From Chloroflexota bacterium (GTDB lineage: Bacteria > Chloroflexota > Anaerolineae > UBA4142), in contig JACRBM010000033.1 in NCBI GenBank assembly GCA_016219275.1, positions 50,843-114,842 of the forward strand: DNA of 64,000 nucleotides, read 5' to 3'. This document shows, piece after piece, positions 1-64,000 of the stretch. Each line of letters opens with the position of its first letter. Position 1 is the stretch's first letter. Made by a program: the position numbers and the translations under genes. The notes under the pieces were generated by a model, which searched no databases, was not told where the DNA came from, and saw only the letters and a list, made by a program, of their open reading frames with translations.

Positions 1-846
1 CCGCGCCTCGAAAAACTCTTGCCACTATTATGTGACGCGTACTCAAGCATCGCGGTTTCCGTACCGCCACAGGCACACGCGGACGATGTTCGCGCGTTGG
101 AGCAACTCGGCATTGCGGTCGTCGTCACGCGCGATTGGTCGCACGGGCGACACGCCGCGTTGAAACGCGCGATGGAATCGGACGCGACACACATCCACTA
201 TAACGACCTCGACCGTTTGTTGCGCTGGGTCGAAACGCGCCCGGAGGAATGGCGCGACACCACCGCTCGCGTTCAGCAATGCGATTGCCTCGTCGTTGGG
301 CGCACCGAATGTGCGTACGCCACGCATCCGCGCGCGCTCGTCGAGACCGAAGCGATTAGCAATCTCGTTGTTTCATCTTTGCTTGCCAACTGTCATTGCG
401 CGCCGCCAAGCGGCGAAGCAATCCCCAATTCACACGCGGAGATTGCTTCGCAAAGACCGCTCGCAATGACAACGCCAACATCCGCGTTCATCCGCCCGCC
501 AGGCGATGCGCGTCCAATTGATCTCAGCGCCGGCTCGAAAGGGTTCAGTCGTCGTGCGGCGGAATTTCTCATCGCACACAGTCCGCCCGGTCGCGCGCTT
601 GGAATGGATGCCGAGTGGATCGTGCTATTGCAGCGCGCCGGATTCGCGATTGAATACATCAAGGTCGAGGGACTGGACTGGGAATCCGCGGATCAATTCG
701 CGGTCAACGCGGCGGACGCCGAGATGCAACGTCGCGCGGCGGAGCGATACGACGCCGATCCGAAACACTGGGCGCGACGCGTCGCGGTCGCAATGGAAAT
801 TGTGCATGCAGGTCTGGACGCGGCACAGCGAACATTGAAAGAATAA
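1..846 (+). CDS. hypothetical protein; 5' end probably upstream of the window
   Basis: Frame 1 is open from nt 1 (ORF track starts at TTG 19); stop TAA 844-846. No assignable motif. Carries an in-frame nested palindrome at 392-470. Confidence 0.45.
   Translation, partial: PRLEKLLPLLCDAYSSIAVSVPPQAHADDVRALEQLGIAVVVTRDWSHGRHAALKRAMESDATHIHYNDLDRLLRWVETRPEEWRDTTARVQQCDCLVVGRTECAYATHPRALVETEAISNLVVSSLLANCHCAPPSGEAIPNSHAEIASQRPLAMTTPTSAFIRPPGDARPIDLSAGSKGFSRRAAEFLIAHSPPGRALGMDAEWIVLLQRAGFAIEYIKVEGLDWESADQFAVNAADAEMQRRAAERYDADPKHWARRVAVAMEIVHAGLDAAQRTLKE
392..470. repeat. nested inverted repeat inside a CDS
   Basis: Outer arms GTCATTGCG (392-400) / CGCAATGAC (462-470). Inner arms GCGAAGCAATC (413-423) / GATTGCTTCGC (441-451). 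Confidence 0.6.
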
Positions 847-868
847 CCGCTTGGCAGTTCGATTTTTT

Positions 869-2077
869 ATGAACCCACGAATTATTCTCAAACAAGGCAA
901 AGAAAAAAATCTCCTCGCGCGCCATCCCTGGATTTTCTCCGGCGCGATTGCGCGCGCGGACAACGCGCACGATGGTGACACGGTGGACGTGTGCGACGCG
1001 TCCGGTAAATGGCTCGCGCGCGGGTACTACAACGCGCGGTCACAGATCGCGGTGCGCGTGTGGACGTGGAACGACGAGCCGATTGATCGCGCGTTTTTCC
1101 ACGCGCGCCTCACGCGCGCGATTGCCGCGCGCGAATCCTTGGTTGATCGCGCGACGACGGACGCGTACCGATTGGTGAATGCAGAGAGCGACTTGCTTCC
1201 CGGCATGATCGTTGATCGCTACGCCGATTTTGTCGTCGTACAATTCTTGACGCTCGGCGCAGACCGGCGACGCGAGGACATCGTGGCGGTACTGGACGAG
1301 CTTCTTCATCCGCGTGGTATTTACGAACGCAGTGACGTGGACGTGCGCGAGAAAGAGGGACTGGCATCGGTGGTCGGCGTTCTGCACGGCGATGAACCGC
1401 CCGACCGCGTGGAAATTCGCGAGAATAGTTTTCGTTTGTTGGTGGATGTGAAACGCGGACACAAGACAGGGCTTTATTTGGATCAGCGCGAGAATCGGAA
1501 ACGTGTCGCCGAATTGTTCACAGCAGGGGAGCAAGGGAGCAAGGATACAGGGGAGATACTCAACGTGTTTTCCTACACCGGCGGATTTTCGGTGTACGCG
1601 TGCGCGGCGAATGCTAACGCGCGCGCCGTCAACCTCGATGCGTCGCGCGAGGCACTTGATCTCGCGCGCGAGAACATGCGACTGAACGATTGCGCCGCGC
1701 GCGGCGAGTTCGTCGAAGGCGATGCGTTCGTGGTGTTACGAAAATATCGCGACATGGCAAAATCGTTCGACGCGATCATCCTCGATCCGCCCAAGTTCGT
1801 GCACGCGCAATCACAAATGCAATCCGGGTTGCGCGGCTACAAGGACATCAACCTGCTCGCGTTCAAGTTGCTCAAACCAGGCGGCACGCTCGTTACGTTT
1901 TCGTGCTCGGGGCAAGTGAGCGCGCAGATGTTTCAAACCGTCGTTTTTGAAGCCGCGACGGACGCGCATCGCGACGTACAGATCATCGGCAAGTTATCCC
2001 AGTCACCCGACCACCCAATCCTGCTCGCGTTTCCGGAATCCGAATACCTCAAGGGACTCGTTTGCCGCGTATTGTAA
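869..2077 (+). CDS. rlmI: RlmI-like 23S rRNA m5C methyltransferase (PUA-like N-terminus + class I SAM methyltransferase)
   Basis: N-terminal HPWIFSGAI, SAM-binding NVFSYTGGFSVYA and catalytic-region ILDPPKF. ATG at 869 preferred over TTG 851. Confidence 0.8.
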   Translation: MNPRIILKQGKEKNLLARHPWIFSGAIARADNAHDGDTVDVCDASGKWLARGYYNARSQIAVRVWTWNDEPIDRAFFHARLTRAIAARESLVDRATTDAYRLVNAESDLLPGMIVDRYADFVVVQFLTLGADRRREDIVAVLDELLHPRGIYERSDVDVREKEGLASVVGVLHGDEPPDRVEIRENSFRLLVDVKRGHKTGLYLDQRENRKRVAELFTAGEQGSKDTGEILNVFSYTGGFSVYACAANANARAVNLDASREALDLARENMRLNDCAARGEFVEGDAFVVLRKYRDMAKSFDAIILDPPKFVHAQSQMQSGLRGYKDINLLAFKLLKPGGTLVTFSCSGQVSAQMFQTVVFEAATDAHRDVQIIGKLSQSPDHPILLAFPESEYLKGLVCRVL

Positions 2078-2092
2078 AATCTATCCTCGGTC

Positions 2093-2115
2093 CACAAAGA
2101 GAAAATATCTTTGTG
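2093..2115. terminator. weak AT-rich hairpin between convergent genes
   Basis: CACAAAGA (2093-2100) / TCTTTGTG (2108-2115), followed by a TCCTTCGTG x2 direct repeat. Confidence 0.3.
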
Positions 2116-2140
2116 TTCCTTCGTGTCCTTCGTGGGCAAT

Positions 2141-4147
2141 TTATTTTGTTTGGTTCCTACTTTTTTTCCCTCTGAACACGACGACACCTGCCGCAATTCC
2201 CAGGACGATAATCACGCCGACAACCGCCGCGCCGTACTCGACGCGAAACGGCGACGAGGTGAGCGCGATTTCACGCGCGGCGCACGCTTCGACGCGCGTT
2301 TCGTTTTCACCCGCGCGATAGGTGACGCGTCCCTGCGCGAGCGCGGCGCGCCAACCGTTTTGCGCCGATTGAAGCAACGCGCGTTTCAACTGCGCCTCGT
2401 CGTCTTTCGGCGATGCCTTGTCGAGCGACGCGAGGGTTGGTGCGAGCGCATCCAGTTGAGCGGAGAATGCGGCGCACGCGGGCGATAAATCTACCTGCTC
2501 GCGATAATCCAACGATGCGAACCACCCGTCCTCGGAACTGCGCCACGCGATATTTTTCGGCGCAAGCGCCGCGCGCACCAACGCCCAGTCCGGCTGATCG
2601 GGTGTGGCGTGCATCAACGCGTTCAGCTTGTTCATCAAGTCCGCCTCGTTCGCGAACGCGATGTTGAGATTGAGCGTTCCCAGGTCTGCCGAGATTTCCG
2701 CGCCCGCACCCACTTGACGCCAGGTATCCACCGTGCGCGTGAGCGATTGTCGCGTCGCGTCGCCAGGTTGTGGTGTGAGAGAAAACGCGATGACACGCGA
2801 CCCAGGTGTCATCGTGACCTGGGTACGCGAAACGGTGAACGCAGGCGGGCGGTACGTCGCGACAAACGCGTCGCCAAGCGCGGCGCGCGCCTTGTCGGCG
2901 GCAGGCGCGACCTCGTTTTGCTCCAACAACGCGCGCGCCCACGCGAGGTTCAGTGATTTGCGCTGCGCCGCCGCGCGTTCCGTCGTGAACAACGGTCCCG
3001 CGCCATTCGGCATGAGTCCGCGCGCCTTGTCGTAATAACTCGCGGCATCGGCGAATACCCCGCGCGTTTGCGCGTCGAGTCCGAGATAAAAATAATCTTC
3101 GGCGAGTTGCTTGCGCGCGTTCGCATCGTTCGTCGCAAGCACTTGCCACTGCTCGACCGCGAGTTGCACGTACGCCGCGACGCGCGGTCCCGTCGCCGCG
3201 CCGGCGCGCGCTTCGTAGATCGCGGCAAGGGCTTGGCGCGCCGCGCGCTGGTTCGGATCGAGCCGCGCGGCGGTTTCGAGTTCGGCAATCGCTTGAGCGT
3301 AAAAACTATCGCGGCGCGGCGTGTCCGGCAACGCGAGTTGGCGCAACACGTTGCCGAGCGCGGCGCGCGCGTTCGCGTCGTTCGGCGCTTGCTGTGCCGC
3401 GCGGCGTTTCACGTTCAACTCACTCCACACCGCCGGGCGAATGAACGTGAGCGTCGGGTTCGCCACCGGTTCGTTCGTCGTGAAATTCCAACGCAAACTG
3501 CGCCCGTCGAAATGCGGGTTCGGCGGATCGAACGCGATAATCTGTTCGAGCGTCGTGTTTTCCGGAAATTGCATTTCGAGCCGCGCGCTCCCGACACTGC
3601 CCTTCCACCCGGTCGCCGGAAATAAACCGTAGGTAAAACGCGGCACGAGACTGTCACCCAGGTCTTGTTGAAAATCGAACCGCACCGTTTTCTTTTCGTC
3701 GCCGGCGATCGCGAGCGTGAAGGTGTACCAATCCACGTTGCGTACTTCTTTGCCGATTCTGAGATCGGCTTTCGCCGGATTCAACGTGTTTATTTTCTTG
3801 CCCTCCAGCGTCACGATGAACACATCGAGTCGCGCGGGGTCGAAGGTGTACGCATCGCCCGCCCAAGCCGGAAAACCGACCGCGATGGAGAGATCATTGA
3901 GCCGGTCGGTGTTGTGAAGTTTGAACGTCGAATTGCCGGTGATGACTGTGCGACCGTTGATCTCGACAATCTCCGCGTCAAGCGTGAGCGCGGTTAACTC
4001 GATGGGTGTGTCGCGCGTGAGCGGCGCGAGTGCGATCGGCACGTTGATCGCAACGGCTTGCGCGCGCGTCGAGTGCGGCAGCACGAATACAATCGCGAGG
4101 AGCGCAACAATTATTGTCGCGAGCAAAATCGTTTTGGTGAATCGCAT
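2141..4147 (-). CDS. secreted, C-terminally membrane-anchored protein with a central TPR-like helical region; function unknown
   Basis: N-terminal signal-like MRFTKTILLATIIVALLAIVFVLPHSTRAQA and C-terminal hydrophobic helix GAAVVGVIIVLGIAAGVVVF followed by RGKKSR. The middle is Ala-rich and helical-repeat-like. Confidence 0.6.
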   Translation of the reverse strand: MRFTKTILLATIIVALLAIVFVLPHSTRAQAVAINVPIALAPLTRDTPIELTALTLDAEIVEINGRTVITGNSTFKLHNTDRLNDLSIAVGFPAWAGDAYTFDPARLDVFIVTLEGKKINTLNPAKADLRIGKEVRNVDWYTFTLAIAGDEKKTVRFDFQQDLGDSLVPRFTYGLFPATGWKGSVGSARLEMQFPENTTLEQIIAFDPPNPHFDGRSLRWNFTTNEPVANPTLTFIRPAVWSELNVKRRAAQQAPNDANARAALGNVLRQLALPDTPRRDSFYAQAIAELETAARLDPNQRAARQALAAIYEARAGAATGPRVAAYVQLAVEQWQVLATNDANARKQLAEDYFYLGLDAQTRGVFADAASYYDKARGLMPNGAGPLFTTERAAAQRKSLNLAWARALLEQNEVAPAADKARAALGDAFVATYRPPAFTVSRTQVTMTPGSRVIAFSLTPQPGDATRQSLTRTVDTWRQVGAGAEISADLGTLNLNIAFANEADLMNKLNALMHATPDQPDWALVRAALAPKNIAWRSSEDGWFASLDYREQVDLSPACAAFSAQLDALAPTLASLDKASPKDDEAQLKRALLQSAQNGWRAALAQGRVTYRAGENETRVEACAAREIALTSSPFRVEYGAAVVGVIIVLGIAAGVVVFRGKKSRNQTK

Positions 4148-4155
4148 CGTTACTC

Positions 4156-4196
4156 AAAAAAAACGAGGGTTGCCGAAATTCGTGTGCAACCCCCGT
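4156..4196 (-). terminator. hairpin plus T8 tract after the GAF kinase gene (possibly leaky/attenuating)
   Basis: On the minus strand ACGGGGGTTGC...GCAACCCTCGT (11-bp stem, 1 mismatch) is followed by TTTTTTTT. The T tract ends only 8 nt before the next ATG (4147). Confidence 0.55.
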
Positions 4197-4203
4197 TGGT
4201 AGA

Positions 4204-5454
4204 TTAATTTCCGTTCGATTCGGATGGCGGTTTGAGCGGGATCGCCAGCGTCACTTTGGTGCCCTTGCCGATTTTCGAATCAATCGTCAGTTTGCCGCGC
4301 GCGAGTTCTGCGCGTTCTTTCATGTTCAACAAACCGAGCGAGCCGCGTTGCGCGTACGCTTCTTCCACACTCGCCACGTCAAAACCCTTGCCATCGTCGC
4401 GCACGCTCAACACCAATATCTCTGGCGTTTCACGCGCGGAAATCCAGATGCTTTTGGCGTGCGCGTGTTTCTTGGCGTTGCCCACCGCTTCTTGAACGAT
4501 CGAAAATACCGCGCCCTCGATCTTGGGCGCAAAACGCATCGTGATATCGTCCGCTTCGAGAAACACCGGGGTGCCGTTCGCCTCGCGTAAACGTTCGACG
4601 TAGACTTGGAGCGCGGCGTGCAAACCCTGGGTTTCGAGCGCGACGGGACGCAAATCGAACAGCATGTTGCGAACCTGGTGCATCGCCGTCGTCGCGAGGC
4701 GTTCGAGATCGGTGACTTCGGTATCGGTGCGTTCGGGCTGGCGCGCGATGACGTTGCGGAGATGCTTGAGTCCCATCACGAGCGACGCGAGAATTTGCGA
4801 TGGACCGTCGTGCAGATCGCGCGCAAGTTCGCGGCGCACTTCTTCTTCGACTGCGAGGATGCGGTCGCGCTCGGCAACGATTTGCTGATACAATCGCGCG
4901 TTCTCGATCACGATGGCGGATTGCGCGGCGAATGCCATCAACAATTCCTGGTCGTCGGCGTTAAAACGTTCGCCCGATTGTTTGTTCAATACTTCGATGA
5001 CGCCGATGGGATTGCTTTTATAAATCAGCGGCGCGGCGAGCAGTGACACGGTTTGAAACGCGAGCGTCTCATCCATGCGCGTCAAAAAGCGCGGATCGGA
5101 GGCGGCGTGATGGACGGTCGCCGGCAAACGCCGCGTAAAGACCCAGCCCGCGATGCCTTCGTCGGTGCGGATGCGTTTGTTGAGCAGGGCTTTGCCGCCG
5201 CCGCCTTGCACGACCTGAAACACCAATTCGTTCGTGGTTTTGTCGAGCAACAGCAACGAACCAGCCGTCGCCTTCAACACGTCCATCGCGTTCGAGAGAA
5301 TGAGCGCGAGCAAACGATCCAGGCGCAGTTCGGACGCAAGCGTATGCGCGACTTCTTGCAGCGTTTCGAGCGCGGCAATGCGCTGTTCTAAGAGAGCAAT
5401 TTTCTTTTCAAGTTCTGGGCGAGTGCGTTCGCCTAACGAACCAGGCGCATCCAT
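4204..5454 (-). CDS. GAF domain sensor histidine kinase (HisKA_3 + HATPase_c)
   Basis: N-terminal coiled coil, then a GAF-like region (IAGWVF...LLAAPL...VIEVLNK). H-box DLHDGPSQ; ATPase motifs NAKKHA, DDGKGF and GSLGLLNMKERA. Confidence 0.85.
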   Translation of the reverse strand: MDAPGSLGERTRPELEKKIALLEQRIAALETLQEVAHTLASELRLDRLLALILSNAMDVLKATAGSLLLLDKTTNELVFQVVQGGGGKALLNKRIRTDEGIAGWVFTRRLPATVHHAASDPRFLTRMDETLAFQTVSLLAAPLIYKSNPIGVIEVLNKQSGERFNADDQELLMAFAAQSAIVIENARLYQQIVAERDRILAVEEEVRRELARDLHDGPSQILASLVMGLKHLRNVIARQPERTDTEVTDLERLATTAMHQVRNMLFDLRPVALETQGLHAALQVYVERLREANGTPVFLEADDITMRFAPKIEGAVFSIVQEAVGNAKKHAHAKSIWISARETPEILVLSVRDDGKGFDVASVEEAYAQRGSLGLLNMKERAELARGKLTIDSKIGKGTKVTLAIPLKPPSESNGN

Positions 5455-5477
5455 AAATATTCACGATCCTTACTAAA

Positions 5478-7151
5478 TCAGTCCGCGGGATTTTTGCGCG
5501 GACGTGGAGCGAGCAGTTTCCGAATGTACGGCACTTGAATCCGCGCGGCGTCTTCGCCGGCTTGAATGATTTCATTCACTTTGTCGTACTCGCGCAAATG
5601 ATAACGCGCAACATCCGGCGCGATCAGCACATCCAAGGGTTGCAACCGGGAGCGAATGATTTCGCTCTCCATAATTTCCCGTTCACCCAACATCACGTCC
5701 ACCAGGTTCGGCGAACGATTGTCGCGTTTCATGCGTTGCAGGCGCAAACGATCTTGCGGCGTGGGGATCACGCTAGACGCGATGATGATGCTCATGCCGC
5801 GTTCGCCCAGTACGCGCGTCGGCACGGGATTCGTCGCGCCGCCGTCAATCAAGAACCGCCCTTCGTATTCGACCGGTTCGAGCAGACCGCCAATGCTCAT
5901 GCTCGCGCGCACGGCTTGGGCGAGCGGTCCGCGTTCAAAAACAATCTCTTCGCCAGACACCAAATCCGCCGTCACCACCGCGAACGGGATTTGTAATTCG
6001 GCAAACGCCTTGTCTTCGAGTTGTGTGCGCAGATGACGCAACAACGCATCGCCTTTGATCAAACCCGAGCGCGGCGGCAGCCGCACATCCCAGTTCCGAA
6101 AACCAGTGAACGGATTGTACTCGCGATGCACCGTACCGGCGAATTTGATCAGATCGTCAATCGGTCTGCCCGCCGCGAACATCGCGCCGAAAAACGCGCC
6201 CGCGCTCGTGCCCGAAATCATATCCAAGGGGATATTTTCTTCGCGCAATACTTTGAGCACGCCGATGTGCGCGATGCCACGCGCATTGCCGCTCGACAAC
6301 GCCAAACCGATCTGTCGCCGCGCGAGTCGCCGCGCGACGCGATGGATGTCCTCCGCCGTATCATTCGCGAAGAGGCGATGACGCGGCGCGATGATCTCGC
6401 CTTGAAAGGCAAACGACGCGCCAATGACGACGCGCAGATCGGATTGGTCCACCGCCTTCAACACCAAGGGGCTTTCGACGGGAGGAATCCAGAGCAAAGC
6501 CCAGTAAAAGCGTTTGAGCAGTTCGCTCAACTGCGCGGGCAATCGTTCGGCAGGCACCCCTTCGCCGGCATACGTGTAATACACGTGATTCGGCGCGAGC
6601 GTCGCGGGGTCGAGCGGTTGATTGCTTCCACCCAAATCCAAAAGCGCGACATCCTCGGCGCTGACTTGCGCGAGATGTTCGGCGAGCATCGGTGCGCAAT
6701 CGCCGATCACCGCGATGACCGTCATCTCTTTCGGCTGGATCGGCGCGTTCAACGAACGGCGCAACCGCGCGTGCAATTCGCGAATGATCGTCATCGCCAT
6801 CGGCGGGTACTGCGCGAGCAACGCGAGCAAGTCGGCGTGACTCAACAACAAAAATTCGGCGTCAATCACGACATAGACGCTGGCGGAGTGATTGCCGCCA
6901 AACAGCGCCGCGCCTTCGCCGAAAAAGTTTCCCGGACCGAGATACAGAATGAACCGGGCTTCGCCGCGTTGCTCGGAAACGATTTTGACAAGACCGCTTT
7001 CGATAAAGTACATCGAATCGTCGGGTTCGCCGGATTGAAAAACGGATGCGCCTTTACGCAAGCGGCGGCATTGCAAGCGTTGGGCAACCGCGTCCAATTC
7101 TTCATCGCGGAGTGTGCTAAAGAAGGGAATTTTACGTAGGCGTTCTCTCAT
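5478..7151 (-). CDS. cyclic-nucleotide-binding domain + patatin-like phospholipase (paralog B)
   Basis: CNB domain with FGEGAALFGGNHSASV. Patatin motifs SSGNARGIAHIGV, GTSAGA and FLIDGGATNPVP. Confidence 0.9.
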   Translation of the reverse strand: MRERLRKIPFFSTLRDEELDAVAQRLQCRRLRKGASVFQSGEPDDSMYFIESGLVKIVSEQRGEARFILYLGPGNFFGEGAALFGGNHSASVYVVIDAEFLLLSHADLLALLAQYPPMAMTIIRELHARLRRSLNAPIQPKEMTVIAVIGDCAPMLAEHLAQVSAEDVALLDLGGSNQPLDPATLAPNHVYYTYAGEGVPAERLPAQLSELLKRFYWALLWIPPVESPLVLKAVDQSDLRVVIGASFAFQGEIIAPRHRLFANDTAEDIHRVARRLARRQIGLALSSGNARGIAHIGVLKVLREENIPLDMISGTSAGAFFGAMFAAGRPIDDLIKFAGTVHREYNPFTGFRNWDVRLPPRSGLIKGDALLRHLRTQLEDKAFAELQIPFAVVTADLVSGEEIVFERGPLAQAVRASMSIGGLLEPVEYEGRFLIDGGATNPVPTRVLGERGMSIIIASSVIPTPQDRLRLQRMKRDNRSPNLVDVMLGEREIMESEIIRSRLQPLDVLIAPDVARYHLREYDKVNEIIQAGEDAARIQVPYIRKLLAPRPRKNPAD

Positions 7152-7181
7152 GGCATTGTTCCGATTCGACCTCGTAGACGT

Positions 7182-8861
7182 TTATGCATTCATCGGTTTG
7201 CGTGGACGCGGCGCGAACAATTGCCGGATGGTGGGTAGCTGTGCGCGCGCGGCTTCTTCACCGCGTTGGATCAATTCGCGGACTTTGTCATATTCGAACG
7301 TGCCATAGCGCGCAATGTTGGGCGAGATGAGCACATCTACCGGACCCATCCGCGTGCGGATGATCTCGCTCTCCATTATTTCTTGCGCGCCCATGATGAT
7401 GCCGAGAAAGTTGGGCAGTTTCCCTTCGCGCTTGAGTTCGCGGCGATGCAATCGGTCTTCGAGACTGGGAATGACGCTACTCGCCAAGATGATGTTCGCG
7501 CCGCGATCGGCAAGCAATTGCGTCGGCACGGGATTGACCGAGCCGCCGTCAATCAAGAAGCGTCCCGCTACCGACGCCGGTTCGAGCACGCCGATCACGC
7601 TCATGCTTGCGCGGACGGCTTCCGCCACGGGTCCTCGATCAAACACAATCTCTTCGCCAGAAATCAAGTCGCACGCAATAATATACATAGGGACAGTCAA
7701 ATCGTCAAATGTTTTGTTGCCGAGCATTTGGCGGAAATAACCGAGAACCATATCGCCTTTGATCAAACCGGAGCGCGGCGGGATGCGAAAATCCCAAAAG
7801 CGAAAGCCAGTCATAAAATTGTACTTGTTCCGCACATCGTCGGCGAACGCGAAAATCTCGTCGAACGAGCGTCCCGCCGCGTAGAGCGAGCCGAACACGG
7901 CGCCGGCGCTGGTGCCGGCGATCAGGTCAATCGGGATGCCTTCTTCTTCGAGCACTTTGAGCACGCCGATATGCGCCATGCCGCGCGCGTTGCCGCTGGA
8001 AAGCGCGATGCCGACCACGCGTTGCGCGATACGCCGCGCAAGTCGCTGAATCGCCTTGTCGCTCGAATCCGCGTGCCACAACCCTTTCGGCGCGACATTA
8101 CGCAACCACGCCGGTTCGTCATCGCCAACCTGGACCGTAATGTCCGCCAATTCCATCGCCTTGAGCGTGAGCGGGGTTTCGTATGGCGAGACGCACAATA
8201 ACACCCAATAAAATTGCTCGACGAGGCGGCTCAGGTATCCCGCCAAGGTTTCGGTATCGAGTTGCGCGTCGCGGATGAGCGTCACATTCGCGCGCGCCAA
8301 CATGCCCTGGCTTAAGGTCACATTCGCCAGTCCACCCAGGTCGAGCACGGTCACGGGTTCGCCGGTCACCTGGGCAAGGTAACGCGCGAGCGTAGGCGCG
8401 GCGCGTCCCACCGTCGCAACGATGTTGAACTCTTCGCGCAACACGGGCGTTTGCTGCGACTTGCCCAAGCGGCGACCCAGTTCGCGCGTCATCATCAACG
8501 CGATGGCGGGGTGTTGTTGCAATAACTCTTCGAGATCGTGCTGCCGCAGCACAAGCAAATCCGCGTCAATCACCACGCGCACGGTCGCCGAACGCTTTTC
8601 GGCGAGCAGCAGCGCCATCTCGCCGAAGAAATTGCCGGGACCGAGATAGTTGTAAATTTTTTCGCGCCCGCTTTTCTCGGAGACAACCTTGACCTGCCCA
8701 CTCTCGATGATGTACATACAATCGCCCGGTTCGTCTTCCGCAAAGACGATCGCGCCTTTGTGATAATGCTCACGCTGGAGACGCCGCGAAATTGCGTCCA
8801 GGACAGTATCATCTAGTTCGTTGAAAAAGGGAATCTGCCGCAGGTCGTGTTTACTAGCCAT
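7182..8861 (-). CDS. cyclic-nucleotide-binding domain + patatin-like phospholipase (paralog A)
   Basis: CNB domain with the canonical cassette FGEMALLLAEKRSATV. Patatin motifs SSGNARGMAHIGV, GTSAGA and FLIDGGSVNPVP. Confidence 0.9.
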   Translation of the reverse strand: MASKHDLRQIPFFNELDDTVLDAISRRLQREHYHKGAIVFAEDEPGDCMYIIESGQVKVVSEKSGREKIYNYLGPGNFFGEMALLLAEKRSATVRVVIDADLLVLRQHDLEELLQQHPAIALMMTRELGRRLGKSQQTPVLREEFNIVATVGRAAPTLARYLAQVTGEPVTVLDLGGLANVTLSQGMLARANVTLIRDAQLDTETLAGYLSRLVEQFYWVLLCVSPYETPLTLKAMELADITVQVGDDEPAWLRNVAPKGLWHADSSDKAIQRLARRIAQRVVGIALSSGNARGMAHIGVLKVLEEEGIPIDLIAGTSAGAVFGSLYAAGRSFDEIFAFADDVRNKYNFMTGFRFWDFRIPPRSGLIKGDMVLGYFRQMLGNKTFDDLTVPMYIIACDLISGEEIVFDRGPVAEAVRASMSVIGVLEPASVAGRFLIDGGSVNPVPTQLLADRGANIILASSVIPSLEDRLHRRELKREGKLPNFLGIIMGAQEIMESEIIRTRMGPVDVLISPNIARYGTFEYDKVRELIQRGEEAARAQLPTIRQLFAPRPRKPMNA

Positions 8862-8863
8862 GT

Positions 8864-11800
8864 TTATGCCTGGTTCTTCAATTCATCGAGTTCGGCGCGT
8901 GTCCGTGCGGCTTCCGCTTGCGCGCCCAATCGTTCGAACGTCGCCAACGCATCGGTGAACGCGGCGTGCGCGCCGTCTAAATCAAGACGCGCGCGCAAGA
9001 CGAGACCGAGTTGATACCGTGTCCGCGCGAGTTCGATGGGATTGTTGAGCTTGGTCAGCACGTCCAAACTACGTTGCAAATAGTCCACCGCCACGTCATA
9101 CGCGCCTTGGACGCGCGCCACTTTACCCAGGACGCGCAGCGCTTGACCTTCGTTCACGCGACTGCCAATCTCGGCGGCAAGGGTACGCGCGTCGGCGGCG
9201 GCTTGATACGCTTCGTCAAGCATATCTTTGCCGAGATATGCCTCGCCGGTCAGCCACAACGCTTCCACACGATTCTCTTTATGCCCGATTTCAGTCGCAA
9301 TGTCAAGACTACGTTTGAGCTGTTCCAACGCCCGATCAAACTCTTGCTGCAGAATGAAAACGTGCGCAAGGTTATTAAGTGCGAGACAACATAGGTTGCC
9401 ATCCTTGATTTTCTCGGCGCTTGCCAACGCACCCGCGAAATTGTCGCGCGCGCGGGGATGGTCTCCTTTTTCGCGATAGACCAGACCCAGGTTATTGTTG
9501 ACTTGGGCGATGCCACGCGTGTCGCCGGTCTTTTGCCGGACATCGAGGGTACGCTCAAAATGTATCAACGCGCGATCCCAATCGCCTTGACCGAGCGCGA
9601 TGTTACCCAGGTTGTTGTGTGAGTTGGTGACACCAGTCAGATCGCCGATGGACTCGCGCAAGTGCAACCCTTTTTCAACGTACGCCGCCGCGCGTTCCCA
9701 ATCACCCTTGCGGCTGAAGAGGACAGCCAGTCCGTTATATGTGGATGCCATCTCGCTGTAATTGTCGGTGCCTTCAACGATCTGCAGACTTTTCATTCGC
9801 CACTCGTACGCTTGATCAAATGCGCCGAGACGATATTGTACCCAGCCAATATCATTGTAAATACGCACGCGCTCCGGCACTTGACGATCCAGATGTTCCA
9901 ATTCGCCCAAGGCGTTGTTGAGCCAACGCAACGCTTCGGCATAATCCCCGCGGCGCTCACACACGCGTCCGATTTCGCGCATAATCTCGGCGCTTTGGCG
10001 CTGCGCTTCGACCGTGCGCGTGAGGGCGCGATTCATTTCGAGCGCAATCAAATACGAAGTCGTCGCGCCGTCATAGTCCGCTGTAAAAGTTTGGACGGAA
10101 CCGAGTCCATTGTACAGGTCAATCTTCTGGGTTGTAGTTGGATTGGTTTTACCCAAACATTCGACGGCAAAGCGGAACTGCTTAAGCGCCTGATCGTTCG
10201 CAAATCGCTCTGCGGCATGACTCCCCGCGCGAATCAGACACGGCAATGCGCGATCGTAATCCTTGCTTTCGTAATAGTGAAACGCCAGCTCTTCCGTGTG
10301 CTCGTCGAGACGCTCTTTAAATTGCGCTTCAATCCCTTCCGCGATTTTGTGATGCAGAAACTCACGTCGCCGCACCAAGAGACTAGCATAGACCGTCTCT
10401 TGAATCAAGATGTGATTGAAACGATAATGCACGTCGCCATCCGCACCGATGCGACTGACCAACGCGCGTTCTTCCAACTCACCCACTTGGTCGGCAAGGT
10501 TACGCGCATCCTCCAAGGTGCTCGAAAGCAAGCGCAGTCCAAAATCACGCCCGATCACGGCAGCACACTGCGCCGCTTGCCGCGCGCCCTCGCTCAACGC
10601 GTCCACGCGCGTCATAATCAAACCTTGCAAAGTGGTCGGTACTTGAACGTCGTCCACAGCCGCGCCCGGCACAATCTGCCAACGATCCTCCTCGCGCCGA
10701 ATGATGCCGCGATCAATCAACATGCGAATGATCTCTTCGAGGTAGAATGGATTTCCTTCGGCGCGTTGCAGAATAATTTGCCGAAGCCGTTCGGGCAATT
10801 CGTGAATAGTCAAAAGTAAGTCAACTAACTCGACGCTGTCCGCATGTGAGAGGGGCATCAGGGGAAGATGCAGAAATTGCGCCGCATACGACTGCGTGCC
10901 AAGTTTCTCCAAGCGCGGCGCAGCCGTACCTTCAGTTGGACGCGAGTTGCAATAGATAACGACCGGGCTGCGCTCAATCACATTATTAATAAAAACTAGC
11001 AAGTCGAGCGAAACCGGATCAATCCAATGCACGTCTTCGAAAATGAGCACGAGCGGGCGATACCGCGCGCGTGCGATGAGCAATTCGCGAATCGCGAGAA
11101 AGGTTTGCTGTTGTAACTGGGGCGGTGCGAGATGGCGGATGCGCGCCGCCATTTCTTTTTCGAGAACACGAATCGAAAAGAGATGCTCGATGTACGGCAA
11201 GATGTCGGCGCGTGATTGTTCGGGCAACAAATATTCGTTCGCGGTGCGTTCGATTTTTTCGCGCACCACTTGCTCGGAATCATCGTCAGCGATACCAAAG
11301 TACATTTTGAGCAAACGGATAAACATTCCGTATGCAGGTTGCCCGTAAGCGAGACACGCGCCTTCGAGCACTGTCACATGTTGGTCAACGAGATGTGCTT
11401 TGAGTTCCGTAGTCAAGCGCGATTTTCCAATGCCGGCGTTGCCGGTTGCTAGAACGAGCCGCCCCATACCCTCTTCAACGAGCGCATCAACGGCTTGACG
11501 AACTTGCGCGAATTCGGCGCGACGCCCAACCATTGGCGCGCTCAAGCCAGGAATTCCACGCACACGACCTTCGTGTTTGCGCGGCGCGACGGCTTCGAAA
11601 ATCTCAACTGGCTCGACACGATTCTTAACGCGAATCGCGCCCAGCTCGCGGTACTCGAACAATGGATTAGTCGGTTCGTAAACCGCACGACTAACCAGAA
11701 TCGTGCCTGGCTCTCCCGCATTCTGCAAACGCGACGCGACGTTCACCGTATCGCCGAGCGCGGTATACTCCATGCGCAGATCCGAACCGATGCTGCCGAC

Positions 11801-12388
11801 AACGACTAGCCCGGCATTGAGACCGATCCGGACTTGAAGCGTAATCCCCAAACGCGATTCGAGGTCGGCATTGATTCGCCGCAACGCGTCTTGCATTCCA
11901 AATGCGGTACGCACCGCGCGCGCCGAGTCATCTTCATGCGCGATGGGCGCGCCAAACAGTGCCATCAATCCATCGCCCATCACTTTGTCGAGCGTACCCT
12001 CGTGTTTATAGATTTCCTCGGTGAACGCGCGCAGAGTACTGTCAATCAACTCGTATACTTGCTCGGGATCAAGTCGTTCGGAGATGGAGGTATAGCCGCT
12101 CAGGTCTGCGAACAGGACCGTGACATTCCGGCGTTCACCTTCGACCTGCTTGCCGACGCGCGCGATTTTTTCCGCAAGCGAAACCGGCATCGAGTTGGTC
12201 GCGCGCTCGCGATTCTCATCGGCAGTAGGCGTCGTGAGACTCGCGCTGCAATTGCCGCAAAATTTGAAATTGCCGGGGTTTTGAAAATCGCATTGAGCGC
12301 ATCGCCGTGCGAGGGAAGCGGCACAAAACGTACAAGTTGACGCGCCAATGGGATTGGCGCGACCGCACTGTGGGCAAGGCAAAGTCAT
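8864..12388 (-). CDS. double zinc-ribbon + class III adenylate/guanylate cyclase + P-loop STAND NTPase + TPR repeat protein
   Basis: Zinc ribbons CPQCGxxxxxxxxxCxFC and CAQCxxxxxxxxxFCGNC. Cyclase motifs VTVLFADLSGYT, KVMGDGLMALFG and GDTVNVASRL. Walker A LATGNAGIGKSRL; Walker B-like LVLIFEDVHWID. About 500 aa of C-terminal TPR-like repeats. Confidence 0.9.
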   Translation of the reverse strand: MTLPCPQCGRANPIGASTCTFCAASLARRCAQCDFQNPGNFKFCGNCSASLTTPTADENRERATNSMPVSLAEKIARVGKQVEGERRNVTVLFADLSGYTSISERLDPEQVYELIDSTLRAFTEEIYKHEGTLDKVMGDGLMALFGAPIAHEDDSARAVRTAFGMQDALRRINADLESRLGITLQVRIGLNAGLVVVGSIGSDLRMEYTALGDTVNVASRLQNAGEPGTILVSRAVYEPTNPLFEYRELGAIRVKNRVEPVEIFEAVAPRKHEGRVRGIPGLSAPMVGRRAEFAQVRQAVDALVEEGMGRLVLATGNAGIGKSRLTTELKAHLVDQHVTVLEGACLAYGQPAYGMFIRLLKMYFGIADDDSEQVVREKIERTANEYLLPEQSRADILPYIEHLFSIRVLEKEMAARIRHLAPPQLQQQTFLAIRELLIARARYRPLVLIFEDVHWIDPVSLDLLVFINNVIERSPVVIYCNSRPTEGTAAPRLEKLGTQSYAAQFLHLPLMPLSHADSVELVDLLLTIHELPERLRQIILQRAEGNPFYLEEIIRMLIDRGIIRREEDRWQIVPGAAVDDVQVPTTLQGLIMTRVDALSEGARQAAQCAAVIGRDFGLRLLSSTLEDARNLADQVGELEERALVSRIGADGDVHYRFNHILIQETVYASLLVRRREFLHHKIAEGIEAQFKERLDEHTEELAFHYYESKDYDRALPCLIRAGSHAAERFANDQALKQFRFAVECLGKTNPTTTQKIDLYNGLGSVQTFTADYDGATTSYLIALEMNRALTRTVEAQRQSAEIMREIGRVCERRGDYAEALRWLNNALGELEHLDRQVPERVRIYNDIGWVQYRLGAFDQAYEWRMKSLQIVEGTDNYSEMASTYNGLAVLFSRKGDWERAAAYVEKGLHLRESIGDLTGVTNSHNNLGNIALGQGDWDRALIHFERTLDVRQKTGDTRGIAQVNNNLGLVYREKGDHPRARDNFAGALASAEKIKDGNLCCLALNNLAHVFILQQEFDRALEQLKRSLDIATEIGHKENRVEALWLTGEAYLGKDMLDEAYQAAADARTLAAEIGSRVNEGQALRVLGKVARVQGAYDVAVDYLQRSLDVLTKLNNPIELARTRYQLGLVLRARLDLDGAHAAFTDALATFERLGAQAEAARTRAELDELKNQA

Positions 12389-12424
12389 GAGTGTCTACTC
12401 AAACTGATCAACGTGTATGAACCG

Positions 12425-12453
12425 ATTATACTACAGGTACACTCAACGCGCAA
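12425..12453 (-). promoter_or_regulatory. sigma70-like promoter of the cyclase operon
   Basis: Minus strand reads TTGCGC (12453-12448), 17 nt, TATAAT (12430-12425), about 37 nt upstream of ATG 12388. Confidence 0.5.
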
Positions 12454-12490
12454 TCATTTGTGACCGGATTGATGAACGCGCTCAAATGAA

Positions 12491-12525
12491 CAGAGGCAAC
12501 CCGGAGGGACAGCGGGTTGCCTCTG
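12491..12525 (-). terminator. 13-bp perfect hairpin after the small secreted-protein gene
   Basis: CAGAGGCAACCCG (12491-12503) / CGGGTTGCCTCTG (12513-12525). The downstream T tract on the minus strand is weak (TTCATTT). Confidence 0.5.
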
Positions 12526-12582
12526 CAAGGGAAGGGCAACAAGCCCAGCTATGTTGAAGTATCCGTCAGACAACAACGTGAA

Positions 12583-12975
12583 TTACCGCAGACGGAACAA
12601 AAAGTTCAGCGACCCTTTCCCATTATTCCGCCGCACTTCACTCACGCGACCGTAGTTTGCAGTCACCGTGGGCGTAGATGCTAACTTGCCATCTACGACG
12701 ACAAGCATCCAGTTGTGATCGCCACGTTCGACCACATTTGTGATCAGTGGCACGTTGGGTCCCGGGGTCTTGCAACCACCTTGACGCTGATTGCCATAGC
12801 GCGCGTCATCCGGTACATACACCTTGACTGCTGATGGTTTCGCCGCGATGACCAACAGCCATTCACCGTTGACGCACAACTTGGGGTCGTCCCACGCTTC
12901 ACCCGCGCCGACCGTAGCGAAGGTCAGGGAGAGCAACATCACGACCAGAGTCAACGCAAACAATGTTTTTTTCAT
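12583..12975 (-). CDS. small secreted protein of unknown function (130 aa)
   Basis: ATG at 12975 preceded by AAAGGAGG. Signal peptide MKKTLFALTLVVMLLSLTFATVGAGEA; two Cys. Sits downstream of the riboswitch. Confidence 0.7.
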   Translation of the reverse strand: MKKTLFALTLVVMLLSLTFATVGAGEAWDDPKLCVNGEWLLVIAAKPSAVKVYVPDDARYGNQRQGGCKTPGPNVPLITNVVERGDHNWMLVVVDGKLASTPTVTANYGRVSEVRRNNGKGSLNFLFRLR

Positions 12976-13020
12976 CTTGCCTCCTTTGTCTTGGTTGGTT
13001 CCTTGTAACCACTTCGCCGA

Positions 13021-13060
13021 AAATAAAAAAACTGTCTGTTCCAGAGCGGAATAGACAGAT
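13021..13060 (-). terminator. intrinsic terminator forming the riboswitch expression platform
   Basis: Minus-strand RNA CUGUCUAUU-CCGCUCUGG-AACAGACAG followed by UUUUUUUAUUUU. Confidence 0.7.
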
Positions 13061-13076
13061 CGGTTCGCGTCGTATT

Positions 13077-13173
13077 CCACTTCGGCAGCCTGGCAATCTT
13101 AGCGCACAGTCCCTACGCTGAAGACCCATAGCTTTGCGTCCTCGCCTTTCGGCGAGTTTGCCTTTATCGGTGG
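13077..13173 (-). ncRNA. c-di-GMP-I (GEMM-I) riboswitch aptamer
   Basis: Minus-strand RNA CCACCGAUAAAGGCAAAC-UCGCC-GAAA-GGCGA-GGACGCAAAGC...GGUCUU...AAGAUU...GGCUGCCGAAGUGG. It has the conserved GGCAAAC, a GAAA-capped hairpin, GGACGCAAAGC as in the Vibrio cholerae Vc2 aptamer, and P1 closing CCAC/GUGG. Confidence 0.75.
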
Positions 13174-13287
13174 TTAATAGTACTTTTTTTTCTTGCGTGT
13201 ATAGTACTCGACTGACATAGAACAAACAATAGGACAGTAGTACTTGTTACGAACAAATCCTAACACTCCACGCCATCGGCACCCCCC

Positions 13288-13317
13288 TTGATTTGCGCCG
13301 CACTCTGATTGTATACT
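13288..13317 (+). promoter_or_regulatory. sigma70-like promoter for the PD40-repeat gene
   Basis: TTGATT (13288-13293), 18 nt, TATACT (13312-13317). Confidence 0.4.
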
Positions 13318-13388
13318 CTCGCGGCATGAATCGCGTGATGCGGTGATTGCGTATCACGTGTACATATATTTCCAGAAAGGTGGACAGC

Positions 13389-14705
13389 ATGTCACGACGT
13401 TCGGCAATCCTTGTCGTCGGCGGCGCGGTGGGATGCAGTCTGATTTTGCTTTGTGTATTCCTTGCCGCGATGGCTGGCTATACTTATTTCAATATTGCCA
13501 CCGCGCGCGTGGTGGATCGCATCGCGTACGTGGACAATGATTCGAATATTCAAATCGTGGACGCGCGCGGCGAAGAACGGACTGCCCTAACCCAGGACGC
13601 CTCGAGCCAACACATTTACGATTATCCAACCTGGTCACGCGATGGACAATCCGTCGCGTTTGTCAGTGTGGATGCGAGCCAAGACGAACCCGAAGCGATT
13701 CTGTACACCGCGTCGGTCGTCACCAAAAATCGCAACACGGTGTTCAAGAGTCGCTCGCAATCCCCGTTCTATCTCTATTGGTCGCCCGACAGCCAACACA
13801 TCGGTTTTCTCGCGCAGGACGCGAGCGATTTGTCAATGATGCTAGGACGCGCCGATGGCAAAGAGGATGCGCGCAGACTCGAAACTGGTTCGCCCTTTTA
13901 CTGGAGCTGGTCGCCAGACAGTCGTACCTTGTTGATGCACATCGGCGGGAGTCGGCGCGATTCACACTCGGCGCGGCTCGCGTTGTTGCGTTGGCGAGAT
14001 TCACCCACGTCGCAAACGCTGAGTCACGGTCCCGGCGAATTTCTCGCGCCACAATATTCGCCGGACGGTACAACGATCCTCTACGCCGCGGCGAATAATG
14101 GTCAAGATGCGCTACATCTCGCCGATGCCCAAGACGGCAACGCACACGCGATTGTCGAGTACGCCGGGCGCATCGCGTTTGCGTGGTCGCCTGACGGCAA
14201 AAAGATTGCATGGGTCGTCACGCCCGAGGACGCCGAATTACCGCACTTTGGCAAGGTCGTCATCGCCAATGCCGACGGCAAGAATCAGCAATCCATCACG
14301 AACGAAGACGCAATCGCGTTTTTCTGGTCGCCCGATGGACAACGCATCGCGTATCTGACGATTGAACAGGAACAGAATTCGCGTGGACGTACGCCGACCC
14401 AGCATCTCGCCGCGCCGCTGGCGCAAGGCAATCCCATTCGTTTGCTGTGGCGCGTCGTAGACCTACCGACCGGCACTCCGCGGACGCTGGCTACCTTCAC
14501 ACCCACGCGCGATTTTATCTCCTTGCTTCCGTACTTCGATCAATACGCGCGCTCGCTCACCTTCTGGTCGCCCGATAGCGCCAGGTTCGTTTACACGCAT
14601 CGCGAACGCCCCGGTGCGGGCAGTGTGTGGGTTGCCGATGTTACTGGCAAAGAACAACCGCGCCGCGTCGGCGATGGTTTGGTTGCCGTGTGGTCGTGGA
14701 AATAA
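13389..14705 (+). CDS. membrane-anchored TolB-like PD40/WD40 beta-propeller protein
   Basis: ATG 13389 after GAAAGGTGG. N-terminal TM helix. Seven W/YSPDG-type blades (WSRDGQ, WSPDSQ, WSPDSR, YSPDGT, WSPDGK, WSPDGQ, WSPDSA). Confidence 0.8.
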   Translation: MSRRSAILVVGGAVGCSLILLCVFLAAMAGYTYFNIATARVVDRIAYVDNDSNIQIVDARGEERTALTQDASSQHIYDYPTWSRDGQSVAFVSVDASQDEPEAILYTASVVTKNRNTVFKSRSQSPFYLYWSPDSQHIGFLAQDASDLSMMLGRADGKEDARRLETGSPFYWSWSPDSRTLLMHIGGSRRDSHSARLALLRWRDSPTSQTLSHGPGEFLAPQYSPDGTTILYAAANNGQDALHLADAQDGNAHAIVEYAGRIAFAWSPDGKKIAWVVTPEDAELPHFGKVVIANADGKNQQSITNEDAIAFFWSPDGQRIAYLTIEQEQNSRGRTPTQHLAAPLAQGNPIRLLWRVVDLPTGTPRTLATFTPTRDFISLLPYFDQYARSLTFWSPDSARFVYTHRERPGAGSVWVADVTGKEQPRRVGDGLVAVWSWK

Positions 14706-14738
14706 AAAGTAGAGACGCCCCGGCGGAGCGTCTCTACT

Positions 14739-15551
14739 CTACAGCTTTTGACACGTCGGACAAAAATGTGTGCCGCGTTGTCCAACAACCGTTTTTACAA
14801 TCGGTGTGCCGCAACGACGACACGGTCGTTCTTCACGATCAAACGCGCGTAGACTATCTTGGAATCCGCCGCTCGCCCCGTTAACGCGTTTGTACATGAC
14901 GTCAATGCTCGTCCCGCCTAGCGCAATCGCGCGGCGCAGCACCTGGCGAATCGCGCGCTGCAGTCGCCCGCGTTCCTCGCGCGTGAGTGTTTCGGCGCGG
15001 CGCAGCGGATGCAAACGCGCGTACCACAGCGACTCGTCCACATAAATGTTTCCCAGCCCCGCAAGAAAAGTTTGATCGAGCAAGAGTGGTTTCAAGTAGC
15101 CGCGTCGTTTCTCGAACAACGCGTGAAACTCTTTCGCAGAAACCTCCGGCGCTTCGGGACCCAGTTTGCCGGTGACGATTTCAGGATCGTTCACCAGCCA
15201 CATCCGTCCAAACTTGCGCGTATCACGAAAACGTAATTCGAAGCCGTCACTCAATCTGAGAATGACGTGCATGTGTTTATCGCGCCGCGTCGTCGGTGTG
15301 TCTAGATGAAAACCGCCGGTCATTCGCAAATGCACCAGCATAAATTTGCGCGGCGACAAATGAAATACCAAGTACTTGCCGCGTCGCGTAATCTTGATAA
15401 TTTTGCTCCCGCGGATGGCGCGCGTAAACTCCGTCGCGCTGGGCGCGGCAATCGTGCGTCGCCAACGCACGATCACCCCAACGATTTTGCGCCCGACAAG
15501 ATGCGGGCGTAAATCACGCACCACGGTTTCGACTTCGGGTAATTCGGGCAT
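14739..15551 (-). CDS. mutM: formamidopyrimidine-DNA glycosylase
   Basis: N-terminal MPELPEVE; C-terminal zinc finger CRRCGTPIVKTVVGQRGTHFCPTCQ. ATG 15551 preferred over the extended ORF start 15620. Confidence 0.9.
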   Translation of the reverse strand: MPELPEVETVVRDLRPHLVGRKIVGVIVRWRRTIAAPSATEFTRAIRGSKIIKITRRGKYLVFHLSPRKFMLVHLRMTGGFHLDTPTTRRDKHMHVILRLSDGFELRFRDTRKFGRMWLVNDPEIVTGKLGPEAPEVSAKEFHALFEKRRGYLKPLLLDQTFLAGLGNIYVDESLWYARLHPLRRAETLTREERGRLQRAIRQVLRRAIALGGTSIDVMYKRVNGASGGFQDSLRAFDREERPCRRCGTPIVKTVVGQRGTHFCPTCQKL

Positions 15552-15555
15552 AGTT

Positions 15556-15653
15556 ATATCGTGCGATAGTGCGATAGTGCAATAGTTGGATAGTGCAACA
15601 GTCGCATTCGCGCAACTCAACTATCGCACCATCGCACTATTACACCATCGCAC
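15556..15653. repeat. imperfect palindrome built from tandem 8-nt units
   Basis: Left side GTGCGATA GTGCGATA GTGCAATA GTTGGATA GTGCAACA. It is mirrored by ...CAACTAT CGCACCAT CGCACTAT TACACCAT CGCAC. The array fills the ubiD-family/mutM spacer. Confidence 0.7.
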
Positions 15654-17110
15654 TAGAATCCGTATTCCTTCCAACGTTGATCCACCAACGCTTTGATCTC
15701 CGGCGACATAGCGATTTCCTCGGGCCATTTCTGATGCGGACCTGGGTCGCGTTCCGTTTTGCGCGTGGCATCAATCCCCATCTTGCCGCCATAATTCTTT
15801 TCGAGCGCCGCGTGATCGAGATCGTCAGCTGCACCGCTAACGATTTGCACATCGCGTAAAGGGTCGTAATTCGCGAGCACCTCGAACGCGACCTGGGACA
15901 GGTCGTGCACGTTCACGTCCTCATCTACCACGATGATCGTTTTCGTCAGCATCATCAGCCCCAAGCCCCACAAACCGTACATCACTTTGCGCGCGTGCCC
16001 AGGATACCGTTTCTTGATGCTCACAATCACCAGATTGTGAAACACTCCTTCCGCCGGCATATTCACGTCAACGATTTCGCCCTGGAACAATTTCATCAAG
16101 GGCAAGAACAATCGCTCGGTCGCTTTGCCCATCCAATAATCTTCCATCGGTGGCTTGCCCACGATCGTCGTCGGATAGATCGCGTCACGCCGATGCGTGA
16201 TCGCAGTGACGTGCATGACCGGATAATAATCCGCGAGCGAGTAATAACCGGTGTGATCGCCAAACGGTCCTTCGATGCGTTGCTCACGCGGACCCACGTA
16301 TCCTTCGATCACGATCTCCGCGTCCGCCGGTACTTCGAGTGGTTGTGAAATACACTTTGCCAGCTCCACCGATTTGCCGCGCAACCAACCAGCCAGCATC
16401 ATCTCGTCAATGTTCGGCGGCAACGGCGCAGACCCAGCCCAAATGATCGCGGGATCGCCGCCGAGCGACACGGCAACCGGAATTTTTTCCATGCCGATGT
16501 CTTGCGCGACGCGTTGATGCTCCGTACCGCCTTTGTGCCTCTGCCAGTGCATTCCCAGTGTTTGATCGTCCAGCACCTGCAAACGATACATTCCGACGTT
16601 GCGCTTGCCGGTTTTCGGATCGCGACTAAACACGGATGGCAAGGTGATGTAACGCCCCGCGTCGTGGGGCCAACATTGAATGATCGGCAGCGACGCGAGC
16701 GATGGCTTTTCTTGAATCACTTCTTGGCAAACGCCGCGATTGATATACCTGGGTTCGGTGACACGCAAGCCGTTCAGCATTTCGAGTCCACGTTGCGCTT
16801 TTTCGAACAGCCCGCGCGGCATGTCCATCGAAATGAACTCGGCGAGTTTCGTGTTCAACTCGTCGAGCCGTTCGACATTGAGCGCCCACGCCATCCGCTC
16901 TTCGCTGCCAAAGAGATTGATGACGACGGGCATCGTATTACCACGCACATTCTCAAACACCAACGCCAGGTTTTTTTCGGGCGCGCTTTTCATCACGCGA
17001 TCAGCAATCTCGGTGATTTCTAAATCCTGATTCACCGGCGCGCTAATCCGTTTCAGTTGTCCGCTTTTTTCGAGGCGCGCGAGAAACTCGCGCAGGTCAC
17101 GATATGCCAT
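15653..17110 (-). CDS. UbiD-family (prenylated-FMN-dependent) decarboxylase
   Basis: Full-length similarity pattern to UbiD/menaquinone-biosynthesis decarboxylases: MAYRDLREFLARLEKSGQLKRI..., about 485 aa. Confidence 0.85.
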   Translation of the reverse strand: MAYRDLREFLARLEKSGQLKRISAPVNQDLEITEIADRVMKSAPEKNLALVFENVRGNTMPVVINLFGSEERMAWALNVERLDELNTKLAEFISMDMPRGLFEKAQRGLEMLNGLRVTEPRYINRGVCQEVIQEKPSLASLPIIQCWPHDAGRYITLPSVFSRDPKTGKRNVGMYRLQVLDDQTLGMHWQRHKGGTEHQRVAQDIGMEKIPVAVSLGGDPAIIWAGSAPLPPNIDEMMLAGWLRGKSVELAKCISQPLEVPADAEIVIEGYVGPREQRIEGPFGDHTGYYSLADYYPVMHVTAITHRRDAIYPTTIVGKPPMEDYWMGKATERLFLPLMKLFQGEIVDVNMPAEGVFHNLVIVSIKKRYPGHARKVMYGLWGLGLMMLTKTIIVVDEDVNVHDLSQVAFEVLANYDPLRDVQIVSGAADDLDHAALEKNYGGKMGIDATRKTERDPGPHQKWPEEIAMSPEIKALVDQRWKEYGF

Positions 17111-17180
17111 GCTTCCTCCAAGGCGAGATAATAACAGAAAACGAAACGGTTGGCAAACGAAATTTCCATCGCGCGCTAAT

Positions 17181-17209
17181 TTGACAGATTCTAGTTCCTT
17201 TGGTATTAA
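17181..17209 (+). promoter_or_regulatory. sigma70-like promoter for the ABC transporter operon
   Basis: TTGACA (17181-17186), 17 nt, TATTAA (17204-17209) with an upstream TGG. Confidence 0.5.
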
Positions 17210-17285
17210 TCCTACTAAGCCAGTAGGATTTGTAGGAATATAGACGTTCTAGTCCACTTCACACAGCATACTTTGGAGACACATC

Positions 17286-18314
17286 GTGACTTTGTTCAAA
17301 TCGTCGTTCATGTTGCTCGTGATGGCTTGGGCGCTCATCGGCTGCGCCAATCAAGCGCCCGCTACGCCCAGCGTCGTCCGCTTCGGTTACTTTCCAAATA
17401 TCACGCACGCCCAAGCCGTCATTGGTATCGCCGACGGCACATTTCAGCGCGCGCTCGGCGACGGCATCAAGATTAACGCGAAAGTATTCAACGCGGGTCC
17501 ATCGGTCATCGAAGCATTGTTTGCCGGTCAGCTCGATCTTGCGTTCATCGGTCCGAATCCCGCGATCAACGGGTTCGTGAAATCAAAAGGCGAAGCGCTG
17601 CGCATCATCGCCGGCGCGACGAGCGGCGGTGCGGCGCTTGTCGTGCGCGCGGATGCGGGACTGAACTCGCCCGCCGATTTTCGCGGCAAGAAAATCGCGA
17701 CGCCGCAACTGGGCAATACGCAAGACGTGGCAGCGCGCGCGTGGTTGCTGCAACAGGGGTTCAAGTTCAAGGAGCACGGCGGCGACACCCAGGTTATCCC
17801 GACTGCCAACCCAGACATCCTCGCGCTGTTTCTCAAAAAAGAAATTGACGCGGCATGGGTCCCCGAACCCTGGGGTGCGCGACTCGTCCGCGAGGCAAAC
17901 GGCAAGATTTTTCTCGACGAACGCGAACTGTGGCAAGGTAGCAAGTTCGTCACCGCGCAAATAATCGTTAGCTCAAAATTTTTGAAGGCGAATCCTGAGA
18001 TCGTCAAGCAATTTCTCGTCGCGCACGTCGAACTGACACAACGCATCAACAACGATCCCGCCACGGCGAAGCAAAAACTCAACGCGGAAATCTTGCGCCT
18101 CACCAACGCGGCATTGTCGAACGACGTGTTGAACGACGCGTGGACGCGACAAACGATTACGTACGATCCTGTGCGCGCGTCACTGATCAGTTCGACAGAC
18201 GCCGCGTTCAAATTGGGCTTTCTCGGCGACACACCGCCGCAACTTGCCGCGGTTTACGAATTGACGATACTAAATCAAGTATTGAAAGAAAAAAATCTTC
18301 CATTGATTCAGTAG
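17286..18314 (+). CDS. ABC transporter substrate-binding lipoprotein, NMT1/SsuA/TauA (sulfonate/nitrate/taurine) type
   Basis: Lipobox ALIGC. FGYFPNITHA and NMT1-like pattern. First gene of a three-gene ABC operon. Confidence 0.8.
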   Translation: MTLFKSSFMLLVMAWALIGCANQAPATPSVVRFGYFPNITHAQAVIGIADGTFQRALGDGIKINAKVFNAGPSVIEALFAGQLDLAFIGPNPAINGFVKSKGEALRIIAGATSGGAALVVRADAGLNSPADFRGKKIATPQLGNTQDVAARAWLLQQGFKFKEHGGDTQVIPTANPDILALFLKKEIDAAWVPEPWGARLVREANGKIFLDERELWQGSKFVTAQIIVSSKFLKANPEIVKQFLVAHVELTQRINNDPATAKQKLNAEILRLTNAALSNDVLNDAWTRQTITYDPVRASLISSTDAAFKLGFLGDTPPQLAAVYELTILNQVLKEKNLPLIQ

Positions 18315-18361
18315 ATGACTACCGACTGCGATTCAGTCGGCGGTCGTTCGAAGGAGTATCG

Positions 18362-19183
18362 TTGAAGTTAGCAATCCGCGAGGTGGGCAAAACGTTTCAC
18401 AGCAAAAATGGCGCGATACCCGCGATTGACGCGATCACGCTCGACATGCGAGCGGGAGAATTCGTTTGCTTGCTCGGTCCCTCCGGGTGCGGCAAGTCTA
18501 CCTTGCTCAACCTGGTCGCGGGCTTGGATAAACCGACGCGCGGCGAAATTTTGACGGACGGCAAACGCGTGAACGGAACCGGCACCGATCGCGTAATGAT
18601 CTTTCAGAGCGCCGCGCTTTTTCCCTGGCTGAACGTGCGCGACAATGTCGAGTTCGGTATGCAAATGATTGGCAAACCTTCCGCACAACGACGCGAGACC
18701 GCGCGACATTTTCTCGCGATGGTGCATCTCACCGAATTCGAAAACGCGTATGTCCACGAATTGTCCGGCGGCATGAAGCAACGCGCCGCGATTGCGCGCG
18801 CGCTCGCGCTCGACCCGGACGTACTGTTGATGGACGAACCATTCGGCGCGCTCGACGCGCAAACGCGCGACATACTGCACGGTGAATTGCAGGCAATTTG
18901 GCGCGCGACGAATAAAACGATTCTCTTCGTCACTCACAACGTCCGCGAAGCCATCGTGCTCGGCGACCGCGTTGTCGTCTTTTCGGCGCGTCCGGCGCGC
19001 ATCAAACGCGAATGGACATTGGATTTGCCGCGTCCGCGCCAAATTGAAAGTTACGCCGTCGTGGATTTATCGCGCGAGATGATGGCTATGCTCAAAGACG
19101 ATGTGCTCGCCAGCCAACACGACTTGGTTACAAATCGTCTGCGCGAATTTGAAGCACAAATGGTAGGGGATGATGTGCTGTGA
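18362..19183 (+). CDS. ABC transporter ATP-binding protein (SsuB/TauB-like)
   Basis: TTG 18362 lies 5 nt after AAGGAG. Walker A GPSGCGKST, signature LSGGMKQR, Walker B LLMDEPFGALD. Confidence 0.85.
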   Translation: MKLAIREVGKTFHSKNGAIPAIDAITLDMRAGEFVCLLGPSGCGKSTLLNLVAGLDKPTRGEILTDGKRVNGTGTDRVMIFQSAALFPWLNVRDNVEFGMQMIGKPSAQRRETARHFLAMVHLTEFENAYVHELSGGMKQRAAIARALALDPDVLLMDEPFGALDAQTRDILHGELQAIWRATNKTILFVTHNVREAIVLGDRVVVFSARPARIKREWTLDLPRPRQIESYAVVDLSREMMAMLKDDVLASQHDLVTNRLREFEAQMVGDDVL

Positions 19184-19956
19184 ATCGTTCTACCATATTT
19201 CATAATCCACTCTTTCGCAAGCTTGCGTTCTTCGCCGCGTTGCTGATTGGATGGCAATTGCTGGCGATCCTGGGAATCTATCCCGAGTACGTTTTTCCAA
19301 CCCCACTCGGCGTCGCGCGCACGCTCACGCGCGGATTCCAAAATGGAACGTTCATCCTGGGAATCCTCACGAGCATGGAACGCATCATAATTGGGTTTGG
19401 CATCTCCGCGATACTCGGCACTACGCTAGGACTCGCGCTCGGTCGCATCCGCGTGCTCGACGACACCATCGGCGCGGTCGTGCTCGGTCTGCAAGCACTG
19501 CCTTCGATTTGTTGGCTGCCGCTCGCGCTGTTGTGGTTCGGGTTGAGCGAGACCGCGATGTTGTTCGTCGTCGTGATGGGCGCGTTGCTCGCCATCACGA
19601 CCGCGACCGAAGCCGGCGTCAAGAATACGCCGCCGCTTTACTTGCGCGCGGCGCGCAACCTCGGCGCACGCGGCTGGAAGATGTACGCGCGAGTGATCCT
19701 CCCTGCCGCGTTACCTTCGATCATCACGGGGATGAAACTGGGATGGTCCTTCGCGTGGCGCTCGTTGATGGCGGCGGAATTGCTCTACGTGTCGCTCGGC
19801 TTGGGACAATTGTTGACGATGGGACGCGAGTTGAATGATATGAGCCAGGTCATCGCGGTGATGTTCGTCATCATCGCGATTGGATTGATCGTGGACCGTC
19901 TCGTGTTCGCGCCGATTGAAGCGCGCGTGCGCGAACGATGGGGCTTGGTGGGATAA
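19180..19956 (+). CDS. ABC transporter permease (SsuC/TauC-like)
   Basis: GTGA start/stop overlap with the ATPase gene. Six hydrophobic segments and a BPD-type EAA-like loop (TEAGVKNTPPLYLRAARNLGA). Confidence 0.85.
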   Translation: MNRSTIFHNPLFRKLAFFAALLIGWQLLAILGIYPEYVFPTPLGVARTLTRGFQNGTFILGILTSMERIIIGFGISAILGTTLGLALGRIRVLDDTIGAVVLGLQALPSICWLPLALLWFGLSETAMLFVVVMGALLAITTATEAGVKNTPPLYLRAARNLGARGWKMYARVILPAALPSIITGMKLGWSFAWRSLMAAELLYVSLGLGQLLTMGRELNDMSQVIAVMFVIIAIGLIVDRLVFAPIEARVRERWGLVG

Positions 19957-19962
19957 TCAGAA

Positions 19963-20001
19963 AAAGACCCTGCGGGTTTCGTAGACCCGCAGGGTCTTTT
20001 C
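19963..20001. terminator. bidirectional terminator hairpin
   Basis: AAAAGACCCTGCGGGT (19963-19978) / ACCCGCAGGGTCTTTT (19986-20001), between convergent genes. Confidence 0.7.
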
Positions 20002-21382
20002 ATGTTGTCGGTACCGTAAACCAAAACCTGCTTCCCTTGCCACGTTCACTCTCCACGCCGATTTTTCCACCCATCGCTTCAATCAACGATTTCGCGATCG
20101 CTAACCCCAAGCCAGTCCCGCCACTCGCACGCGCGCGCGATTTGTCGCCGCGATAAAATCGGTCGAACACGCGCGGCAAATCTTCCGGCGCGATGCCATC
20201 GCCAGTGTCCTGGACGCTCACCGTCACAAATTCTGGTTGACCATCGAACACGGAACACCGAACACGAATCGCTCCCCCACTCGGCGTGTGCCGCAACGCG
20301 TTTGATAGCAAGTTCCGGAAAACCTGGGCAAGCCGATCTGGGTCGGCGCGCGCGAGCAACGCGTCCGATGCATCACACGTCACGCGTACATTCTGCAAAT
20401 CCGCCGCCGCTTGGAAATTCGCGACTGCCGTTTGCGCGAGCGCGGCAACCTCCACCGCCTGCACATTGAGCGGCAGTTGCCCCGACTCGGCGAGCGAAAG
20501 CTCGCGCAGATCGTTGACGAGCCGCGCGAGCACGCGCGTTTCGTCGTACAGCGTCGCGATTTCCGCGCGGTCGAGCGGGTACACTTCATCGAGCATCGCA
20601 CTCAGGTTGCCTTGCAGAACGGTGAGCGGTGTTCGCAATTCGTGCGCGATGTCCGCCATCAAATTTCGGCGCAAGGTTTCCGCGCGTTGTAGTTCGTCCG
20701 CCATCGTGTTGAACTCGCGCGCGACCTCGGCGATTTCCTCCGCGCCGCGTACCGATGCACGCGCGTGCCAATCGCGCGCGGCGAACCCACGCGCGGCTTG
20801 CGCGACCTGCGCGAGCGGCGCGGCAACCGTGCGGCTGATGACGAGTCCCAATAAAACGCCAAGCGTGCTCGCAATCAGCCCGGCAACGATAAAGCCCACG
20901 CGTAATTGATCGAGAAATGCTTGCTCGCCCGGCGCAAGTGCGCCGCGCCCTTGCGAACCGAACAACAAATACCCAACTGTCTTTCCATCCGAAACGACTT
21001 GCAACGCGCCGGCGCGATCCTCCGGGCTGATCGTCGTTCCGACCATTGTGCCGCGTTCATCGAACACCACACGTCCGCTCGCATCGGCGAGCACGAGCGG
21101 CGGACGTCCGCGACCCTGGCTCGCTTGTCCGCGTCCGCGTCCCGCCGGCAAAACCAGGTTTGCATTCACCAGCATCGTCTCGACGCCATCCCAGGTTCCA
21201 CGCTGTTGATAAAACGCCGCCAGCGCGTCGAGCGCGCCACTCTGCGTGAGTGCGTCTTGGCGCGCGAGATATTGGCGAAACGTATTGTTCGCGCTCCAAT
21301 CCGCGATCAACGCGACGACGGCAACGCCGACGAGTGTGACGATCAGAAACGCGAGCGTGAGACGAACCCAGAGGCGATTCAT
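20000..21382 (-). CDS. sensor histidine kinase (TM, HAMP, HisKA, HATPase_c)
   Basis: H-box ADIAHELRTPLT; G-box GGTGLGLAIAKSLIEAMGG; N-terminal TM helices. Confidence 0.9.
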   Translation of the reverse strand: MNRLWVRLTLAFLIVTLVGVAVVALIADWSANNTFRQYLARQDALTQSGALDALAAFYQQRGTWDGVETMLVNANLVLPAGRGRGQASQGRGRPPLVLADASGRVVFDERGTMVGTTISPEDRAGALQVVSDGKTVGYLLFGSQGRGALAPGEQAFLDQLRVGFIVAGLIASTLGVLLGLVISRTVAAPLAQVAQAARGFAARDWHARASVRGAEEIAEVAREFNTMADELQRAETLRRNLMADIAHELRTPLTVLQGNLSAMLDEVYPLDRAEIATLYDETRVLARLVNDLRELSLAESGQLPLNVQAVEVAALAQTAVANFQAAADLQNVRVTCDASDALLARADPDRLAQVFRNLLSNALRHTPSGGAIRVRCSVFDGQPEFVTVSVQDTGDGIAPEDLPRVFDRFYRGDKSRARASGGTGLGLAIAKSLIEAMGGKIGVESERGKGSRFWFTVPTT

Positions 21383-22086
21383 TTTTTCTTTTTGCCTTCG
21401 TCGTTCAAACGATAACCGACGCCAAACACCGTCTCGATGTACTGCGGGTCGCTTGGGTCATCCTCGATTTTTTTGCGGAGATTTTTGATGTGGCTGTCGA
21501 GCGTGCGCTCCAATCCTTCGTACGCATAACCGAGCGCCTTTTCGATCAACTCGCCGCGCGTGAACGCGTGATTCGGATTTTCCATCAGCGTTTTGAGCAG
21601 AGCAAATTCGGTCGGCGTCATTTCGAGCGCGTTGCCGTTGATGCTCGCGGTATGCCGATCTGCGTCGAGGCGCAGTTTGCAAATTTCGATGACACGCGAC
21701 GCGGCGGGCGCGGCGCTGGATCGGCGCAGAATTGCGCGCACGCGCGCGACGACTTCGCGCGGATTGAACGGCTTGGTCAGATAATCGTCCGCGCCGAGTT
21801 CGAGACCCAGGATTTTGTCGGTGTCTTCGATGCGCGCGGTCAGCATCAAAATCGGCGTCGCCGCGAGATTCGCGTCCGCGCGAATCGCCTGGGTGATGTC
21901 CCAGCCGTCCTTGCCCGGCAACATCAAATCGAGCACGACAAGATCAGGGCGTTCGTGGCGAATAATGCGGAGCGCGTTTTCACCGTCGAACGCGGTCAGC
22001 ACCACGAACCCAGATTTTTCGAGATACGATTGAACGAGTCGGACGATTTGTTTGTCGTCGTCCACGACGAGGATGCGAGTTGCCAT
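21379..22086 (-). CDS. OmpR-family response regulator
   Basis: Receiver ILVVDDD...DLVVLDLMLPGKDG; winged helix ending ETVFGVGYRL. 4-nt overlap with the kinase gene. Confidence 0.9.
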   Translation of the reverse strand: MATRILVVDDDKQIVRLVQSYLEKSGFVVLTAFDGENALRIIRHERPDLVVLDLMLPGKDGWDITQAIRADANLAATPILMLTARIEDTDKILGLELGADDYLTKPFNPREVVARVRAILRRSSAAPAASRVIEICKLRLDADRHTASINGNALEMTPTEFALLKTLMENPNHAFTRGELIEKALGYAYEGLERTLDSHIKNLRKKIEDDPSDPQYIETVFGVGYRLNDEGKKKK

Positions 22087-22121
22087 TGGGAATTTTCGAT
22101 TTTCGATTTTGGATTTTGGAT
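22087..22121. repeat. tandem heptamer array (TTTCGAT/TTTGGAT x5) abutting the response-regulator start codon
   Basis: TGGGAAT TTTCGAT TTTCGAT TTTGGAT TTTGGAT immediately 5' of ATG 22086 (minus-strand gene). Confidence 0.7.
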
Positions 22122-22154
22122 TGACCGATGCTGATTATAGCATAAACCGTGAAT

Positions 22155-22192
22155 CGTGAGGCGTGATGCGTAAACCGGTCTCACGCCTCACG
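22155..22192 (-). terminator. 12-bp hairpin built of GTGANNC heptamers
   Basis: CGTGAGGCGTGA (22155-22166) / TCACGCCTCACG (22181-22192), just downstream of the stop at 22202. Confidence 0.5.
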
Positions 22193-22201
22193 CTTCACAA
22201 A

Positions 22202-22864
22202 TTACTTTCCTTGCAACGCTTCCACAACTTTTTGCGCGTCCGTCACTTCGGAAATCTTGCCTTGCGAAACGAGATCGCGCAACGCGATTTCCGGATTCGT
22301 GTCCGCTGAGAGCTTCAGCCCTTCGAGAATTTTCGCGAGCGGCACGCCGGTCTGTTCACTCACCGAACGCAGAGTCATGCTTCCTTTGATCTGGCTCGCT
22401 GGGAGAATTTGTCCGGCAGGCATTGGCGTCGGTCCCGTCCCAGTGCCGGTACCCGCCGTGTGTGTCGCGGTCGCGGCGGGTGTCGCCGCGGGAGTTGCCG
22501 CTTGCGCCGGCGCGGATGTCGTCGCAGCCGGTGCAGTCGTCGTCCCACGTTGCGCGGTCAGCGCGTCACGCAGAACCGACGTTTCGAATCCTGGGACGAG
22601 TTTTTCCAAATCTTTGAGCGGCGTCGTCAACGGCGTATCGGCTGGAATGTTGCCTGCCGCGTAAACCTGCTCTTTGGAAATCTGCAAACCATCCACCACT
22701 TGTTGCAGAGTCATCCACCCCTTGAGATCGGCAGGCGTTAACTTTTCGAGATTGACCGAGGTCTTGCCACTCGTTGACCACTGACCCATCGCTTGTGCAG
22801 TGAATACAGTCCCCTGCATTGCCATGATCAGGATGATCGGCATGAAAAATGGATTGACACGCAT
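22202..22864 (-). CDS. secreted protein with an internally duplicated domain and an Ala/Thr/Pro linker; function unknown
   Basis: Signal-like N-terminus. Two related segments (KGWMTLQQVVDGLQISKEQV... and KGSMTLRSVSEQTGVPLAKI...) separated by TTAPAATTSAPAQAATPAATPAATATH. Confidence 0.6.
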   Translation of the reverse strand: MRVNPFFMPIILIMAMQGTVFTAQAMGQWSTSGKTSVNLEKLTPADLKGWMTLQQVVDGLQISKEQVYAAGNIPADTPLTTPLKDLEKLVPGFETSVLRDALTAQRGTTTAPAATTSAPAQAATPAATPAATATHTAGTGTGTGPTPMPAGQILPASQIKGSMTLRSVSEQTGVPLAKILEGLKLSADTNPEIALRDLVSQGKISEVTDAQKVVEALQGK

Positions 22865-22874
22865 TTTGGCTCCT

Positions 22875-23786
22875 TTATTTTCCGGCTTGCGCGGAATTGA
22901 GATTCGGCAACCACACCGGCGCGATCTTGACTTCGAGTGTCGCGTGACGCGGACATGACTCGACGCACTGCAAGCAACCGATACAATCGCTGCTGATGCG
23001 ATCCACCGTTGCGACCGGCAATTTCACCGGGCACGATTTTTCGCAGACGTTGCATCCTTTGCACGCCGCGCCGTTGCGTTGAATTCGCAAGACGCTCAAC
23101 TTGCCGACCAGACTAATCGCGCCGCCAAGCGGACACGTGTAGCGACACCACGCGCGTTCGACAAAGAGCGAGGCGACAAGCACGACGAGGACAAACGCGT
23201 ATGCGAACCAACTCGTAGACAGATCGAACTCGAACAACCAACCCAGACCGAACAGTGTGCGATACGGATCCCAATCGGCGAACCAGAGTTTGACCGTGAA
23301 GATCGTTTGATAGAGCACGAGCGCGAGAACGACATAGCGACCATAGCGCAAAATTTTGTCGAGCCATTCGGGTACGCTGATTTCTTTGATGCGAAGTTTG
23401 TTCCGCACCCAGGTCATCAAATCCTGCACCGCACCAAACGGACAGACCCAGCCGCAGAACGCGCCGCCCGCGAGCAGAACACCCAGCAACAAACCGCCGC
23501 CCAGGATGAGATTGGAGAGATGCGTTTTGGAAACGTACTGACCACCGCTCGACACCCAGCGCCAAAAAGTTTCGACGCCGCCGAACGGGCACAGCGCATC
23601 AATCGAAGCGACCGCGCCATCTTCCGTCGCGAGGTTATGCATCACGCTCAACGCGAGGATGAAGCCGGCGAACGCAAGTTGAGTTAGGCGACGCGCGCGT
23701 TCGCTCCACATCATTTTGAATCGCCGCAGTGCGGCGGGTGTTTTTGGTTTGAGATCGAGAAACAAGTTGTTCGTGGACATTCGCAT
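22875..23786 (-). CDS. polytopic membrane 4Fe-4S ferredoxin-type protein (NapH/MauN-like)
   Basis: Membrane CPFG/CPLG motifs (LCPFGG, VCPFGA, TCPLGG). Two CxxCxxCxxxCP clusters (CKGCNVCEKSCP, CIGCLQCVESCP). ATG 23786 or 23780 follows AGGAGG. Confidence 0.75.
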   Translation of the reverse strand: MRMSTNNLFLDLKPKTPAALRRFKMMWSERARRLTQLAFAGFILALSVMHNLATEDGAVASIDALCPFGGVETFWRWVSSGGQYVSKTHLSNLILGGGLLLGVLLAGGAFCGWVCPFGAVQDLMTWVRNKLRIKEISVPEWLDKILRYGRYVVLALVLYQTIFTVKLWFADWDPYRTLFGLGWLFEFDLSTSWFAYAFVLVVLVASLFVERAWCRYTCPLGGAISLVGKLSVLRIQRNGAACKGCNVCEKSCPVKLPVATVDRISSDCIGCLQCVESCPRHATLEVKIAPVWLPNLNSAQAGK

Positions 23787-23879
23787 TGCCTCCTGTTTTG
23801 TTGTCTGCATCATACAAGAGGCGTGTGGAAGAGTGATGGAGAAGCGATAGACGCGCGATGGAAATCGTCCTAGCAACAA

Positions 23880-23910
23880 GAGACCAGGTTTCTTGGAGAA
23901 ACCTGGTCTC
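23880..23910 (-). terminator. hairpin of the AGAAACCAGGTTTCT family
   Basis: GAGACCAGGTTTC (23880-23892) / GAAACCTGGTCTC (23898-23910). Confidence 0.6.
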
Positions 23911-23939
23911 TGTCGAACAACTTGTGCAAGTTTGCGTTT

Positions 23940-24749
23940 TTATACAGCGTGAATGAGCGTCCCTTCATCAAACGATTCATCCATCAGCGCGCGCGCGATC
24001 ACTCCCTCACGCAACGCACTGATAATCCGCACACGAATCATCGGCGCGTGTTCGACAAGCGCGACCATGCCTTGCACCTTGGCGAGCATTCCTCCCGTCA
24101 CATCAATCCCATGCGACCCTTGCAACTGCGCGATGATGTGCGGAAAATTTCCGGGCGTGATTTCGCGAATCAACTGCGCGGACGCGTCCTCGAATGGATC
24201 GGCAGTAAACACACCATCCACGATTCCCGCAAGTAGAATGCGCGTGGGCTTCAGCACCGGCGCGAGGTACGCGAATATCATTTCGGTGGACGCGATGGAC
24301 ATGCGACGCGTTTCGTCGAACGCGACATCGCCATGCACGAGCGGTACGAGTCCGTGCTTGAGCGCGGTCTCAATCGGCGTGGTCGCGAGTTCGACGAGCT
24401 GCCCATCGCGACAACGCGCGGACGCAGAGGGTTGCATCGCCACGACGGGAATATCTTCCGCGAGAAATGCATCGGTGACGATGCGCGTGAGCCGCGCCGC
24501 CGCCGCGCCGGTTTCCGCGTACGCGCGCCAATCACCTTGCGCGCCGAAACCGGATTTCCGCGCGGCAAAGTGACCGAACGACCCGCTCCCGTGACCGATC
24601 AAGAGTTCGAGCGCGGGATTCGATTCGCGCGCGTGTTTCACCTCGCGCGCGATTTGCCGAATCACATCCAGGCGCGCGGTCGCCTCGCGCGTCTTGTCCG
24701 TAATCGCCGAGCCGCCTAGCTTAAGAAAGATCACATCACACTCCGTCAC
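23940..24749 (-). CDS. isopentenyl phosphate kinase (amino-acid kinase family)
   Basis: N-terminal FLKLGGSAITDK and HGSGSFGH motifs; about 269 aa. Confidence 0.75.
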   Translation of the reverse strand: MTECDVIFLKLGGSAITDKTREATARLDVIRQIAREVKHARESNPALELLIGHGSGSFGHFAARKSGFGAQGDWRAYAETGAAAARLTRIVTDAFLAEDIPVVAMQPSASARCRDGQLVELATTPIETALKHGLVPLVHGDVAFDETRRMSIASTEMIFAYLAPVLKPTRILLAGIVDGVFTADPFEDASAQLIREITPGNFPHIIAQLQGSHGIDVTGGMLAKVQGMVALVEHAPMIRVRIISALREGVIARALMDESFDEGTLIHAV

Positions 24750-25147
24750 TTCGCGAAAATCACAATCACCCGCGCGACGAGATCCCGCCGATTGTTGCCT
24801 GGGTCGCCCCAGATCGCCAAGCTGACACCAGGTCGCAGATCGGCAAACGTCGCGGGCGCGCCTTCACTGCCGCGTCGCACCGTCGTCTTGTCCGTCAAGC
24901 CAATCGTGCGCGGACCTTGCGCGGTCGTCACCGTCAAAGTATTCTCGCCGTAGAATTCCAAAACGCCAAGCACATTCGGCGACCCTGTCGCGCCGGCGAT
25001 GCCCGCGTTCGGTAACTTGCCTTGCGCTTGCACGTTCCGCGCGATGCCCATCACGCCGAACGACAACGCGCAGACGAGCATCAACGCGATGAGAAAAGTC
25101 GCGCCACAACCGATCATGATTTTGCGTGACATTCCCCCGCCCATCAT
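24746..25147 (-). CDS. small membrane-anchored protein, function unknown
   Basis: ATGATGA start/stop overlap with the upstream gene. One TM helix (IMIGCGATFLIALMLVCALSF) plus a beta-rich ectodomain. Confidence 0.55.
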   Translation of the reverse strand: MMGGGMSRKIMIGCGATFLIALMLVCALSFGVMGIARNVQAQGKLPNAGIAGATGSPNVLGVLEFYGENTLTVTTAQGPRTIGLTDKTTVRRGSEGAPATFADLRPGVSLAIWGDPGNNRRDLVARVIVIFAK

Positions 25148-27081
25148 TTCACTAGCACGCTCCCCGCGTCCACCCACTCGACCGAGATGCCGGTCGCCGC
25201 GAATTCCGCCGTTCCGATTTGCAACCGATGTGCGCCGCGCTTCAAGTACGATGGAATCACCAAATCGTACTCTTCGACAATGACACCATCACGCGGCACG
25301 CGATTTTCGCGCACATAGCGCGCGAGATTCCCAAATCCCAGGTCGTGCGTTTCGAGCGTCGTCCCGTCCACGCGCGTCGAAATCACGTACGCGCGCGGTT
25401 GCGTGATGCGCCAGTACGTTTTGAGATGCACACGCGGGCGCGGCGCATCGTCCACGCGCGTCATATCATATCCGAGAAAGACCAATCCGCCAAAATCGTG
25501 ATTTACTCGCGATGGCGGTTCTGCGTCCGCGACGATCAACGCGGGCGGCGTCGCGCTCGCGCGATACAAGGTCAGGTCGCGTCCATCGCCGATCAGAACT
25601 GGGATGTACCACGCGTCGAGCGGCAAGAGCTCACGTGGCGGCGCAAAGATACCACCCTGGACTTGACCATTCTCGACGCGCACCGTCGTGTACAGCGGCG
25701 CATCGCGTTGCGGCAGAGGAATGTTGCGCGCGACCGGGAGCGTCACATCGGGACGCACGTTGTAAATCGCTTGCCAGAAAAACGCATCGTACGCGAACAC
25801 CGCACGCCGACCGACGAGCACACTGTCGCGCGGCAACATCGCGTACACGTTCTGATAGAAATCGGGAATGATCGTATCGGTTGCGCGATTGTTCACACGG
25901 AAATTAATCGCGGTGAGCGATGCAAGCGGCACGGCGAGAAAAATCACACACGCAACGATCAACGCGAACGAACGCGCGCGCGGTGAGAAACGCCATCGCG
26001 TCAACAACGCGCCGAACCAGTCGCCGAGTTGTTGCGCGCCAAACGCGACGAAAATCGCAAAGACAAAATGCGCGGGAATGAAAAATACGTCGAGATCGAA
26101 AACTTTGTACTGCGTAAAGAACCAGACGTTGACGAACCACATTCCGATGAAAAGCCAGAAATGTCTGGGCAGACGAAACAACAACACCCACATGCCGAGA
26201 ATACCCAGCGCGAATCCGACCGGCGTGAGATTGGCGATCGCATATCCAACGTAAATAACGATGCGGTCCGGCATCGCGGTAAGCGGAAACGCGAATCGTA
26301 AGTTGGTGAACGCACCGAGCGTGTACACATAGAAACCGACGGGTGTGTTGAGCGGATAACGCGTCAGCAACGGCTCGGTGATCGTCGCGGCTTGGAGCGG
26401 AATCCAAGCGTACTGCGCGACGCCGATCATAAACGCGACGAACGCGCTGAGAATCGTCAGCGGTCGTTTGAGGATACGCCAATCGGTGAGAAAGACGAAG
26501 AGCGCGAATGCCGGCGCGAATCCCAGGTTGCTCAAGTGCATGCCGAGCGACAAGCCGAAGACGAGCGCGAATGCAATGAACCAGAAACCCCTCCCGCCCC
26601 CTCCCCTTGACAAGGGGAGGGCTGGGGTGGGGTCCGCCCACTTTAATAACAGCCACACCATCGACGCGATGAAAAAAACGTTCGGCGCGTACACTTCGGT
26701 GATGACCGCTTGCGACCAGAGCGTGGTTGAAACGCCAAAGAGCAGTGCGGACAATGCGGCAATCACGCGCGACAATTCGACGTGACGCATGATGAGATAC
26801 AAAATCGCGACGCCCGCCGCCGCGAGCGTCGCGGACATCAAGTTCGTGCGATGCGCGACATCGCCGATTGGGACGAACGTAAAGAGTTTGCCGAGCCAGG
26901 TAAAGAGTGGATAACCGGGAGGATGCGCCAAGCCGAGCGTCGCCGCGATAGTCGTGAGTTCATTGCCATCGGGACTCGCGTACGACAAACTCGGTGTGAG
27001 CGTCGCGTTGTAAAGCGAGAGACAAATCGCGAAAATAAAAAACGCGATGAGTGGATCGAGCCAACGGGATTGCGGTTTCAT
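25144..27081 (-). CDS. DUF2723-type polytopic glycosyltransferase-like membrane protein (paralog 1)
   Basis: N-terminal YNATLTPSLSYASPDGNELTTIAATLGLAHPPGYPLFTWLGKLF, more than 10 TM segments, and a C-terminal beta-sandwich module. ATG 27081 preferred. Confidence 0.8.
   Translation of the reverse strand: MKPQSRWLDPLIAFFIFAICLSLYNATLTPSLSYASPDGNELTTIAATLGLAHPPGYPLFTWLGKLFTFVPIGDVAHRTNLMSATLAAAGVAILYLIMRHVELSRVIAALSALLFGVSTTLWSQAVITEVYAPNVFFIASMVWLLLKWADPTPALPLSRGGGGRGFWFIAFALVFGLSLGMHLSNLGFAPAFALFVFLTDWRILKRPLTILSAFVAFMIGVAQYAWIPLQAATITEPLLTRYPLNTPVGFYVYTLGAFTNLRFAFPLTAMPDRIVIYVGYAIANLTPVGFALGILGMWVLLFRLPRHFWLFIGMWFVNVWFFTQYKVFDLDVFFIPAHFVFAIFVAFGAQQLGDWFGALLTRWRFSPRARSFALIVACVIFLAVPLASLTAINFRVNNRATDTIIPDFYQNVYAMLPRDSVLVGRRAVFAYDAFFWQAIYNVRPDVTLPVARNIPLPQRDAPLYTTVRVENGQVQGGIFAPPRELLPLDAWYIPVLIGDGRDLTLYRASATPPALIVADAEPPSRVNHDFGGLVFLGYDMTRVDDAPRPRVHLKTYWRITQPRAYVISTRVDGTTLETHDLGFGNLARYVRENRVPRDGVIVEEYDLVIPSYLKRGAHRLQIGTAEFAATGISVEWVDAGSVLVK
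26588..26633. repeat. GC-rich palindromic element copy E1, in-frame inside a CDS
   Basis: CCCCTCCCGCCCCCTCCCCTTGACAAGGGGAGGGCTGGGGTGGGGT; translated as DPTPALPLSRGGGGRG. Confidence 0.75.
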
Positions 27082-27142
27082 CGCGTTTATTTTCGCGTGC
27101 GCGGTTAAGAGGAAAATGAGCCGCATGTAAACGGCGTGTAAA

Positions 27143-27613
27143 TTACTTGATCACACTCGGCGGCGGCGCGGGCGTGCGGTCACCCAAATCGAAATGGTCT
27201 ACGCGCACACCAGCAGTCTTGAGATACTTCATCGCTAATTCGTCCGGGTAATTGCCAGCATAAATGACATGCACTAGCCCCGCGTTGATAATCATCTTGG
27301 CGCAGACGTGACACGGTTGATGCGTCGTGTAGATCGTGCCGCCCTCGAGCGAAATGCCGTGCAACGCGGCTTGGATGATCGCGTTCTGTTCCGCGTGCAA
27401 AGTACGAACGCAATGCCCGTCTATCACTTCACATCCTTCATCGAGACAATGCGGCAGACCTTTTGGCGCGCCGTTGTAACCGGTTGTCAGGATGCGTTTG
27501 TCCTTGACGATGATTGCTCCAACTTGCGCGCGCAAACATGTCGCGCGACGCGACACGTCGAGCGTGATGTCCATGAAATATTGATCCCAGGAGGGTCGGT
27601 TCATGTCAGTCAT
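27143..27613 (-). CDS. deoxycytidylate (dCMP) deaminase
   Basis: Zinc motifs HAEQNAI and PCHVCAKMI; N-terminal WDQYFM. Confidence 0.9.
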   Translation of the reverse strand: MTDMNRPSWDQYFMDITLDVSRRATCLRAQVGAIIVKDKRILTTGYNGAPKGLPHCLDEGCEVIDGHCVRTLHAEQNAIIQAALHGISLEGGTIYTTHQPCHVCAKMIINAGLVHVIYAGNYPDELAMKYLKTAGVRVDHFDLGDRTPAPPPSVIK

Positions 27614-27653
27614 CAGTGAACAGGTAACTGTTTACTGTTCACTGTTCACTTGG
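27614..27653. repeat. CAGTGAA/CTGTTCA heptamer hairpin filling the whole upp-dCMP deaminase spacer
   Basis: CAGTGAA CAGGTAA CTGTTTA CTGTTCA CTGTTCA. CAGTGAACAG pairs with CTGTTCACTG. Confidence 0.75.
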
Positions 27654-28280
27654 TTATCCCGTTCCAAACTGCCGGTCGCCCGCATCGCCCAAGCCGGGAA
27701 CGATGTACGCGTGTTCGTTGAGATGATCGTCCACTGCCGCGAGATAAATCGGCACGTCGGGATGCGCGTCCTGCAATCGCTTGATGCCCTCCGGCGCGCC
27801 GATGAGTCCGACGTACTTGATGCGTTTCGCGCCCCAATTCTTGAGCATCCGCGCCGCTTCGACGGCGGTGCCGCCGGTCGCGAGCATTGGATCGAGAATC
27901 ACGCACACGTCCACCGTTGGCGCGACCGGGAGTTTATTATAGTAGCGCACCGGTTCGAACGTCGTGTGATCGCGATACAAACCCAGGTGCCACACTTCGG
28001 CGGCAGGCATCATTTCCCAGAAACCTTCGACCATGCCCAATCCCGCGCGCAGAATCGGCACGAGACCGATCATCTCCTTGAGTTCAAATCCCTGGGTTTG
28101 CGTCAATGGCGTAGTGACGTTCTTTTCTTGGAGCGCCAAATCCTGGGTTGCTTCGTACGCGAGTAGAATGGAAATCTCGCGGATGAGTTCACGGAATTTT
28201 TTCGGCTCGGTTTTCACATCGCGCAACATCGCGAGTTTGTGGAGCATCAACGGATGATTTGAAACGTGGACGTTGGACAT
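27654..28280 (-). CDS. upp: uracil phosphoribosyltransferase
   Basis: PRPP-binding [13 protein letters not shown]; C-terminal [12 protein letters not shown]; GGAGG RBS. Confidence 0.92.
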
Positions 28281-28288
28281 GATTCCTC

Positions 28289-28362
28289 CAGTGAACAGTG
28301 AACAGTGGGGCAGTGAACAGTAGCACTGCCCGGCTGTTCACTGTTTACTGTTCACTGTTTAC
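28289..28362. repeat. long CAGTGAA/TTCACTG heptamer palindrome
   Basis: CAGTGAA CAGTGAA CAGTGGG GCAGTGAACAG ... CTGTTCA CTGTTTA CTGTTCA CTGTTTAC. Overlaps the last codons and the stop of gyrA. Confidence 0.75.
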
Positions 28363-30811
28363 TTTTCTTTTCACTTTCCAGCCGTGCGATACTCGCCACC
28401 GCGTCGCCTTCTTTCAACTTGATGACTTCAGGTTCCTTCGACGTGCGTTTACTCTTGGGCATATTCGCGACGCGCGCGCGCAACACGTGACCATTCGTCG
28501 AGATGATCGTCACGTCGTCTTCTTCGTTGACGACGCGCGCCGCCGCGACGATGCCCGCGCGCGCCGGATCGCGTCCGAGCGTCGAAACGCCCTTGGTGTA
28601 GCGACCCTGGATCGAATAATCTTTGATCGGCGTGCGCTTGCCGTACCCTTTCGTCGTCACAAGAAGCACGAATCCATCCGGCTGAACCTGGTCCATCGAA
28701 GCGACCTTGTCGCCCTCGTTCAACTTGATGCCGTAGACGCCACCCGCCGCGCGACCTTGCACTGGCACGTCTTCCTCTTTGCAACGCAACGCTTGACCTT
28801 GCTCGGTGACAAAGAACAATTCGCCGTCGCCGTGCGTGAGCCGCGCCCAACCCAGCTCGTCGCCGTCCGCAAGGTTCAACGCGGCAACACCGCTCGCGCG
28901 AATCCCGTCGAACTCAGCGAGCGGCGTGCGCTTGACGCGCCCTTGCGCGGTCGCCATCGTCAAGAATTCGGCTTGCGAAAAATCGGAGACCGCGACGGCG
29001 GAGGTAACGCGTTCGTTTTGCTCGAACGAGAGGAAATTGTTGAGTGGCAGACCTTTCGGCTGGCGTTCGACATCCGGCGCTTGATGCGCGCGGAGCGGGT
29101 ACACTTTGCCGCGATTCGTGAACAGCAAGAGCGTGTCGCGCGTGACGGCGGGAATCAAGTACTGCACCGCGTCTTCTTCGCGCGTCTGCACACCCTTGGA
29201 ACCGGTCGCCGTGCGGCGCACCGAAGTCAGCGGCATTCGGCTTATGTAACCGCGTTGCGTCACCGACACGAGCACCGCTTGCTCCTGCACCAGGTCTTCT
29301 TCCTTGAACTCGGTCTGTTGTTCCTCGGTGGTGCCTTCCGAAATGTGCGTGCGCCGCACATCGCCAAAGCGTTTTTTCAAATCGGTTAGTTCTTCGGAAA
29401 TGACGCCCAGGATTTTTTTGGGATGCTTGAGCAAATCTTCGAGGAACTTGATTTGCTTTTTAACTTCGGCAAGTTCATCTTCGATCTTTTTGCGTTCCAA
29501 TGCGGCGAGGCGACGCAGTTGCATATCGAGAATCGCTTGCGCCTGAAGCTCGCTCAACTTGAAACGCTTGATCAAACGTTCCTTCGCCGTGTCTGCATCC
29601 GGCGATTGGCGAATCGTTCGGATAACTTCGTCGAGATGATCGAGCGCGATTTTGAGTCCTTCGAGAATATGCGCGCGCGCTTTGGCTTTTTCGAGATCGA
29701 ATTTGGTGCGGCGCGTGACGACTTCTTGCCGGTGTTGCACGTACAACTGCAACATCCGTTTGAGCGACAAGACCTTCGGCTCGCCTTCGACGAGCGCAAG
29801 CATGTTGATGCTAAACCCAGTTTGCAGCGGCGTGTATTTGAGCAGTTGATTGATGACCGGTTTCGGGTCCGCCCCGCGCTTCAATTCGACGATGATGCCC
29901 ATGCCCTGCCGGTCGGACTCGTCGCGCAAATCGCTAATGTCTTCGATCTTGCGGTCGCGCACGAGATCGGCGATGCGTTCGATGAGCGATGCCTTGTTGA
30001 CCTGGTACGGCAGTTCGGTGATGACGATACGCGATTTGCCGCCGCCCGCTTCTTCTGTGTGAATCTTGCCGCGCACGACGATGCGCCCGTTGCCGGTCGC
30101 GTATGCTTGCTTGATGCCTTCCGCGCCGAGGATGATACCTGCCGTCGGAAAATCGGGACCCTGGACGAATTTCATCAGGTCGTCCATTTCGATGTCTTCA
30201 ATTTTTTCCCAGTTCGCAATCAGGTAATTGATCGCGTCAACGAGTTCGTTCAAATTGTGCGGCGGAATGTTCGTCGCCATGCCGACCGCGATGCCCGCCG
30301 TACCGTTGAGCAACAAGTTGGGAACTTTGGCGGGAAGGACGCGCGGCTCGCGCATCGTGCCATCAAAATTGTCGCTAAAATCCACCGTGTTCCGATCAAT
30401 GTCGAGCAACAGCTCTTCCGCGATTTCGGTGAGGCGCGCTTCGGTGTAACGCATCGCGGCTGGCGGATCGTCGTCTATACTGCCAAAATTTCCTTGTCCG
30501 TCAATCAACGGATAGCGCATCGTAAAATCTTGCGCCATGCGGACGAGCGCATCGTACACGGCTTGGTCGCCGTGCGGGTGATAACGCCCTAGCACATCGC
30601 CGACAATGCGCGCGCATTTTTTATACGCGACATTGTGGCGCAAACCCATCTCGCCCATCGCGTACAGGATGCGCCGTTGCACCGGTTTGAGTCCATCGCG
30701 TACATCGGGCAACGCGCGCGAGGTGATGACACTCATCGCGTAATCCAAGTACGCGTTCTTCATCTCGTGATCAATTTCGATTGGCTTGATGATGCCGAAA
30801 TTTGATGCCAT
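28352..30811 (-). CDS. gyrA: DNA gyrase subunit A
   Basis: [14 protein letters not shown] and the active-site AAMRYTE; C-terminal beta-pinwheel repeats; 819 aa. Confidence 0.97.
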
Positions 30812-30916
30812 TAAAATATTTCTCCCGGAATTTATCCGCGCTCATTATACTCAATTCCGAACAAAAATGCTATTTCAAAAAACGATGGACTTGTACGCAA
30901 CGAACCATTTGGAATT

Positions 30917-30945
30917 TTGATTTTTTGTCTGAATCTCCGTATACT
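30917..30945 (+). promoter_or_regulatory. sigma70-like promoter for the prpB/prpD-like pair
   Basis: TTGATT (30917-30922), 17 nt, TATACT (30940-30945). Confidence 0.45.
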
Positions 30946-31003
30946 GCATCTCGACTCGCAGCGCGACGCGCAACCATCGCGAACGCGCCAAGGATCGAAA
31001 GAA

Positions 31004-31867
31004 ATGAACCGAACCACTTTCCTCCGCACACTCCTCGCCGAACCAAGTATTTTGATTGCACCCGGCGCGGCGGACGCACTGACCGCGCGCTTGATCGAAG
31101 AAGCTGGGTTTCGCGCGGTGTACGCGACCGGCGCCGGCATCGCGAACGCTCAGTTCGCTCTGCCCGACATCGGCTTGCTGACGATGACGGAAATGATCGC
31201 ACATATTCGCCGCATCGTCGCCGCAACTACCGCGCCGGTAATTGCCGACGCGGACACCGGGTACGGCAACGCGCTCAACGTTCAACGCACGATCCGCGAG
31301 TACGAGCACGCGGGCGTCGCCGCGATTCAACTCGAAGACCAGGTCAGCCCAAAAAAGTGTGGGCATTTTTCCGGCAAGGAAGTGATTCCCGCCGGGGAAA
31401 TGCTTCAGAAAATCCGCGCCGCGCTGGACGCGCGCGCGGATCGCGACCTGGTATTGATCGCGCGCACCGACGCACTGGCGACGCACGGTTATGCCGAAGC
31501 CGTTCGCCGCGCGCAATTGTACGCGCAAGCCGGCGCGGACGTGATCTTTGTCGAAGCGCCCACCGAACCCGAGCTGATCGCGCGTTTACCGCGCGAGATC
31601 AACGCGCCGCTCCTGTTCAACATGACCGAAGGCGCGAAAACACCCATGTTCAGTGCACGCGAGTTGCAAGAGTTTGGCTACAAGCTCGTCATCTATCCAA
31701 ATACACTGTTACGCGTTGCAATGCACTCCATTCAACATTCGCTCGCGATTCTGCGCGACGAAGGATCGAGCGCGTCACTCGTGTCGCGCATGATCGCGTG
31801 GGACGAACGCCAACGCGTCGTGCGACTGAGCGAATTCGAGGAACTCGACAGCAAATTTGCCAAGTGA
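31004..31867 (+). CDS. isocitrate lyase/PEP mutase family enzyme (methylisocitrate lyase-like)
   Basis: ADADTGYGN and EDQVSPKKCGH motifs. ATG 31004 preferred over the extended ORF. Confidence 0.8.
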   Translation: MNRTTFLRTLLAEPSILIAPGAADALTARLIEEAGFRAVYATGAGIANAQFALPDIGLLTMTEMIAHIRRIVAATTAPVIADADTGYGNALNVQRTIREYEHAGVAAIQLEDQVSPKKCGHFSGKEVIPAGEMLQKIRAALDARADRDLVLIARTDALATHGYAEAVRRAQLYAQAGADVIFVEAPTEPELIARLPREINAPLLFNMTEGAKTPMFSARELQEFGYKLVIYPNTLLRVAMHSIQHSLAILRDEGSSASLVSRMIAWDERQRVVRLSEFEELDSKFAK

Positions 31868-31967
31868 ACATTGCGCGCGGAGAATTGTAGAGCAAGTTTC
31901 CAACTTGCCTTGCTTCACAAGATCGGGACCATGAGCAAGTTGGAAACTTGCCCCACAGAGGAGTCAA

Positions 31968-33341
31968 GTGAAAGATCGTTATCAAGACATGTTCGCGACG
32001 TACGCAACAAAAAACCATGCCTTGCCCACTGACACGTTGCACGAGGTCAAACGCCGCATCATTGATTCGTTCGGCGTAATGTGCGCGGCGATCAACGACG
32101 ATTCGCCCACCGTTGCACGCGCGTACGCTGAACAGTATCCGCTGCAAGATGGCACGACTATTTTTGGATCGCGCCTACAAGCCAACCCCGAAGTTGCCGG
32201 GTTTGCGAATGGCGTCGCCGTGCGTTATCTCGATTTCAACGACACGTACCTCTCGCGCGAACCGCTCCATCCGAGCGATTGCATTCCTGCGTTGCTCGCG
32301 CTCGCCGAGTGGAAAAACCTGGGTGGGCGCGCGCTCGCCGAAGCGATTGCGATTTCGTACGAAATCAGCATGAACTTGTGCGACGCGGCAAGCCTGCGCC
32401 AGCATCGCTGGGATCACGTGAATTACATCGGCATCGGCGTCGCGGCAGGCGCGTCGCGTTTGTTGAATCTCACCGCCGAGCAAGCCGCGCACGCGATTTC
32501 CATCGCGATGGTGCCGCACGCGGCGATGCGCCAAACGCGGGCGGGCGAACTCTCGATGTGGAAAGGCGCGGCGGCGGCGAACTCGGCGCGGCATGGCTTG
32601 TTCGGCGCGCTGCTCGCGTCGCGCGGATTGACCGGACCGTTCGAACCGTTCATCGGCGAGATGGGCTTTATTCGCCAAATGCTGGGCGGCAATGCGTTCG
32701 ACGACGCTGCGCTCACGCGCATCGCGCGCGGCGACGCGCCGCATCGCATTTGCGATTCGTACATCAAAAAATATCCGGTCGAATATCACGCGCAAAGCGC
32801 CGTGGATGTCGCGGTGGAATTGCACAACGAAATCGGCAACTGGGAAAACATCGCGCGCGTCGAAATCGAAACGTTCAAGGCGGCGTACGAAATCATCGCG
32901 ATGGATCCGGAGAAATGGAAACCGACGACGCGCGAGACCGCCGATCACAGTTTGCAGTACATTGCGATTGCCGGGCTGATTGACGGTCAAGTAGACGAGT
33001 CTACTTTTTCCCCGGCGCGATTACGCGACGCACGCATTCGCGATCTGCTCGCGCGCACCCAGTTGCGCGAATCCGCGGAACTGACCGCGCGCTATCCGGA
33101 AAGTATTCCGAATCGCATCACGGTGACGATGAAAAACGGCGCGGTCCACTCGCGCGAGGAGCGTTACCCGCGCGGACACGCGGGCAACCCGATGAGCGAC
33201 GATCAAGTCGCCGCCAAATTCAATCGGAACAGCGCGCGCGTGTTCGCGCAGCGCGAGCAGGCGCTCGACCTGGTGTGGCGGCTGGAGCAACTCGATTCGG
33301 TCGCGGAATTGACTCGGCTTTTGCCAAAACAAGCCGACTAG
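31968..33341 (+). CDS. MmgE/PrpD family protein (2-methylcitrate dehydratase-like)
   Basis: GTG 31968 after GAGGAG. Length and overall pattern of the PrpD family. Confidence 0.75.
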   Translation: MKDRYQDMFATYATKNHALPTDTLHEVKRRIIDSFGVMCAAINDDSPTVARAYAEQYPLQDGTTIFGSRLQANPEVAGFANGVAVRYLDFNDTYLSREPLHPSDCIPALLALAEWKNLGGRALAEAIAISYEISMNLCDAASLRQHRWDHVNYIGIGVAAGASRLLNLTAEQAAHAISIAMVPHAAMRQTRAGELSMWKGAAAANSARHGLFGALLASRGLTGPFEPFIGEMGFIRQMLGGNAFDDAALTRIARGDAPHRICDSYIKKYPVEYHAQSAVDVAVELHNEIGNWENIARVEIETFKAAYEIIAMDPEKWKPTTRETADHSLQYIAIAGLIDGQVDESTFSPARLRDARIRDLLARTQLRESAELTARYPESIPNRITVTMKNGAVHSREERYPRGHAGNPMSDDQVAAKFNRNSARVFAQREQALDLVWRLEQLDSVAELTRLLPKQAD

Positions 33342-33342
33342 A

Positions 33343-33377
33343 CAGAAACCAGGTTTCTTGAAGAAACCTGGTTTCTG
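33343..33377. terminator. perfect 17-bp hairpin, AGAAACCAGGTTTCT family, between convergent genes
   Basis: CAGAAACCAGGTTTCTT-G-AAGAAACCTGGTTTCTG. Confidence 0.7.
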
Positions 33378-33385
33378 CATCTCAC

Positions 33386-34147
33386 TTACGTTTTCCGGCT
33401 TGCGACGTGCCGCCGACCATATTTTTTCCACACGATGTAATGCGACAAGCCGAACTTGCGTAGCGACGTTTGCTCCAGCGCGTAGGTCGCCCAACGCAAG
33501 AACCGGGCGAGCAATGCGCTGCGCCGCGCGATTTTGTCGTAGCCGGGAAAAATCTGGGTCTGCAAAAGAAACTCGCCATCGAGTTCGCTAAATAAATCAA
33601 CGATTTCGTTTAGACGATACGCGCGCACATGCGGCGCGAATTTGTTGCGCCACTTGTCAGGCAGCCAACCGATAAACGGAATGTTGCCAAAAACGTACCA
33701 CTTGCCAAAGTATGCGCCGTGCGTTTCAAACGGATACAAGCGATTCGGCGCGAACACGAGCATGCGCCCATTACGTTTCAAAACACGACTCGCTTCGCGG
33801 ATCGTCGCGCGGTCGTCGGCGACGTGCTCGATAACTTCGTGTAAGAGAACAACGTGGAATGTATCGTTGGCGAACGGCAACGCTTCGGACGCCGATGCCG
33901 CGATGTGAATCAATCTTTTTTTGCGGTGCGCGTCCTCTAACTTTTCGATGTCCGAGTCCACACCGAATTCATGCGCGCCGAGACCGCGAAACTTGTCGAG
34001 GTACGTGCCAATACCACAACCGATGTCGAGAATCATCACGCTGGGGAAACGCACAAAGCGGCGCATCAAATCAAGGCGACGATCCTGACCAAAGCGCCAA
34101 ACGTACGAAGGATGACCGAGGGTGATTGCTTTGTCGTCTTGGCTCAC
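33386..34147 (-). CDS. class I SAM-dependent methyltransferase
   Basis: Motif I ILDIGCGIGTY; post-I/II pattern FHVVLLHEVIEHV. Confidence 0.8.
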   Translation of the reverse strand: MSQDDKAITLGHPSYVWRFGQDRRLDLMRRFVRFPSVMILDIGCGIGTYLDKFRGLGAHEFGVDSDIEKLEDAHRKKRLIHIAASASEALPFANDTFHVVLLHEVIEHVADDRATIREASRVLKRNGRMLVFAPNRLYPFETHGAYFGKWYVFGNIPFIGWLPDKWRNKFAPHVRAYRLNEIVDLFSELDGEFLLQTQIFPGYDKIARRSALLARFLRWATYALEQTSLRKFGLSHYIVWKKYGRRHVASRKT

Positions 34148-34286
34148 ACCCTTATCGTATCAAAAAACCAGGGAAAATGCAATAAGACCGCAGACAGCGG
34201 AGCACCGACCGCGGCGTTTACACCGCATGATTCCCGAACAGTCCGCCTGAACTGGGTTCATCAAAGAGTGATAATGGCAATAAGAA

Positions 34287-34320
34287 ACCTTCCAGGTTTT
34301 CGCACAAGCGCCTGGAAGGT
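34287..34320 (-). terminator. hairpin after the DUF4139-like gene
   Basis: ACCTTCCAGG (34287-34296) / CCTGGAAGGT (34311-34320), followed on the minus strand by TTTCTTATT. Confidence 0.55.
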
Positions 34321-34346
34321 CTTGGAATCAAGTCAGCGGTCGTGCA

Positions 34347-35825
34347 TTACCACGAATACCGCACGGTGTAATTCACAACCTTTTCGCCGTCGGACGGAAC
34401 GCCCACGCGAAACTCGATGGTCTGCGCGTCGGTCTTGATATAATCCTGGGTCAGGTTTTTCAATTCCCAATTCGACCAGCGGAACAGGTGCTCGACCGCG
34501 CGTACTTCGACTGCTTCTTTTTTGTGATTGCGAAGTTTGATCTGGTACGTTTCCTCGATCACGCGGTCGCTGACCTTGGTGAAATTCATTTGCTTACGCT
34601 CGCCCACCACGTCGAACGCATTGCCGATGTTGAGCCGAATCATCTCGTCTTTCGGCGTGTGGTCAATGTTGTCCTCGCCGATGAACTGATTGCCGCCATC
34701 GCCATCGGCTTTGTAGACGCGAATCGTCCCTTTGGGCAATGGCATCCCCATTTTGTTCGCTTCGTTGTTTTTGAACTCGACCATGACCGCGACTTTGGAG
34801 TTGCTTGTCTTGCCGTAATTCGCATCGGTGATTTGGTAACCGTAGAAACGGAGATTGCTCGCGCCATCGTAAACGAACAGTTTGTTGATCGGCACACCTG
34901 CCGCCGTCGCAAATTCGATCTGCTTTGTCTCGCGGTTACGAATTGTCGTCGCGCGTTGCAACGCGTAGAGGTGGTACTCGAAGAAATCTTGTTGCGTGAA
35001 TTGCGGTTCGGGTTTCGCCGCGGCGGTCGGCGCAGCCATCAGCGCGCCATCGCGCGCGGCAGGCGCCGGCGTCACGCGGCGCACATCGCCCGCGACGAGT
35101 TTTAGTTTCGCGTCCTCGTACGTCGCGCCGCTTTGATTGTCCACGGTCACCCAGCCATTCAGATTCATCGCCGTGTCCTTGTCGTTCACGACGACCACGT
35201 AATTCGCTTTCCACGTAATGCCGTTCGTCAGGTATGTCACCTGAGCGTCGTGATTACCCTCTTTCGCCGCGTTGACCATCCAGACCAGGGTCGGCTTGGT
35301 GATGAGACCACCGGGCAATTGCGGGAATTTCAATTCGCGCACGCGCGCGAGTTTCACCGTCGTGACTTGCCCATCCTCGCTCTGTAAAATAATATCGTCC
35401 GAGCCACTGAGCAATTTGCCGGTGTACTTGCTTCCATCCTCGGTTACGAGCGACACGGTTTGATCCAAATACTTTTGCAAAATCTTTTGCGAGCCAACGA
35501 TATCGTACGCGTAATTCTGTTCGAGCACGCGCGTGTTGCTCGGATCGGTCAGCGAGGTGAACTGCACACTCGTCGGATCAATCTGCGACGCGACATCGGT
35601 GAAACGAATTTGGTTTGCACCCGACTTGAGCTGAAGCGTGCGCCGATCCTTGACGAGCGCGACGTTTTGATTGTAAACGGTAATATCCACACCGGCACTC
35701 GCCGCACTCGCCGCCGGTGTGGTGGACGAAGATAACGGGTTGCCGCCCTGACAGCCCACGGCGAATCCAAGAATCAACAACAATCCAATAGACACACACA
35801 CCAGAAAAATTTCTCGTCGTAACAT
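34347..35825 (-). CDS. DUF4139-like lipoprotein, function unknown
   Basis: ATG 35825 after GGGAGG. Lipobox LGFAVGC. VYNQNVALVKDRR... pattern typical of the DUF4139/MuiA-like family (family call from memory). Confidence 0.65.
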   Translation of the reverse strand: MLRREIFLVCVSIGLLLILGFAVGCQGGNPLSSSTTPAASAASAGVDITVYNQNVALVKDRRTLQLKSGANQIRFTDVASQIDPTSVQFTSLTDPSNTRVLEQNYAYDIVGSQKILQKYLDQTVSLVTEDGSKYTGKLLSGSDDIILQSEDGQVTTVKLARVRELKFPQLPGGLITKPTLVWMVNAAKEGNHDAQVTYLTNGITWKANYVVVVNDKDTAMNLNGWVTVDNQSGATYEDAKLKLVAGDVRRVTPAPAARDGALMAAPTAAAKPEPQFTQQDFFEYHLYALQRATTIRNRETKQIEFATAAGVPINKLFVYDGASNLRFYGYQITDANYGKTSNSKVAVMVEFKNNEANKMGMPLPKGTIRVYKADGDGGNQFIGEDNIDHTPKDEMIRLNIGNAFDVVGERKQMNFTKVSDRVIEETYQIKLRNHKKEAVEVRAVEHLFRWSNWELKNLTQDYIKTDAQTIEFRVGVPSDGEKVVNYTVRYSW

Positions 35826-35844
35826 CGCTGCCTCCCGGCGAATC

Positions 35845-35890
35845 ACCCCTCCCTTCCCTCCCCTTGGCAAGGGGAGGGCTAGGGTAGGGT
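35845..35890. repeat. GC-rich palindromic element copy E2
   Basis: ACCCCTCCCTTCCCTCCCCTTGGCAAGGGGAGGGCTAGGGTAGGGT. Confidence 0.7.
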
Positions 35891-35940
35891 TACAATTTTG
35901 GTTTTCACTTTCAAGACGTTGGCGAAGTGAAAATAGTTCC

Positions 35941-35984
35941 AACCCCCACCCCAGCCCTCCCCCGCTTTCGGCGGGGAGGGAGTC
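35941..35984. repeat. GC-rich palindromic element copy E3 (opposite orientation)
   Basis: AACCCCCACCCCAGCCCTCCCCCGCTTTCGGCGGGGAGGGAGTC. Confidence 0.7.
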
Positions 35985-36024
35985 GAATGAAAAACCTTCG
36001 AGGCATCACCTCGAAGGTTCTGGG

Positions 36025-36681
36025 TCACTCGTTCACGATCTGCGCGATGTTCGCGGAGGCAATTCTCGCCGCGCCGGCTTCGAGCATTTGCCGCGCCGCT
36101 TTTTGGGTCGCGATGCCACCCGCCGCGCGCACCGGCAAATTCGGACACGTCGCGCGCAACAAGCGCACATCGTCCGGCGAAACGATCCCAGGGCTAAAGT
36201 CGGTCGCCGTCTTGAGCGTGGACGCGCCCGCGACTTCGGCAAGTTTGCACGCACGCACTTTTTCTTCGTCGGTCAGCAAACCCACTTCGAGAATCACACA
36301 GACCGGATGCAACCGCGCGATTTTCGTCACCGTTTGAATGTCGTTCTTGACCGCGAGGTCATCGTGATCGCGCAACGCGCCGATGTTGATGACCATTTCG
36401 ATTTCGTCCACGCCGCGCTGAATCAAGTCTTGCGCGGCATACATTTTCGTCGCCGTCGAAACGCCACCGTGCGGAAAGCCGACGACGGACAGCACCTTGA
36501 CGCGCGAATCCTTCAACACTTTGCGAACGTGCTCAATGTAGTGCGGTTTGACGACAACGGCGAAACAATCCGTTTTGATCGCGAGTTCGCAACCGGCTTC
36601 GATCTCGGCGCGCGCCAATTGCGGCGCGAGCAAAAGCAAATCCATTTTTCGAACTAACTCGAGCGGCGTCCAATTTTCCAT
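36025..36681 (-). CDS. deoC: deoxyribose-phosphate aldolase
   Basis: DeoC-like length (218 aa), FPHGG, and a Schiff-base region LKTATDF resembling VKTSTGF. Confidence 0.8.
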   Translation of the reverse strand: MENWTPLELVRKMDLLLLAPQLARAEIEAGCELAIKTDCFAVVVKPHYIEHVRKVLKDSRVKVLSVVGFPHGGVSTATKMYAAQDLIQRGVDEIEMVINIGALRDHDDLAVKNDIQTVTKIARLHPVCVILEVGLLTDEEKVRACKLAEVAGASTLKTATDFSPGIVSPDDVRLLRATCPNLPVRAAGGIATQKAARQMLEAGAARIASANIAQIVNE

Positions 36682-36707
36682 TCCCGTCTTTCCTTGATGC
36701 GTTTATC

Positions 36708-36740
36708 AGAATCCAGGTTTCTTGAAGAAACCTGGATTCT
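36708..36740 (-). terminator. hairpin, AGAAACCAGGTTTCT family variant
   Basis: AGAATCCAGGTTTCTT-G-AAGAAACCTGGATTCT. Confidence 0.6.
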
Positions 36741-36754
36741 ATCTCCGATTCCAA

Positions 36755-37417
36755 CTACTTGTCCGACAAAAGCGTTTCGAGCGGCTTGCCATTGATCCAG
36801 ACCGCCACGCGCTTGACCGTCGCGAATTGTAGCGCGGTCTCTTTGATCTGCGCGTCAACGCGCGGATTGTCGCACACACCACCCAGTTTCAGCGAGCCGC
36901 TCAACCGAATCTCGGCACGTTCATTTATAACCGAAACGCTCTCAATTTTCAAATCGGACATGGCAAGCGCGTTGTGCAAACCGGACTGTCCGTACTTGGT
37001 ATCGCGCACCGCGAGCAATTCGCGCAGCACGGCGGTGAGCGGCGCGGTCGTCGCCGGGATCGCGCGCTCGACCGCGATGATGCTGTCGTCGCAACCGATC
37101 TTTTTGCCGGACTTGCCATTGTCTTCGAGCGCAACGAAAAATAATTTGACGCGCATAGTGCCCGCCGCGAGTGTCGTCGTCGGTGCGGGTCGCGTCGCGG
37201 TCAAGGTGCGCGCGGGAAGCGCGGTTGGTTGCGTCTGCGTCAACACGAGAGTCGGTATGACGACCGGCGTCGCAACGACCGGCACAGTAATGATCGTCGG
37301 CATCGCCATCGTCGTCGGCGCTTGCGTTGGCGCGATGGTTGGCGTGGGCGTGCTGGGTGTGGCAGACGAGCAAGCGACCAAACCAATCGCGCAAACGATC
37401 AACCACAAATGTTTCAT
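36755..37417 (-). CDS. GerMN domain lipoprotein
   Basis: Lipobox GLVAC, a Thr/Pro-rich linker, and a C-terminal GerMN-like region (VKLFFVALEDNG...). Confidence 0.7.
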   Translation of the reverse strand: MKHLWLIVCAIGLVACSSATPSTPTPTIAPTQAPTTMAMPTIITVPVVATPVVIPTLVLTQTQPTALPARTLTATRPAPTTTLAAGTMRVKLFFVALEDNGKSGKKIGCDDSIIAVERAIPATTAPLTAVLRELLAVRDTKYGQSGLHNALAMSDLKIESVSVINERAEIRLSGSLKLGGVCDNPRVDAQIKETALQFATVKRVAVWINGKPLETLLSDK

Positions 37418-37418
37418 T

Positions 37419-38648
37419 TCACTCTCCTTTCAAAAATTCGCGAATCGAAATCGCCGCGCTGGCGCCTTCGCCGACTGCGCTGGCGACTTGCTTGGTCGAA
37501 CCGGCGCGCACATCGCCCGCCGCGAAAATACCGCGCGCGCTCGTCTCCATAAAAGACGGAATGCGCTCGATGCGTTCGCCGTGATGCACGAGATCGTGTC
37601 CGGTCTTGATGTAACCCCACTGATCGAGCGCGACCATCTCGCGGACGATTTGGTTATTCGGCACTTGACCGATAAAGATGAACGCCGCGTCGGGATATAA
37701 TTCCTCGACCACACCCGTCGCGATGTTTTGGGTAACGATCGTTTGCAATTTGCCCTTGCCGCGAAATTCGGTAACGCGCGTATTGAATTTCACTTCGACC
37801 GCGCTCGGCATTGCGAAAATCTTATCTTGCGCGAATTGGCTCGCGGTTAAGCGTTCGCCGCGCACGAGGATCGTCACGCGTTGGGCAAACTTGGTGAGGA
37901 ACAATCCTTCTTCGACCGCGCTGTTGCCGCCGCCGATCACGACGATTTGTTCCGCGCCTTTGTAAAACGGACCATCGCACGTCGCGCAAAAGTGAATGCC
38001 CGCGCCGATGAAATCGTCTTCGCCTTGCGCGTTGAGCTTGCGATAGTCCGCGCCGGTCGCGACGAGAATCGCTTGCGCGCAATAACGACTACCATCGCGC
38101 AAGTGAATGATCCGGTAATCGTCCGTCGCCTCGATGCGCTCGACCTCTTGCGCTTGCAAAATCTCGACGCCAAAGCGGCGCGCTTGCGCAACGATGCGTT
38201 CCGCAAATTCCGCGCCGCTCAATCCTTCGGGAAACCCAGGAAAATTATCAATCGCGCCGGTGATGCTCGCCTGTCCGCCGAGCGCGCTCTTTTCGATGAC
38301 GAGCGTCTCGATACCTTCGCGCGCAGCGTAGATTGCGGTGGTCAAGCCCGCGGGTCCACCGCCGACGACGATGAGATCGTAGAATTGCATCTTGGCTTGC
38401 GTTTGCAGACCCAGCTTTTGCGCGAGTTGTGCGTTCGTCGGCTCGACGAGGAACGATCCATCGGCAAACACAATCGTCGGGATGATGCGCTTGCCGTTGT
38501 TGATTTTTTCGATGTACGCGCGCGCGGCGACATCTTTCTCAATGTCCACCCAGTCATAGTGCACCATTTGCTCGCCGAGAAACTTTTTCGCGCGCTTGCA
38601 GTCCGGGCACCACGTTGCGCCGTAGACGGTAATGTTTGTTCGGGACAT
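37419..38648 (-). CDS. glutaredoxin/NrdH-like domain fused to thioredoxin-disulfide reductase
   Basis: N-terminal WCPDC. FAD motif GGGPAGLTTAIYAAREG, redox-active CATCDG, NADPH motif GGGNSAVEEG. Confidence 0.85.
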   Translation of the reverse strand: MSRTNITVYGATWCPDCKRAKKFLGEQMVHYDWVDIEKDVAARAYIEKINNGKRIIPTIVFADGSFLVEPTNAQLAQKLGLQTQAKMQFYDLIVVGGGPAGLTTAIYAAREGIETLVIEKSALGGQASITGAIDNFPGFPEGLSGAEFAERIVAQARRFGVEILQAQEVERIEATDDYRIIHLRDGSRYCAQAILVATGADYRKLNAQGEDDFIGAGIHFCATCDGPFYKGAEQIVVIGGGNSAVEEGLFLTKFAQRVTILVRGERLTASQFAQDKIFAMPSAVEVKFNTRVTEFRGKGKLQTIVTQNIATGVVEELYPDAAFIFIGQVPNNQIVREMVALDQWGYIKTGHDLVHHGERIERIPSFMETSARGIFAAGDVRAGSTKQVASAVGEGASAAISIREFLKGE

Positions 38649-38650
38649 GA

Positions 38651-39013
38651 CTACTCCAATGCATTGGAAATCTGCAATAGCACAGATTCGATATTCTGTA
38701 GAATTTCGTTATTCCAAAATCGTATCACGCAATAGTTTTTTTGCTCATTCAACCATTGCGTTCGTTTAGCATCATACTCGATTTGAGCTGGCTCACCGTG
38801 ATTATCTCCATCAACCTCAACGACCAATTTTGCTTCCGCACAAAAGAAATCCACGATGTACGGACCGACCGCGTGTTGTCGGCGAAACTGCACGCCGAGT
38901 TGATTGTCGCGAATGTGATACCATAGCTTCTTTTCGGCAGGCGTCATCGCTCGGCGCAGTTCGCGGGCGCGATATTTGTTCGCTTCGGTCGTGCGCCAAC
39001 GATTTCGAGTCAT
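38651..39013 (-). CDS. DUF559 endonuclease-domain protein (Vsr-like fold)
   Basis: LRRAMTPAEKKLWYHIR...FRRQHAVGPYIVDFFC...LVVEVDG...D..R...L...G..V.RFWNNEI, the typical DUF559 pattern. Confidence 0.8.
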   Translation of the reverse strand: MTRNRWRTTEANKYRARELRRAMTPAEKKLWYHIRDNQLGVQFRRQHAVGPYIVDFFCAEAKLVVEVDGDNHGEPAQIEYDAKRTQWLNEQKNYCVIRFWNNEILQNIESVLLQISNALE

Positions 39014-39137
39014 GCTTTTGCTCCTAGTGCATTATTAACAAAGCAGTTGTGCATTGCAAAAGATTTTGTAGCGCAAAACGCAGCCCCAATGCAAAACAAG
39101 ATTGTTATAGATGCACTAGGATGCGATGTTCGACGAT

Positions 39138-39261
39138 CAGCCCCCATCCCCAGCCCTTCCCCCGTTCACAAAAAACGTGAACGGGGGAAGGGAGTCCGCT
39201 CGCGTGTCCCCTCCCCTGTTCGCTGAACTTGCGAACGGGGGAGGGTTAGGGAGGGGGCTGG
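39138..39261. repeat. two GC-rich palindromic elements (E4, E5) in opposite orientation forming a composite palindrome
   Basis: E4 is CAGCCCCCATCCCCAGCCCTTCCCCCGTTCAC-AAAAAAC-GTGAACGGGGGAAGGGAGTC. E5 is TCCCCTCCCCTGTTCGC-TGAACTT-GCGAACGGGGGAGGGTTAGGGAGGGGGCTGG. E5 contains the stop and last codons of the STAND gene. Confidence 0.7.
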
Positions 39262-41825
39262 TTCGCCTTCAACCTCTCCACCAACTCCCGTACCTCCGCC
39301 AAATCCCTGTGCCGCAGCCGCTCGTAAATCTTCAGCGCATCTTGCGCCAGTGGCAGCGCCAAGTCCACGTGCCCTTCTGCTTCGTGCACGCGCGCCAAAC
39401 TATATGTTGCCTCTGCAACCCATTCCTGGTTTCCAAGTTCTTTCGCTAGAGCAACTTCTTTTTCAAACCACTCTTGCGCTCTCGCCCACTGCTTGCAATC
39501 ACAAGCAAGTTGTCCCAATTCACTGTAGACTTTTACTTCGTGTCCGCGACTTCCGCGCTTGCGTGATAATTCCAGGCTTTGCATGTAATATCTTTCTGCA
39601 ATCTCATATTCTTTTTGGTCACGTGCTATCGTTCCCAATTGGTGGAACGTTACTTCAAGTTGTAAATCCGAAATTGAATTGTGCGAATCAGAAAGTGATT
39701 CTTTCAAAAGACGAGCAGCCTCGGTGTAATCTTTCTTCTGAAACGCAGCCATTCCGAGAATAAATGGACCAAAAGTCGTATCACGCTTCGCGATGTGCCC
39801 AAGACTATCAGCCAATCTATCTTGCCAATATACTTTATCCACATCGCTACCGCGCGCTTCGCTAATAGAAAACAAAGTCATGGCACAAAAGGCGGCATTG
39901 CGCCAATTTCCCATACTATATGCCTCTTCATATGCGGTGCCGTTCAGAATCAATGCTTCATCCCAACGTCCAGAAAATCGCAGGAATTCATCTATAGCGC
40001 GCACCAATTCAATATAGAGTTGCGCTTTATCTTGCCTCGCAATTGTATTGACTTCAGCAAACCATTTTATCGCCGCGTCTAGGTTTGCCCACTCAGTCTC
40101 AAGTTGGCTATACGTTTTACAACTTTCCTTACTACTTCCACCATATTGTTCTGCATAATCCACCCAATATTGTGCAAACCGCATTCCAGTTTCGCGTGCA
40201 ACATTCGCATCGGCAAGTAGTTCGTCGCGGACAAAGGCGCGCGTGAGTGGATGCAGGGCGTAGCGTTCTTCGCCTGCCAGCACGTCCACCAGCGACAGCG
40301 CGCTCAAGCGGTCAATTGTCGTTTCCAACGCGTTGCGCGACAGGTCCGCCACTTGCATCCACGCCTCGAACGTCGCGGAGGGGACAAAGAACGAGAGCGC
40401 GCCGAGCGCGGCTTTATCGTTCGTCGTCAACTCTTTGTGCGCTTCTTGGAAAATAAATTTCTGCAAATCGGGGTCGTGATTGCCGCGCAACATCGCCAGC
40501 GCGCCGTCAAACGTCAACGCGGCGCGCACGCGCATCAAACCCAGCGTATGCACCAACGCCAGCGGCGAACCGTTCGTCTCATCGTACAATTCCTGCCAGC
40601 GCGATTCTGGAACACGGCGCAGTTTGTTTGCCAGTCCGACATCGCGCGCCATTTCGTTATCGATGATGCCGCGCGCCGCGTCCCAATCCAATTTCTCAAC
40701 GCGCAACCACACCGCGCCTTCGCCGCCGCGCCGTCGGCTCGTGATGATTGCCTTGCACGCTTGCGGCAGTTCGCGCAGAAAATCCGCCATCGCCTCCTGC
40801 TCCTCTTTCGACAGCGTTTCGAGATTGTCGTAGATAAGGAGCGCGCGCGACGCGCGCAACGCGTCGAGCAGCGCGCGTCGTTTTTCGTCGGACGACAGTT
40901 TTGGAATCCCAGGTTGCCCCAGCACGCGCGCGGTCTCGTTCAAGAAATCGTTGAGCGTGCGTGCGGCAGGCGTTTGCGCTTGAATGCCAGTCGGCTTGAG
41001 AATGTTTTGCTTGGCGGTGATAAACACGAACGCGTCGAATAACGAAGTATCCTGCGCGCGATACGCGGCTTCAATCGCGAGCGCGGTCTTGCCGATGCCG
41101 CCGATGCCATCCACGAGGACACCCCACGTGCGGTCGGCGGGGCTGAGCGCGCGCATCACCACGTCCATCTCTTTCGCGCGACCAAAGAACGCGGCGCGGC
41201 GCGGGAGGTTGTTGGGGGTTTGGGGCGCGAGGATTTGCGCGACTTCAGGCGTGATGGGCGTTTTCGATTGCTCGCCGTACTCGATGAGCAGTTTTTGCAG
41301 ATTGTCGAGCGCGAGTTTCTCAAACACTTCGGGTGTGTCGAACGATTGCGTCAAGACGCGAAACTCGCCTTGCGGGTCTTGAATCTCTTTGAAGAAATCC
41401 TTGACGCGCTGCGCCTGCGCGAAATCCGCGTCGAGTGGAATCGCGCGCGTGCAACGATACATCACGATGCGCGGCTTTTTGAATTCTTTCCACAAACGAT
41501 ACGCCACGCGGAATTCTTCTTCCGTTCCCGACAAATATTCTTTTTGCGTCTGCGGGTCTTTTCCACCAGGCGGCGTGCCAAAGCGATGCCACAAGATGCC
41601 GACGAAAATATCCCACGAGGTCGGCTTCAACTGGTCAAAGATAATTTGCTGGGCGCGACCCGCGTCAGGCACAACCGCGCGCCAGTCCACGACTTCCAGC
41701 GTCAAGCCGAGATAATCCGCTGTCGGCTTGAGCGACGCGACGACCGTTTCCAACTTGGCGCGTTCCGTCGCCACGTCGGATGGTGACGCGGCAAAGATGC
41801 GGAGTTTCTTGAGTGTGTCTGGCAT
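39246..41825 (-). CDS. STAND NTPase: DUF4062-like N-terminal domain + NB-ARC P-loop + TPR array
   Basis: N-terminus RIFAASPSDVATERAKL...WDIFVGILWHRFG...LSGTEEEFRVAY...KPRIVMY (DUF4062-like pattern). Walker A VDGIGGIGKTALA; Walker B ALLIYDNLE. C-terminal TPR repeats. ATG 41825 after AAAGGTG (GTG 41834 also possible). Confidence 0.85.
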   Translation of the reverse strand: MPDTLKKLRIFAASPSDVATERAKLETVVASLKPTADYLGLTLEVVDWRAVVPDAGRAQQIIFDQLKPTSWDIFVGILWHRFGTPPGGKDPQTQKEYLSGTEEEFRVAYRLWKEFKKPRIVMYRCTRAIPLDADFAQAQRVKDFFKEIQDPQGEFRVLTQSFDTPEVFEKLALDNLQKLLIEYGEQSKTPITPEVAQILAPQTPNNLPRRAAFFGRAKEMDVVMRALSPADRTWGVLVDGIGGIGKTALAIEAAYRAQDTSLFDAFVFITAKQNILKPTGIQAQTPAARTLNDFLNETARVLGQPGIPKLSSDEKRRALLDALRASRALLIYDNLETLSKEEQEAMADFLRELPQACKAIITSRRRGGEGAVWLRVEKLDWDAARGIIDNEMARDVGLANKLRRVPESRWQELYDETNGSPLALVHTLGLMRVRAALTFDGALAMLRGNHDPDLQKFIFQEAHKELTTNDKAALGALSFFVPSATFEAWMQVADLSRNALETTIDRLSALSLVDVLAGEERYALHPLTRAFVRDELLADANVARETGMRFAQYWVDYAEQYGGSSKESCKTYSQLETEWANLDAAIKWFAEVNTIARQDKAQLYIELVRAIDEFLRFSGRWDEALILNGTAYEEAYSMGNWRNAAFCAMTLFSISEARGSDVDKVYWQDRLADSLGHIAKRDTTFGPFILGMAAFQKKDYTEAARLLKESLSDSHNSISDLQLEVTFHQLGTIARDQKEYEIAERYYMQSLELSRKRGSRGHEVKVYSELGQLACDCKQWARAQEWFEKEVALAKELGNQEWVAEATYSLARVHEAEGHVDLALPLAQDALKIYERLRHRDLAEVRELVERLKANQPPP

Positions 41826-41839
41826 TGTCAACACCTTTT

Positions 41840-41919
41840 ATGGGACACAGATAAACACTGATGAACACAGGTTTTTCTTTTGCATTATCAGTGTTCATGT
41901 GCGTTAATCTGTGTCCCAT
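41840..41919. repeat. 80-bp imperfect inverted repeat between the vapC stop and the STAND gene start
   Basis: Outer arms ATGGGACACAGAT (41840-41852) / ATCTGTGTCCCAT (41907-41919). Inner arms AACACTGAT / ATCAGTGTT. Confidence 0.7.
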
Positions 41920-42332
41920 TAATTTTGCGGCAACCAATGAATCTTGACGTGGCTTTGCAGTTGCTTGAACTCGGGATCGCCCGTTACGATTTCGAGTTTG
42001 TGTTGGCGCGCCAGCGCGGCGGCAAAACAATCGGCATACGCCAGCTTGTGCTTGGCTTTGAGTTTGGCGGCTTGGTTTGCCAATTCCCAATCCACCTCCA
42101 CCATTTGGAAACCAAGACCCAAAATTTCTTTAATGGCTTGGTCGGCGTCCGCGGCGGCGCGCGCGCGTGCCATGCTGTACCATACTTCGCCCAGATTGAT
42201 CACCGTGACGAGCAACCCATTTTCAATGTCTTGCGCTTCGGCGATCAGCGCTTGCACCTGCTCCGCCGCGGGTTCATCTTCGAGAAACGCCATCAATGCC
42301 CAACTATCGAAGACGCGCGGTTGCTTTGCCAT
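41919..42332 (-). CDS. vapC: PIN-domain ribonuclease toxin VapC
   Basis: VFDSWALMAFL (first acidic residue), ...DCFAAALA..., TGDPEF; 137 aa. Overlaps the antitoxin gene. Confidence 0.85.
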   Translation of the reverse strand: MAKQPRVFDSWALMAFLEDEPAAEQVQALIAEAQDIENGLLVTVINLGEVWYSMARARAAADADQAIKEILGLGFQMVEVDWELANQAAKLKAKHKLAYADCFAAALARQHKLEIVTGDPEFKQLQSHVKIHWLPQN

Positions 42333-42564
42333 CTTCCAGCTCCCTTTCGCGTTTGCGTTCCGCCATCAATGCTTTGAGCGCGCCCGCGCCTTTGAACATG
42401 CCGCGCACGCGTCGAATTTGCTCGCGCGTAACGGGTTGCAGAACGATTCGCCCATTCTCCTCAAAGACGTGAATCTTGGTGCCGGCTTTGATTCCGAATT
42501 TGCGTCGCAATGCCACAGGAATCAAAACTTGACCTTTGGTTGTCGCCGACGTATAGGTTTGCAT
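42304..42564 (-). CDS. vapB: AbrB/SpoVT-type antitoxin VapB
   Basis: KGQVLIPVALRRKFGIKAGTKIHV swapped-hairpin motif; 86 aa; GGAGGAGG RBS. Confidence 0.8.
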   Translation of the reverse strand: MQTYTSATTKGQVLIPVALRRKFGIKAGTKIHVFEENGRIVLQPVTREQIRRVRGMFKGAGALKALMAERKRERELEDGKATARLR

Positions 42565-42583
42565 TTTGCCTCCTCCGCATCAG

Positions 42584-42612
42584 AGTATAACATAATTATT
42601 AAAGTAACACAA
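42584..42612 (-). promoter_or_regulatory. sigma70-like promoter for vapBC
   Basis: Minus strand reads TTGTGT (42612-42607), 17 nt, TATACT (42589-42584). Confidence 0.4.
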
Positions 42613-42761
42613 TTTGTTTTGTATTACATGTGCTGGAAACTGCACCCAACGTACCCGGCGCGGCTCCCCGCGCGTCAGCGCCGCACCCTGCCCTCCTAAC
42701 GAAATGCTACAGCACCACGCACTTTGCGAATCTCCCTAGTCTGTGCTATATTTTCCGCGCT

Positions 42762-45512
42762 ATGAAAAGCGAAATCACCAAACGCGATTGGTTTCTCAGC
42801 GCGATGTTGTTCGTCGGCGCACTCGCGTTGTACGCGCGCACGCTCGCGCCTTCGGTCGCGTTTCTCTTCGACGATACACTCGACTTTCAGTACAGCGTTA
42901 CACGCCTCGGCATTCCGCATCAAACTGGGTATCCGCTTTACACGCTCCTCGGCAAACTCTTTTCAGTCGTCGTCCCGTTGAACGATGCCGCGTATCGCTT
43001 GAACCTTTTCACCGCGCTGTGCGGCGCGCTTGCCATCGCGATGCTGTACCTCGTCGTGCGGCAACTCACCGCGTACCGCATCGCCGCGTTCGTCGCCGCG
43101 CTCACGTTCGCGGTGAGCAAGACGTTTTGGGAGAACGCGGTCGTCGCCGAAATCTACACGCTGCAAATGCTCCTCACGACACTCGTGTTGTTTCTCGCGC
43201 TCCGTCACGCGTCACGCACACCTGCCCTGGCGGACGGTGCCAGGGTCACGCATCACGCGCTCTACGCGCTCGCGTTCGTGATGGGCTTGGGGCTCGCACA
43301 TCATCGCTTGATCGCGCTCACGTATCCTGCCATCGCGCTGTACGTTTGGTTGAGTGATCGCGCGATTCTGCATGATCGCAAAATTTTGATTCGCGCCGCG
43401 ATTGTTTTTCTCGCGCCGTTGTTGCTCTACCTGTACTTGCCACTGCGCGGAAACATCGGCTCGGCGGATGGCACGTACGAGAACACGCTCGGCGGTTTTT
43501 TCAACTGGGTGATGGCAAGTCAGTACACCGTGTTCCTCACTAGCAATCCGTTGAACATTGAGCGCAATCTCGCGGATTACTGGACGCTGTTTCAAAACGA
43601 GTTCGGCATCGTCGCGCTTGCGCTCGCGGTGCTCGGCGCGGTGTGGCTGTTGCGTCGTCCGCGCGAGTGGGGATTGATCGTCGTCGCGCTGATCCCGATC
43701 ACGCTGTTCGCGTTCAACTATCACGTCGCCGATGTATCGGTCTTTTTCCTAACGACATTTTTGCTCTGCGCGATTTTTATCGGCGCAGGCGCCGACGCCT
43801 TGTTAAACGTATTTTCGATTTTCGATTTTCGATTTTCGATTTTCGTTCAAGCCGGCGCAATACTACTCGTTCTATTCATTCCCTTGAACTTGGTACTCAA
43901 CAATTTCGCCACGAACGATTTGTCGGCAAAATGGGACGTGCACGATTACGGACTCGATGTGTTGAGCCAGCCGCTCGAGGCGAATGCGACGATCATCGGC
44001 ATCGTCGGCGAAACAACGCTTGTGCGATACTTGCAAGAAAATCGCGGCATTCGTCCCGATGTGCAAACCATTCCCGCCGACGATGAGCGTGCGCGTCTTG
44101 CCGCCGTCGAACGCGCACTCAAAGAAAATCGCGCGGTGTATCTGACGCGTCCGCTCAAGGATGTCGCGAACGCATATTCGCTCTCGTCGCGTGGCGCGCT
44201 CGTGCGCGTGCAACCTGGCTCTACGCAAACCCTCACGCCGCAACAATGGCTCGACGCGGATTTCAGCGCGGTCAAGCTGATTGGTTTTGATTTGGATACC
44301 ACGCGATTCGCCGCGATCCCAGATCATTGGCACGCGGAGAATGGTCGCGTCGCGCGGGTAACACTGTACTGGCAAGTGACGGATTCCATCGCGCGCGATG
44401 CGATGGTGTCTGTGAAAATCGTACGCGCGGATCGGCGCGTCGTCGGTCAAGTGGATCATCGTCCTGTGAATGGCGCGTATCCAACGACCGCGTGGCGCGT
44501 CGGCGAAATTATCACGGACACGTACGATGTGCCGCTGTTTCTCGGTGTAACGCCCGGCGCGTACGCGGTGAACGTTACAATGTATGACGCGTCGTCGAAC
44601 GCGGTGCTCGGTCAGCGCGACATCGCGCCGCTGCAACCTACCGCAGACACATCTACGCCGCGCCGCGAGTTGTGGAACATCGCGCATATCGCCGACGCCG
44701 ATTTTGGTGCGCTGACGCTTGCCGGTTATTCGCTCGACACCGAACACGCGCCATTGCGTCCCGGCGATGTCTTGCCGCTCACCTTACTTTGGCGCAGCGG
44801 CGCGAACCCCGTGCCTGACAGTCTTGCCGCGCGCTTGTGGCTCGAGGACGCGAACGGCAAAACGGTCGCGAGCCGCGAAACGGCGATCAGTGTCGGTTAT
44901 CCGCCGTTCGATTGGCAACCGAATTCGTTCGTGCGCGATTGGTCGTCCGCGCGTGTGCCCGCGAATGTTGCCGATGGAAAGTACGTCGTGCAATTCGCGC
45001 TCTCGCGCAAAAACGAATCGCTAGGTTCGTCATTGTTCCCGTTCGTGCCGACTGTCGTGCGACTGGGTACCGTGCAAATCAAGAATCGCGTGCGGGCGAC
45101 GATTGCGCCACGAATCTCACAACCCGTCGAAGTGCTCTTCAACCAAAAGGCGCGCTTGCTGGGTTTCGATCTCGCGCTGGATGAGCAACGCAACATGCGA
45201 TTGATGTTGCACTGGCGCGCGCTCGCATTGATGGACACCTCGTACACCGTGTTCGTCCATGTGCTCGACGCGCAAGGAACGGTTATCGCATCCGGCGACG
45301 CCGAACCTGGGAATGGCGAGTTCCCAACGACTGGTTGGATCGAGAACGAGTACATCGCGGACGTTCACACGTTCAACATTCCCGATGCGGCGCTAGCAGG
45401 TACATATCAAATTGAAGTTGGATTGTACGATACGACGACAGGTACACGTTTGAAAACCGTAGATGGTCAAAATCGTGTGATTCTCACTACTGTCAATCTT
45501 CCACTTCGATAG
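42762..45512 (+). CDS. DUF2723-type polytopic glycosyltransferase-like membrane protein (paralog 2) with three C-terminal beta-sandwich modules
   Basis: YARTLAPSVAFLFDDTLDFQYSVTRLGIPHQTGYPLYTLLGKLF. Three repeats of the L.GFDL...LYWQ...PTT.W...G.Y...V..YD pattern. ATG 42762 preferred. Confidence 0.8.
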   Translation: MKSEITKRDWFLSAMLFVGALALYARTLAPSVAFLFDDTLDFQYSVTRLGIPHQTGYPLYTLLGKLFSVVVPLNDAAYRLNLFTALCGALAIAMLYLVVRQLTAYRIAAFVAALTFAVSKTFWENAVVAEIYTLQMLLTTLVLFLALRHASRTPALADGARVTHHALYALAFVMGLGLAHHRLIALTYPAIALYVWLSDRAILHDRKILIRAAIVFLAPLLLYLYLPLRGNIGSADGTYENTLGGFFNWVMASQYTVFLTSNPLNIERNLADYWTLFQNEFGIVALALAVLGAVWLLRRPREWGLIVVALIPITLFAFNYHVADVSVFFLTTFLLCAIFIGAGADALLNVFSIFDFRFSIFVQAGAILLVLFIPLNLVLNNFATNDLSAKWDVHDYGLDVLSQPLEANATIIGIVGETTLVRYLQENRGIRPDVQTIPADDERARLAAVERALKENRAVYLTRPLKDVANAYSLSSRGALVRVQPGSTQTLTPQQWLDADFSAVKLIGFDLDTTRFAAIPDHWHAENGRVARVTLYWQVTDSIARDAMVSVKIVRADRRVVGQVDHRPVNGAYPTTAWRVGEIITDTYDVPLFLGVTPGAYAVNVTMYDASSNAVLGQRDIAPLQPTADTSTPRRELWNIAHIADADFGALTLAGYSLDTEHAPLRPGDVLPLTLLWRSGANPVPDSLAARLWLEDANGKTVASRETAISVGYPPFDWQPNSFVRDWSSARVPANVADGKYVVQFALSRKNESLGSSLFPFVPTVVRLGTVQIKNRVRATIAPRISQPVEVLFNQKARLLGFDLALDEQRNMRLMLHWRALALMDTSYTVFVHVLDAQGTVIASGDAEPGNGEFPTTGWIENEYIADVHTFNIPDAALAGTYQIEVGLYDTTTGTRLKTVDGQNRVILTTVNLPLR
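43811..43845. repeat. ATTTTCG x5 tandem heptamer tract inside a CDS
   Basis: Five perfect 7-nt units (35 nt), translated FSIFDFRFSIF. The same unit occurs in the intergenic array at 22094-22107. Confidence 0.85.
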
Positions 45513-45513
45513 G

Positions 45514-47271
45514 ATGAAAACTCGCTTTGATTTCACACGACTCGCGTTTCCCGTTCTGCTTGGCGCGTTCATCGCGCTTGCGTCCGCCTACAGTATCGTG
45601 ACTCCACTCGGGGAAGGTCCTGATGAGGTTTCGCACTTTGCGTATGTGCAGTATGTGATCGCGCATCACCGCTTGCCGATGCCTGAAGGCGCGGTTTTGG
45701 GCGAATCGCATCAACCGCCACTGTATTACATTATCAGCGCGCTCGCCGTTTTCTGGATTCCGCAGGACGAATTCGCGCCAATCGCCAACCCCGACTTTGC
45801 TTACGACAAGCCGCAGACCCCGAATCTTTTATTGCACACCCGCCGCGAAGCATTTCCCTATCGAGACGCTCCGCTGGCATGGCACTGGCTGCGTCTGCTC
45901 TCAGTCGTCATGGGCGCGGTCACAGTCTGGGCAACGTGGCACATCGCATCGGTATTTGTCTTGAATGACCCCTGGATCGTTTGGGGGGCGACCGCTTTCG
46001 TTGCCTTTCTGCCCGCATTCACATTCCTCAGCGCATTGGTGAACAACGACAACTTGATTATCATGCTGTCGAGCGTGAGCGTGTTACAAATTTTTCGGAT
46101 CGCGCAGAAACCACCACGCCTGCGCGATGCTGCTCTGTTAGGCGTACTGCTGGGATTAGCGACGCTCGCCAAGTTGAGTGGCTTGGTCGTTTGGTTATTT
46201 GTTGGAGTTGTCATGGCATTGCTCGCGTGGCAAAGCCGACAGTGGAAAACCTGGATGATTCAGGTGACCATCTGTTTCGGAGTGGCGGCAGTCATTGTCG
46301 CGCCCTGGATCATTTACAATCTGGCAAACTATGGCGATCCACTCGGCTGGGCGCTAGTGCTCTTGACCACACCCCAGCGTCTTACTCCGATGACGTCTGA
46401 TGAACTGGTCAAAATAATCGGCTGGGGTTTGTACACCAGTTTCTGGGGACGCTTTGGTGGCGCGCTGCACCTCAGAATGTCGGATGCAATATATGCTATC
46501 CTTGGAATCGTGCCGTTGCTCGCGCTGCTGGGTTGGATGCGCCATGCACGCGCCGCACGTTCGGCGAATCACGCTACTCACACGCGCGCGCTTGTTGCCG
46601 CGTTTGGCGTGTTCTGGGCAGTGATGCTTACCGCATTTGCGCGCTGGACACTTACTGTACTAGGAACGGATCAGGCGCGGCAATTGTTTCCAGGACTAGC
46701 CTTGTTCGTGATTGTCTTGACGCTGGGGGTGGGGTACCTTTTTGGAACACGCAAAAAAATCGCACTTGCCGCGATCTATGGCGGATTGTTTGCGTTGAAT
46801 CTCGCCGTTCTGCTATATCTCAATGTAACTTTTGCCGGAGCGCCGCAGAATCCAACTGCGTTACCCAAGCTGGGTGGCACGGCTGCCCCGGCAGATTTCG
46901 GAAACGCGATTCGCGTGCTCGATTATCGCGTCGAGCCGGCGCGGGTCGCGCCGGGTGATTCGATTATTACGCAAATCCAATGGCAAGCGTTGAGCGATGG
47001 AACGGAAAACTATTGGTTGTTACTCCGGCTTGGCGCAGAAGATCCGGTGGCGGAAAAGGAGGGTGTCCCAGCTGCTGGTCACCCTACGACGGATTGGTGG
47101 CAAAGAGACCAAGTATTTACATCGCACCATACGCTCGTCGTTCCAAAAGATACCGCGCCGGGGACATACACACTATGGCTTGGCTTGCATCCATTCGAAC
47201 GCTGGGAATGGCTGCCGGTGCGCGGAAATGAGATGATGGGGCTAGGCAATATCAAAATAGAAATTCCATAA
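45514..47271 (+). CDS. GT39/ArnT-like polytopic glycosyltransferase with one C-terminal beta-sandwich module
   Basis: N-terminal PLGEGPDEVSHFAYVQY..., about 11 TM segments, C-terminal IRVLDYRV...IQWQAL...PTTDWW...GTYTLWLGLH. Starts 1 nt after the upstream stop. Confidence 0.75.
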   Translation: MKTRFDFTRLAFPVLLGAFIALASAYSIVTPLGEGPDEVSHFAYVQYVIAHHRLPMPEGAVLGESHQPPLYYIISALAVFWIPQDEFAPIANPDFAYDKPQTPNLLLHTRREAFPYRDAPLAWHWLRLLSVVMGAVTVWATWHIASVFVLNDPWIVWGATAFVAFLPAFTFLSALVNNDNLIIMLSSVSVLQIFRIAQKPPRLRDAALLGVLLGLATLAKLSGLVVWLFVGVVMALLAWQSRQWKTWMIQVTICFGVAAVIVAPWIIYNLANYGDPLGWALVLLTTPQRLTPMTSDELVKIIGWGLYTSFWGRFGGALHLRMSDAIYAILGIVPLLALLGWMRHARAARSANHATHTRALVAAFGVFWAVMLTAFARWTLTVLGTDQARQLFPGLALFVIVLTLGVGYLFGTRKKIALAAIYGGLFALNLAVLLYLNVTFAGAPQNPTALPKLGGTAAPADFGNAIRVLDYRVEPARVAPGDSIITQIQWQALSDGTENYWLLLRLGAEDPVAEKEGVPAAGHPTTDWWQRDQVFTSHHTLVVPKDTAPGTYTLWLGLHPFERWEWLPVRGNEMMGLGNIKIEIP

Positions 47272-47413
47272 GGTGAACATCTTTGCCGAATTTGGATTGA
47301 CTCTATTTATCGCTTTGCTGGCGGCATGGGTGACTTTATATTCTGAGCTAGTTTGACAAAGTAACTCAAATCCAGTACTCTCTCAGTTACTACGGTGGAG
47401 GTCACACAAAAGT

Positions 47414-48751
47414 ATGGATATCGAAAAAATCGTTCTGATTCAGCCGGCGCACCAAGGACGGATTTTGGGCAAAGCCGCCGGTTCCCCCTATACGTTGATG
47501 CGTCTCGCTTCGATGGTGCCGGCTGACATCCCGATCGAAATCTGGGATGAAAACTTGGGACCATTGAACTATGCGCGACTCAACCCGCGCACGCTCGTCG
47601 GCATCAGCAGTATGACGGTAACCATCGAAGGCGCGCAAGTGATTGCCACGCGCGCGCGCCAGCGCGGCAGCACGGTGGTCGTCGGCGGCGTTCATGCTAC
47701 GCTCGTGCCGGACGAAGTGACGCCCTGGGCAGATACGGTCGTCGTCGGCGAAGCGTACCGCACCTGGCTCCAAATCATTCACGATTTCGCGAACGAAAAA
47801 TTACAACCGCGCTATGTGGATGTCGAATGGGCGTCGCTCGACACGCTTGCGCCCATCACCGATCGCGTGATCCAGCACGTGGATGAGCATCGCAACTATT
47901 GGACGCCCTCGCTAGAGATTACCCGCGGTTGTCCGCGCAACTGCACCTTTTGTACCGCCGTGCGCGTGTCCGGCAAAATCATGCGCCATCGTCCGGTGGA
48001 ACAAATCGTGGAAGAGATCGAACGCCGCCGCCTCAAACGCTTTTTCCTGACCGACGACAATCTCGGGTTGAATTTTCACACCGACCCGGCGTACATCGAA
48101 AAAGTTTTTCGCGCGCTCGAGCCTTTGCCGATTCGCAGTTGGACGACGCAAACCGAGTTGATCGTCGCGCAGTATCCCGATCTGATTGATCTGGCGCGAC
48201 GCGCGCACATGGACAAGTTTTTCATCGGCTTTGAATCCATCAACCCGGACAATCGCCGTGACCTGGGCGGCAAGACCAAGGGGCAGGTTGCCGATGTCAA
48301 GCGCGTCGTCCGCGCGATTCACGCGCGTGGTTTGAATGTCGTCGGTCTCTTTGTGTTCGGTTTCGACCACGACACCACCGATGTTTTTGAAAAGACCTGG
48401 CAGTTCATCCGCGAGACCGAGTTCGACGGCGTCAGCGTGACCGTGTTGACGCCTTTCCCCGGCACGCCCCAGCGCGAACAGTTGATCGCGCAAGACCGCC
48501 TCCTGCCGAACGTTCCGTGGCGTCATTATGACACCGCGCACGTTGCTTTTCGTCCCGCGCTGATGACGGTCGAGCAGTTGCGCGAAGGATATGATTGGTT
48601 GTGCCGCCAGGTCTATGCGCCGCGGCAGATTGCCACGCGGGGCATACGCACGCTCGGTCGTTATCCCTTGAGTCAGGCGCGCGCCAAAGCATTCTCGAGT
48701 TTCAGCACCGACATCGGCTACCGCAATGCCTACGCACTCCGCTACCGCTAG
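47414..48751 (+). CDS. B12-binding-domain radical SAM protein
   Basis: N-terminal Rossmann-like B12 region. Radical SAM cluster ITRGCPRNCTFCTA. Confidence 0.85.
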   Translation: MDIEKIVLIQPAHQGRILGKAAGSPYTLMRLASMVPADIPIEIWDENLGPLNYARLNPRTLVGISSMTVTIEGAQVIATRARQRGSTVVVGGVHATLVPDEVTPWADTVVVGEAYRTWLQIIHDFANEKLQPRYVDVEWASLDTLAPITDRVIQHVDEHRNYWTPSLEITRGCPRNCTFCTAVRVSGKIMRHRPVEQIVEEIERRRLKRFFLTDDNLGLNFHTDPAYIEKVFRALEPLPIRSWTTQTELIVAQYPDLIDLARRAHMDKFFIGFESINPDNRRDLGGKTKGQVADVKRVVRAIHARGLNVVGLFVFGFDHDTTDVFEKTWQFIRETEFDGVSVTVLTPFPGTPQREQLIAQDRLLPNVPWRHYDTAHVAFRPALMTVEQLREGYDWLCRQVYAPRQIATRGIRTLGRYPLSQARAKAFSSFSTDIGYRNAYALRYR

Positions 48752-49736
48752 TCAGTCTGTCATTTCGCAACGAGTCTGGTCTTTTGCCAAAATCGCGGTC
48801 AGTCTCGGCGTCCTGATTTTCTTGTTGACGCGGCTCAATCGCGCCGACCTGATCGAGCGGCTCGCGAGCGCGCAACTACTTTGGCTGGGTCTCGCGCTCG
48901 CGCTCTATTTCTGCGCGATCTTACTGGGCGTACTCAAGTGGCATCTGCTTGTGCGCGCCCAACACCTCGCCATTTCATTTAGGAATCTCGCCACGTTCAC
49001 GTTTACCGGCTTGTTTCTCGGCAATGTCCTGCCCTCCAACATCGGCGGCGATGTCGTTCGCGCGGCGATGCTCGCCCAAGCGGGACGCGGGACAACTGAA
49101 GCCGCCGCGATCTCGGTCGTGGTAGATCGCCTGTTGGGTCTTGCCGCTTTTTTTGGCGTCACGCTGATCAGCGCGGGCTTGGCGGTGGGATTGCTCACGC
49201 GCTCGACCGAACTCGAAGCGATTCAAACGGCGACCACGATTATCGCAACGGCTTTTGCCATAGGTGGCGCGTTCTTTTTCAGCCGGCGCGCCGCGCGGCA
49301 ACTCGCCCGCATTTTTGCGATTGGCTGGTTCGCGCGTTTCAAGCCGATGGCGTTACGCTTCTATCACGCGATTCAAATGTACCGGTTCAACTATGCCGCG
49401 CTGGCGGCGAACATCGCGCTCTCCACCGGTATCCTGGTGGTTGCCACGCTCGTGTGGTATTCGGTCGCACGCGCGCTCGATCTCCACATCTCGCTCATCT
49501 ATTTTTTCCTCTTCAATCCGCTCATCGCGTTTGTCTTGTTATTACCGATCTCATTCAACGGCTTGGGACCCAAAGAAGCCACCGCCGTCTTTTTTTTCGG
49601 ATTGATCGGCGTGCCGAGCGAAGCCGCGTTCGCCTTGTCGCTCCTGTTCCATGCCATCGTCGTGCTTACGAGTTTGCCCGGCGGCGTGTTCGTGGTGCGT
49701 AGCCGGACAGACCAACCTGGGCATCCCGACGAATGA
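48726..49736 (+). CDS. flippase-like membrane protein (UPF0104 / lysyl-PG synthase TM-region family)
   Basis: Eight hydrophobic segments. AKIAVSLGVLIFLL...LLGVLKWHLLVRA pattern. The start is uncertain (26-nt overlap with the upstream gene). Confidence 0.7.
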   Translation: MPTHSATASQSVISQRVWSFAKIAVSLGVLIFLLTRLNRADLIERLASAQLLWLGLALALYFCAILLGVLKWHLLVRAQHLAISFRNLATFTFTGLFLGNVLPSNIGGDVVRAAMLAQAGRGTTEAAAISVVVDRLLGLAAFFGVTLISAGLAVGLLTRSTELEAIQTATTIIATAFAIGGAFFFSRRAARQLARIFAIGWFARFKPMALRFYHAIQMYRFNYAALAANIALSTGILVVATLVWYSVARALDLHISLIYFFLFNPLIAFVLLLPISFNGLGPKEATAVFFFGLIGVPSEAAFALSLLFHAIVVLTSLPGGVFVVRSRTDQPGHPDE

Positions 49737-51775
49737 CTCCGGCGCTAGGCAAATCTGGGTTGTCGCGCGCGACCGGCGATCTCCTCGCGCTGGGTGTGCT
49801 GGGCGCGCTGGCGCTGTTCGTCGCCGGCTTTCTCCTGCGCGACGATGTGTTCATCTACGGCGACCACCCCGGACATTATTGGCTAACGTGGTACACGCTC
49901 AACATCGCCGTTCCACTCCACCATCGTTTGCTCGATTGGATTCCGTACTGGTACGCCGGTTACCCCGAACTGCAGTTCACCCCGCCGGGTTATCTCCTGC
50001 TCGGTTGGGCGCTGAATGTGCTCACCCTGGGCAAGTTCTCCGCCGCGTTCATCTACGCGATGGTCGCGTTCATCGGTTATGCGCTTCCTGGGTTTACATT
50101 TTACTACGCCGTGCGTCACCTAGATTTTGGACGACGCACCGCGTTCAGTGCGGGTCTGTTCGCGCTTGTGTTCCCGGCATTCTTCGACGGCGCGCCCGGC
50201 GCGTTCATCGGCATGATTGGGTCGCGGCTGGCGTTCGGGTTGAACGCGCTGTTTTTCGCGTGGACGATTGACGTGTTGGAGCGACGCGGCGCGCGTTATT
50301 TTTTCGCCGCCGCGCTCACACTCGCCGCGATTGTGCTCGCGCATCCGTACCATACGCTGGGGATTTTATTCGCGCTCGGATTGTACATTCTCGCGCGGCG
50401 TTTGCCGCGCGTGCCTTCTGCCATGCAAATGATCGCGTTGGTCGCCTGCGCCGCCGCGCTCGACGCGTTCTGGCTCGCACCGTTGTTCGCGCATTCGTCC
50501 GGCGCAATGGTCCCGATGTTGCGCGCGACGCTCGATCAAACCTGGCGCATTCTCACCGATGCGTCGCTCGCGCCGTTTGCCGTGCTCGCATTATTCGCGC
50601 TCGGGCGCGTGCGCCGCGAACGCGATGTCCAATCACGCGTGGTCATCCTCGTCGTACTTGCACTCCCGTTTGTTCTCGCTGGCGGAATGCTCGTCGCGCA
50701 TCTCGTTCTGATCGAACCGCAACGATTTTTCCAACTCGACCCGATTCGTCTGATCGGCGAATATTATTTCGCGTTGATCTGGCTCGCCGCGCTGGGCGCA
50801 TCCGAATTGACGGAATGGCTCGGTCGTTTCGTGGCACGTCCGTCTTATGCAACCTGGACGCGCGCGCTCGCCACCGCCGGCATCGGCGCGTTCTTCGCGA
50901 TTTCAATTTGGCAAACCGTCGCGTTTTTTCACCCGCGTCCGAACGCAGAGCCGCGATTTCTGAGTCAAGCGATTCGCGATTATCGGCTCGCTGAATTGTG
51001 GGATACGTTGCGCGACACACCCGGCCGCGTGTGGTTCACGTCGTACGCGACCGAACTGAACGCGCGCGGGACTGAATCGCTAGCAACTACATTGATGTCG
51101 CTCACACCGCTGTACACAAATCGCGAATTGATGGGCGGCACGTACAGTCATTGGTCGCCGGTCGCCGCGCGAATGTGGACGGGACAAACGCACCCGCGCG
51201 TCCTGCGCGGCTTGAATCACGAACAGGACAATCGCGCGCTCTTTGGTGTTCCCCTCGAATCATTCACCGAAGCGCAACTCGTCGCCGAGTGCGAACGCTA
51301 CAACATCACCGCCATCGTCGCGAGCGTGAACGATGAGCGCACGCGCGCGGTGCTCGACGCGATGCCGCGCGTGCAATCGTACTTCAACAATGGTTTCTTT
51401 TTCGTCTATCGCATCAAGAACTGGGACGGCGCATGGCTCGCCGCGGAAAACGCGACGGTCGAACTCATCGCCAAACAGGACGACCAAATCATTATGCGCG
51501 TGCGCGCCGCGCAAGCGGATGCGCGCGTGCGCGTGAAAATCCAGGCATATCCGCTCTGGCGCGCGGTCACGGATCGCGGCGAGCGCCTCACGATTACGGC
51601 GGACGATTTCGCGTTGATGCAAATCGCGTTGCCGCGCGGCGACGACTATATCGTGACGCTCCGCTACGCCGAAGACACGGTGGAACACATCGGCAATTCG
51701 ATTTCGATCTTGTTCATCGTCGTTGGGGGCGCGGGCGTCCTCTTCGCGTTCGCGCGGCAGAGATTTCAGTTTTGA
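49733..51775 (+). CDS. large polytopic membrane protein with a C-terminal soluble domain, GT-C-like, function unknown
   Basis: ATGA start/stop overlap with the upstream gene. More than 12 TM segments. N-terminal HPGHYWLTWY...IPYWYAGYPELQFTPPGY. Confidence 0.65.
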   Translation: MTPALGKSGLSRATGDLLALGVLGALALFVAGFLLRDDVFIYGDHPGHYWLTWYTLNIAVPLHHRLLDWIPYWYAGYPELQFTPPGYLLLGWALNVLTLGKFSAAFIYAMVAFIGYALPGFTFYYAVRHLDFGRRTAFSAGLFALVFPAFFDGAPGAFIGMIGSRLAFGLNALFFAWTIDVLERRGARYFFAAALTLAAIVLAHPYHTLGILFALGLYILARRLPRVPSAMQMIALVACAAALDAFWLAPLFAHSSGAMVPMLRATLDQTWRILTDASLAPFAVLALFALGRVRRERDVQSRVVILVVLALPFVLAGGMLVAHLVLIEPQRFFQLDPIRLIGEYYFALIWLAALGASELTEWLGRFVARPSYATWTRALATAGIGAFFAISIWQTVAFFHPRPNAEPRFLSQAIRDYRLAELWDTLRDTPGRVWFTSYATELNARGTESLATTLMSLTPLYTNRELMGGTYSHWSPVAARMWTGQTHPRVLRGLNHEQDNRALFGVPLESFTEAQLVAECERYNITAIVASVNDERTRAVLDAMPRVQSYFNNGFFFVYRIKNWDGAWLAAENATVELIAKQDDQIIMRVRAAQADARVRVKIQAYPLWRAVTDRGERLTITADDFALMQIALPRGDDYIVTLRYAEDTVEHIGNSISILFIVVGGAGVLFAFARQRFQF

Positions 51776-51829
51776 CAGCTTGGCGTATCGGCGGTACAAT
51801 CGCATCAGTTTGACGATAGGGAGGAAAAC

Positions 51830-52036
51830 ATGCCTTTTCGCTTTGAACCGACCGACATTATCATCATCGCGTTTGTCGCGTTCCTAATCTTCGGCGGCAT
51901 CGGTCGCTTGCCAGAAACGACGCGCGCGATGGGCAAAGCCATTCGCGAGTTTCGCGCCGCGCTCGCCGGCAAAGACGACGAGACGCCGAAAAAAGAAACG
52001 CCCCCAGCCCCAACCGAATCATCCAAACCCAGTTGA
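51830..52036 (+). CDS. tatA: twin-arginine translocase subunit TatA/E
   Basis: Single TM IIIIAFVAFLIFGG, an amphipathic helix LPETTRAMGKAIREFR, and an acidic/Pro tail. Confidence 0.85.
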   Translation: MPFRFEPTDIIIIAFVAFLIFGGIGRLPETTRAMGKAIREFRAALAGKDDETPKKETPPAPTESSKPS

Positions 52037-52043
52037 TTCTCCG

Positions 52044-53048
52044 ATGGTCTGGCTCCAATTCATCGTCTGCGCCGGTTTCATCGTTGTCGCAGGCAATCAA
52101 CTCTCACATTATGGCGACGTACTGGCAGAGAAATCCGGCTTGGGACGTTCTTGGATTGGAGCCGTCTTGCTTGCCAGCGTCACGTCGTTGCCCGAACTCA
52201 TCACCGGCACAAGCGCGATCGCGCTCGTCGGTGAACCCGACCTTGCCGTCGGTGGCATTCTCGGCAGTTGCCTCTTCAACCTCGTCCTCCTCGCGTTGCT
52301 CGATTTGATCTATCAACCGCGCGCCGCGTTGAACGACGCGCACGAAGGTCATACGCTTTCCGCCGGTTTCGGCATTCTGCTCATCGGTTTGACTTCGACG
52401 CGTCTCTTAGCCGGCAAAACCTGGCACGAGTGGACGCTCGGCTGGGTCGCACCGACGAGTTTGGTTATCTTGCTCGTCTATTTGGCAAGCCAACGGATGC
52501 TCTTTGCGTTCGAGCAACGTAGCATGGCGAACGGCGCACGCGACATGACGACGAATTACACGCACATCGCCACACGGCGCGCGGTGATCATCTTTTCCCT
52601 TGCCGCTCTCGCGATCGTCGCGCTCGGCGTGTGGCTCGCGTTTATCGGCGAAGACATTGCGCGCACGACCGGTTTGGACGCGAGTTTCGTCGGCAACGTG
52701 TTCCTCGCGATCAGCACCTCGCTTCCCGAAGTCGTCGTGACGATTGCCGCCGCGCGGATGAAAGCCGTAGACCTCGCGGTGGGCAACGTGCTCGGCAGTA
52801 ACGTATTCAATATCGCGATCCTCGCGGTGTACGATTTCGCGTACACGCGCGGCTCGATCTGGGAATTTGTTTCGCCGATTCACGCCGTCGCCGGTCTCGG
52901 CGCTATCGTCATGACCGCAGTCGCGATCATCAGTCTTACCTACCGCGCGTCCACGCGCGTGACCCGGCACGTGACGTGGGACGCGGCGCTCCTCATCGCG
53001 CTCTACCTAGCGAATGTGAGTTTGCTGTATTTGCTTGGCTCTGCCTAA
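52044..53048 (+). CDS. CaCA-family cation/Ca2+ exchanger membrane protein
   Basis: Alpha-repeat motifs ASVTSLPELITG and VGNVLGSNVFNIAIL. Confidence 0.8.
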   Translation: MVWLQFIVCAGFIVVAGNQLSHYGDVLAEKSGLGRSWIGAVLLASVTSLPELITGTSAIALVGEPDLAVGGILGSCLFNLVLLALLDLIYQPRAALNDAHEGHTLSAGFGILLIGLTSTRLLAGKTWHEWTLGWVAPTSLVILLVYLASQRMLFAFEQRSMANGARDMTTNYTHIATRRAVIIFSLAALAIVALGVWLAFIGEDIARTTGLDASFVGNVFLAISTSLPEVVVTIAAARMKAVDLAVGNVLGSNVFNIAILAVYDFAYTRGSIWEFVSPIHAVAGLGAIVMTAVAIISLTYRASTRVTRHVTWDAALLIALYLANVSLLYLLGSA

Positions 53049-53100
53049 CTCGGACATGCCAAAACTAAACAGCACAATTTAGATTAGCGCCAAGCCGGTT

Positions 53101-53129
53101 TTGGTGATTTTACCCGCTTTGACTATAAT
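53101..53129 (+). promoter_or_regulatory. sigma70-like promoter
   Basis: TTGGTG (53101-53106), 17 nt, TATAAT (53124-53129). Confidence 0.45.
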
Positions 53130-53164
53130 GGTGCCGAGCGTGCGCGCTCACGGATAAACAACGA

Positions 53165-54472
53165 ATGCGTTTTTTTGCGCGTCTCAAGCGCCCCAGTTGG
53201 AAATGGTTGTATGTGGGGCTAGGGGTCAAACGCTGGCTCGTGTTGCTGATCCTCGGCATCACGATGCTGGGTTTGGGTTTCGCCTACCTGCTCATCAACA
53301 TTTATCGCGAAGCGCGCATGCCGGACGCGTTCTACTACATGACGCTGCAATTCATTCCGCGCGAGGTGCGCGGCGCTCTGATGGGCTTGCTCGGCATCGC
53401 GTTGGTCGCCGTCGCGCTCGTCAAACTGAATCAGTCGCTCCTCTCGCCGTTCATCACCGACGAGACTGATCTGATCGAAACGTTGTATCGCCAACGCGCG
53501 CGGCGACACGGTCCGAAAATCGTCGCGCTGGGCGGTGGCACCGGACTTTCGACGCTGTTGCGCGGATTGAAAGAACACACCGATCAACTCACCGCGATTG
53601 TCACGGTCGCCGACGACGGCGGCAGTTCAGGACGCTTGCGCCGCGACCTGGGTGTGTTGCCGCCCGGCGATTTTCGCCAGTGCATCGCCGCGCTCGCCGA
53701 TTCGGAACCGTTGATGACCCAGTTGTTCCAGTACCGCTTCGGCGAAGGCGCGGGACTCGACGGGCATTCGTTCGGCAATTTGTTTATCGCCGCGATGGCG
53801 GGCGTGACCGGCAATTTTGAACGCGCTTTACTCGAATCATCGCGCGTGCTCGCGGTGCGAGGACGCATTCTCCCTTCGACATTGCAGAGTGTGACGCTGT
53901 GCGCCGATCTGCGCGAGCCGATGTCGAATGGCAGCACGCACGTCGCAGGCGAATCGGAAATTTCGCATCAGGGCAAACCGATCGAGCGCGTGTATCTCGA
54001 ACCCGAACACGTTCCGGCATATCCCGATGCGGTGCGCGCAATTCTCGACGCCGACCTCGTCATCGCAGGACCGGGTAGTCTGTACACGAGCGTTATTCCG
54101 AATTTACTTGTCGAAGATATTCAGCGCGCGCTCCACGCCTCGAAAGCCGCGAAGGTGTACGTGTGCAACGTCGCGACCCAGCCCGGCGAAACGGACGCGT
54201 TCACGGTTCACGATCACTGGGACGCGCTGACACAACACGTCGGCGCGCAAGTTTTCACGCACGTCATCGCCAATCGCAATTGGAACGTGAATTTTCCCGC
54301 GCACACGTCCAGCCAATTGGTTCGTCTGCGCGACGAGAAACCGAGCGCGTTTCGCGTGACGCTCGCCGATCTCGTGGACGAAGGAAAACCCTGGCGACAC
54401 GATCCGCACAAACTAGCCAAAGTGGTCTTGCAGTGGTACGACAACAATACAAAACACACGCGCGCGATTTGA
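53165..54472 (+). CDS. YvcK/CofD-like (UPF0052, gluconeogenesis factor) protein with an N-terminal two-TM extension
   Basis: KIVALGGGTGLSTLLRGLK and TVADDGGSSGRLR motifs, preceded by about 110 aa with two hydrophobic helices. Confidence 0.8.
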   Translation: MRFFARLKRPSWKWLYVGLGVKRWLVLLILGITMLGLGFAYLLINIYREARMPDAFYYMTLQFIPREVRGALMGLLGIALVAVALVKLNQSLLSPFITDETDLIETLYRQRARRHGPKIVALGGGTGLSTLLRGLKEHTDQLTAIVTVADDGGSSGRLRRDLGVLPPGDFRQCIAALADSEPLMTQLFQYRFGEGAGLDGHSFGNLFIAAMAGVTGNFERALLESSRVLAVRGRILPSTLQSVTLCADLREPMSNGSTHVAGESEISHQGKPIERVYLEPEHVPAYPDAVRAILDADLVIAGPGSLYTSVIPNLLVEDIQRALHASKAAKVYVCNVATQPGETDAFTVHDHWDALTQHVGAQVFTHVIANRNWNVNFPAHTSSQLVRLRDEKPSAFRVTLADLVDEGKPWRHDPHKLAKVVLQWYDNNTKHTRAI

Positions 54473-54511
54473 ATCGCGTGACGTGGTTGGTAAACTAAGG
54501 AGGATAGTCGC

Positions 54512-55522
54512 ATGGCAACAAAAATCGGCATTAATGGTTTCGGTCGAATCGGGCGCTTGGTTTTCCGCACGATCAAGGCGCGCGTGGCGGACAAGCTTGA
54601 CGTGATCGCCGTCAACGACTTGTTCGATCCCGCGACGAACGCACACCTGCTCAAGTATGATTCGACGTATGGCGCGTATGCCGGCACCGTCGCCGCGCAA
54701 GATGGCAACCTGGTCGTGGATGGCAAAACGATCAAGGTCTGCGCCGAAAAAGATTTGAACGCAATCAAGTGGGCTGAACTTGGCGCGGAGATTGTGATCG
54801 AATCCACCGGCTTGTTCACCGACGCGACGAAATCGGTGGGGCACATTACGTCGGGCGGCGCGAAAAAAGTGATCATCAGCGCGCCGGCGAAGAACGAAGA
54901 CATTACGATTGTCTTGGGTGTCAATGATGACAAATACGATCCCGCCAAACATCGGATGATCTCGAACGCGTCCTGCACGACAAACGGACTCGCGCCGGTC
55001 GCCAAAGTGCTTAACGACAAATTCGGCATCGAAAAAGGTTTGCTGACGACGGTGCACGCGTACACGAACACGCAGAAACTGCAAGACCTGGGCGCAAAAG
55101 ATTTGCGCGATGCGCGCGCCGCCGCGCAAAACATCGTCCCGTCCGAAACCGGCGCGGCAAAAGCCGTCGGTCTCGTGATTCCGGAACTCAAAGGCAAATT
55201 CGGCGGCATGGCATTCCGCGTGCCAACGCCGACCGTTTCAGTCGTGGACTTTACCGCGATCTTGAACAAGGAAGCGAGCAAGGAAGCAATCCGCGAGGCG
55301 ATGCTTGAATACGCGGCGGGTCCGATGAAAGGCATCCTCGATGTGACCGACGAGCCGCTCGTTTCATCCGATTTGCGCGGCACGACGTTCTCATCCGTGT
55401 ACAGTTCGATGGACACGCTCGTCATCGGCAACATGGTCAAGGTCGTCGCGTGGTACGACAACGAGTGGGGTTATGCCTGCCGCGTCGTGGATTTGGTCGC
55501 GATGGTGGCGTCGAAACTCTAG
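54512..55522 (+). CDS. gap: glyceraldehyde-3-phosphate dehydrogenase
   Basis: INGFGRIGR, catalytic [16 protein letters not shown]. Confidence 0.97.
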
Positions 55523-55526
55523 ACAA

Positions 55527-55604
55527 TGGAAATTAAAAGTTAGAAATTGGAAATTAGAAATTGGAGGTTGGAATTGTTCCAACCTCCAATTTCCAACCTC
55601 CAGG
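55527..55604. repeat. TGGAAAT-type heptamer array folding into a 13-bp hairpin, in the gap-pgk spacer
   Basis: TGGAAAT TAAAAGT TAGAAAT TGGAAAT TAGAAAT TGGAGGT TGGAATT. TTGGAGGTTGGAA (55561-55573) pairs with TTCCAACCTCCAA (55577-55589). A second TTCCAACCTCCA lies at 55591-55602. Confidence 0.75.
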
Positions 55605-55610
55605 TGAACG

Positions 55611-56783
55611 ATGAACAAAAAATCAATTCGTGACATTGCGCTTAAAAATAAACGCGCGCTCGTGCGCGTGGATTTCAACGTGCCGCTCGACGACAAAGGT
55701 CAAGTGACCGACGATACGCGGATTGTCGCCTCGCTCCCGACGATCCAGTACATGGTCGAGCAAGGCGCGAAAGTGATCCTGTGCTCGCACCTGGGACGAC
55801 CCAAGGGCAAGGACCAGAAATTTTCGTTGCGCCCGGTCGCGACGCGCTTGGAGCAACTGCTTGGCAAGCCGGTGACGTTTGTGAGCGATTGTATCGGTCA
55901 GCCGGTGCAACGCGTCGTCGAAGCGATGAACGCGGGCGATGTGGTTTTGCTGGAGAACGTGCGGTTCTATCCCGAAGAAGAAAAGAACGATCCAGAGTTT
56001 GCGAAAAAACTCGCGGCGTTCGGCGATGTGTACGTGAACGACGCGTTCGGCTCGGCGCACCGCGCGCACGCGAGCACGGAGGGCGTGACGAAATCCTTGC
56101 CCGGCGTCGCGGGGTTCTTGATGGAAAAGGAACTCGCCTACCTGGGCAAGGCGCTCGCGAATCCGGCAAAACCGTTCGTCGCGATACTCGGCGGTGCGAA
56201 GGTGAGCGACAAGATCAAGGTCATCGAAAATCTATTGCCCAAGGTGGACTCGCTCTTGATCGGCGGCGGCATGGCGAACACGTTCCTCGCGGCGAAGGGA
56301 TTGAACCTGGGTCAATCGCTCGTCGAAGCGGACAAACTCGACACGGCAAGAGCGTTGATCGAAAAAGGCGGAACGAAAATCGTTTTGCCGGTGGACGGGG
56401 TGATCGCGGACAAGTTCGACAAGGACGCCGCGAAGAAGGTCGTGGACGTGAGCGCGGTGCCGAGCGATTGGCGCGTGCTCGATGTCGGACCCAGGACGAT
56501 TGACGCGTTTGCGAAAATCCTGGGCGATGCGAAAACGGTCGTGTGGAATGGACCGCTCGGCGTGTTCGAGATGCCGGCGTTCGCGAAAGGCACGGTGGAA
56601 ATTGCGAAACGACTCGCGTCGTCCGGCGCGACGACGATCATCGGCGGCGGCGACAGCGCGGCAGCCGTCGAGCAAGCCGGCGTCGCGGACAAGATGACAC
56701 ACATCTCGACGGGCGGCGGCGCGTCGCTCGAATTTCTCGAAGGGCGCGTGTTGCCCGGTGTCGCGGCGTTGCAAGATAAATAG
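55611..56783 (+). CDS. pgk: phosphoglycerate kinase
   Basis: [16 protein letters not shown], the GGGMANTFL region and GGGDSAAAV. Confidence 0.97.
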
Positions 56784-56790
56784 TCGGGTG

Positions 56791-56829
56791 AGACCTGGAA
56801 GGTTTGAGAAACCTTCCAGGTCTTTTTTT
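56791..56829 (+). terminator. intrinsic terminator after pgk
   Basis: AGACCTGGAAGGTTT (56791-56805) / AAACCTTCCAGGTCT (56809-56823) followed by TTTTTTT. Confidence 0.85.
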
Positions 56830-56867
56830 GCGCGTTGTGGTATAATGCGAACGATGAGAGGTGCAGT

Positions 56868-57422
56868 GTGATTACGCAAACTCAATTGATAACGGCGGAA
56901 GAACTGGAACGCATCCCGCAAAACGACGCGCACGTCGAACTGGTGAAAGGAGCAATCGTCAAGATGCCACCAGCAGGACATGAACATGGGGAAGTCGCAC
57001 TTGCCATTGGTTCGCTCATTCGTGATTTTGTCAGACGCAACAAACTTGGCAAAACGTACGGCGCAGAGACCGGCTTTATTCTTTCGCGTAACCCAGACAC
57101 TGTTCGTGCGCCCGATGCCGCGTTCGTGTCTACCGCGCGCGCGGCACAACAAACGCGGCGCACAGGTTTTTTCGACGGCGCTCCGGATTTAGCAGTCGAA
57201 GTGGTCTCACCTGAAGATACGGTTGGCGAAATTGACGCGAAAGTGATCGAGTATTTAGAAGCCGGCGTCAGACTGGTTTGGATACTGCACCCTCGCACGC
57301 GCACGATCACGGTCTATCGCTCGCTCGACGATGTGCGCGTGCTGACGGCGAACGATTCGCTCGATGGCGGCAATGTTTTGCCAGATTTCACGGTCTCAGT
57401 AAAAGAGATTTTTGAAGGATGA
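56868..57422 (+). CDS. Uma2-family (DUF820) endonuclease
   Basis: GTG 56868 after GAGAGGTG; an upstream TGGTATAAT extended -10 lies at 56838-56846. The Uma2 pattern is ELVKGAIV.MPPAG.EHG...PD.AFV. Confidence 0.75.
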   Translation: MITQTQLITAEELERIPQNDAHVELVKGAIVKMPPAGHEHGEVALAIGSLIRDFVRRNKLGKTYGAETGFILSRNPDTVRAPDAAFVSTARAAQQTRRTGFFDGAPDLAVEVVSPEDTVGEIDAKVIEYLEAGVRLVWILHPRTRTITVYRSLDDVRVLTANDSLDGGNVLPDFTVSVKEIFEG

Positions 57423-57982
57423 GCGTTTCGCAGATTCGTCTCGCGCGCCTTGATGATGCCGACGGCATCGCGCGCGTTCACGTTGACACATGGCGCACGA
57501 CGTATGCCGGTATCGTGCCCGAGGAGCACCTGGCAAACTTGTCATACACGCAACGCGCGGAGCGATGGCGTAGCATCTTGGAACAGCCCGGCAATTCATT
57601 CATCTTCGTCGCCGAAACCGGTGCCGGCAAAATCATCGGGTTTGCGACCGGGATGCCCGAACGCGAAAACGATTCGGTCTACAAAAGCGAGTTGGGCGCA
57701 GTCTATGTGCTCCAAGCGTACCAAGGTCAAGGGATTGGACGACAACTCGTCGAAAAAGTTGTCAAACGATTACGTCACGACAGATTCAACACGATGCTCG
57801 TCTGGGTGCTCGCCGAAAATCCGTCGCGTCACTTTTACGCCGCGCTCGGCGGCAAGCCCGTGCGCGAGAAACCGATTGTGATCGCCGGCAAAGAATTGGT
57901 CGAGGTTGCGTACGGCTGGGATGATCTCGCCGCGCTTGATAAACTCTTGGACGAAAAAACCAAGCGCGCAAAACTCACGTGA
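57419..57982 (+). CDS. GNAT-family N-acetyltransferase
   Basis: Acetyl-CoA motif QGQGIGRQLV; ATGA overlap with the upstream gene. Confidence 0.85.
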   Translation: MSVSQIRLARLDDADGIARVHVDTWRTTYAGIVPEEHLANLSYTQRAERWRSILEQPGNSFIFVAETGAGKIIGFATGMPERENDSVYKSELGAVYVLQAYQGQGIGRQLVEKVVKRLRHDRFNTMLVWVLAENPSRHFYAALGGKPVREKPIVIAGKELVEVAYGWDDLAALDKLLDEKTKRAKLT

Positions 57983-57991
57983 GAAGAATAA

Positions 57992-58030
57992 AGAAACCAG
58001 GTTTCTTCGCTTCGCGGAAACCTGGTTTCT
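57992..58030. terminator. bidirectional hairpin, AGAAACCAGGTTTCT family
   Basis: AGAAACCAGGTTTC (57992-58005) / GAAACCTGGTTTCT (58017-58030), then GTCTTTTT. Confidence 0.7.
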
Positions 58031-58039
58031 GTCTTTTTC

Positions 58040-58537
58040 TTATTCACCCAGTTTCCATCGCGTCATATCATCCGGAAATTTCGTCCATGCAAACGCGAGA
58101 TGCGGACGCATCACGTACAAGCCACCGTTGTCCCACTGGGTCGGCTCTGGCGCATAACCCATCTTCGCGTACTTGTTCTTGTATCCATTCGCCACGCGCA
58201 CAGCCAGCGCCGAATCCGGTTTGCCTGCCTCGCGCGCCTCACCTTCGAGAATCACCACGTTCATTCCGTCTTCGAGATGCACCGACACTTGGGCGTTCAC
58301 GACGAGATCGCGCGCGCGGCGCGTTTTCGGACTGCCGTCAAAGTAGAACGCATCGTCAATCCACACACCCCACACCGGCGTCGCGTGCGGTTGACCGCTC
58401 GCGTTCGCGGTGCAGACCCAGTAGTTGAGCGCGCTCGTCATGCGTTCTTGCACATGACTCCATGACAGCATTCCCTCTTCGCTTTTTGGTACGCCGTATC
58501 CTTCAATGAACGGACGACTCGCTTTCACGTTCGCCAC
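58040..58537 (-). CDS. pyridoxamine 5'-phosphate oxidase-family protein
   Basis: GTG 58537 after GGAGGTG. PNPOx-like split-barrel pattern (LNYWVCTANASGQPHATPVWGVWIDDAFYFDG). Confidence 0.7.
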   Translation of the reverse strand: MANVKASRPFIEGYGVPKSEEGMLSWSHVQERMTSALNYWVCTANASGQPHATPVWGVWIDDAFYFDGSPKTRRARDLVVNAQVSVHLEDGMNVVILEGEAREAGKPDSALAVRVANGYKNKYAKMGYAPEPTQWDNGGLYVMRPHLAFAWTKFPDDMTRWKLGE

Positions 58538-58553
58538 ACTTCACCTCCGTGAT

Positions 58554-58594
58554 TGAAAAACATAGAGACGCCGCACACCACCCGAACGTCTCTA
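58554..58594 (-). terminator. intrinsic terminator after the LCP gene
   Basis: Minus strand TAGAGACG...CGTCTCTA followed by TGTTTTT. Confidence 0.6.
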
Positions 58595-58605
58595 CAATCT
58601 TTTAG

Positions 58606-58675
58606 CTCACTGCATACTATTCACTGTTCACTGTCCACTATTCACTGTTCACTGTTCACTGTTCATTGTTCACTG
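58606..58675. repeat. ten tandem TTCACTG-type heptamers
   Basis: CTCACTG CATACTA TTCACTG TTCACTG TCCACTA TTCACTG TTCACTG TTCACTG TTCATTG TTCACTG, ending 2 nt before the LCP stop codon. Confidence 0.85.
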
Positions 58676-58677
58676 CC

Positions 58678-60003
58678 CTACTGCCCCAACGTCCAATCCG
58701 CACCCAGGATCACGCGAAACTCGGTATCGCTTTTGGAACTAGGTGTCTGGCGTACATTGTCCGGCGTCACGCGCAACAATTTCGTTAGCGTATCGAGCGT
58801 CGCCGTTTTCGCACCGTTGTAATCAATGAGCACGGATTTGCTATAGTCGGTCCGATCCGCATTGCCGTAACTGATCACCTGCAAACCTTGTGCCTGGAGG
58901 TACTTGGTCGTTTGTTCGGCAAGCAACGGACGCGTGGTTCCATTCAACACGATGATGCGCGCCGCTTCTTGTTGCACCCGTTTGGTCTGATCGGAAACAT
59001 CTTGAGGAATGACTTCATCCATCAACTTGCCGATCTTGGCGCGATCCGCCCACAGCACATTTGCGCCGGTATTCGCGCGAAACTGCACCGTCATCGTTTG
59101 ATCAATCGAGCCGGTCTTGATGTTCTCCGGCTTGACTTGGCGGGCAATCGGCGCAAGGGCGAGCACATCTTGCGCCGTCATGTCCGTCTTGACAACGTTT
59201 CCCATAGATTGCATCAGTGTCGGAAGCTTGGAAAGCATATCCAGCCGCATCGCTTTTTCGCGCACCGCGAGCATCACCTGAATCTGCCGGCGCATCCGTC
59301 CATAGTCTCCATCCACGTGCCGCGTGCGCGCGTACTTGAGCGCCAGCTCGCCGTTCATGTGTTGGCGTCCCGCCGGGATGTACAGCGGACTGTAACCGTT
59401 GTTTTCATCCGGGTAGAGCGGATCGTCAATCACCCGGGGAACATCAATGTCAATGCCGCCGAGCGTATCAATCGCGCGGCGAAAGCCGTCGAAATCAATC
59501 AGTACGTAAAAATGGATCCGCCGACCCAGGTTATACTCGACGGTGCGCTTGGCAAGCCCAGGACCGCCGCCGGGAAATTTGTAGAGCGTGCCGTAATAGT
59601 ACGCGACATTGATCCGGTCTTCGCGAAAATCCGGAATCGGTACGTAGAGATCGCGCGGAATCGAAACGACACCCGCGCTCAACGTTTTGGGATCGAGCGA
59701 CGCGATCATCATTGAATCGGTGCGACACAAACCGTGATCCACCGCGCGGCAATCCGTGCCCATCAATAGCACATTCACGCGCTCGCCCGCCGCGATATTC
59801 GGCGCGGGCGCGGCAGTCGGTTGCGATGCGGCTTTGATGATCGGTGGACTCTCGATCTCCGGCAAGCCATTCAGGACGACCGCTTCGCGCACCATGTCGT
59901 ACGTTTGATAGCCAAAGAAAAGCCCGCCACACACGACGAGCGGGATCAGTAGCACAGCCAGCACGCGCAACATACAGCCGGCAGTTGTAACAGATTTCGT
60001 CAA
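58678..60003 (-). CDS. LytR-CpsA-Psr (LCP) family protein with a LytR_C domain
   Basis: N-terminal TM; VNVLLMGTDCR and RTDSMMIASLD motifs; C-terminal LytR_C-like region. Confidence 0.85.
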   Translation of the reverse strand: MTKSVTTAGCMLRVLAVLLIPLVVCGGLFFGYQTYDMVREAVVLNGLPEIESPPIIKAASQPTAAPAPNIAAGERVNVLLMGTDCRAVDHGLCRTDSMMIASLDPKTLSAGVVSIPRDLYVPIPDFREDRINVAYYYGTLYKFPGGGPGLAKRTVEYNLGRRIHFYVLIDFDGFRRAIDTLGGIDIDVPRVIDDPLYPDENNGYSPLYIPAGRQHMNGELALKYARTRHVDGDYGRMRRQIQVMLAVREKAMRLDMLSKLPTLMQSMGNVVKTDMTAQDVLALAPIARQVKPENIKTGSIDQTMTVQFRANTGANVLWADRAKIGKLMDEVIPQDVSDQTKRVQQEAARIIVLNGTTRPLLAEQTTKYLQAQGLQVISYGNADRTDYSKSVLIDYNGAKTATLDTLTKLLRVTPDNVRQTPSSKSDTEFRVILGADWTLGQ

Positions 60004-60101
60004 GGCATTCCTCCAACTTTACGAGCGCGGAAATTATAGCACATTCGCCTAGGCGATACAAGATTTGACTTTTCGTACAGGACGTTATATAGTTTCTGCC
60101 G

Positions 60102-61247
60102 ATGTCACTCCTCGGTGAACGATTGCGTCTCGCGCGCGAGGCGCGCGGCGTTGCCGCATTGCAAGTTGAAATTGATACGCGCATCCGCGCGACCGTCATC
60201 AACGCGCTGGAACAGGGCGATTATGAAAGTCTCCCGCCCGAACCGTTTTTGCGCGGCTTGATTCGCACGTACGCGATGTATCTTGGTCTGGACGCAGAAG
60301 AAATGGTGCGGCTGTACGTCGCCGATTTCGCGCCGCCGCCGCCGCCGCCCACCGAACCGGTGCCGCGCCCCGTGCCCCCCGCGCCGCAATCCGTCGAGCC
60401 ACCCCTGCCGCCGCCTACCGTCCCGATCATTCCACCCTCGAACACGCCGGGCGCGAGTTTGTTCGCGCGATTCAATGACAATGGTGCGCCGCCGCCGCCG
60501 GAAACTTTCGGGTCCGAGCCGCCCGCGACGATGCCCGAGTTGCCGGAAAAACAAAACGCGATGCCGACCGCGCAAATGATTTTCTCGCGTCGCTTGCCGA
60601 GCATCATGCCGACACGCTTGCCGATGCCGGTCATTTTCGCGATTGGAATCGCGATCGCGGTTATGCTTCTCGTTTGTGTCGCGTTCGTGTTCACCCAGGG
60701 TCTGCCCGCGCTTGCCGCGATGATTAACCCGCCGCGCACCGCGACGCCGACGCGTGCGCCCGCCACGCGCACGCCTGCCCCGATCAATTCCGCGCCGACG
60801 AGCGTACCTACCTTTGCCGCGACCGCGCCACCCTTCGCAACCTTTGCCGGTAATGTAACGCCCGCGCCAACCGCGCGCACGACGCCGCGTCGCACGATTG
60901 AACCGGCGCAAACCGGCTTGGACCTCACCATCGAAGCCGTCGAAAAAGTGACGGTGCATATCGGTCTCGACGGTGCGCTCGTCTTTACCGGCACGCTCGA
61001 CCCAGGTACGACGCGATCCTGGTCGGCGAAAGAATCGCTGTACGTACGCCTGGAGAACGCGAAAGGCGCGGCATTGATTTTCAACGGCAAAGCGCAAGCG
61101 GCAAAAACATTTGCCGAGCGCACGACGATGGAACGTCAGTGGACGCTGAATCCCAAAGGCACACCCGTCGCCGTGCCGCCAGTCGAACCGCCGCCGATTG
61201 CGCCGACCCCGCCAGCCGCAACACCCACACTGACGCCAACGGCATAG
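60102..61247 (+). CDS. rodZ: RodZ-like protein (HTH + TM + Pro-rich linkers + DUF4115-like C-terminus)
   Basis: HTH LGERLRLAREARG, FLRGLIRTYAMYLGLD, a TM helix, and a C-terminal beta domain (LDLTIEAVEKVTVHIGLDG...). Confidence 0.7.
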   Translation: MSLLGERLRLAREARGVAALQVEIDTRIRATVINALEQGDYESLPPEPFLRGLIRTYAMYLGLDAEEMVRLYVADFAPPPPPPTEPVPRPVPPAPQSVEPPLPPPTVPIIPPSNTPGASLFARFNDNGAPPPPETFGSEPPATMPELPEKQNAMPTAQMIFSRRLPSIMPTRLPMPVIFAIGIAIAVMLLVCVAFVFTQGLPALAAMINPPRTATPTRAPATRTPAPINSAPTSVPTFAATAPPFATFAGNVTPAPTARTTPRRTIEPAQTGLDLTIEAVEKVTVHIGLDGALVFTGTLDPGTTRSWSAKESLYVRLENAKGAALIFNGKAQAAKTFAERTTMERQWTLNPKGTPVAVPPVEPPPIAPTPPAATPTLTPTA

Positions 61248-61272
61248 AAATCGAAAAGCACATTCATCGCAC

Positions 61273-61329
61273 AGGCACAGACACTACGCGCGCGGAAAAG
61301 TTTTTTCCGCGCGCGTAGTGTCTGTGCCT
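61273..61329. repeat. 27-bp perfect inverted repeat (hairpin) between the rodZ-like gene and rimO
   Basis: AGGCACAGACACTACGCGCGCGGAAAA (61273-61299) / TTTTCCGCGCGCGTAGTGTCTGTGCCT (61303-61329). Confidence 0.8.
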
Positions 61330-61356
61330 CTGTGGAACAATAAACGAAACAAAAAA

Positions 61357-62703
61357 ATGAAGACGAACTATTTTCTGCTCACCCTGGGTTGCGCCAAGAA
61401 CGTCGCCGATTCCGACGGCATCGGCGCGTTACTCGATGAGTACGGCTACACGGCGGTTGCCGACGCGCAAGCCGCGGACGTACTCATCGTCAATACGTGC
61501 GGCTTTTTACAAGCATCGCGTAAAGAATCGCTCAACGCGCTGCGCGAACTGGGCGAAGCGAAACGCGCTGACCAAGTACTCATCGCCGCGGGCTGTTTGA
61601 TTTCGCGGTACGGTGCAGTCGTGCAACGCGAAGCGCCGCAAGTGGATAGCGTGATTGACGCCGGCAAATGGCTCGCCCTACCGCGCTTGATTCAGTACCT
61701 GCAATCCGACGAAGACGTGCCCGACGACTGGCTCACGAGCGCGTACGCCGGTTTGCCGCTCGACCAACTCGCCGCGCGCTCGATTGTCGAACCGATGCCC
61801 CGGCTCGTTCACGGACCGAGCGCGTACCTGAAAATCGCAGACGGCTGTGATCGCCCGTGCACTTTTTGCGTCATTCCCGCGATCAAGGGCGCGCATCGTT
61901 CCAAGCCGGAGGACGCGATCATTGACGAGGCGCGCGACCTGGTTGCGCGTGGCGTCAAGGAGATCGTCCTCGTCGCGCAGGACACGACCGCGTATGGCTG
62001 GGACTGGGGCAAGCGCGATGCGCTCGCGCCGCTCATCGCGCGATTGTGTACCGACGTGGACGGACTGGAATGGCTGCGCTTGATGTACGCGTATCCCGGT
62101 CACGTGACGCCGCGCCTCATCGAAACGATGGCGCGCTATTCCCAGGTCGTTCATTACCTCGACGTGCCGTTGCAACACGCACACCCCGATACGCTCAAGC
62201 GGATGAAACGACCGAACCAACCAGTGACGCAACAGATGCTCGACGATTTGCGCGCCGCGATGCCCGACCTCGCGATTCGCACGACGTTCATCGTCGGCTT
62301 TCCCGGCGAAACGAACGACGAGTTCGAGGCGTTGCTGGAATTTTTAGAGGCGCAACGCTTCGACCGCGTCGGCGTGTTCGAGTACTCGCGCGAAGACGGC
62401 ACGCCCGCCGCGTTCTTGGAAAACCCCGTGCCGGCAAAAATCAAAAAGCAACGCCGCGATGACGCGATGGCGTTCCAGCAAAAAATTTCGCTCGCGAAAA
62501 ATAAATCCTTCGTCGGCAAAACGCTGAATGTGTTGATCGAAGGCGTCGGCGATGGCGTCAGTATCGGACGGACGTATCGTGACGCGCCGGAGGTGGATGG
62601 TATCGTGCTCGTGCAACGCGAACTCGCGCCCGGAAAAATCGTGCCAGTGCGTATCACCGGCGCGATGGAGTACGACCTTGCCGGTGAGGTCATCGAAAAA
62701 TAG
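61357..62703 (+). CDS. rimO: ribosomal protein S12 methylthiotransferase
   Basis: N-terminal LGCAKNVADSD (UPF0004 domain), radical SAM ADGCDRPCTFCVIP, and a C-terminal TRAM domain. Confidence 0.9.
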   Translation: MKTNYFLLTLGCAKNVADSDGIGALLDEYGYTAVADAQAADVLIVNTCGFLQASRKESLNALRELGEAKRADQVLIAAGCLISRYGAVVQREAPQVDSVIDAGKWLALPRLIQYLQSDEDVPDDWLTSAYAGLPLDQLAARSIVEPMPRLVHGPSAYLKIADGCDRPCTFCVIPAIKGAHRSKPEDAIIDEARDLVARGVKEIVLVAQDTTAYGWDWGKRDALAPLIARLCTDVDGLEWLRLMYAYPGHVTPRLIETMARYSQVVHYLDVPLQHAHPDTLKRMKRPNQPVTQQMLDDLRAAMPDLAIRTTFIVGFPGETNDEFEALLEFLEAQRFDRVGVFEYSREDGTPAAFLENPVPAKIKKQRRDDAMAFQQKISLAKNKSFVGKTLNVLIEGVGDGVSIGRTYRDAPEVDGIVLVQRELAPGKIVPVRITGAMEYDLAGEVIEK

Positions 62704-62764
62704 TAGGTGTTCATGTCGTGCAGGCGGCTCGCCCGCCGCCACAGTACCACTGCTTTTGAAGCAC

Positions 62765-62797
62765 AGAAACCAGGTTTCTCGAAGAAACCTGGTTTCT
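62765..62797. terminator. hairpin, AGAAACCAGGTTTCT family, between convergent genes
   Basis: AGAAACCAGGTTTCT (62765-62779) / AGAAACCTGGTTTCT (62783-62797). Confidence 0.7.
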
Positions 62798-62902
62798 CTT
62801 TCCATACTTTCGCCAAATGCCAATCGGAGTGGGCAATTTGGAAAATTGCCCCACAACTGCGCGCTCCGTTTTTTGATTGGCAATTAGATTGTCTTTGCCA
62901 CT

Positions 62903-63892
62903 CTACGCTCCGCTCGTCGCAATCGCCGGCGGCGTTGCCGTCGCCGCGAGATACCCTTCCGTCCACACACTCGACTCGAACACCTCGTACACTCCAGTGA
63001 GAAACAACAGCACGATCAACATCACCAAACCGATCGCGCCGCCGATGATGAAACCGGTCACGACCGTGCTCGTCACCGCATACGCGACAAAACCGGCAAT
63101 GAACGCGATCACTGCCAGAATCGCGATCACCGGAATCAGCACGATACTAAAACCGATGCTCGTCGCCATCGTGAGAATGTAGAGCACGATGACGTTCTTG
63201 AGATTTGTGCGCACCACGCGATACCCTTCGCGAATCGCATCGAGCGCGCCGCGCTTGCCAATGACGCACGCGCGCACGAAGAATTCGTAAAACGGATACA
63301 CAACGAGCCGCACCACCCACAAACACGCGCCGGCGAGACAAATCATCACGACCGAACCGGCGATTCCCGCGACGAGCGCTGGTGTCGCTTCGCGAAATCG
63401 TTGCGCGACGATCAACGGAATCACAACCGCCAACGCGGGTGCGAGTGCGATCAAAATCAACACGAGCGACAACAGCACAATCGGCAAGTTGACGACCAAG
63501 CCAATCCCAAACAACGACCGCCAACGTTCCCAGCCAATGCCAAACCCGCGTCCCATCGCCGGCGAAACCTGGGTCGTTTCCAACTCATGCACCGACCCGA
63601 TCAGTGCGCCGCGCGCGAGAAAGCGCACGATCAACATCAGCAGACTCCACATGAGGATCACCACAAAGACGACGACGATAATCCACAAAATCATCTCATC
63701 TGAAACGCGGGGAAGCTCCGGCATGATGTCCGGTGTCGAGGTCCTGCCGCCATCTCCCCCGCCACTCGGCACATTGAACCCGCCGCCACTCCGACTTCCG
63801 CCTGCCAACGCGAACAAAATGCCGAACAGCCACAAGGCGCGATGTTTGAGCGTGATTTCAAACGCGCGCGTCAAAATCTTGCCATAATCCAT
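62903..63892 (-). CDS. polytopic membrane protein, function unknown
   Basis: GGAGGCAGG RBS. N-terminal MDYGKILTRAFEITLKHRALWLFGILFAL and six or more hydrophobic segments. Confidence 0.65.
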   Translation of the reverse strand: MDYGKILTRAFEITLKHRALWLFGILFALAGGSRSGGGFNVPSGGGDGGRTSTPDIMPELPRVSDEMILWIIVVVFVVILMWSLLMLIVRFLARGALIGSVHELETTQVSPAMGRGFGIGWERWRSLFGIGLVVNLPIVLLSLVLILIALAPALAVVIPLIVAQRFREATPALVAGIAGSVVMICLAGACLWVVRLVVYPFYEFFVRACVIGKRGALDAIREGYRVVRTNLKNVIVLYILTMATSIGFSIVLIPVIAILAVIAFIAGFVAYAVTSTVVTGFIIGGAIGLVMLIVLLFLTGVYEVFESSVWTEGYLAATATPPAIATSGA

Positions 63893-63905
63893 CCTGCCTC
63901 CTTGG

Positions 63906-63968
63906 TGATTTCAAATTTCGGATCGCAGATTGGATTCGTCCTGGTCTGAAATCTAAAACTTGAAATCG
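63906..63968. repeat. GATTTCA/GAAATC heptamer-based imperfect palindrome
   Basis: GATTTCA AATTTCG GATCGCA GATTGGA ... AAATCTA AAACTTG AAATCGG; GATTTCAA pairs with TTGAAATC. Confidence 0.55.
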
Positions 63969-64000
63969 GCTATCAATCGGTGAGCGATGGCGCGAAAACG

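Follow-up and report, generated by a model that had tools for sequence, protein, structure and literature searches.

The probable product of the minus-strand open reading frame at 8864..12388 of the window (the whole 64,000-nucleotide stretch of Chloroflexota DNA that was analysed) is a STAND-type signalling protein with a built-in class IIIb adenylyl cyclase specific for ATP; the gene heads an operon of likely cAMP readers. cAMP is the best prediction for its product because of the Lys/Thr pair in the catalytic hexad, the class IIIb relatives, the behaviour of the Cya2 E488K variant, the absence of pyrimidine-selecting residues and the operon context. The assignment looks like a routine inference and the protein like an ordinary signalling enzyme, new in itself and of an already known kind.

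The reading frame, whose coordinates include the stop codon, specifies 1174 amino acids. Together, the ORF list, Pfam matches and homologues describe a four-part protein, in the order double zinc ribbon, class III cyclase, AAA_16 STAND NTPase and TPR repeats. We found the same architecture in 51 homologues with 40-74% identity to the cyclase protein, and this set was used to score residue conservation. The AlphaFold model of the full-length protein had a mean pLDDT of 82. Modelling was poor in the arm for dimerisation (residues 198-207), in the zinc ribbon and in the linker, the last two with pLDDT <55; the ribbon also scored low in the separate domain model.

The cyclase domain spans residues 86-257 (11618..12133, minus strand), as judged from PF00211, PDB alignments, conservation and Foldseek. 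Its match to the Pfam Guanylate_cyc model (PF00211; E=8.5e-27, 94.4 bits, cut-off 21.9) is far above chance. Among solved structures, the class IIIb enzymes CyaB, CyaC and Cya2 come nearest in both sequence and fold: they were recovered in PDB sequence searches (CyaB 3r5g, E=1.4e-33; Cya2 2w01, E=3.8e-33; CyaC 1wc0, E=2.7e-28) and stood on top of the Foldseek results for the domain model, with target TM-scores of 0.79-0.87. The stretch from RIGLN to ASRL, which contains the arm region, aligned to all three without gaps and has the length of the class IIIb references. The initial annotation had called the domain class IIIb-like, and its nearest solved relatives bear this out. Class IIIb is defined by Thr in place of Asp, and every prokaryotic class IIIb enzyme tested, one from Chloroflexus included, responds to inorganic carbon (PMC2613629).

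The catalytic motifs are located at residues 93-100 (FADLSGYT), 134-140 (DKVMGDG), 137-146 (MGDGLMALFG) and 207-220 (EYTALGDTVNVASR). Metal-binding aspartates had been placed in the first and third of these motifs, and D95 (codon 12104-12106, minus strand) and D139 (codon 11972-11974, minus strand) indeed paired with the metal aspartates of CyaB, CyaC and Cya2 in the PDB alignments. The proposed substrate-defining Lys and Thr were confirmed in the same alignments. K135 (codon 11984-11986, minus strand), four residues ahead of D139, paired with Lys in CyaB and CyaC and with Glu488 in the guanylyl cyclase Cya2; T209 (codon 11762-11764, minus strand), the Thr of YTALG and not that of GDTVN, paired with Thr in CyaB (YTIIG) and CyaC (FTAIG) and with Gly in Cya2. 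Alignment to characterised class III cyclases, which the initial annotation had suggested as a check, gives the same Lys/Thr pair as in CyaB and CyaC; we take the CyaC counterparts to be Lys1057/Thr1139. The transition-state residues N216 (codon 11741-11743, minus strand) and R220 (codon 11729-11731, minus strand), within VNVASR, paired with the Asn and Arg of the solved cyclases. A single chain carries the complete canonical hexad, and each of its six residues was conserved in 51 of 51 homologues. CyaB of P. aeruginosa (3r5g) and CyaC of Spirulina platensis (1wc0/1wc1) share the metal aspartates, Lys, Thr, Asn and Arg, but are merely 31-35% identical to the present cyclase domain; they have no fused zinc ribbon, STAND NTPase or TPRs, and their regulatory modules differ, that of CyaB being MASE2.

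Overall similarity does not decide the substrate, since the best-scoring solved relative in one PDB search (best 60 of its 70 matches listed) was the guanylyl cyclase Cya2; the specificity call is a prediction read from two residues. Class III cyclases are also able to make minor amounts of other cNMPs. Cya2 of Synechocystis (2w01) is of the same subclass and as near as CyaB (E=2.3e-33 to 3.8e-33, ~36% identity), and CNB and GAF receptors of the type encoded downstream can bind either purine nucleotide, which would suit a guanylyl cyclase or a dual enzyme making cAMP and cGMP. We consider such an enzyme improbable: wild-type Cya2 has Glu and Gly at the two substrate positions, where Lys and Thr stand here, and Glu-to-Lys alone, in the engineered E488K form (6fht), switches Cya2 from GTP to ATP specificity, the other nucleotide being converted only to a small extent, and its motif then reads DKFMGDG (wild type DEFMGDG) like that of the present cyclase (PMC5995499). 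A catalytically silent domain serving purely for dimerisation or regulation has precedent in the wider family, some of whose domains, including the second domains of 2250-2370-aa tandem proteins, are without catalytic residues; with all six residues present here and invariant among the homologues, we regard this as extremely improbable. A Pycsar-type pyrimidine cyclase, making cCMP or cUMP despite the Lys/Thr pair, was also weighed. Like a Pycsar locus, this one places a class III-type cyclase gene next to a CNB-domain effector gene, with a gap of 2 nt, and the PADLOC PycC profiles matched the cyclase domain (best 98.6 bits, E=1e-28). At 94.4 bits, the general Pfam cyclase model fits about equally well, so the PycC profile match reflects the shared fold and does not tell the two kinds of cyclase apart. 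Solved PycC clades select pyrimidines by differing residues, so further solutions may exist. The published selecting residues are R142/Q144 in EaPycC, K104/F109 in AnPycC and Y50/D94/R97 in BcPycC, and all were absent in a comparison with PycC, as the initial annotation had advised, made by position relative to the metal aspartates from the published residue numbers. At positions -4, -2 and +3 around D139 the present enzyme has K135, M137 and M142 (K, V and M in both CyaB and CyaC), whereas EaPycC has R142 at -4 and Q144 at -2, and AnPycC has K104 at -2 and F109 at +3. Of the 70 matches at E≤10 in the PDB sequence search, the best 60 contained no PycC, and neither did the Foldseek top 50 for the domain model. 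The cyclase also differs from those of Pycsar in its 1174-aa, STAND-fused form and purine-type pocket residues, and the effector is a patatin lipase where Pycsar has a TM or TIR module. Together with the conserved purine hexad and a locus vertically conserved beside housekeeping genes, without the sporadic distribution of defence islands, these differences make a pyrimidine cyclase very improbable. The earlier argument against a canonical Pycsar is strengthened on three counts: the missing pyrimidine-selecting residues, the lack of PycC in the listed matches and the vertical housekeeping locus.

Beyond the cyclase domain, residues 286-478 (10955..11533, minus strand) form a STAND-type P-loop NTPase, recognised by Pfam AAA_16 (83.2 bits) and by intact Walker A (GNAGIGKS, 316-323) and Walker B (LIFED, 448-452) motifs, of which K322 and D452 were invariant in the 51 homologues. 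From about residue 672 to residue 1174 (8867..10375, minus strand), Pfam TPR_12 (167.9 bits) and TPR_MalT (51.6 bits) and the structural model delineate a TPR superhelix, the presumed sensor, with helical repeats modelled at pLDDT 80-97. In the fold search, the full-length model came closest to the STAND-TPR crystal structure 6mfv (E=9.5e-15). As in 6mfv and the MalT/LAL-type regulators, a P-loop NTPase is followed by a helical/winged-helix arm and then a TPR superhelix; the output there is a DNA-binding domain, whereas here it is the N-terminal cyclase. Since the two structures superpose poorly overall (global TM-score 0.26 by query, 0.41 by target), it is the architecture alone that is common. 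Gating of the cyclase by the NTPase/TPR module, which the initial annotation had thought probable, is plausible in view of the intact, conserved Walker motifs and this fold match.

The double zinc ribbon at residues 5-47 (12248..12376, minus strand) was identified by Pfam DZR (29.9 bits, cut-off 27.3) and by its eight cysteines in four CxxC pairs, four of them invariant and the other four each found in 50 of the 51 homologues. For the otherwise identical protein, the public annotation (P0001; 1108 aa, 94% coverage) starts at M67, ~66 residues later, and the public gene call thus misses the ribbon; the exact 1174-aa form is not on record. The initial annotation had regarded the ribbon as an unusual addition, which did not hold: it is the norm in a very large family. 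At E≤1e-30, a search with residues 1-290 retrieved 10,137 cluster representatives; of the 150 best matches, most align from query residue 2-5 and are 1100-1300 aa long, and the ribbon cysteines occur in 102-130 of 189 aligned domains of the wider family.

Members of this wider cyclase-STAND-TPR family are annotated as "adenylate/guanylate cyclase domain-containing protein" in rhizobia, Variovorax and Cupriavidus, with the same domain order and usually the zinc ribbon. Outside the Chloroflexi orthologue group they are merely 27-40% identical, and in many the K/T pair is replaced by Q/T or R/T. At the positions of K135 and T209 the 189 aligned domains carried K/T in 72 cases, Q/T in 30 and R/T in 25; read from these sequences, the Lys position is evolvable in the wider family. 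By tblastn, 977 plasmid records matched from residue 1-2 to ~970-996, with several copies in single replicons. Contig scans (genome contigs with the family alignment, metagenome contigs with the protein) returned distant relatives of 25-40% identity among the matches listed, and give no orthologue statistics. The NCBIfam model TIGR03903, "TOMM system kinase/cyclase fusion protein", aligns over residues 77-747, but with 252.1 bits against a cut-off of 705.75 and over profile positions 276-923 alone, and there is no kinase domain here. The cyclase-ATPase-LuxR proteins Rv0386, Rv1358 and Rv2488c of M. tuberculosis are of the same kind.

Downstream of the cyclase gene lie genes for candidate receivers of its messenger. 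The first, at 7182..8861 (minus strand), starts 2 nt past the cyclase stop and encodes a 559-aa cNMP-binding and patatin-like phospholipase by Pfam and motifs, with an intact CRP-like phosphate-binding cassette (FFGEMALL..KRSATV) and the patatin motifs GTSAG, DGG and SGNARG. A second cNMP-binding patatin of 557 aa (5478..7151, minus strand), assigned from Pfam and its cassette sequence, has His in place of the cassette Arg (GGNHSASV), a replacement kept in the orthologous second copy of locus L081. Next is a 416-aa GAF, HisKA_3 and HATPase_c histidine kinase (4204..5454, minus strand; Pfam), whose GAF domain found its best PDB matches in the cNMP-binding GAFs of CyaB2, 5w10, PDE5, PDE2A and PDE10A. 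Top matches of the CNB and GAF domains include both cAMP- and cGMP-binding proteins; family resemblance suggests that they would bind cAMP. Last in the row is a conserved 668-aa protein with hydrophobic N- and C-terminal stretches (2141..4147, minus strand; ORF and sequence). It had no Pfam or NCBIfam match; proteins similar in size and position occur at loci L081, L083, L085, L168 and L171. Scanning for promoters and terminators gave no more candidates than expected from shuffled sequence (8 vs 4.6 +/- 2.5 and 21 vs 19.4 +/- 4.6), so the operon is called from the spacing of the genes and their conserved order. Literature searches on characterised cyclase-STAND-TPR proteins and on cAMP-activated bacterial patatins found nothing directly relevant; for the c-di-GMP-I-GGC riboswitch variant, a search on its ligand brought up passing mentions only.

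Gene context was taken from ten exact-protein look-ups, and ten orthologous loci were compared, the window and nine others with at least 48% identity. Their gene order is cyclase, zero to two CNB-patatin genes, then GAF-HisKA_3 kinase: the kinase was present downstream at 10 of 10 loci, and one or two patatin genes at eight. The flanking genes encode Fpg, DAGK, a PD40 propeller and a methyltransferase, that is, housekeeping genes, and no mobile or defence genes were seen near the cyclase in the ten loci (48-100% identity). The locus is thus probably a chromosomal signalling operon, passed on vertically in an Anaerolineae-like Chloroflexi lineage, and not a mobile defence system.

The same gene arrangement could instead be read as a module for abortive infection or defence that works through cAMP, the purine equivalent of Pycsar or CBASS, in which the STAND/TPR part sees a phage component, the cyclase makes cAMP and the patatins destroy the membrane. 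Known defence systems include some with STAND NTPases that have repeat sensors and some with patatin effectors, the cyclase gene adjoins that of a CNB effector, and the orthologous loci differ in carrying 0 to 2 patatin copies. Along with the PycC profiles, the PADLOC PycTIR-CNB and phospholipase-effector profiles gave domain-level matches at the locus; the TIR-effector profiles reach just the CNB part of the patatin protein (residues 17-137). We nevertheless judge this reading unlikely. Synteny with housekeeping genes is kept across the ten loci, the invariable partner of the cyclase is the histidine kinase and not the lipase, the patatin part is nearest to RssA (131 bits) with the CBASS lipase model at merely 20 bits, and none of 80 distant family loci, from many phyla, had a patatin neighbour. 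The housekeeping synteny and the RssA-like lipase likewise leave us doubtful of a chromosomally fixed cAMP immune or stress pathway, in which the STAND/TPR-cyclase would trigger the cNMP-gated patatins and, in parallel, the cNMP-GAF kinase.

For the favoured signalling operon, the following mechanism can be proposed by comparison with class III cyclases and STAND proteins. With the complete hexad on one chain, the cyclase domain is expected to pair head to tail with a second copy of itself, giving a homodimer that has two active sites. Selection of adenine should fall to Lys135 and Thr209, which would make 3',5'-cAMP the product. The TPR region would keep the NTPase off until ligand binding brings about nucleotide exchange and oligomerisation of the STAND part; oligomerisation may then pair two cyclase domains and switch on cAMP synthesis. 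As a class IIIb enzyme, the cyclase may in addition respond to CO2/bicarbonate. Gene order and domain types suggest that cAMP is read by the directly downstream products, with one or two cNMP-binding patatin lipases acting on membrane lipids and the cNMP-type GAF histidine kinase feeding a NarL/LuxR-type transcriptional output.

These results fix a likely messenger, cAMP, for an uncharacterised but conserved Chloroflexi operon, which no longer counts as a Pycsar candidate. They also correct the public gene start, restoring a conserved zinc ribbon to the protein. The gene context is more useful than the annotation: across the ten loci a cNMP-GAF kinase always comes after the STAND-type cyclase, and patatins usually do as well. 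Together they would form a three-component cAMP circuit that is open to direct testing, in a phylum with hardly any work on cAMP signalling.

The cyclase gene occupies positions 8864-12388 on the minus strand of the window, which derives from a Chloroflexi metagenome-assembled genome, as an ORF of 1174 aa. Pfam places a double zinc ribbon at residues 5-47, a class III cyclase domain at residues 86-257 (E=8.5e-27), and an AAA_16 P-loop NTPase at residues 286-478, followed by TPR_12/TPR_MalT repeats that extend to the C-terminus. The public record of this protein, P0001, is 1108 aa long and 100% identical across 94% of the query. Its start lies ~66 residues later, omitting the zinc ribbon; the missing part corresponds to positions 12191-12388 (minus strand). 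Because the zinc-ribbon cysteines are kept in 50-51 of 51 aligned homologues, sequence conservation indicates that the 1174-aa start, not that of P0001, is the right one.

Each of the motifs quoted in the initial annotation was found in the cyclase at the place given for it. Alignment to solved cyclases identified D95 and D139 as the metal ligands, K135 and T209 (the Thr in YTALG) as the two substrate-defining residues, and N216 and R220 as the transition-state pair; all six are invariant across 51 homologues of 40-74% identity. Among the closest solved proteins by sequence were CyaB of P. aeruginosa (E=1.4e-33), Cya2 of Synechocystis (E=3.8e-33) and CyaC of Spirulina (E=2.7e-28), and the same three gave the best superpositions both for a model of residues 1-290 (mean pLDDT 71) and for the cyclase domain within the full-length model (mean pLDDT 82). 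CyaB and CyaC share the Lys/Thr pair of the window cyclase, whereas Cya2, a guanylyl cyclase, carries Glu/Gly, so overall similarity cannot settle the substrate and the two specificity residues do. In Cya2 the single change E488K, at the residue that aligns with K135, yields an ATP-specific enzyme with only minor GTP conversion (PMC5995499); the engineered chain (6fht) reads DKFMGDG where the window cyclase reads DKVMGDG. Class IIIb is defined by Thr taking the place of the substrate-binding Asp, and all tested prokaryotic cyclases of this class, including one from Chloroflexus, respond to inorganic carbon (PMC2613629). Taken with the specificity residues, these studies make the earlier proposal, a class IIIb enzyme predicted to convert ATP to cAMP, well founded.

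The wider family adds a caveat to this prediction: there the pair was K/T in 72 of 189 aligned domains, Q/T in 30 and R/T in 25. The Lys position is thus evolvable within the cyclase-STAND-TPR architecture, and its strict retention in the orthologue group (51/51) is, on these alignments, informative and not a given. The same survey overturned the view that the zinc ribbon is an unusual addition. Searching residues 1-290 against 1.84 billion cluster representatives returned 10,137 matches at E<=1e-30. Of the 150 top-ranked, the majority begin aligning at query residue 2-5 and have a length of 1100-1300 aa, and the ribbon cysteines were found in 102-130 of the 189 domains. Cultured Rhizobium, Sinorhizobium, Variovorax and Phyllobacterium hold copies matching from residue 1-2, annotated as 'adenylate/guanylate cyclase domain-containing protein', with up to seven matching places on a single replicon. 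The protein is an addition to an already known, very large family. The ribbon itself was poorly predicted, with low confidence, in both the 1-290 and the full-length model. Thirteen of the best 150 relatives are 2250-2370 aa long and contain two or three matched cyclase stretches (database proteins P0123, P0124, P0130, P0131, P0133 and P0134 among them). By their sequence layout these look like tandem duplications of the entire architecture, and some of their cyclase domains are without catalytic residues.

The C-terminal module retains intact Walker motifs, with Walker A Lys322 and Walker B Asp452 invariant across the 51 homologues. In the full-length model a nucleotide-binding domain is followed by hairpins of winged-helix type and then by TPRs arranged in a long superhelix; the best fold match was 6mfv (E=9.5e-15), a STAND protein with TPR sensor solved by crystallography. 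Class III cyclases are obligate dimers. Considering this alongside what is known of STAND proteins, ligand- and nucleotide-driven oligomerization of the module could gate the cyclase, which makes the NTPase/TPR gating suggested in the initial annotation plausible.

Could the enzyme instead be the pyrimidine cyclase of a Pycsar phage-defence system? PADLOC PycC profiles match the cyclase domain with a best score (98.6 bits) about level with that of the general Pfam cyclase model (94.4 bits). Pyrimidine selection relies on F100, R142 and Q144 in EaPycC (metal aspartates D102/D146), on F60, K104 and F109 in AnPycC (D62/D106), and on Y50, D94 and R97 in BcPycC (PMC11224242). Counted from the second metal Asp, positions -4, -2 and +3 are K, M and M in the window cyclase and K, V and M in CyaB and CyaC. 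Neither the 60 best of 70 PDB sequence matches (E<=10) nor the top 50 fold matches of the cyclase domain model included a PycC. The locus context points the same way. We compared the window with nine other loci whose cyclases are 48-74% identical: a GAF kinase lies downstream of the cyclase in all ten (divided into two ORFs in one locus, L169), and one or two CNB-patatin genes are present in eight. Housekeeping genes flank the cluster (Fpg, diacylglycerol kinase, an RNA methyltransferase and a PD40 propeller). On the order and flanks kept across these ten loci, the locus is a vertically inherited signalling operon and not a defence island. Pocket residues, the structural matches listed and locus context together uphold the earlier argument against a canonical Pycsar system. 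Two homologues at 43-44% identity sit in other gene contexts, and no patatin neighbour occurred in 80 distant family members from many phyla among the matches listed.

Upstream of the cyclase on the same strand, a small ORF (12583-12975) encodes a secreted-type protein of ~130 aa; it carries a signal peptide and the motif W(D/E)DPxLCVNG, and neither Pfam nor NCBIfam gave a match for it. A similar ORF precedes the cyclase in 11 of 11 related loci listed, including L170 (44% identity). Directly upstream of it, at 13080-13171 (minus strand), lies a c-di-GMP-I-class riboswitch aptamer (Rfam RF03167, 'GGC' variant; 76.1 bits, gathering score 59), and the small ORF is probably the gene under its control. 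Rfam detected further copies in L081 (5587-5673; RF01051, 91.7 bits) and L170 (6171-6261; RF03167, 71.5 bits); in eight other related loci the riboswitch was below the gathering score or not found. Reading the printed sequence, we noted a promoter-like TTGCGC-17 nt-TATAAT at 12425-12453 (minus strand), ~35 nt before the ATG of the cyclase gene, which a promoter scan did not report because its first hexamer matches at only 3 of 6 positions. The sequence suggests that the cyclase operon may have its own promoter, apart from the riboswitch-controlled small ORF.

Downstream on the same strand follow CNB-patatin 1, which starts 2 nt past the cyclase stop, CNB-patatin 2 (5478-7151), a GAF-HisKA_3 histidine kinase (4204-5454) and a 668-aa protein (2141-4147) that has hydrophobic stretches at both termini and matched no family. 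In at least five related loci the operon likewise ends with a protein of comparable size and position. The proteins encoded downstream of the cyclase look like cNMP receptors. In CNB-patatin 1 the phosphate-binding cassette (FFGEMALL..KRSATV) is CRP-like, the lipase motifs are intact, and the patatin part is nearest RssA (131 bits; CBASS lipase, 20 bits). In CNB-patatin 2, His replaces the cNMP-contacting Arg of the cassette (GGNHSASV), as it does in the L081 orthologue, whereas CNB-patatin 1 retains Arg; CNB-patatin 2 may lack the usual mode of cNMP binding. The kinase GAF is nearest cyclic-nucleotide-binding GAFs, its best PDB matches being CyaB2 (1ykd, 1.3e-18), 5w10 (1.7e-18), PDE5, PDE2A and PDE10A; GAFs for other signals (PtsP, NifA, DevS) scored far lower. 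Although deposited as 'cGMP-specific phosphodiesterase', 5w10 is, we take it, the cAMP-bound GAF of Leptospira Lcd1. These similarities make the kinase a candidate cAMP-regulated two-component kinase. The interest of the locus lies chiefly in this conserved circuit of cyclase, GAF kinase and CNB-patatin.
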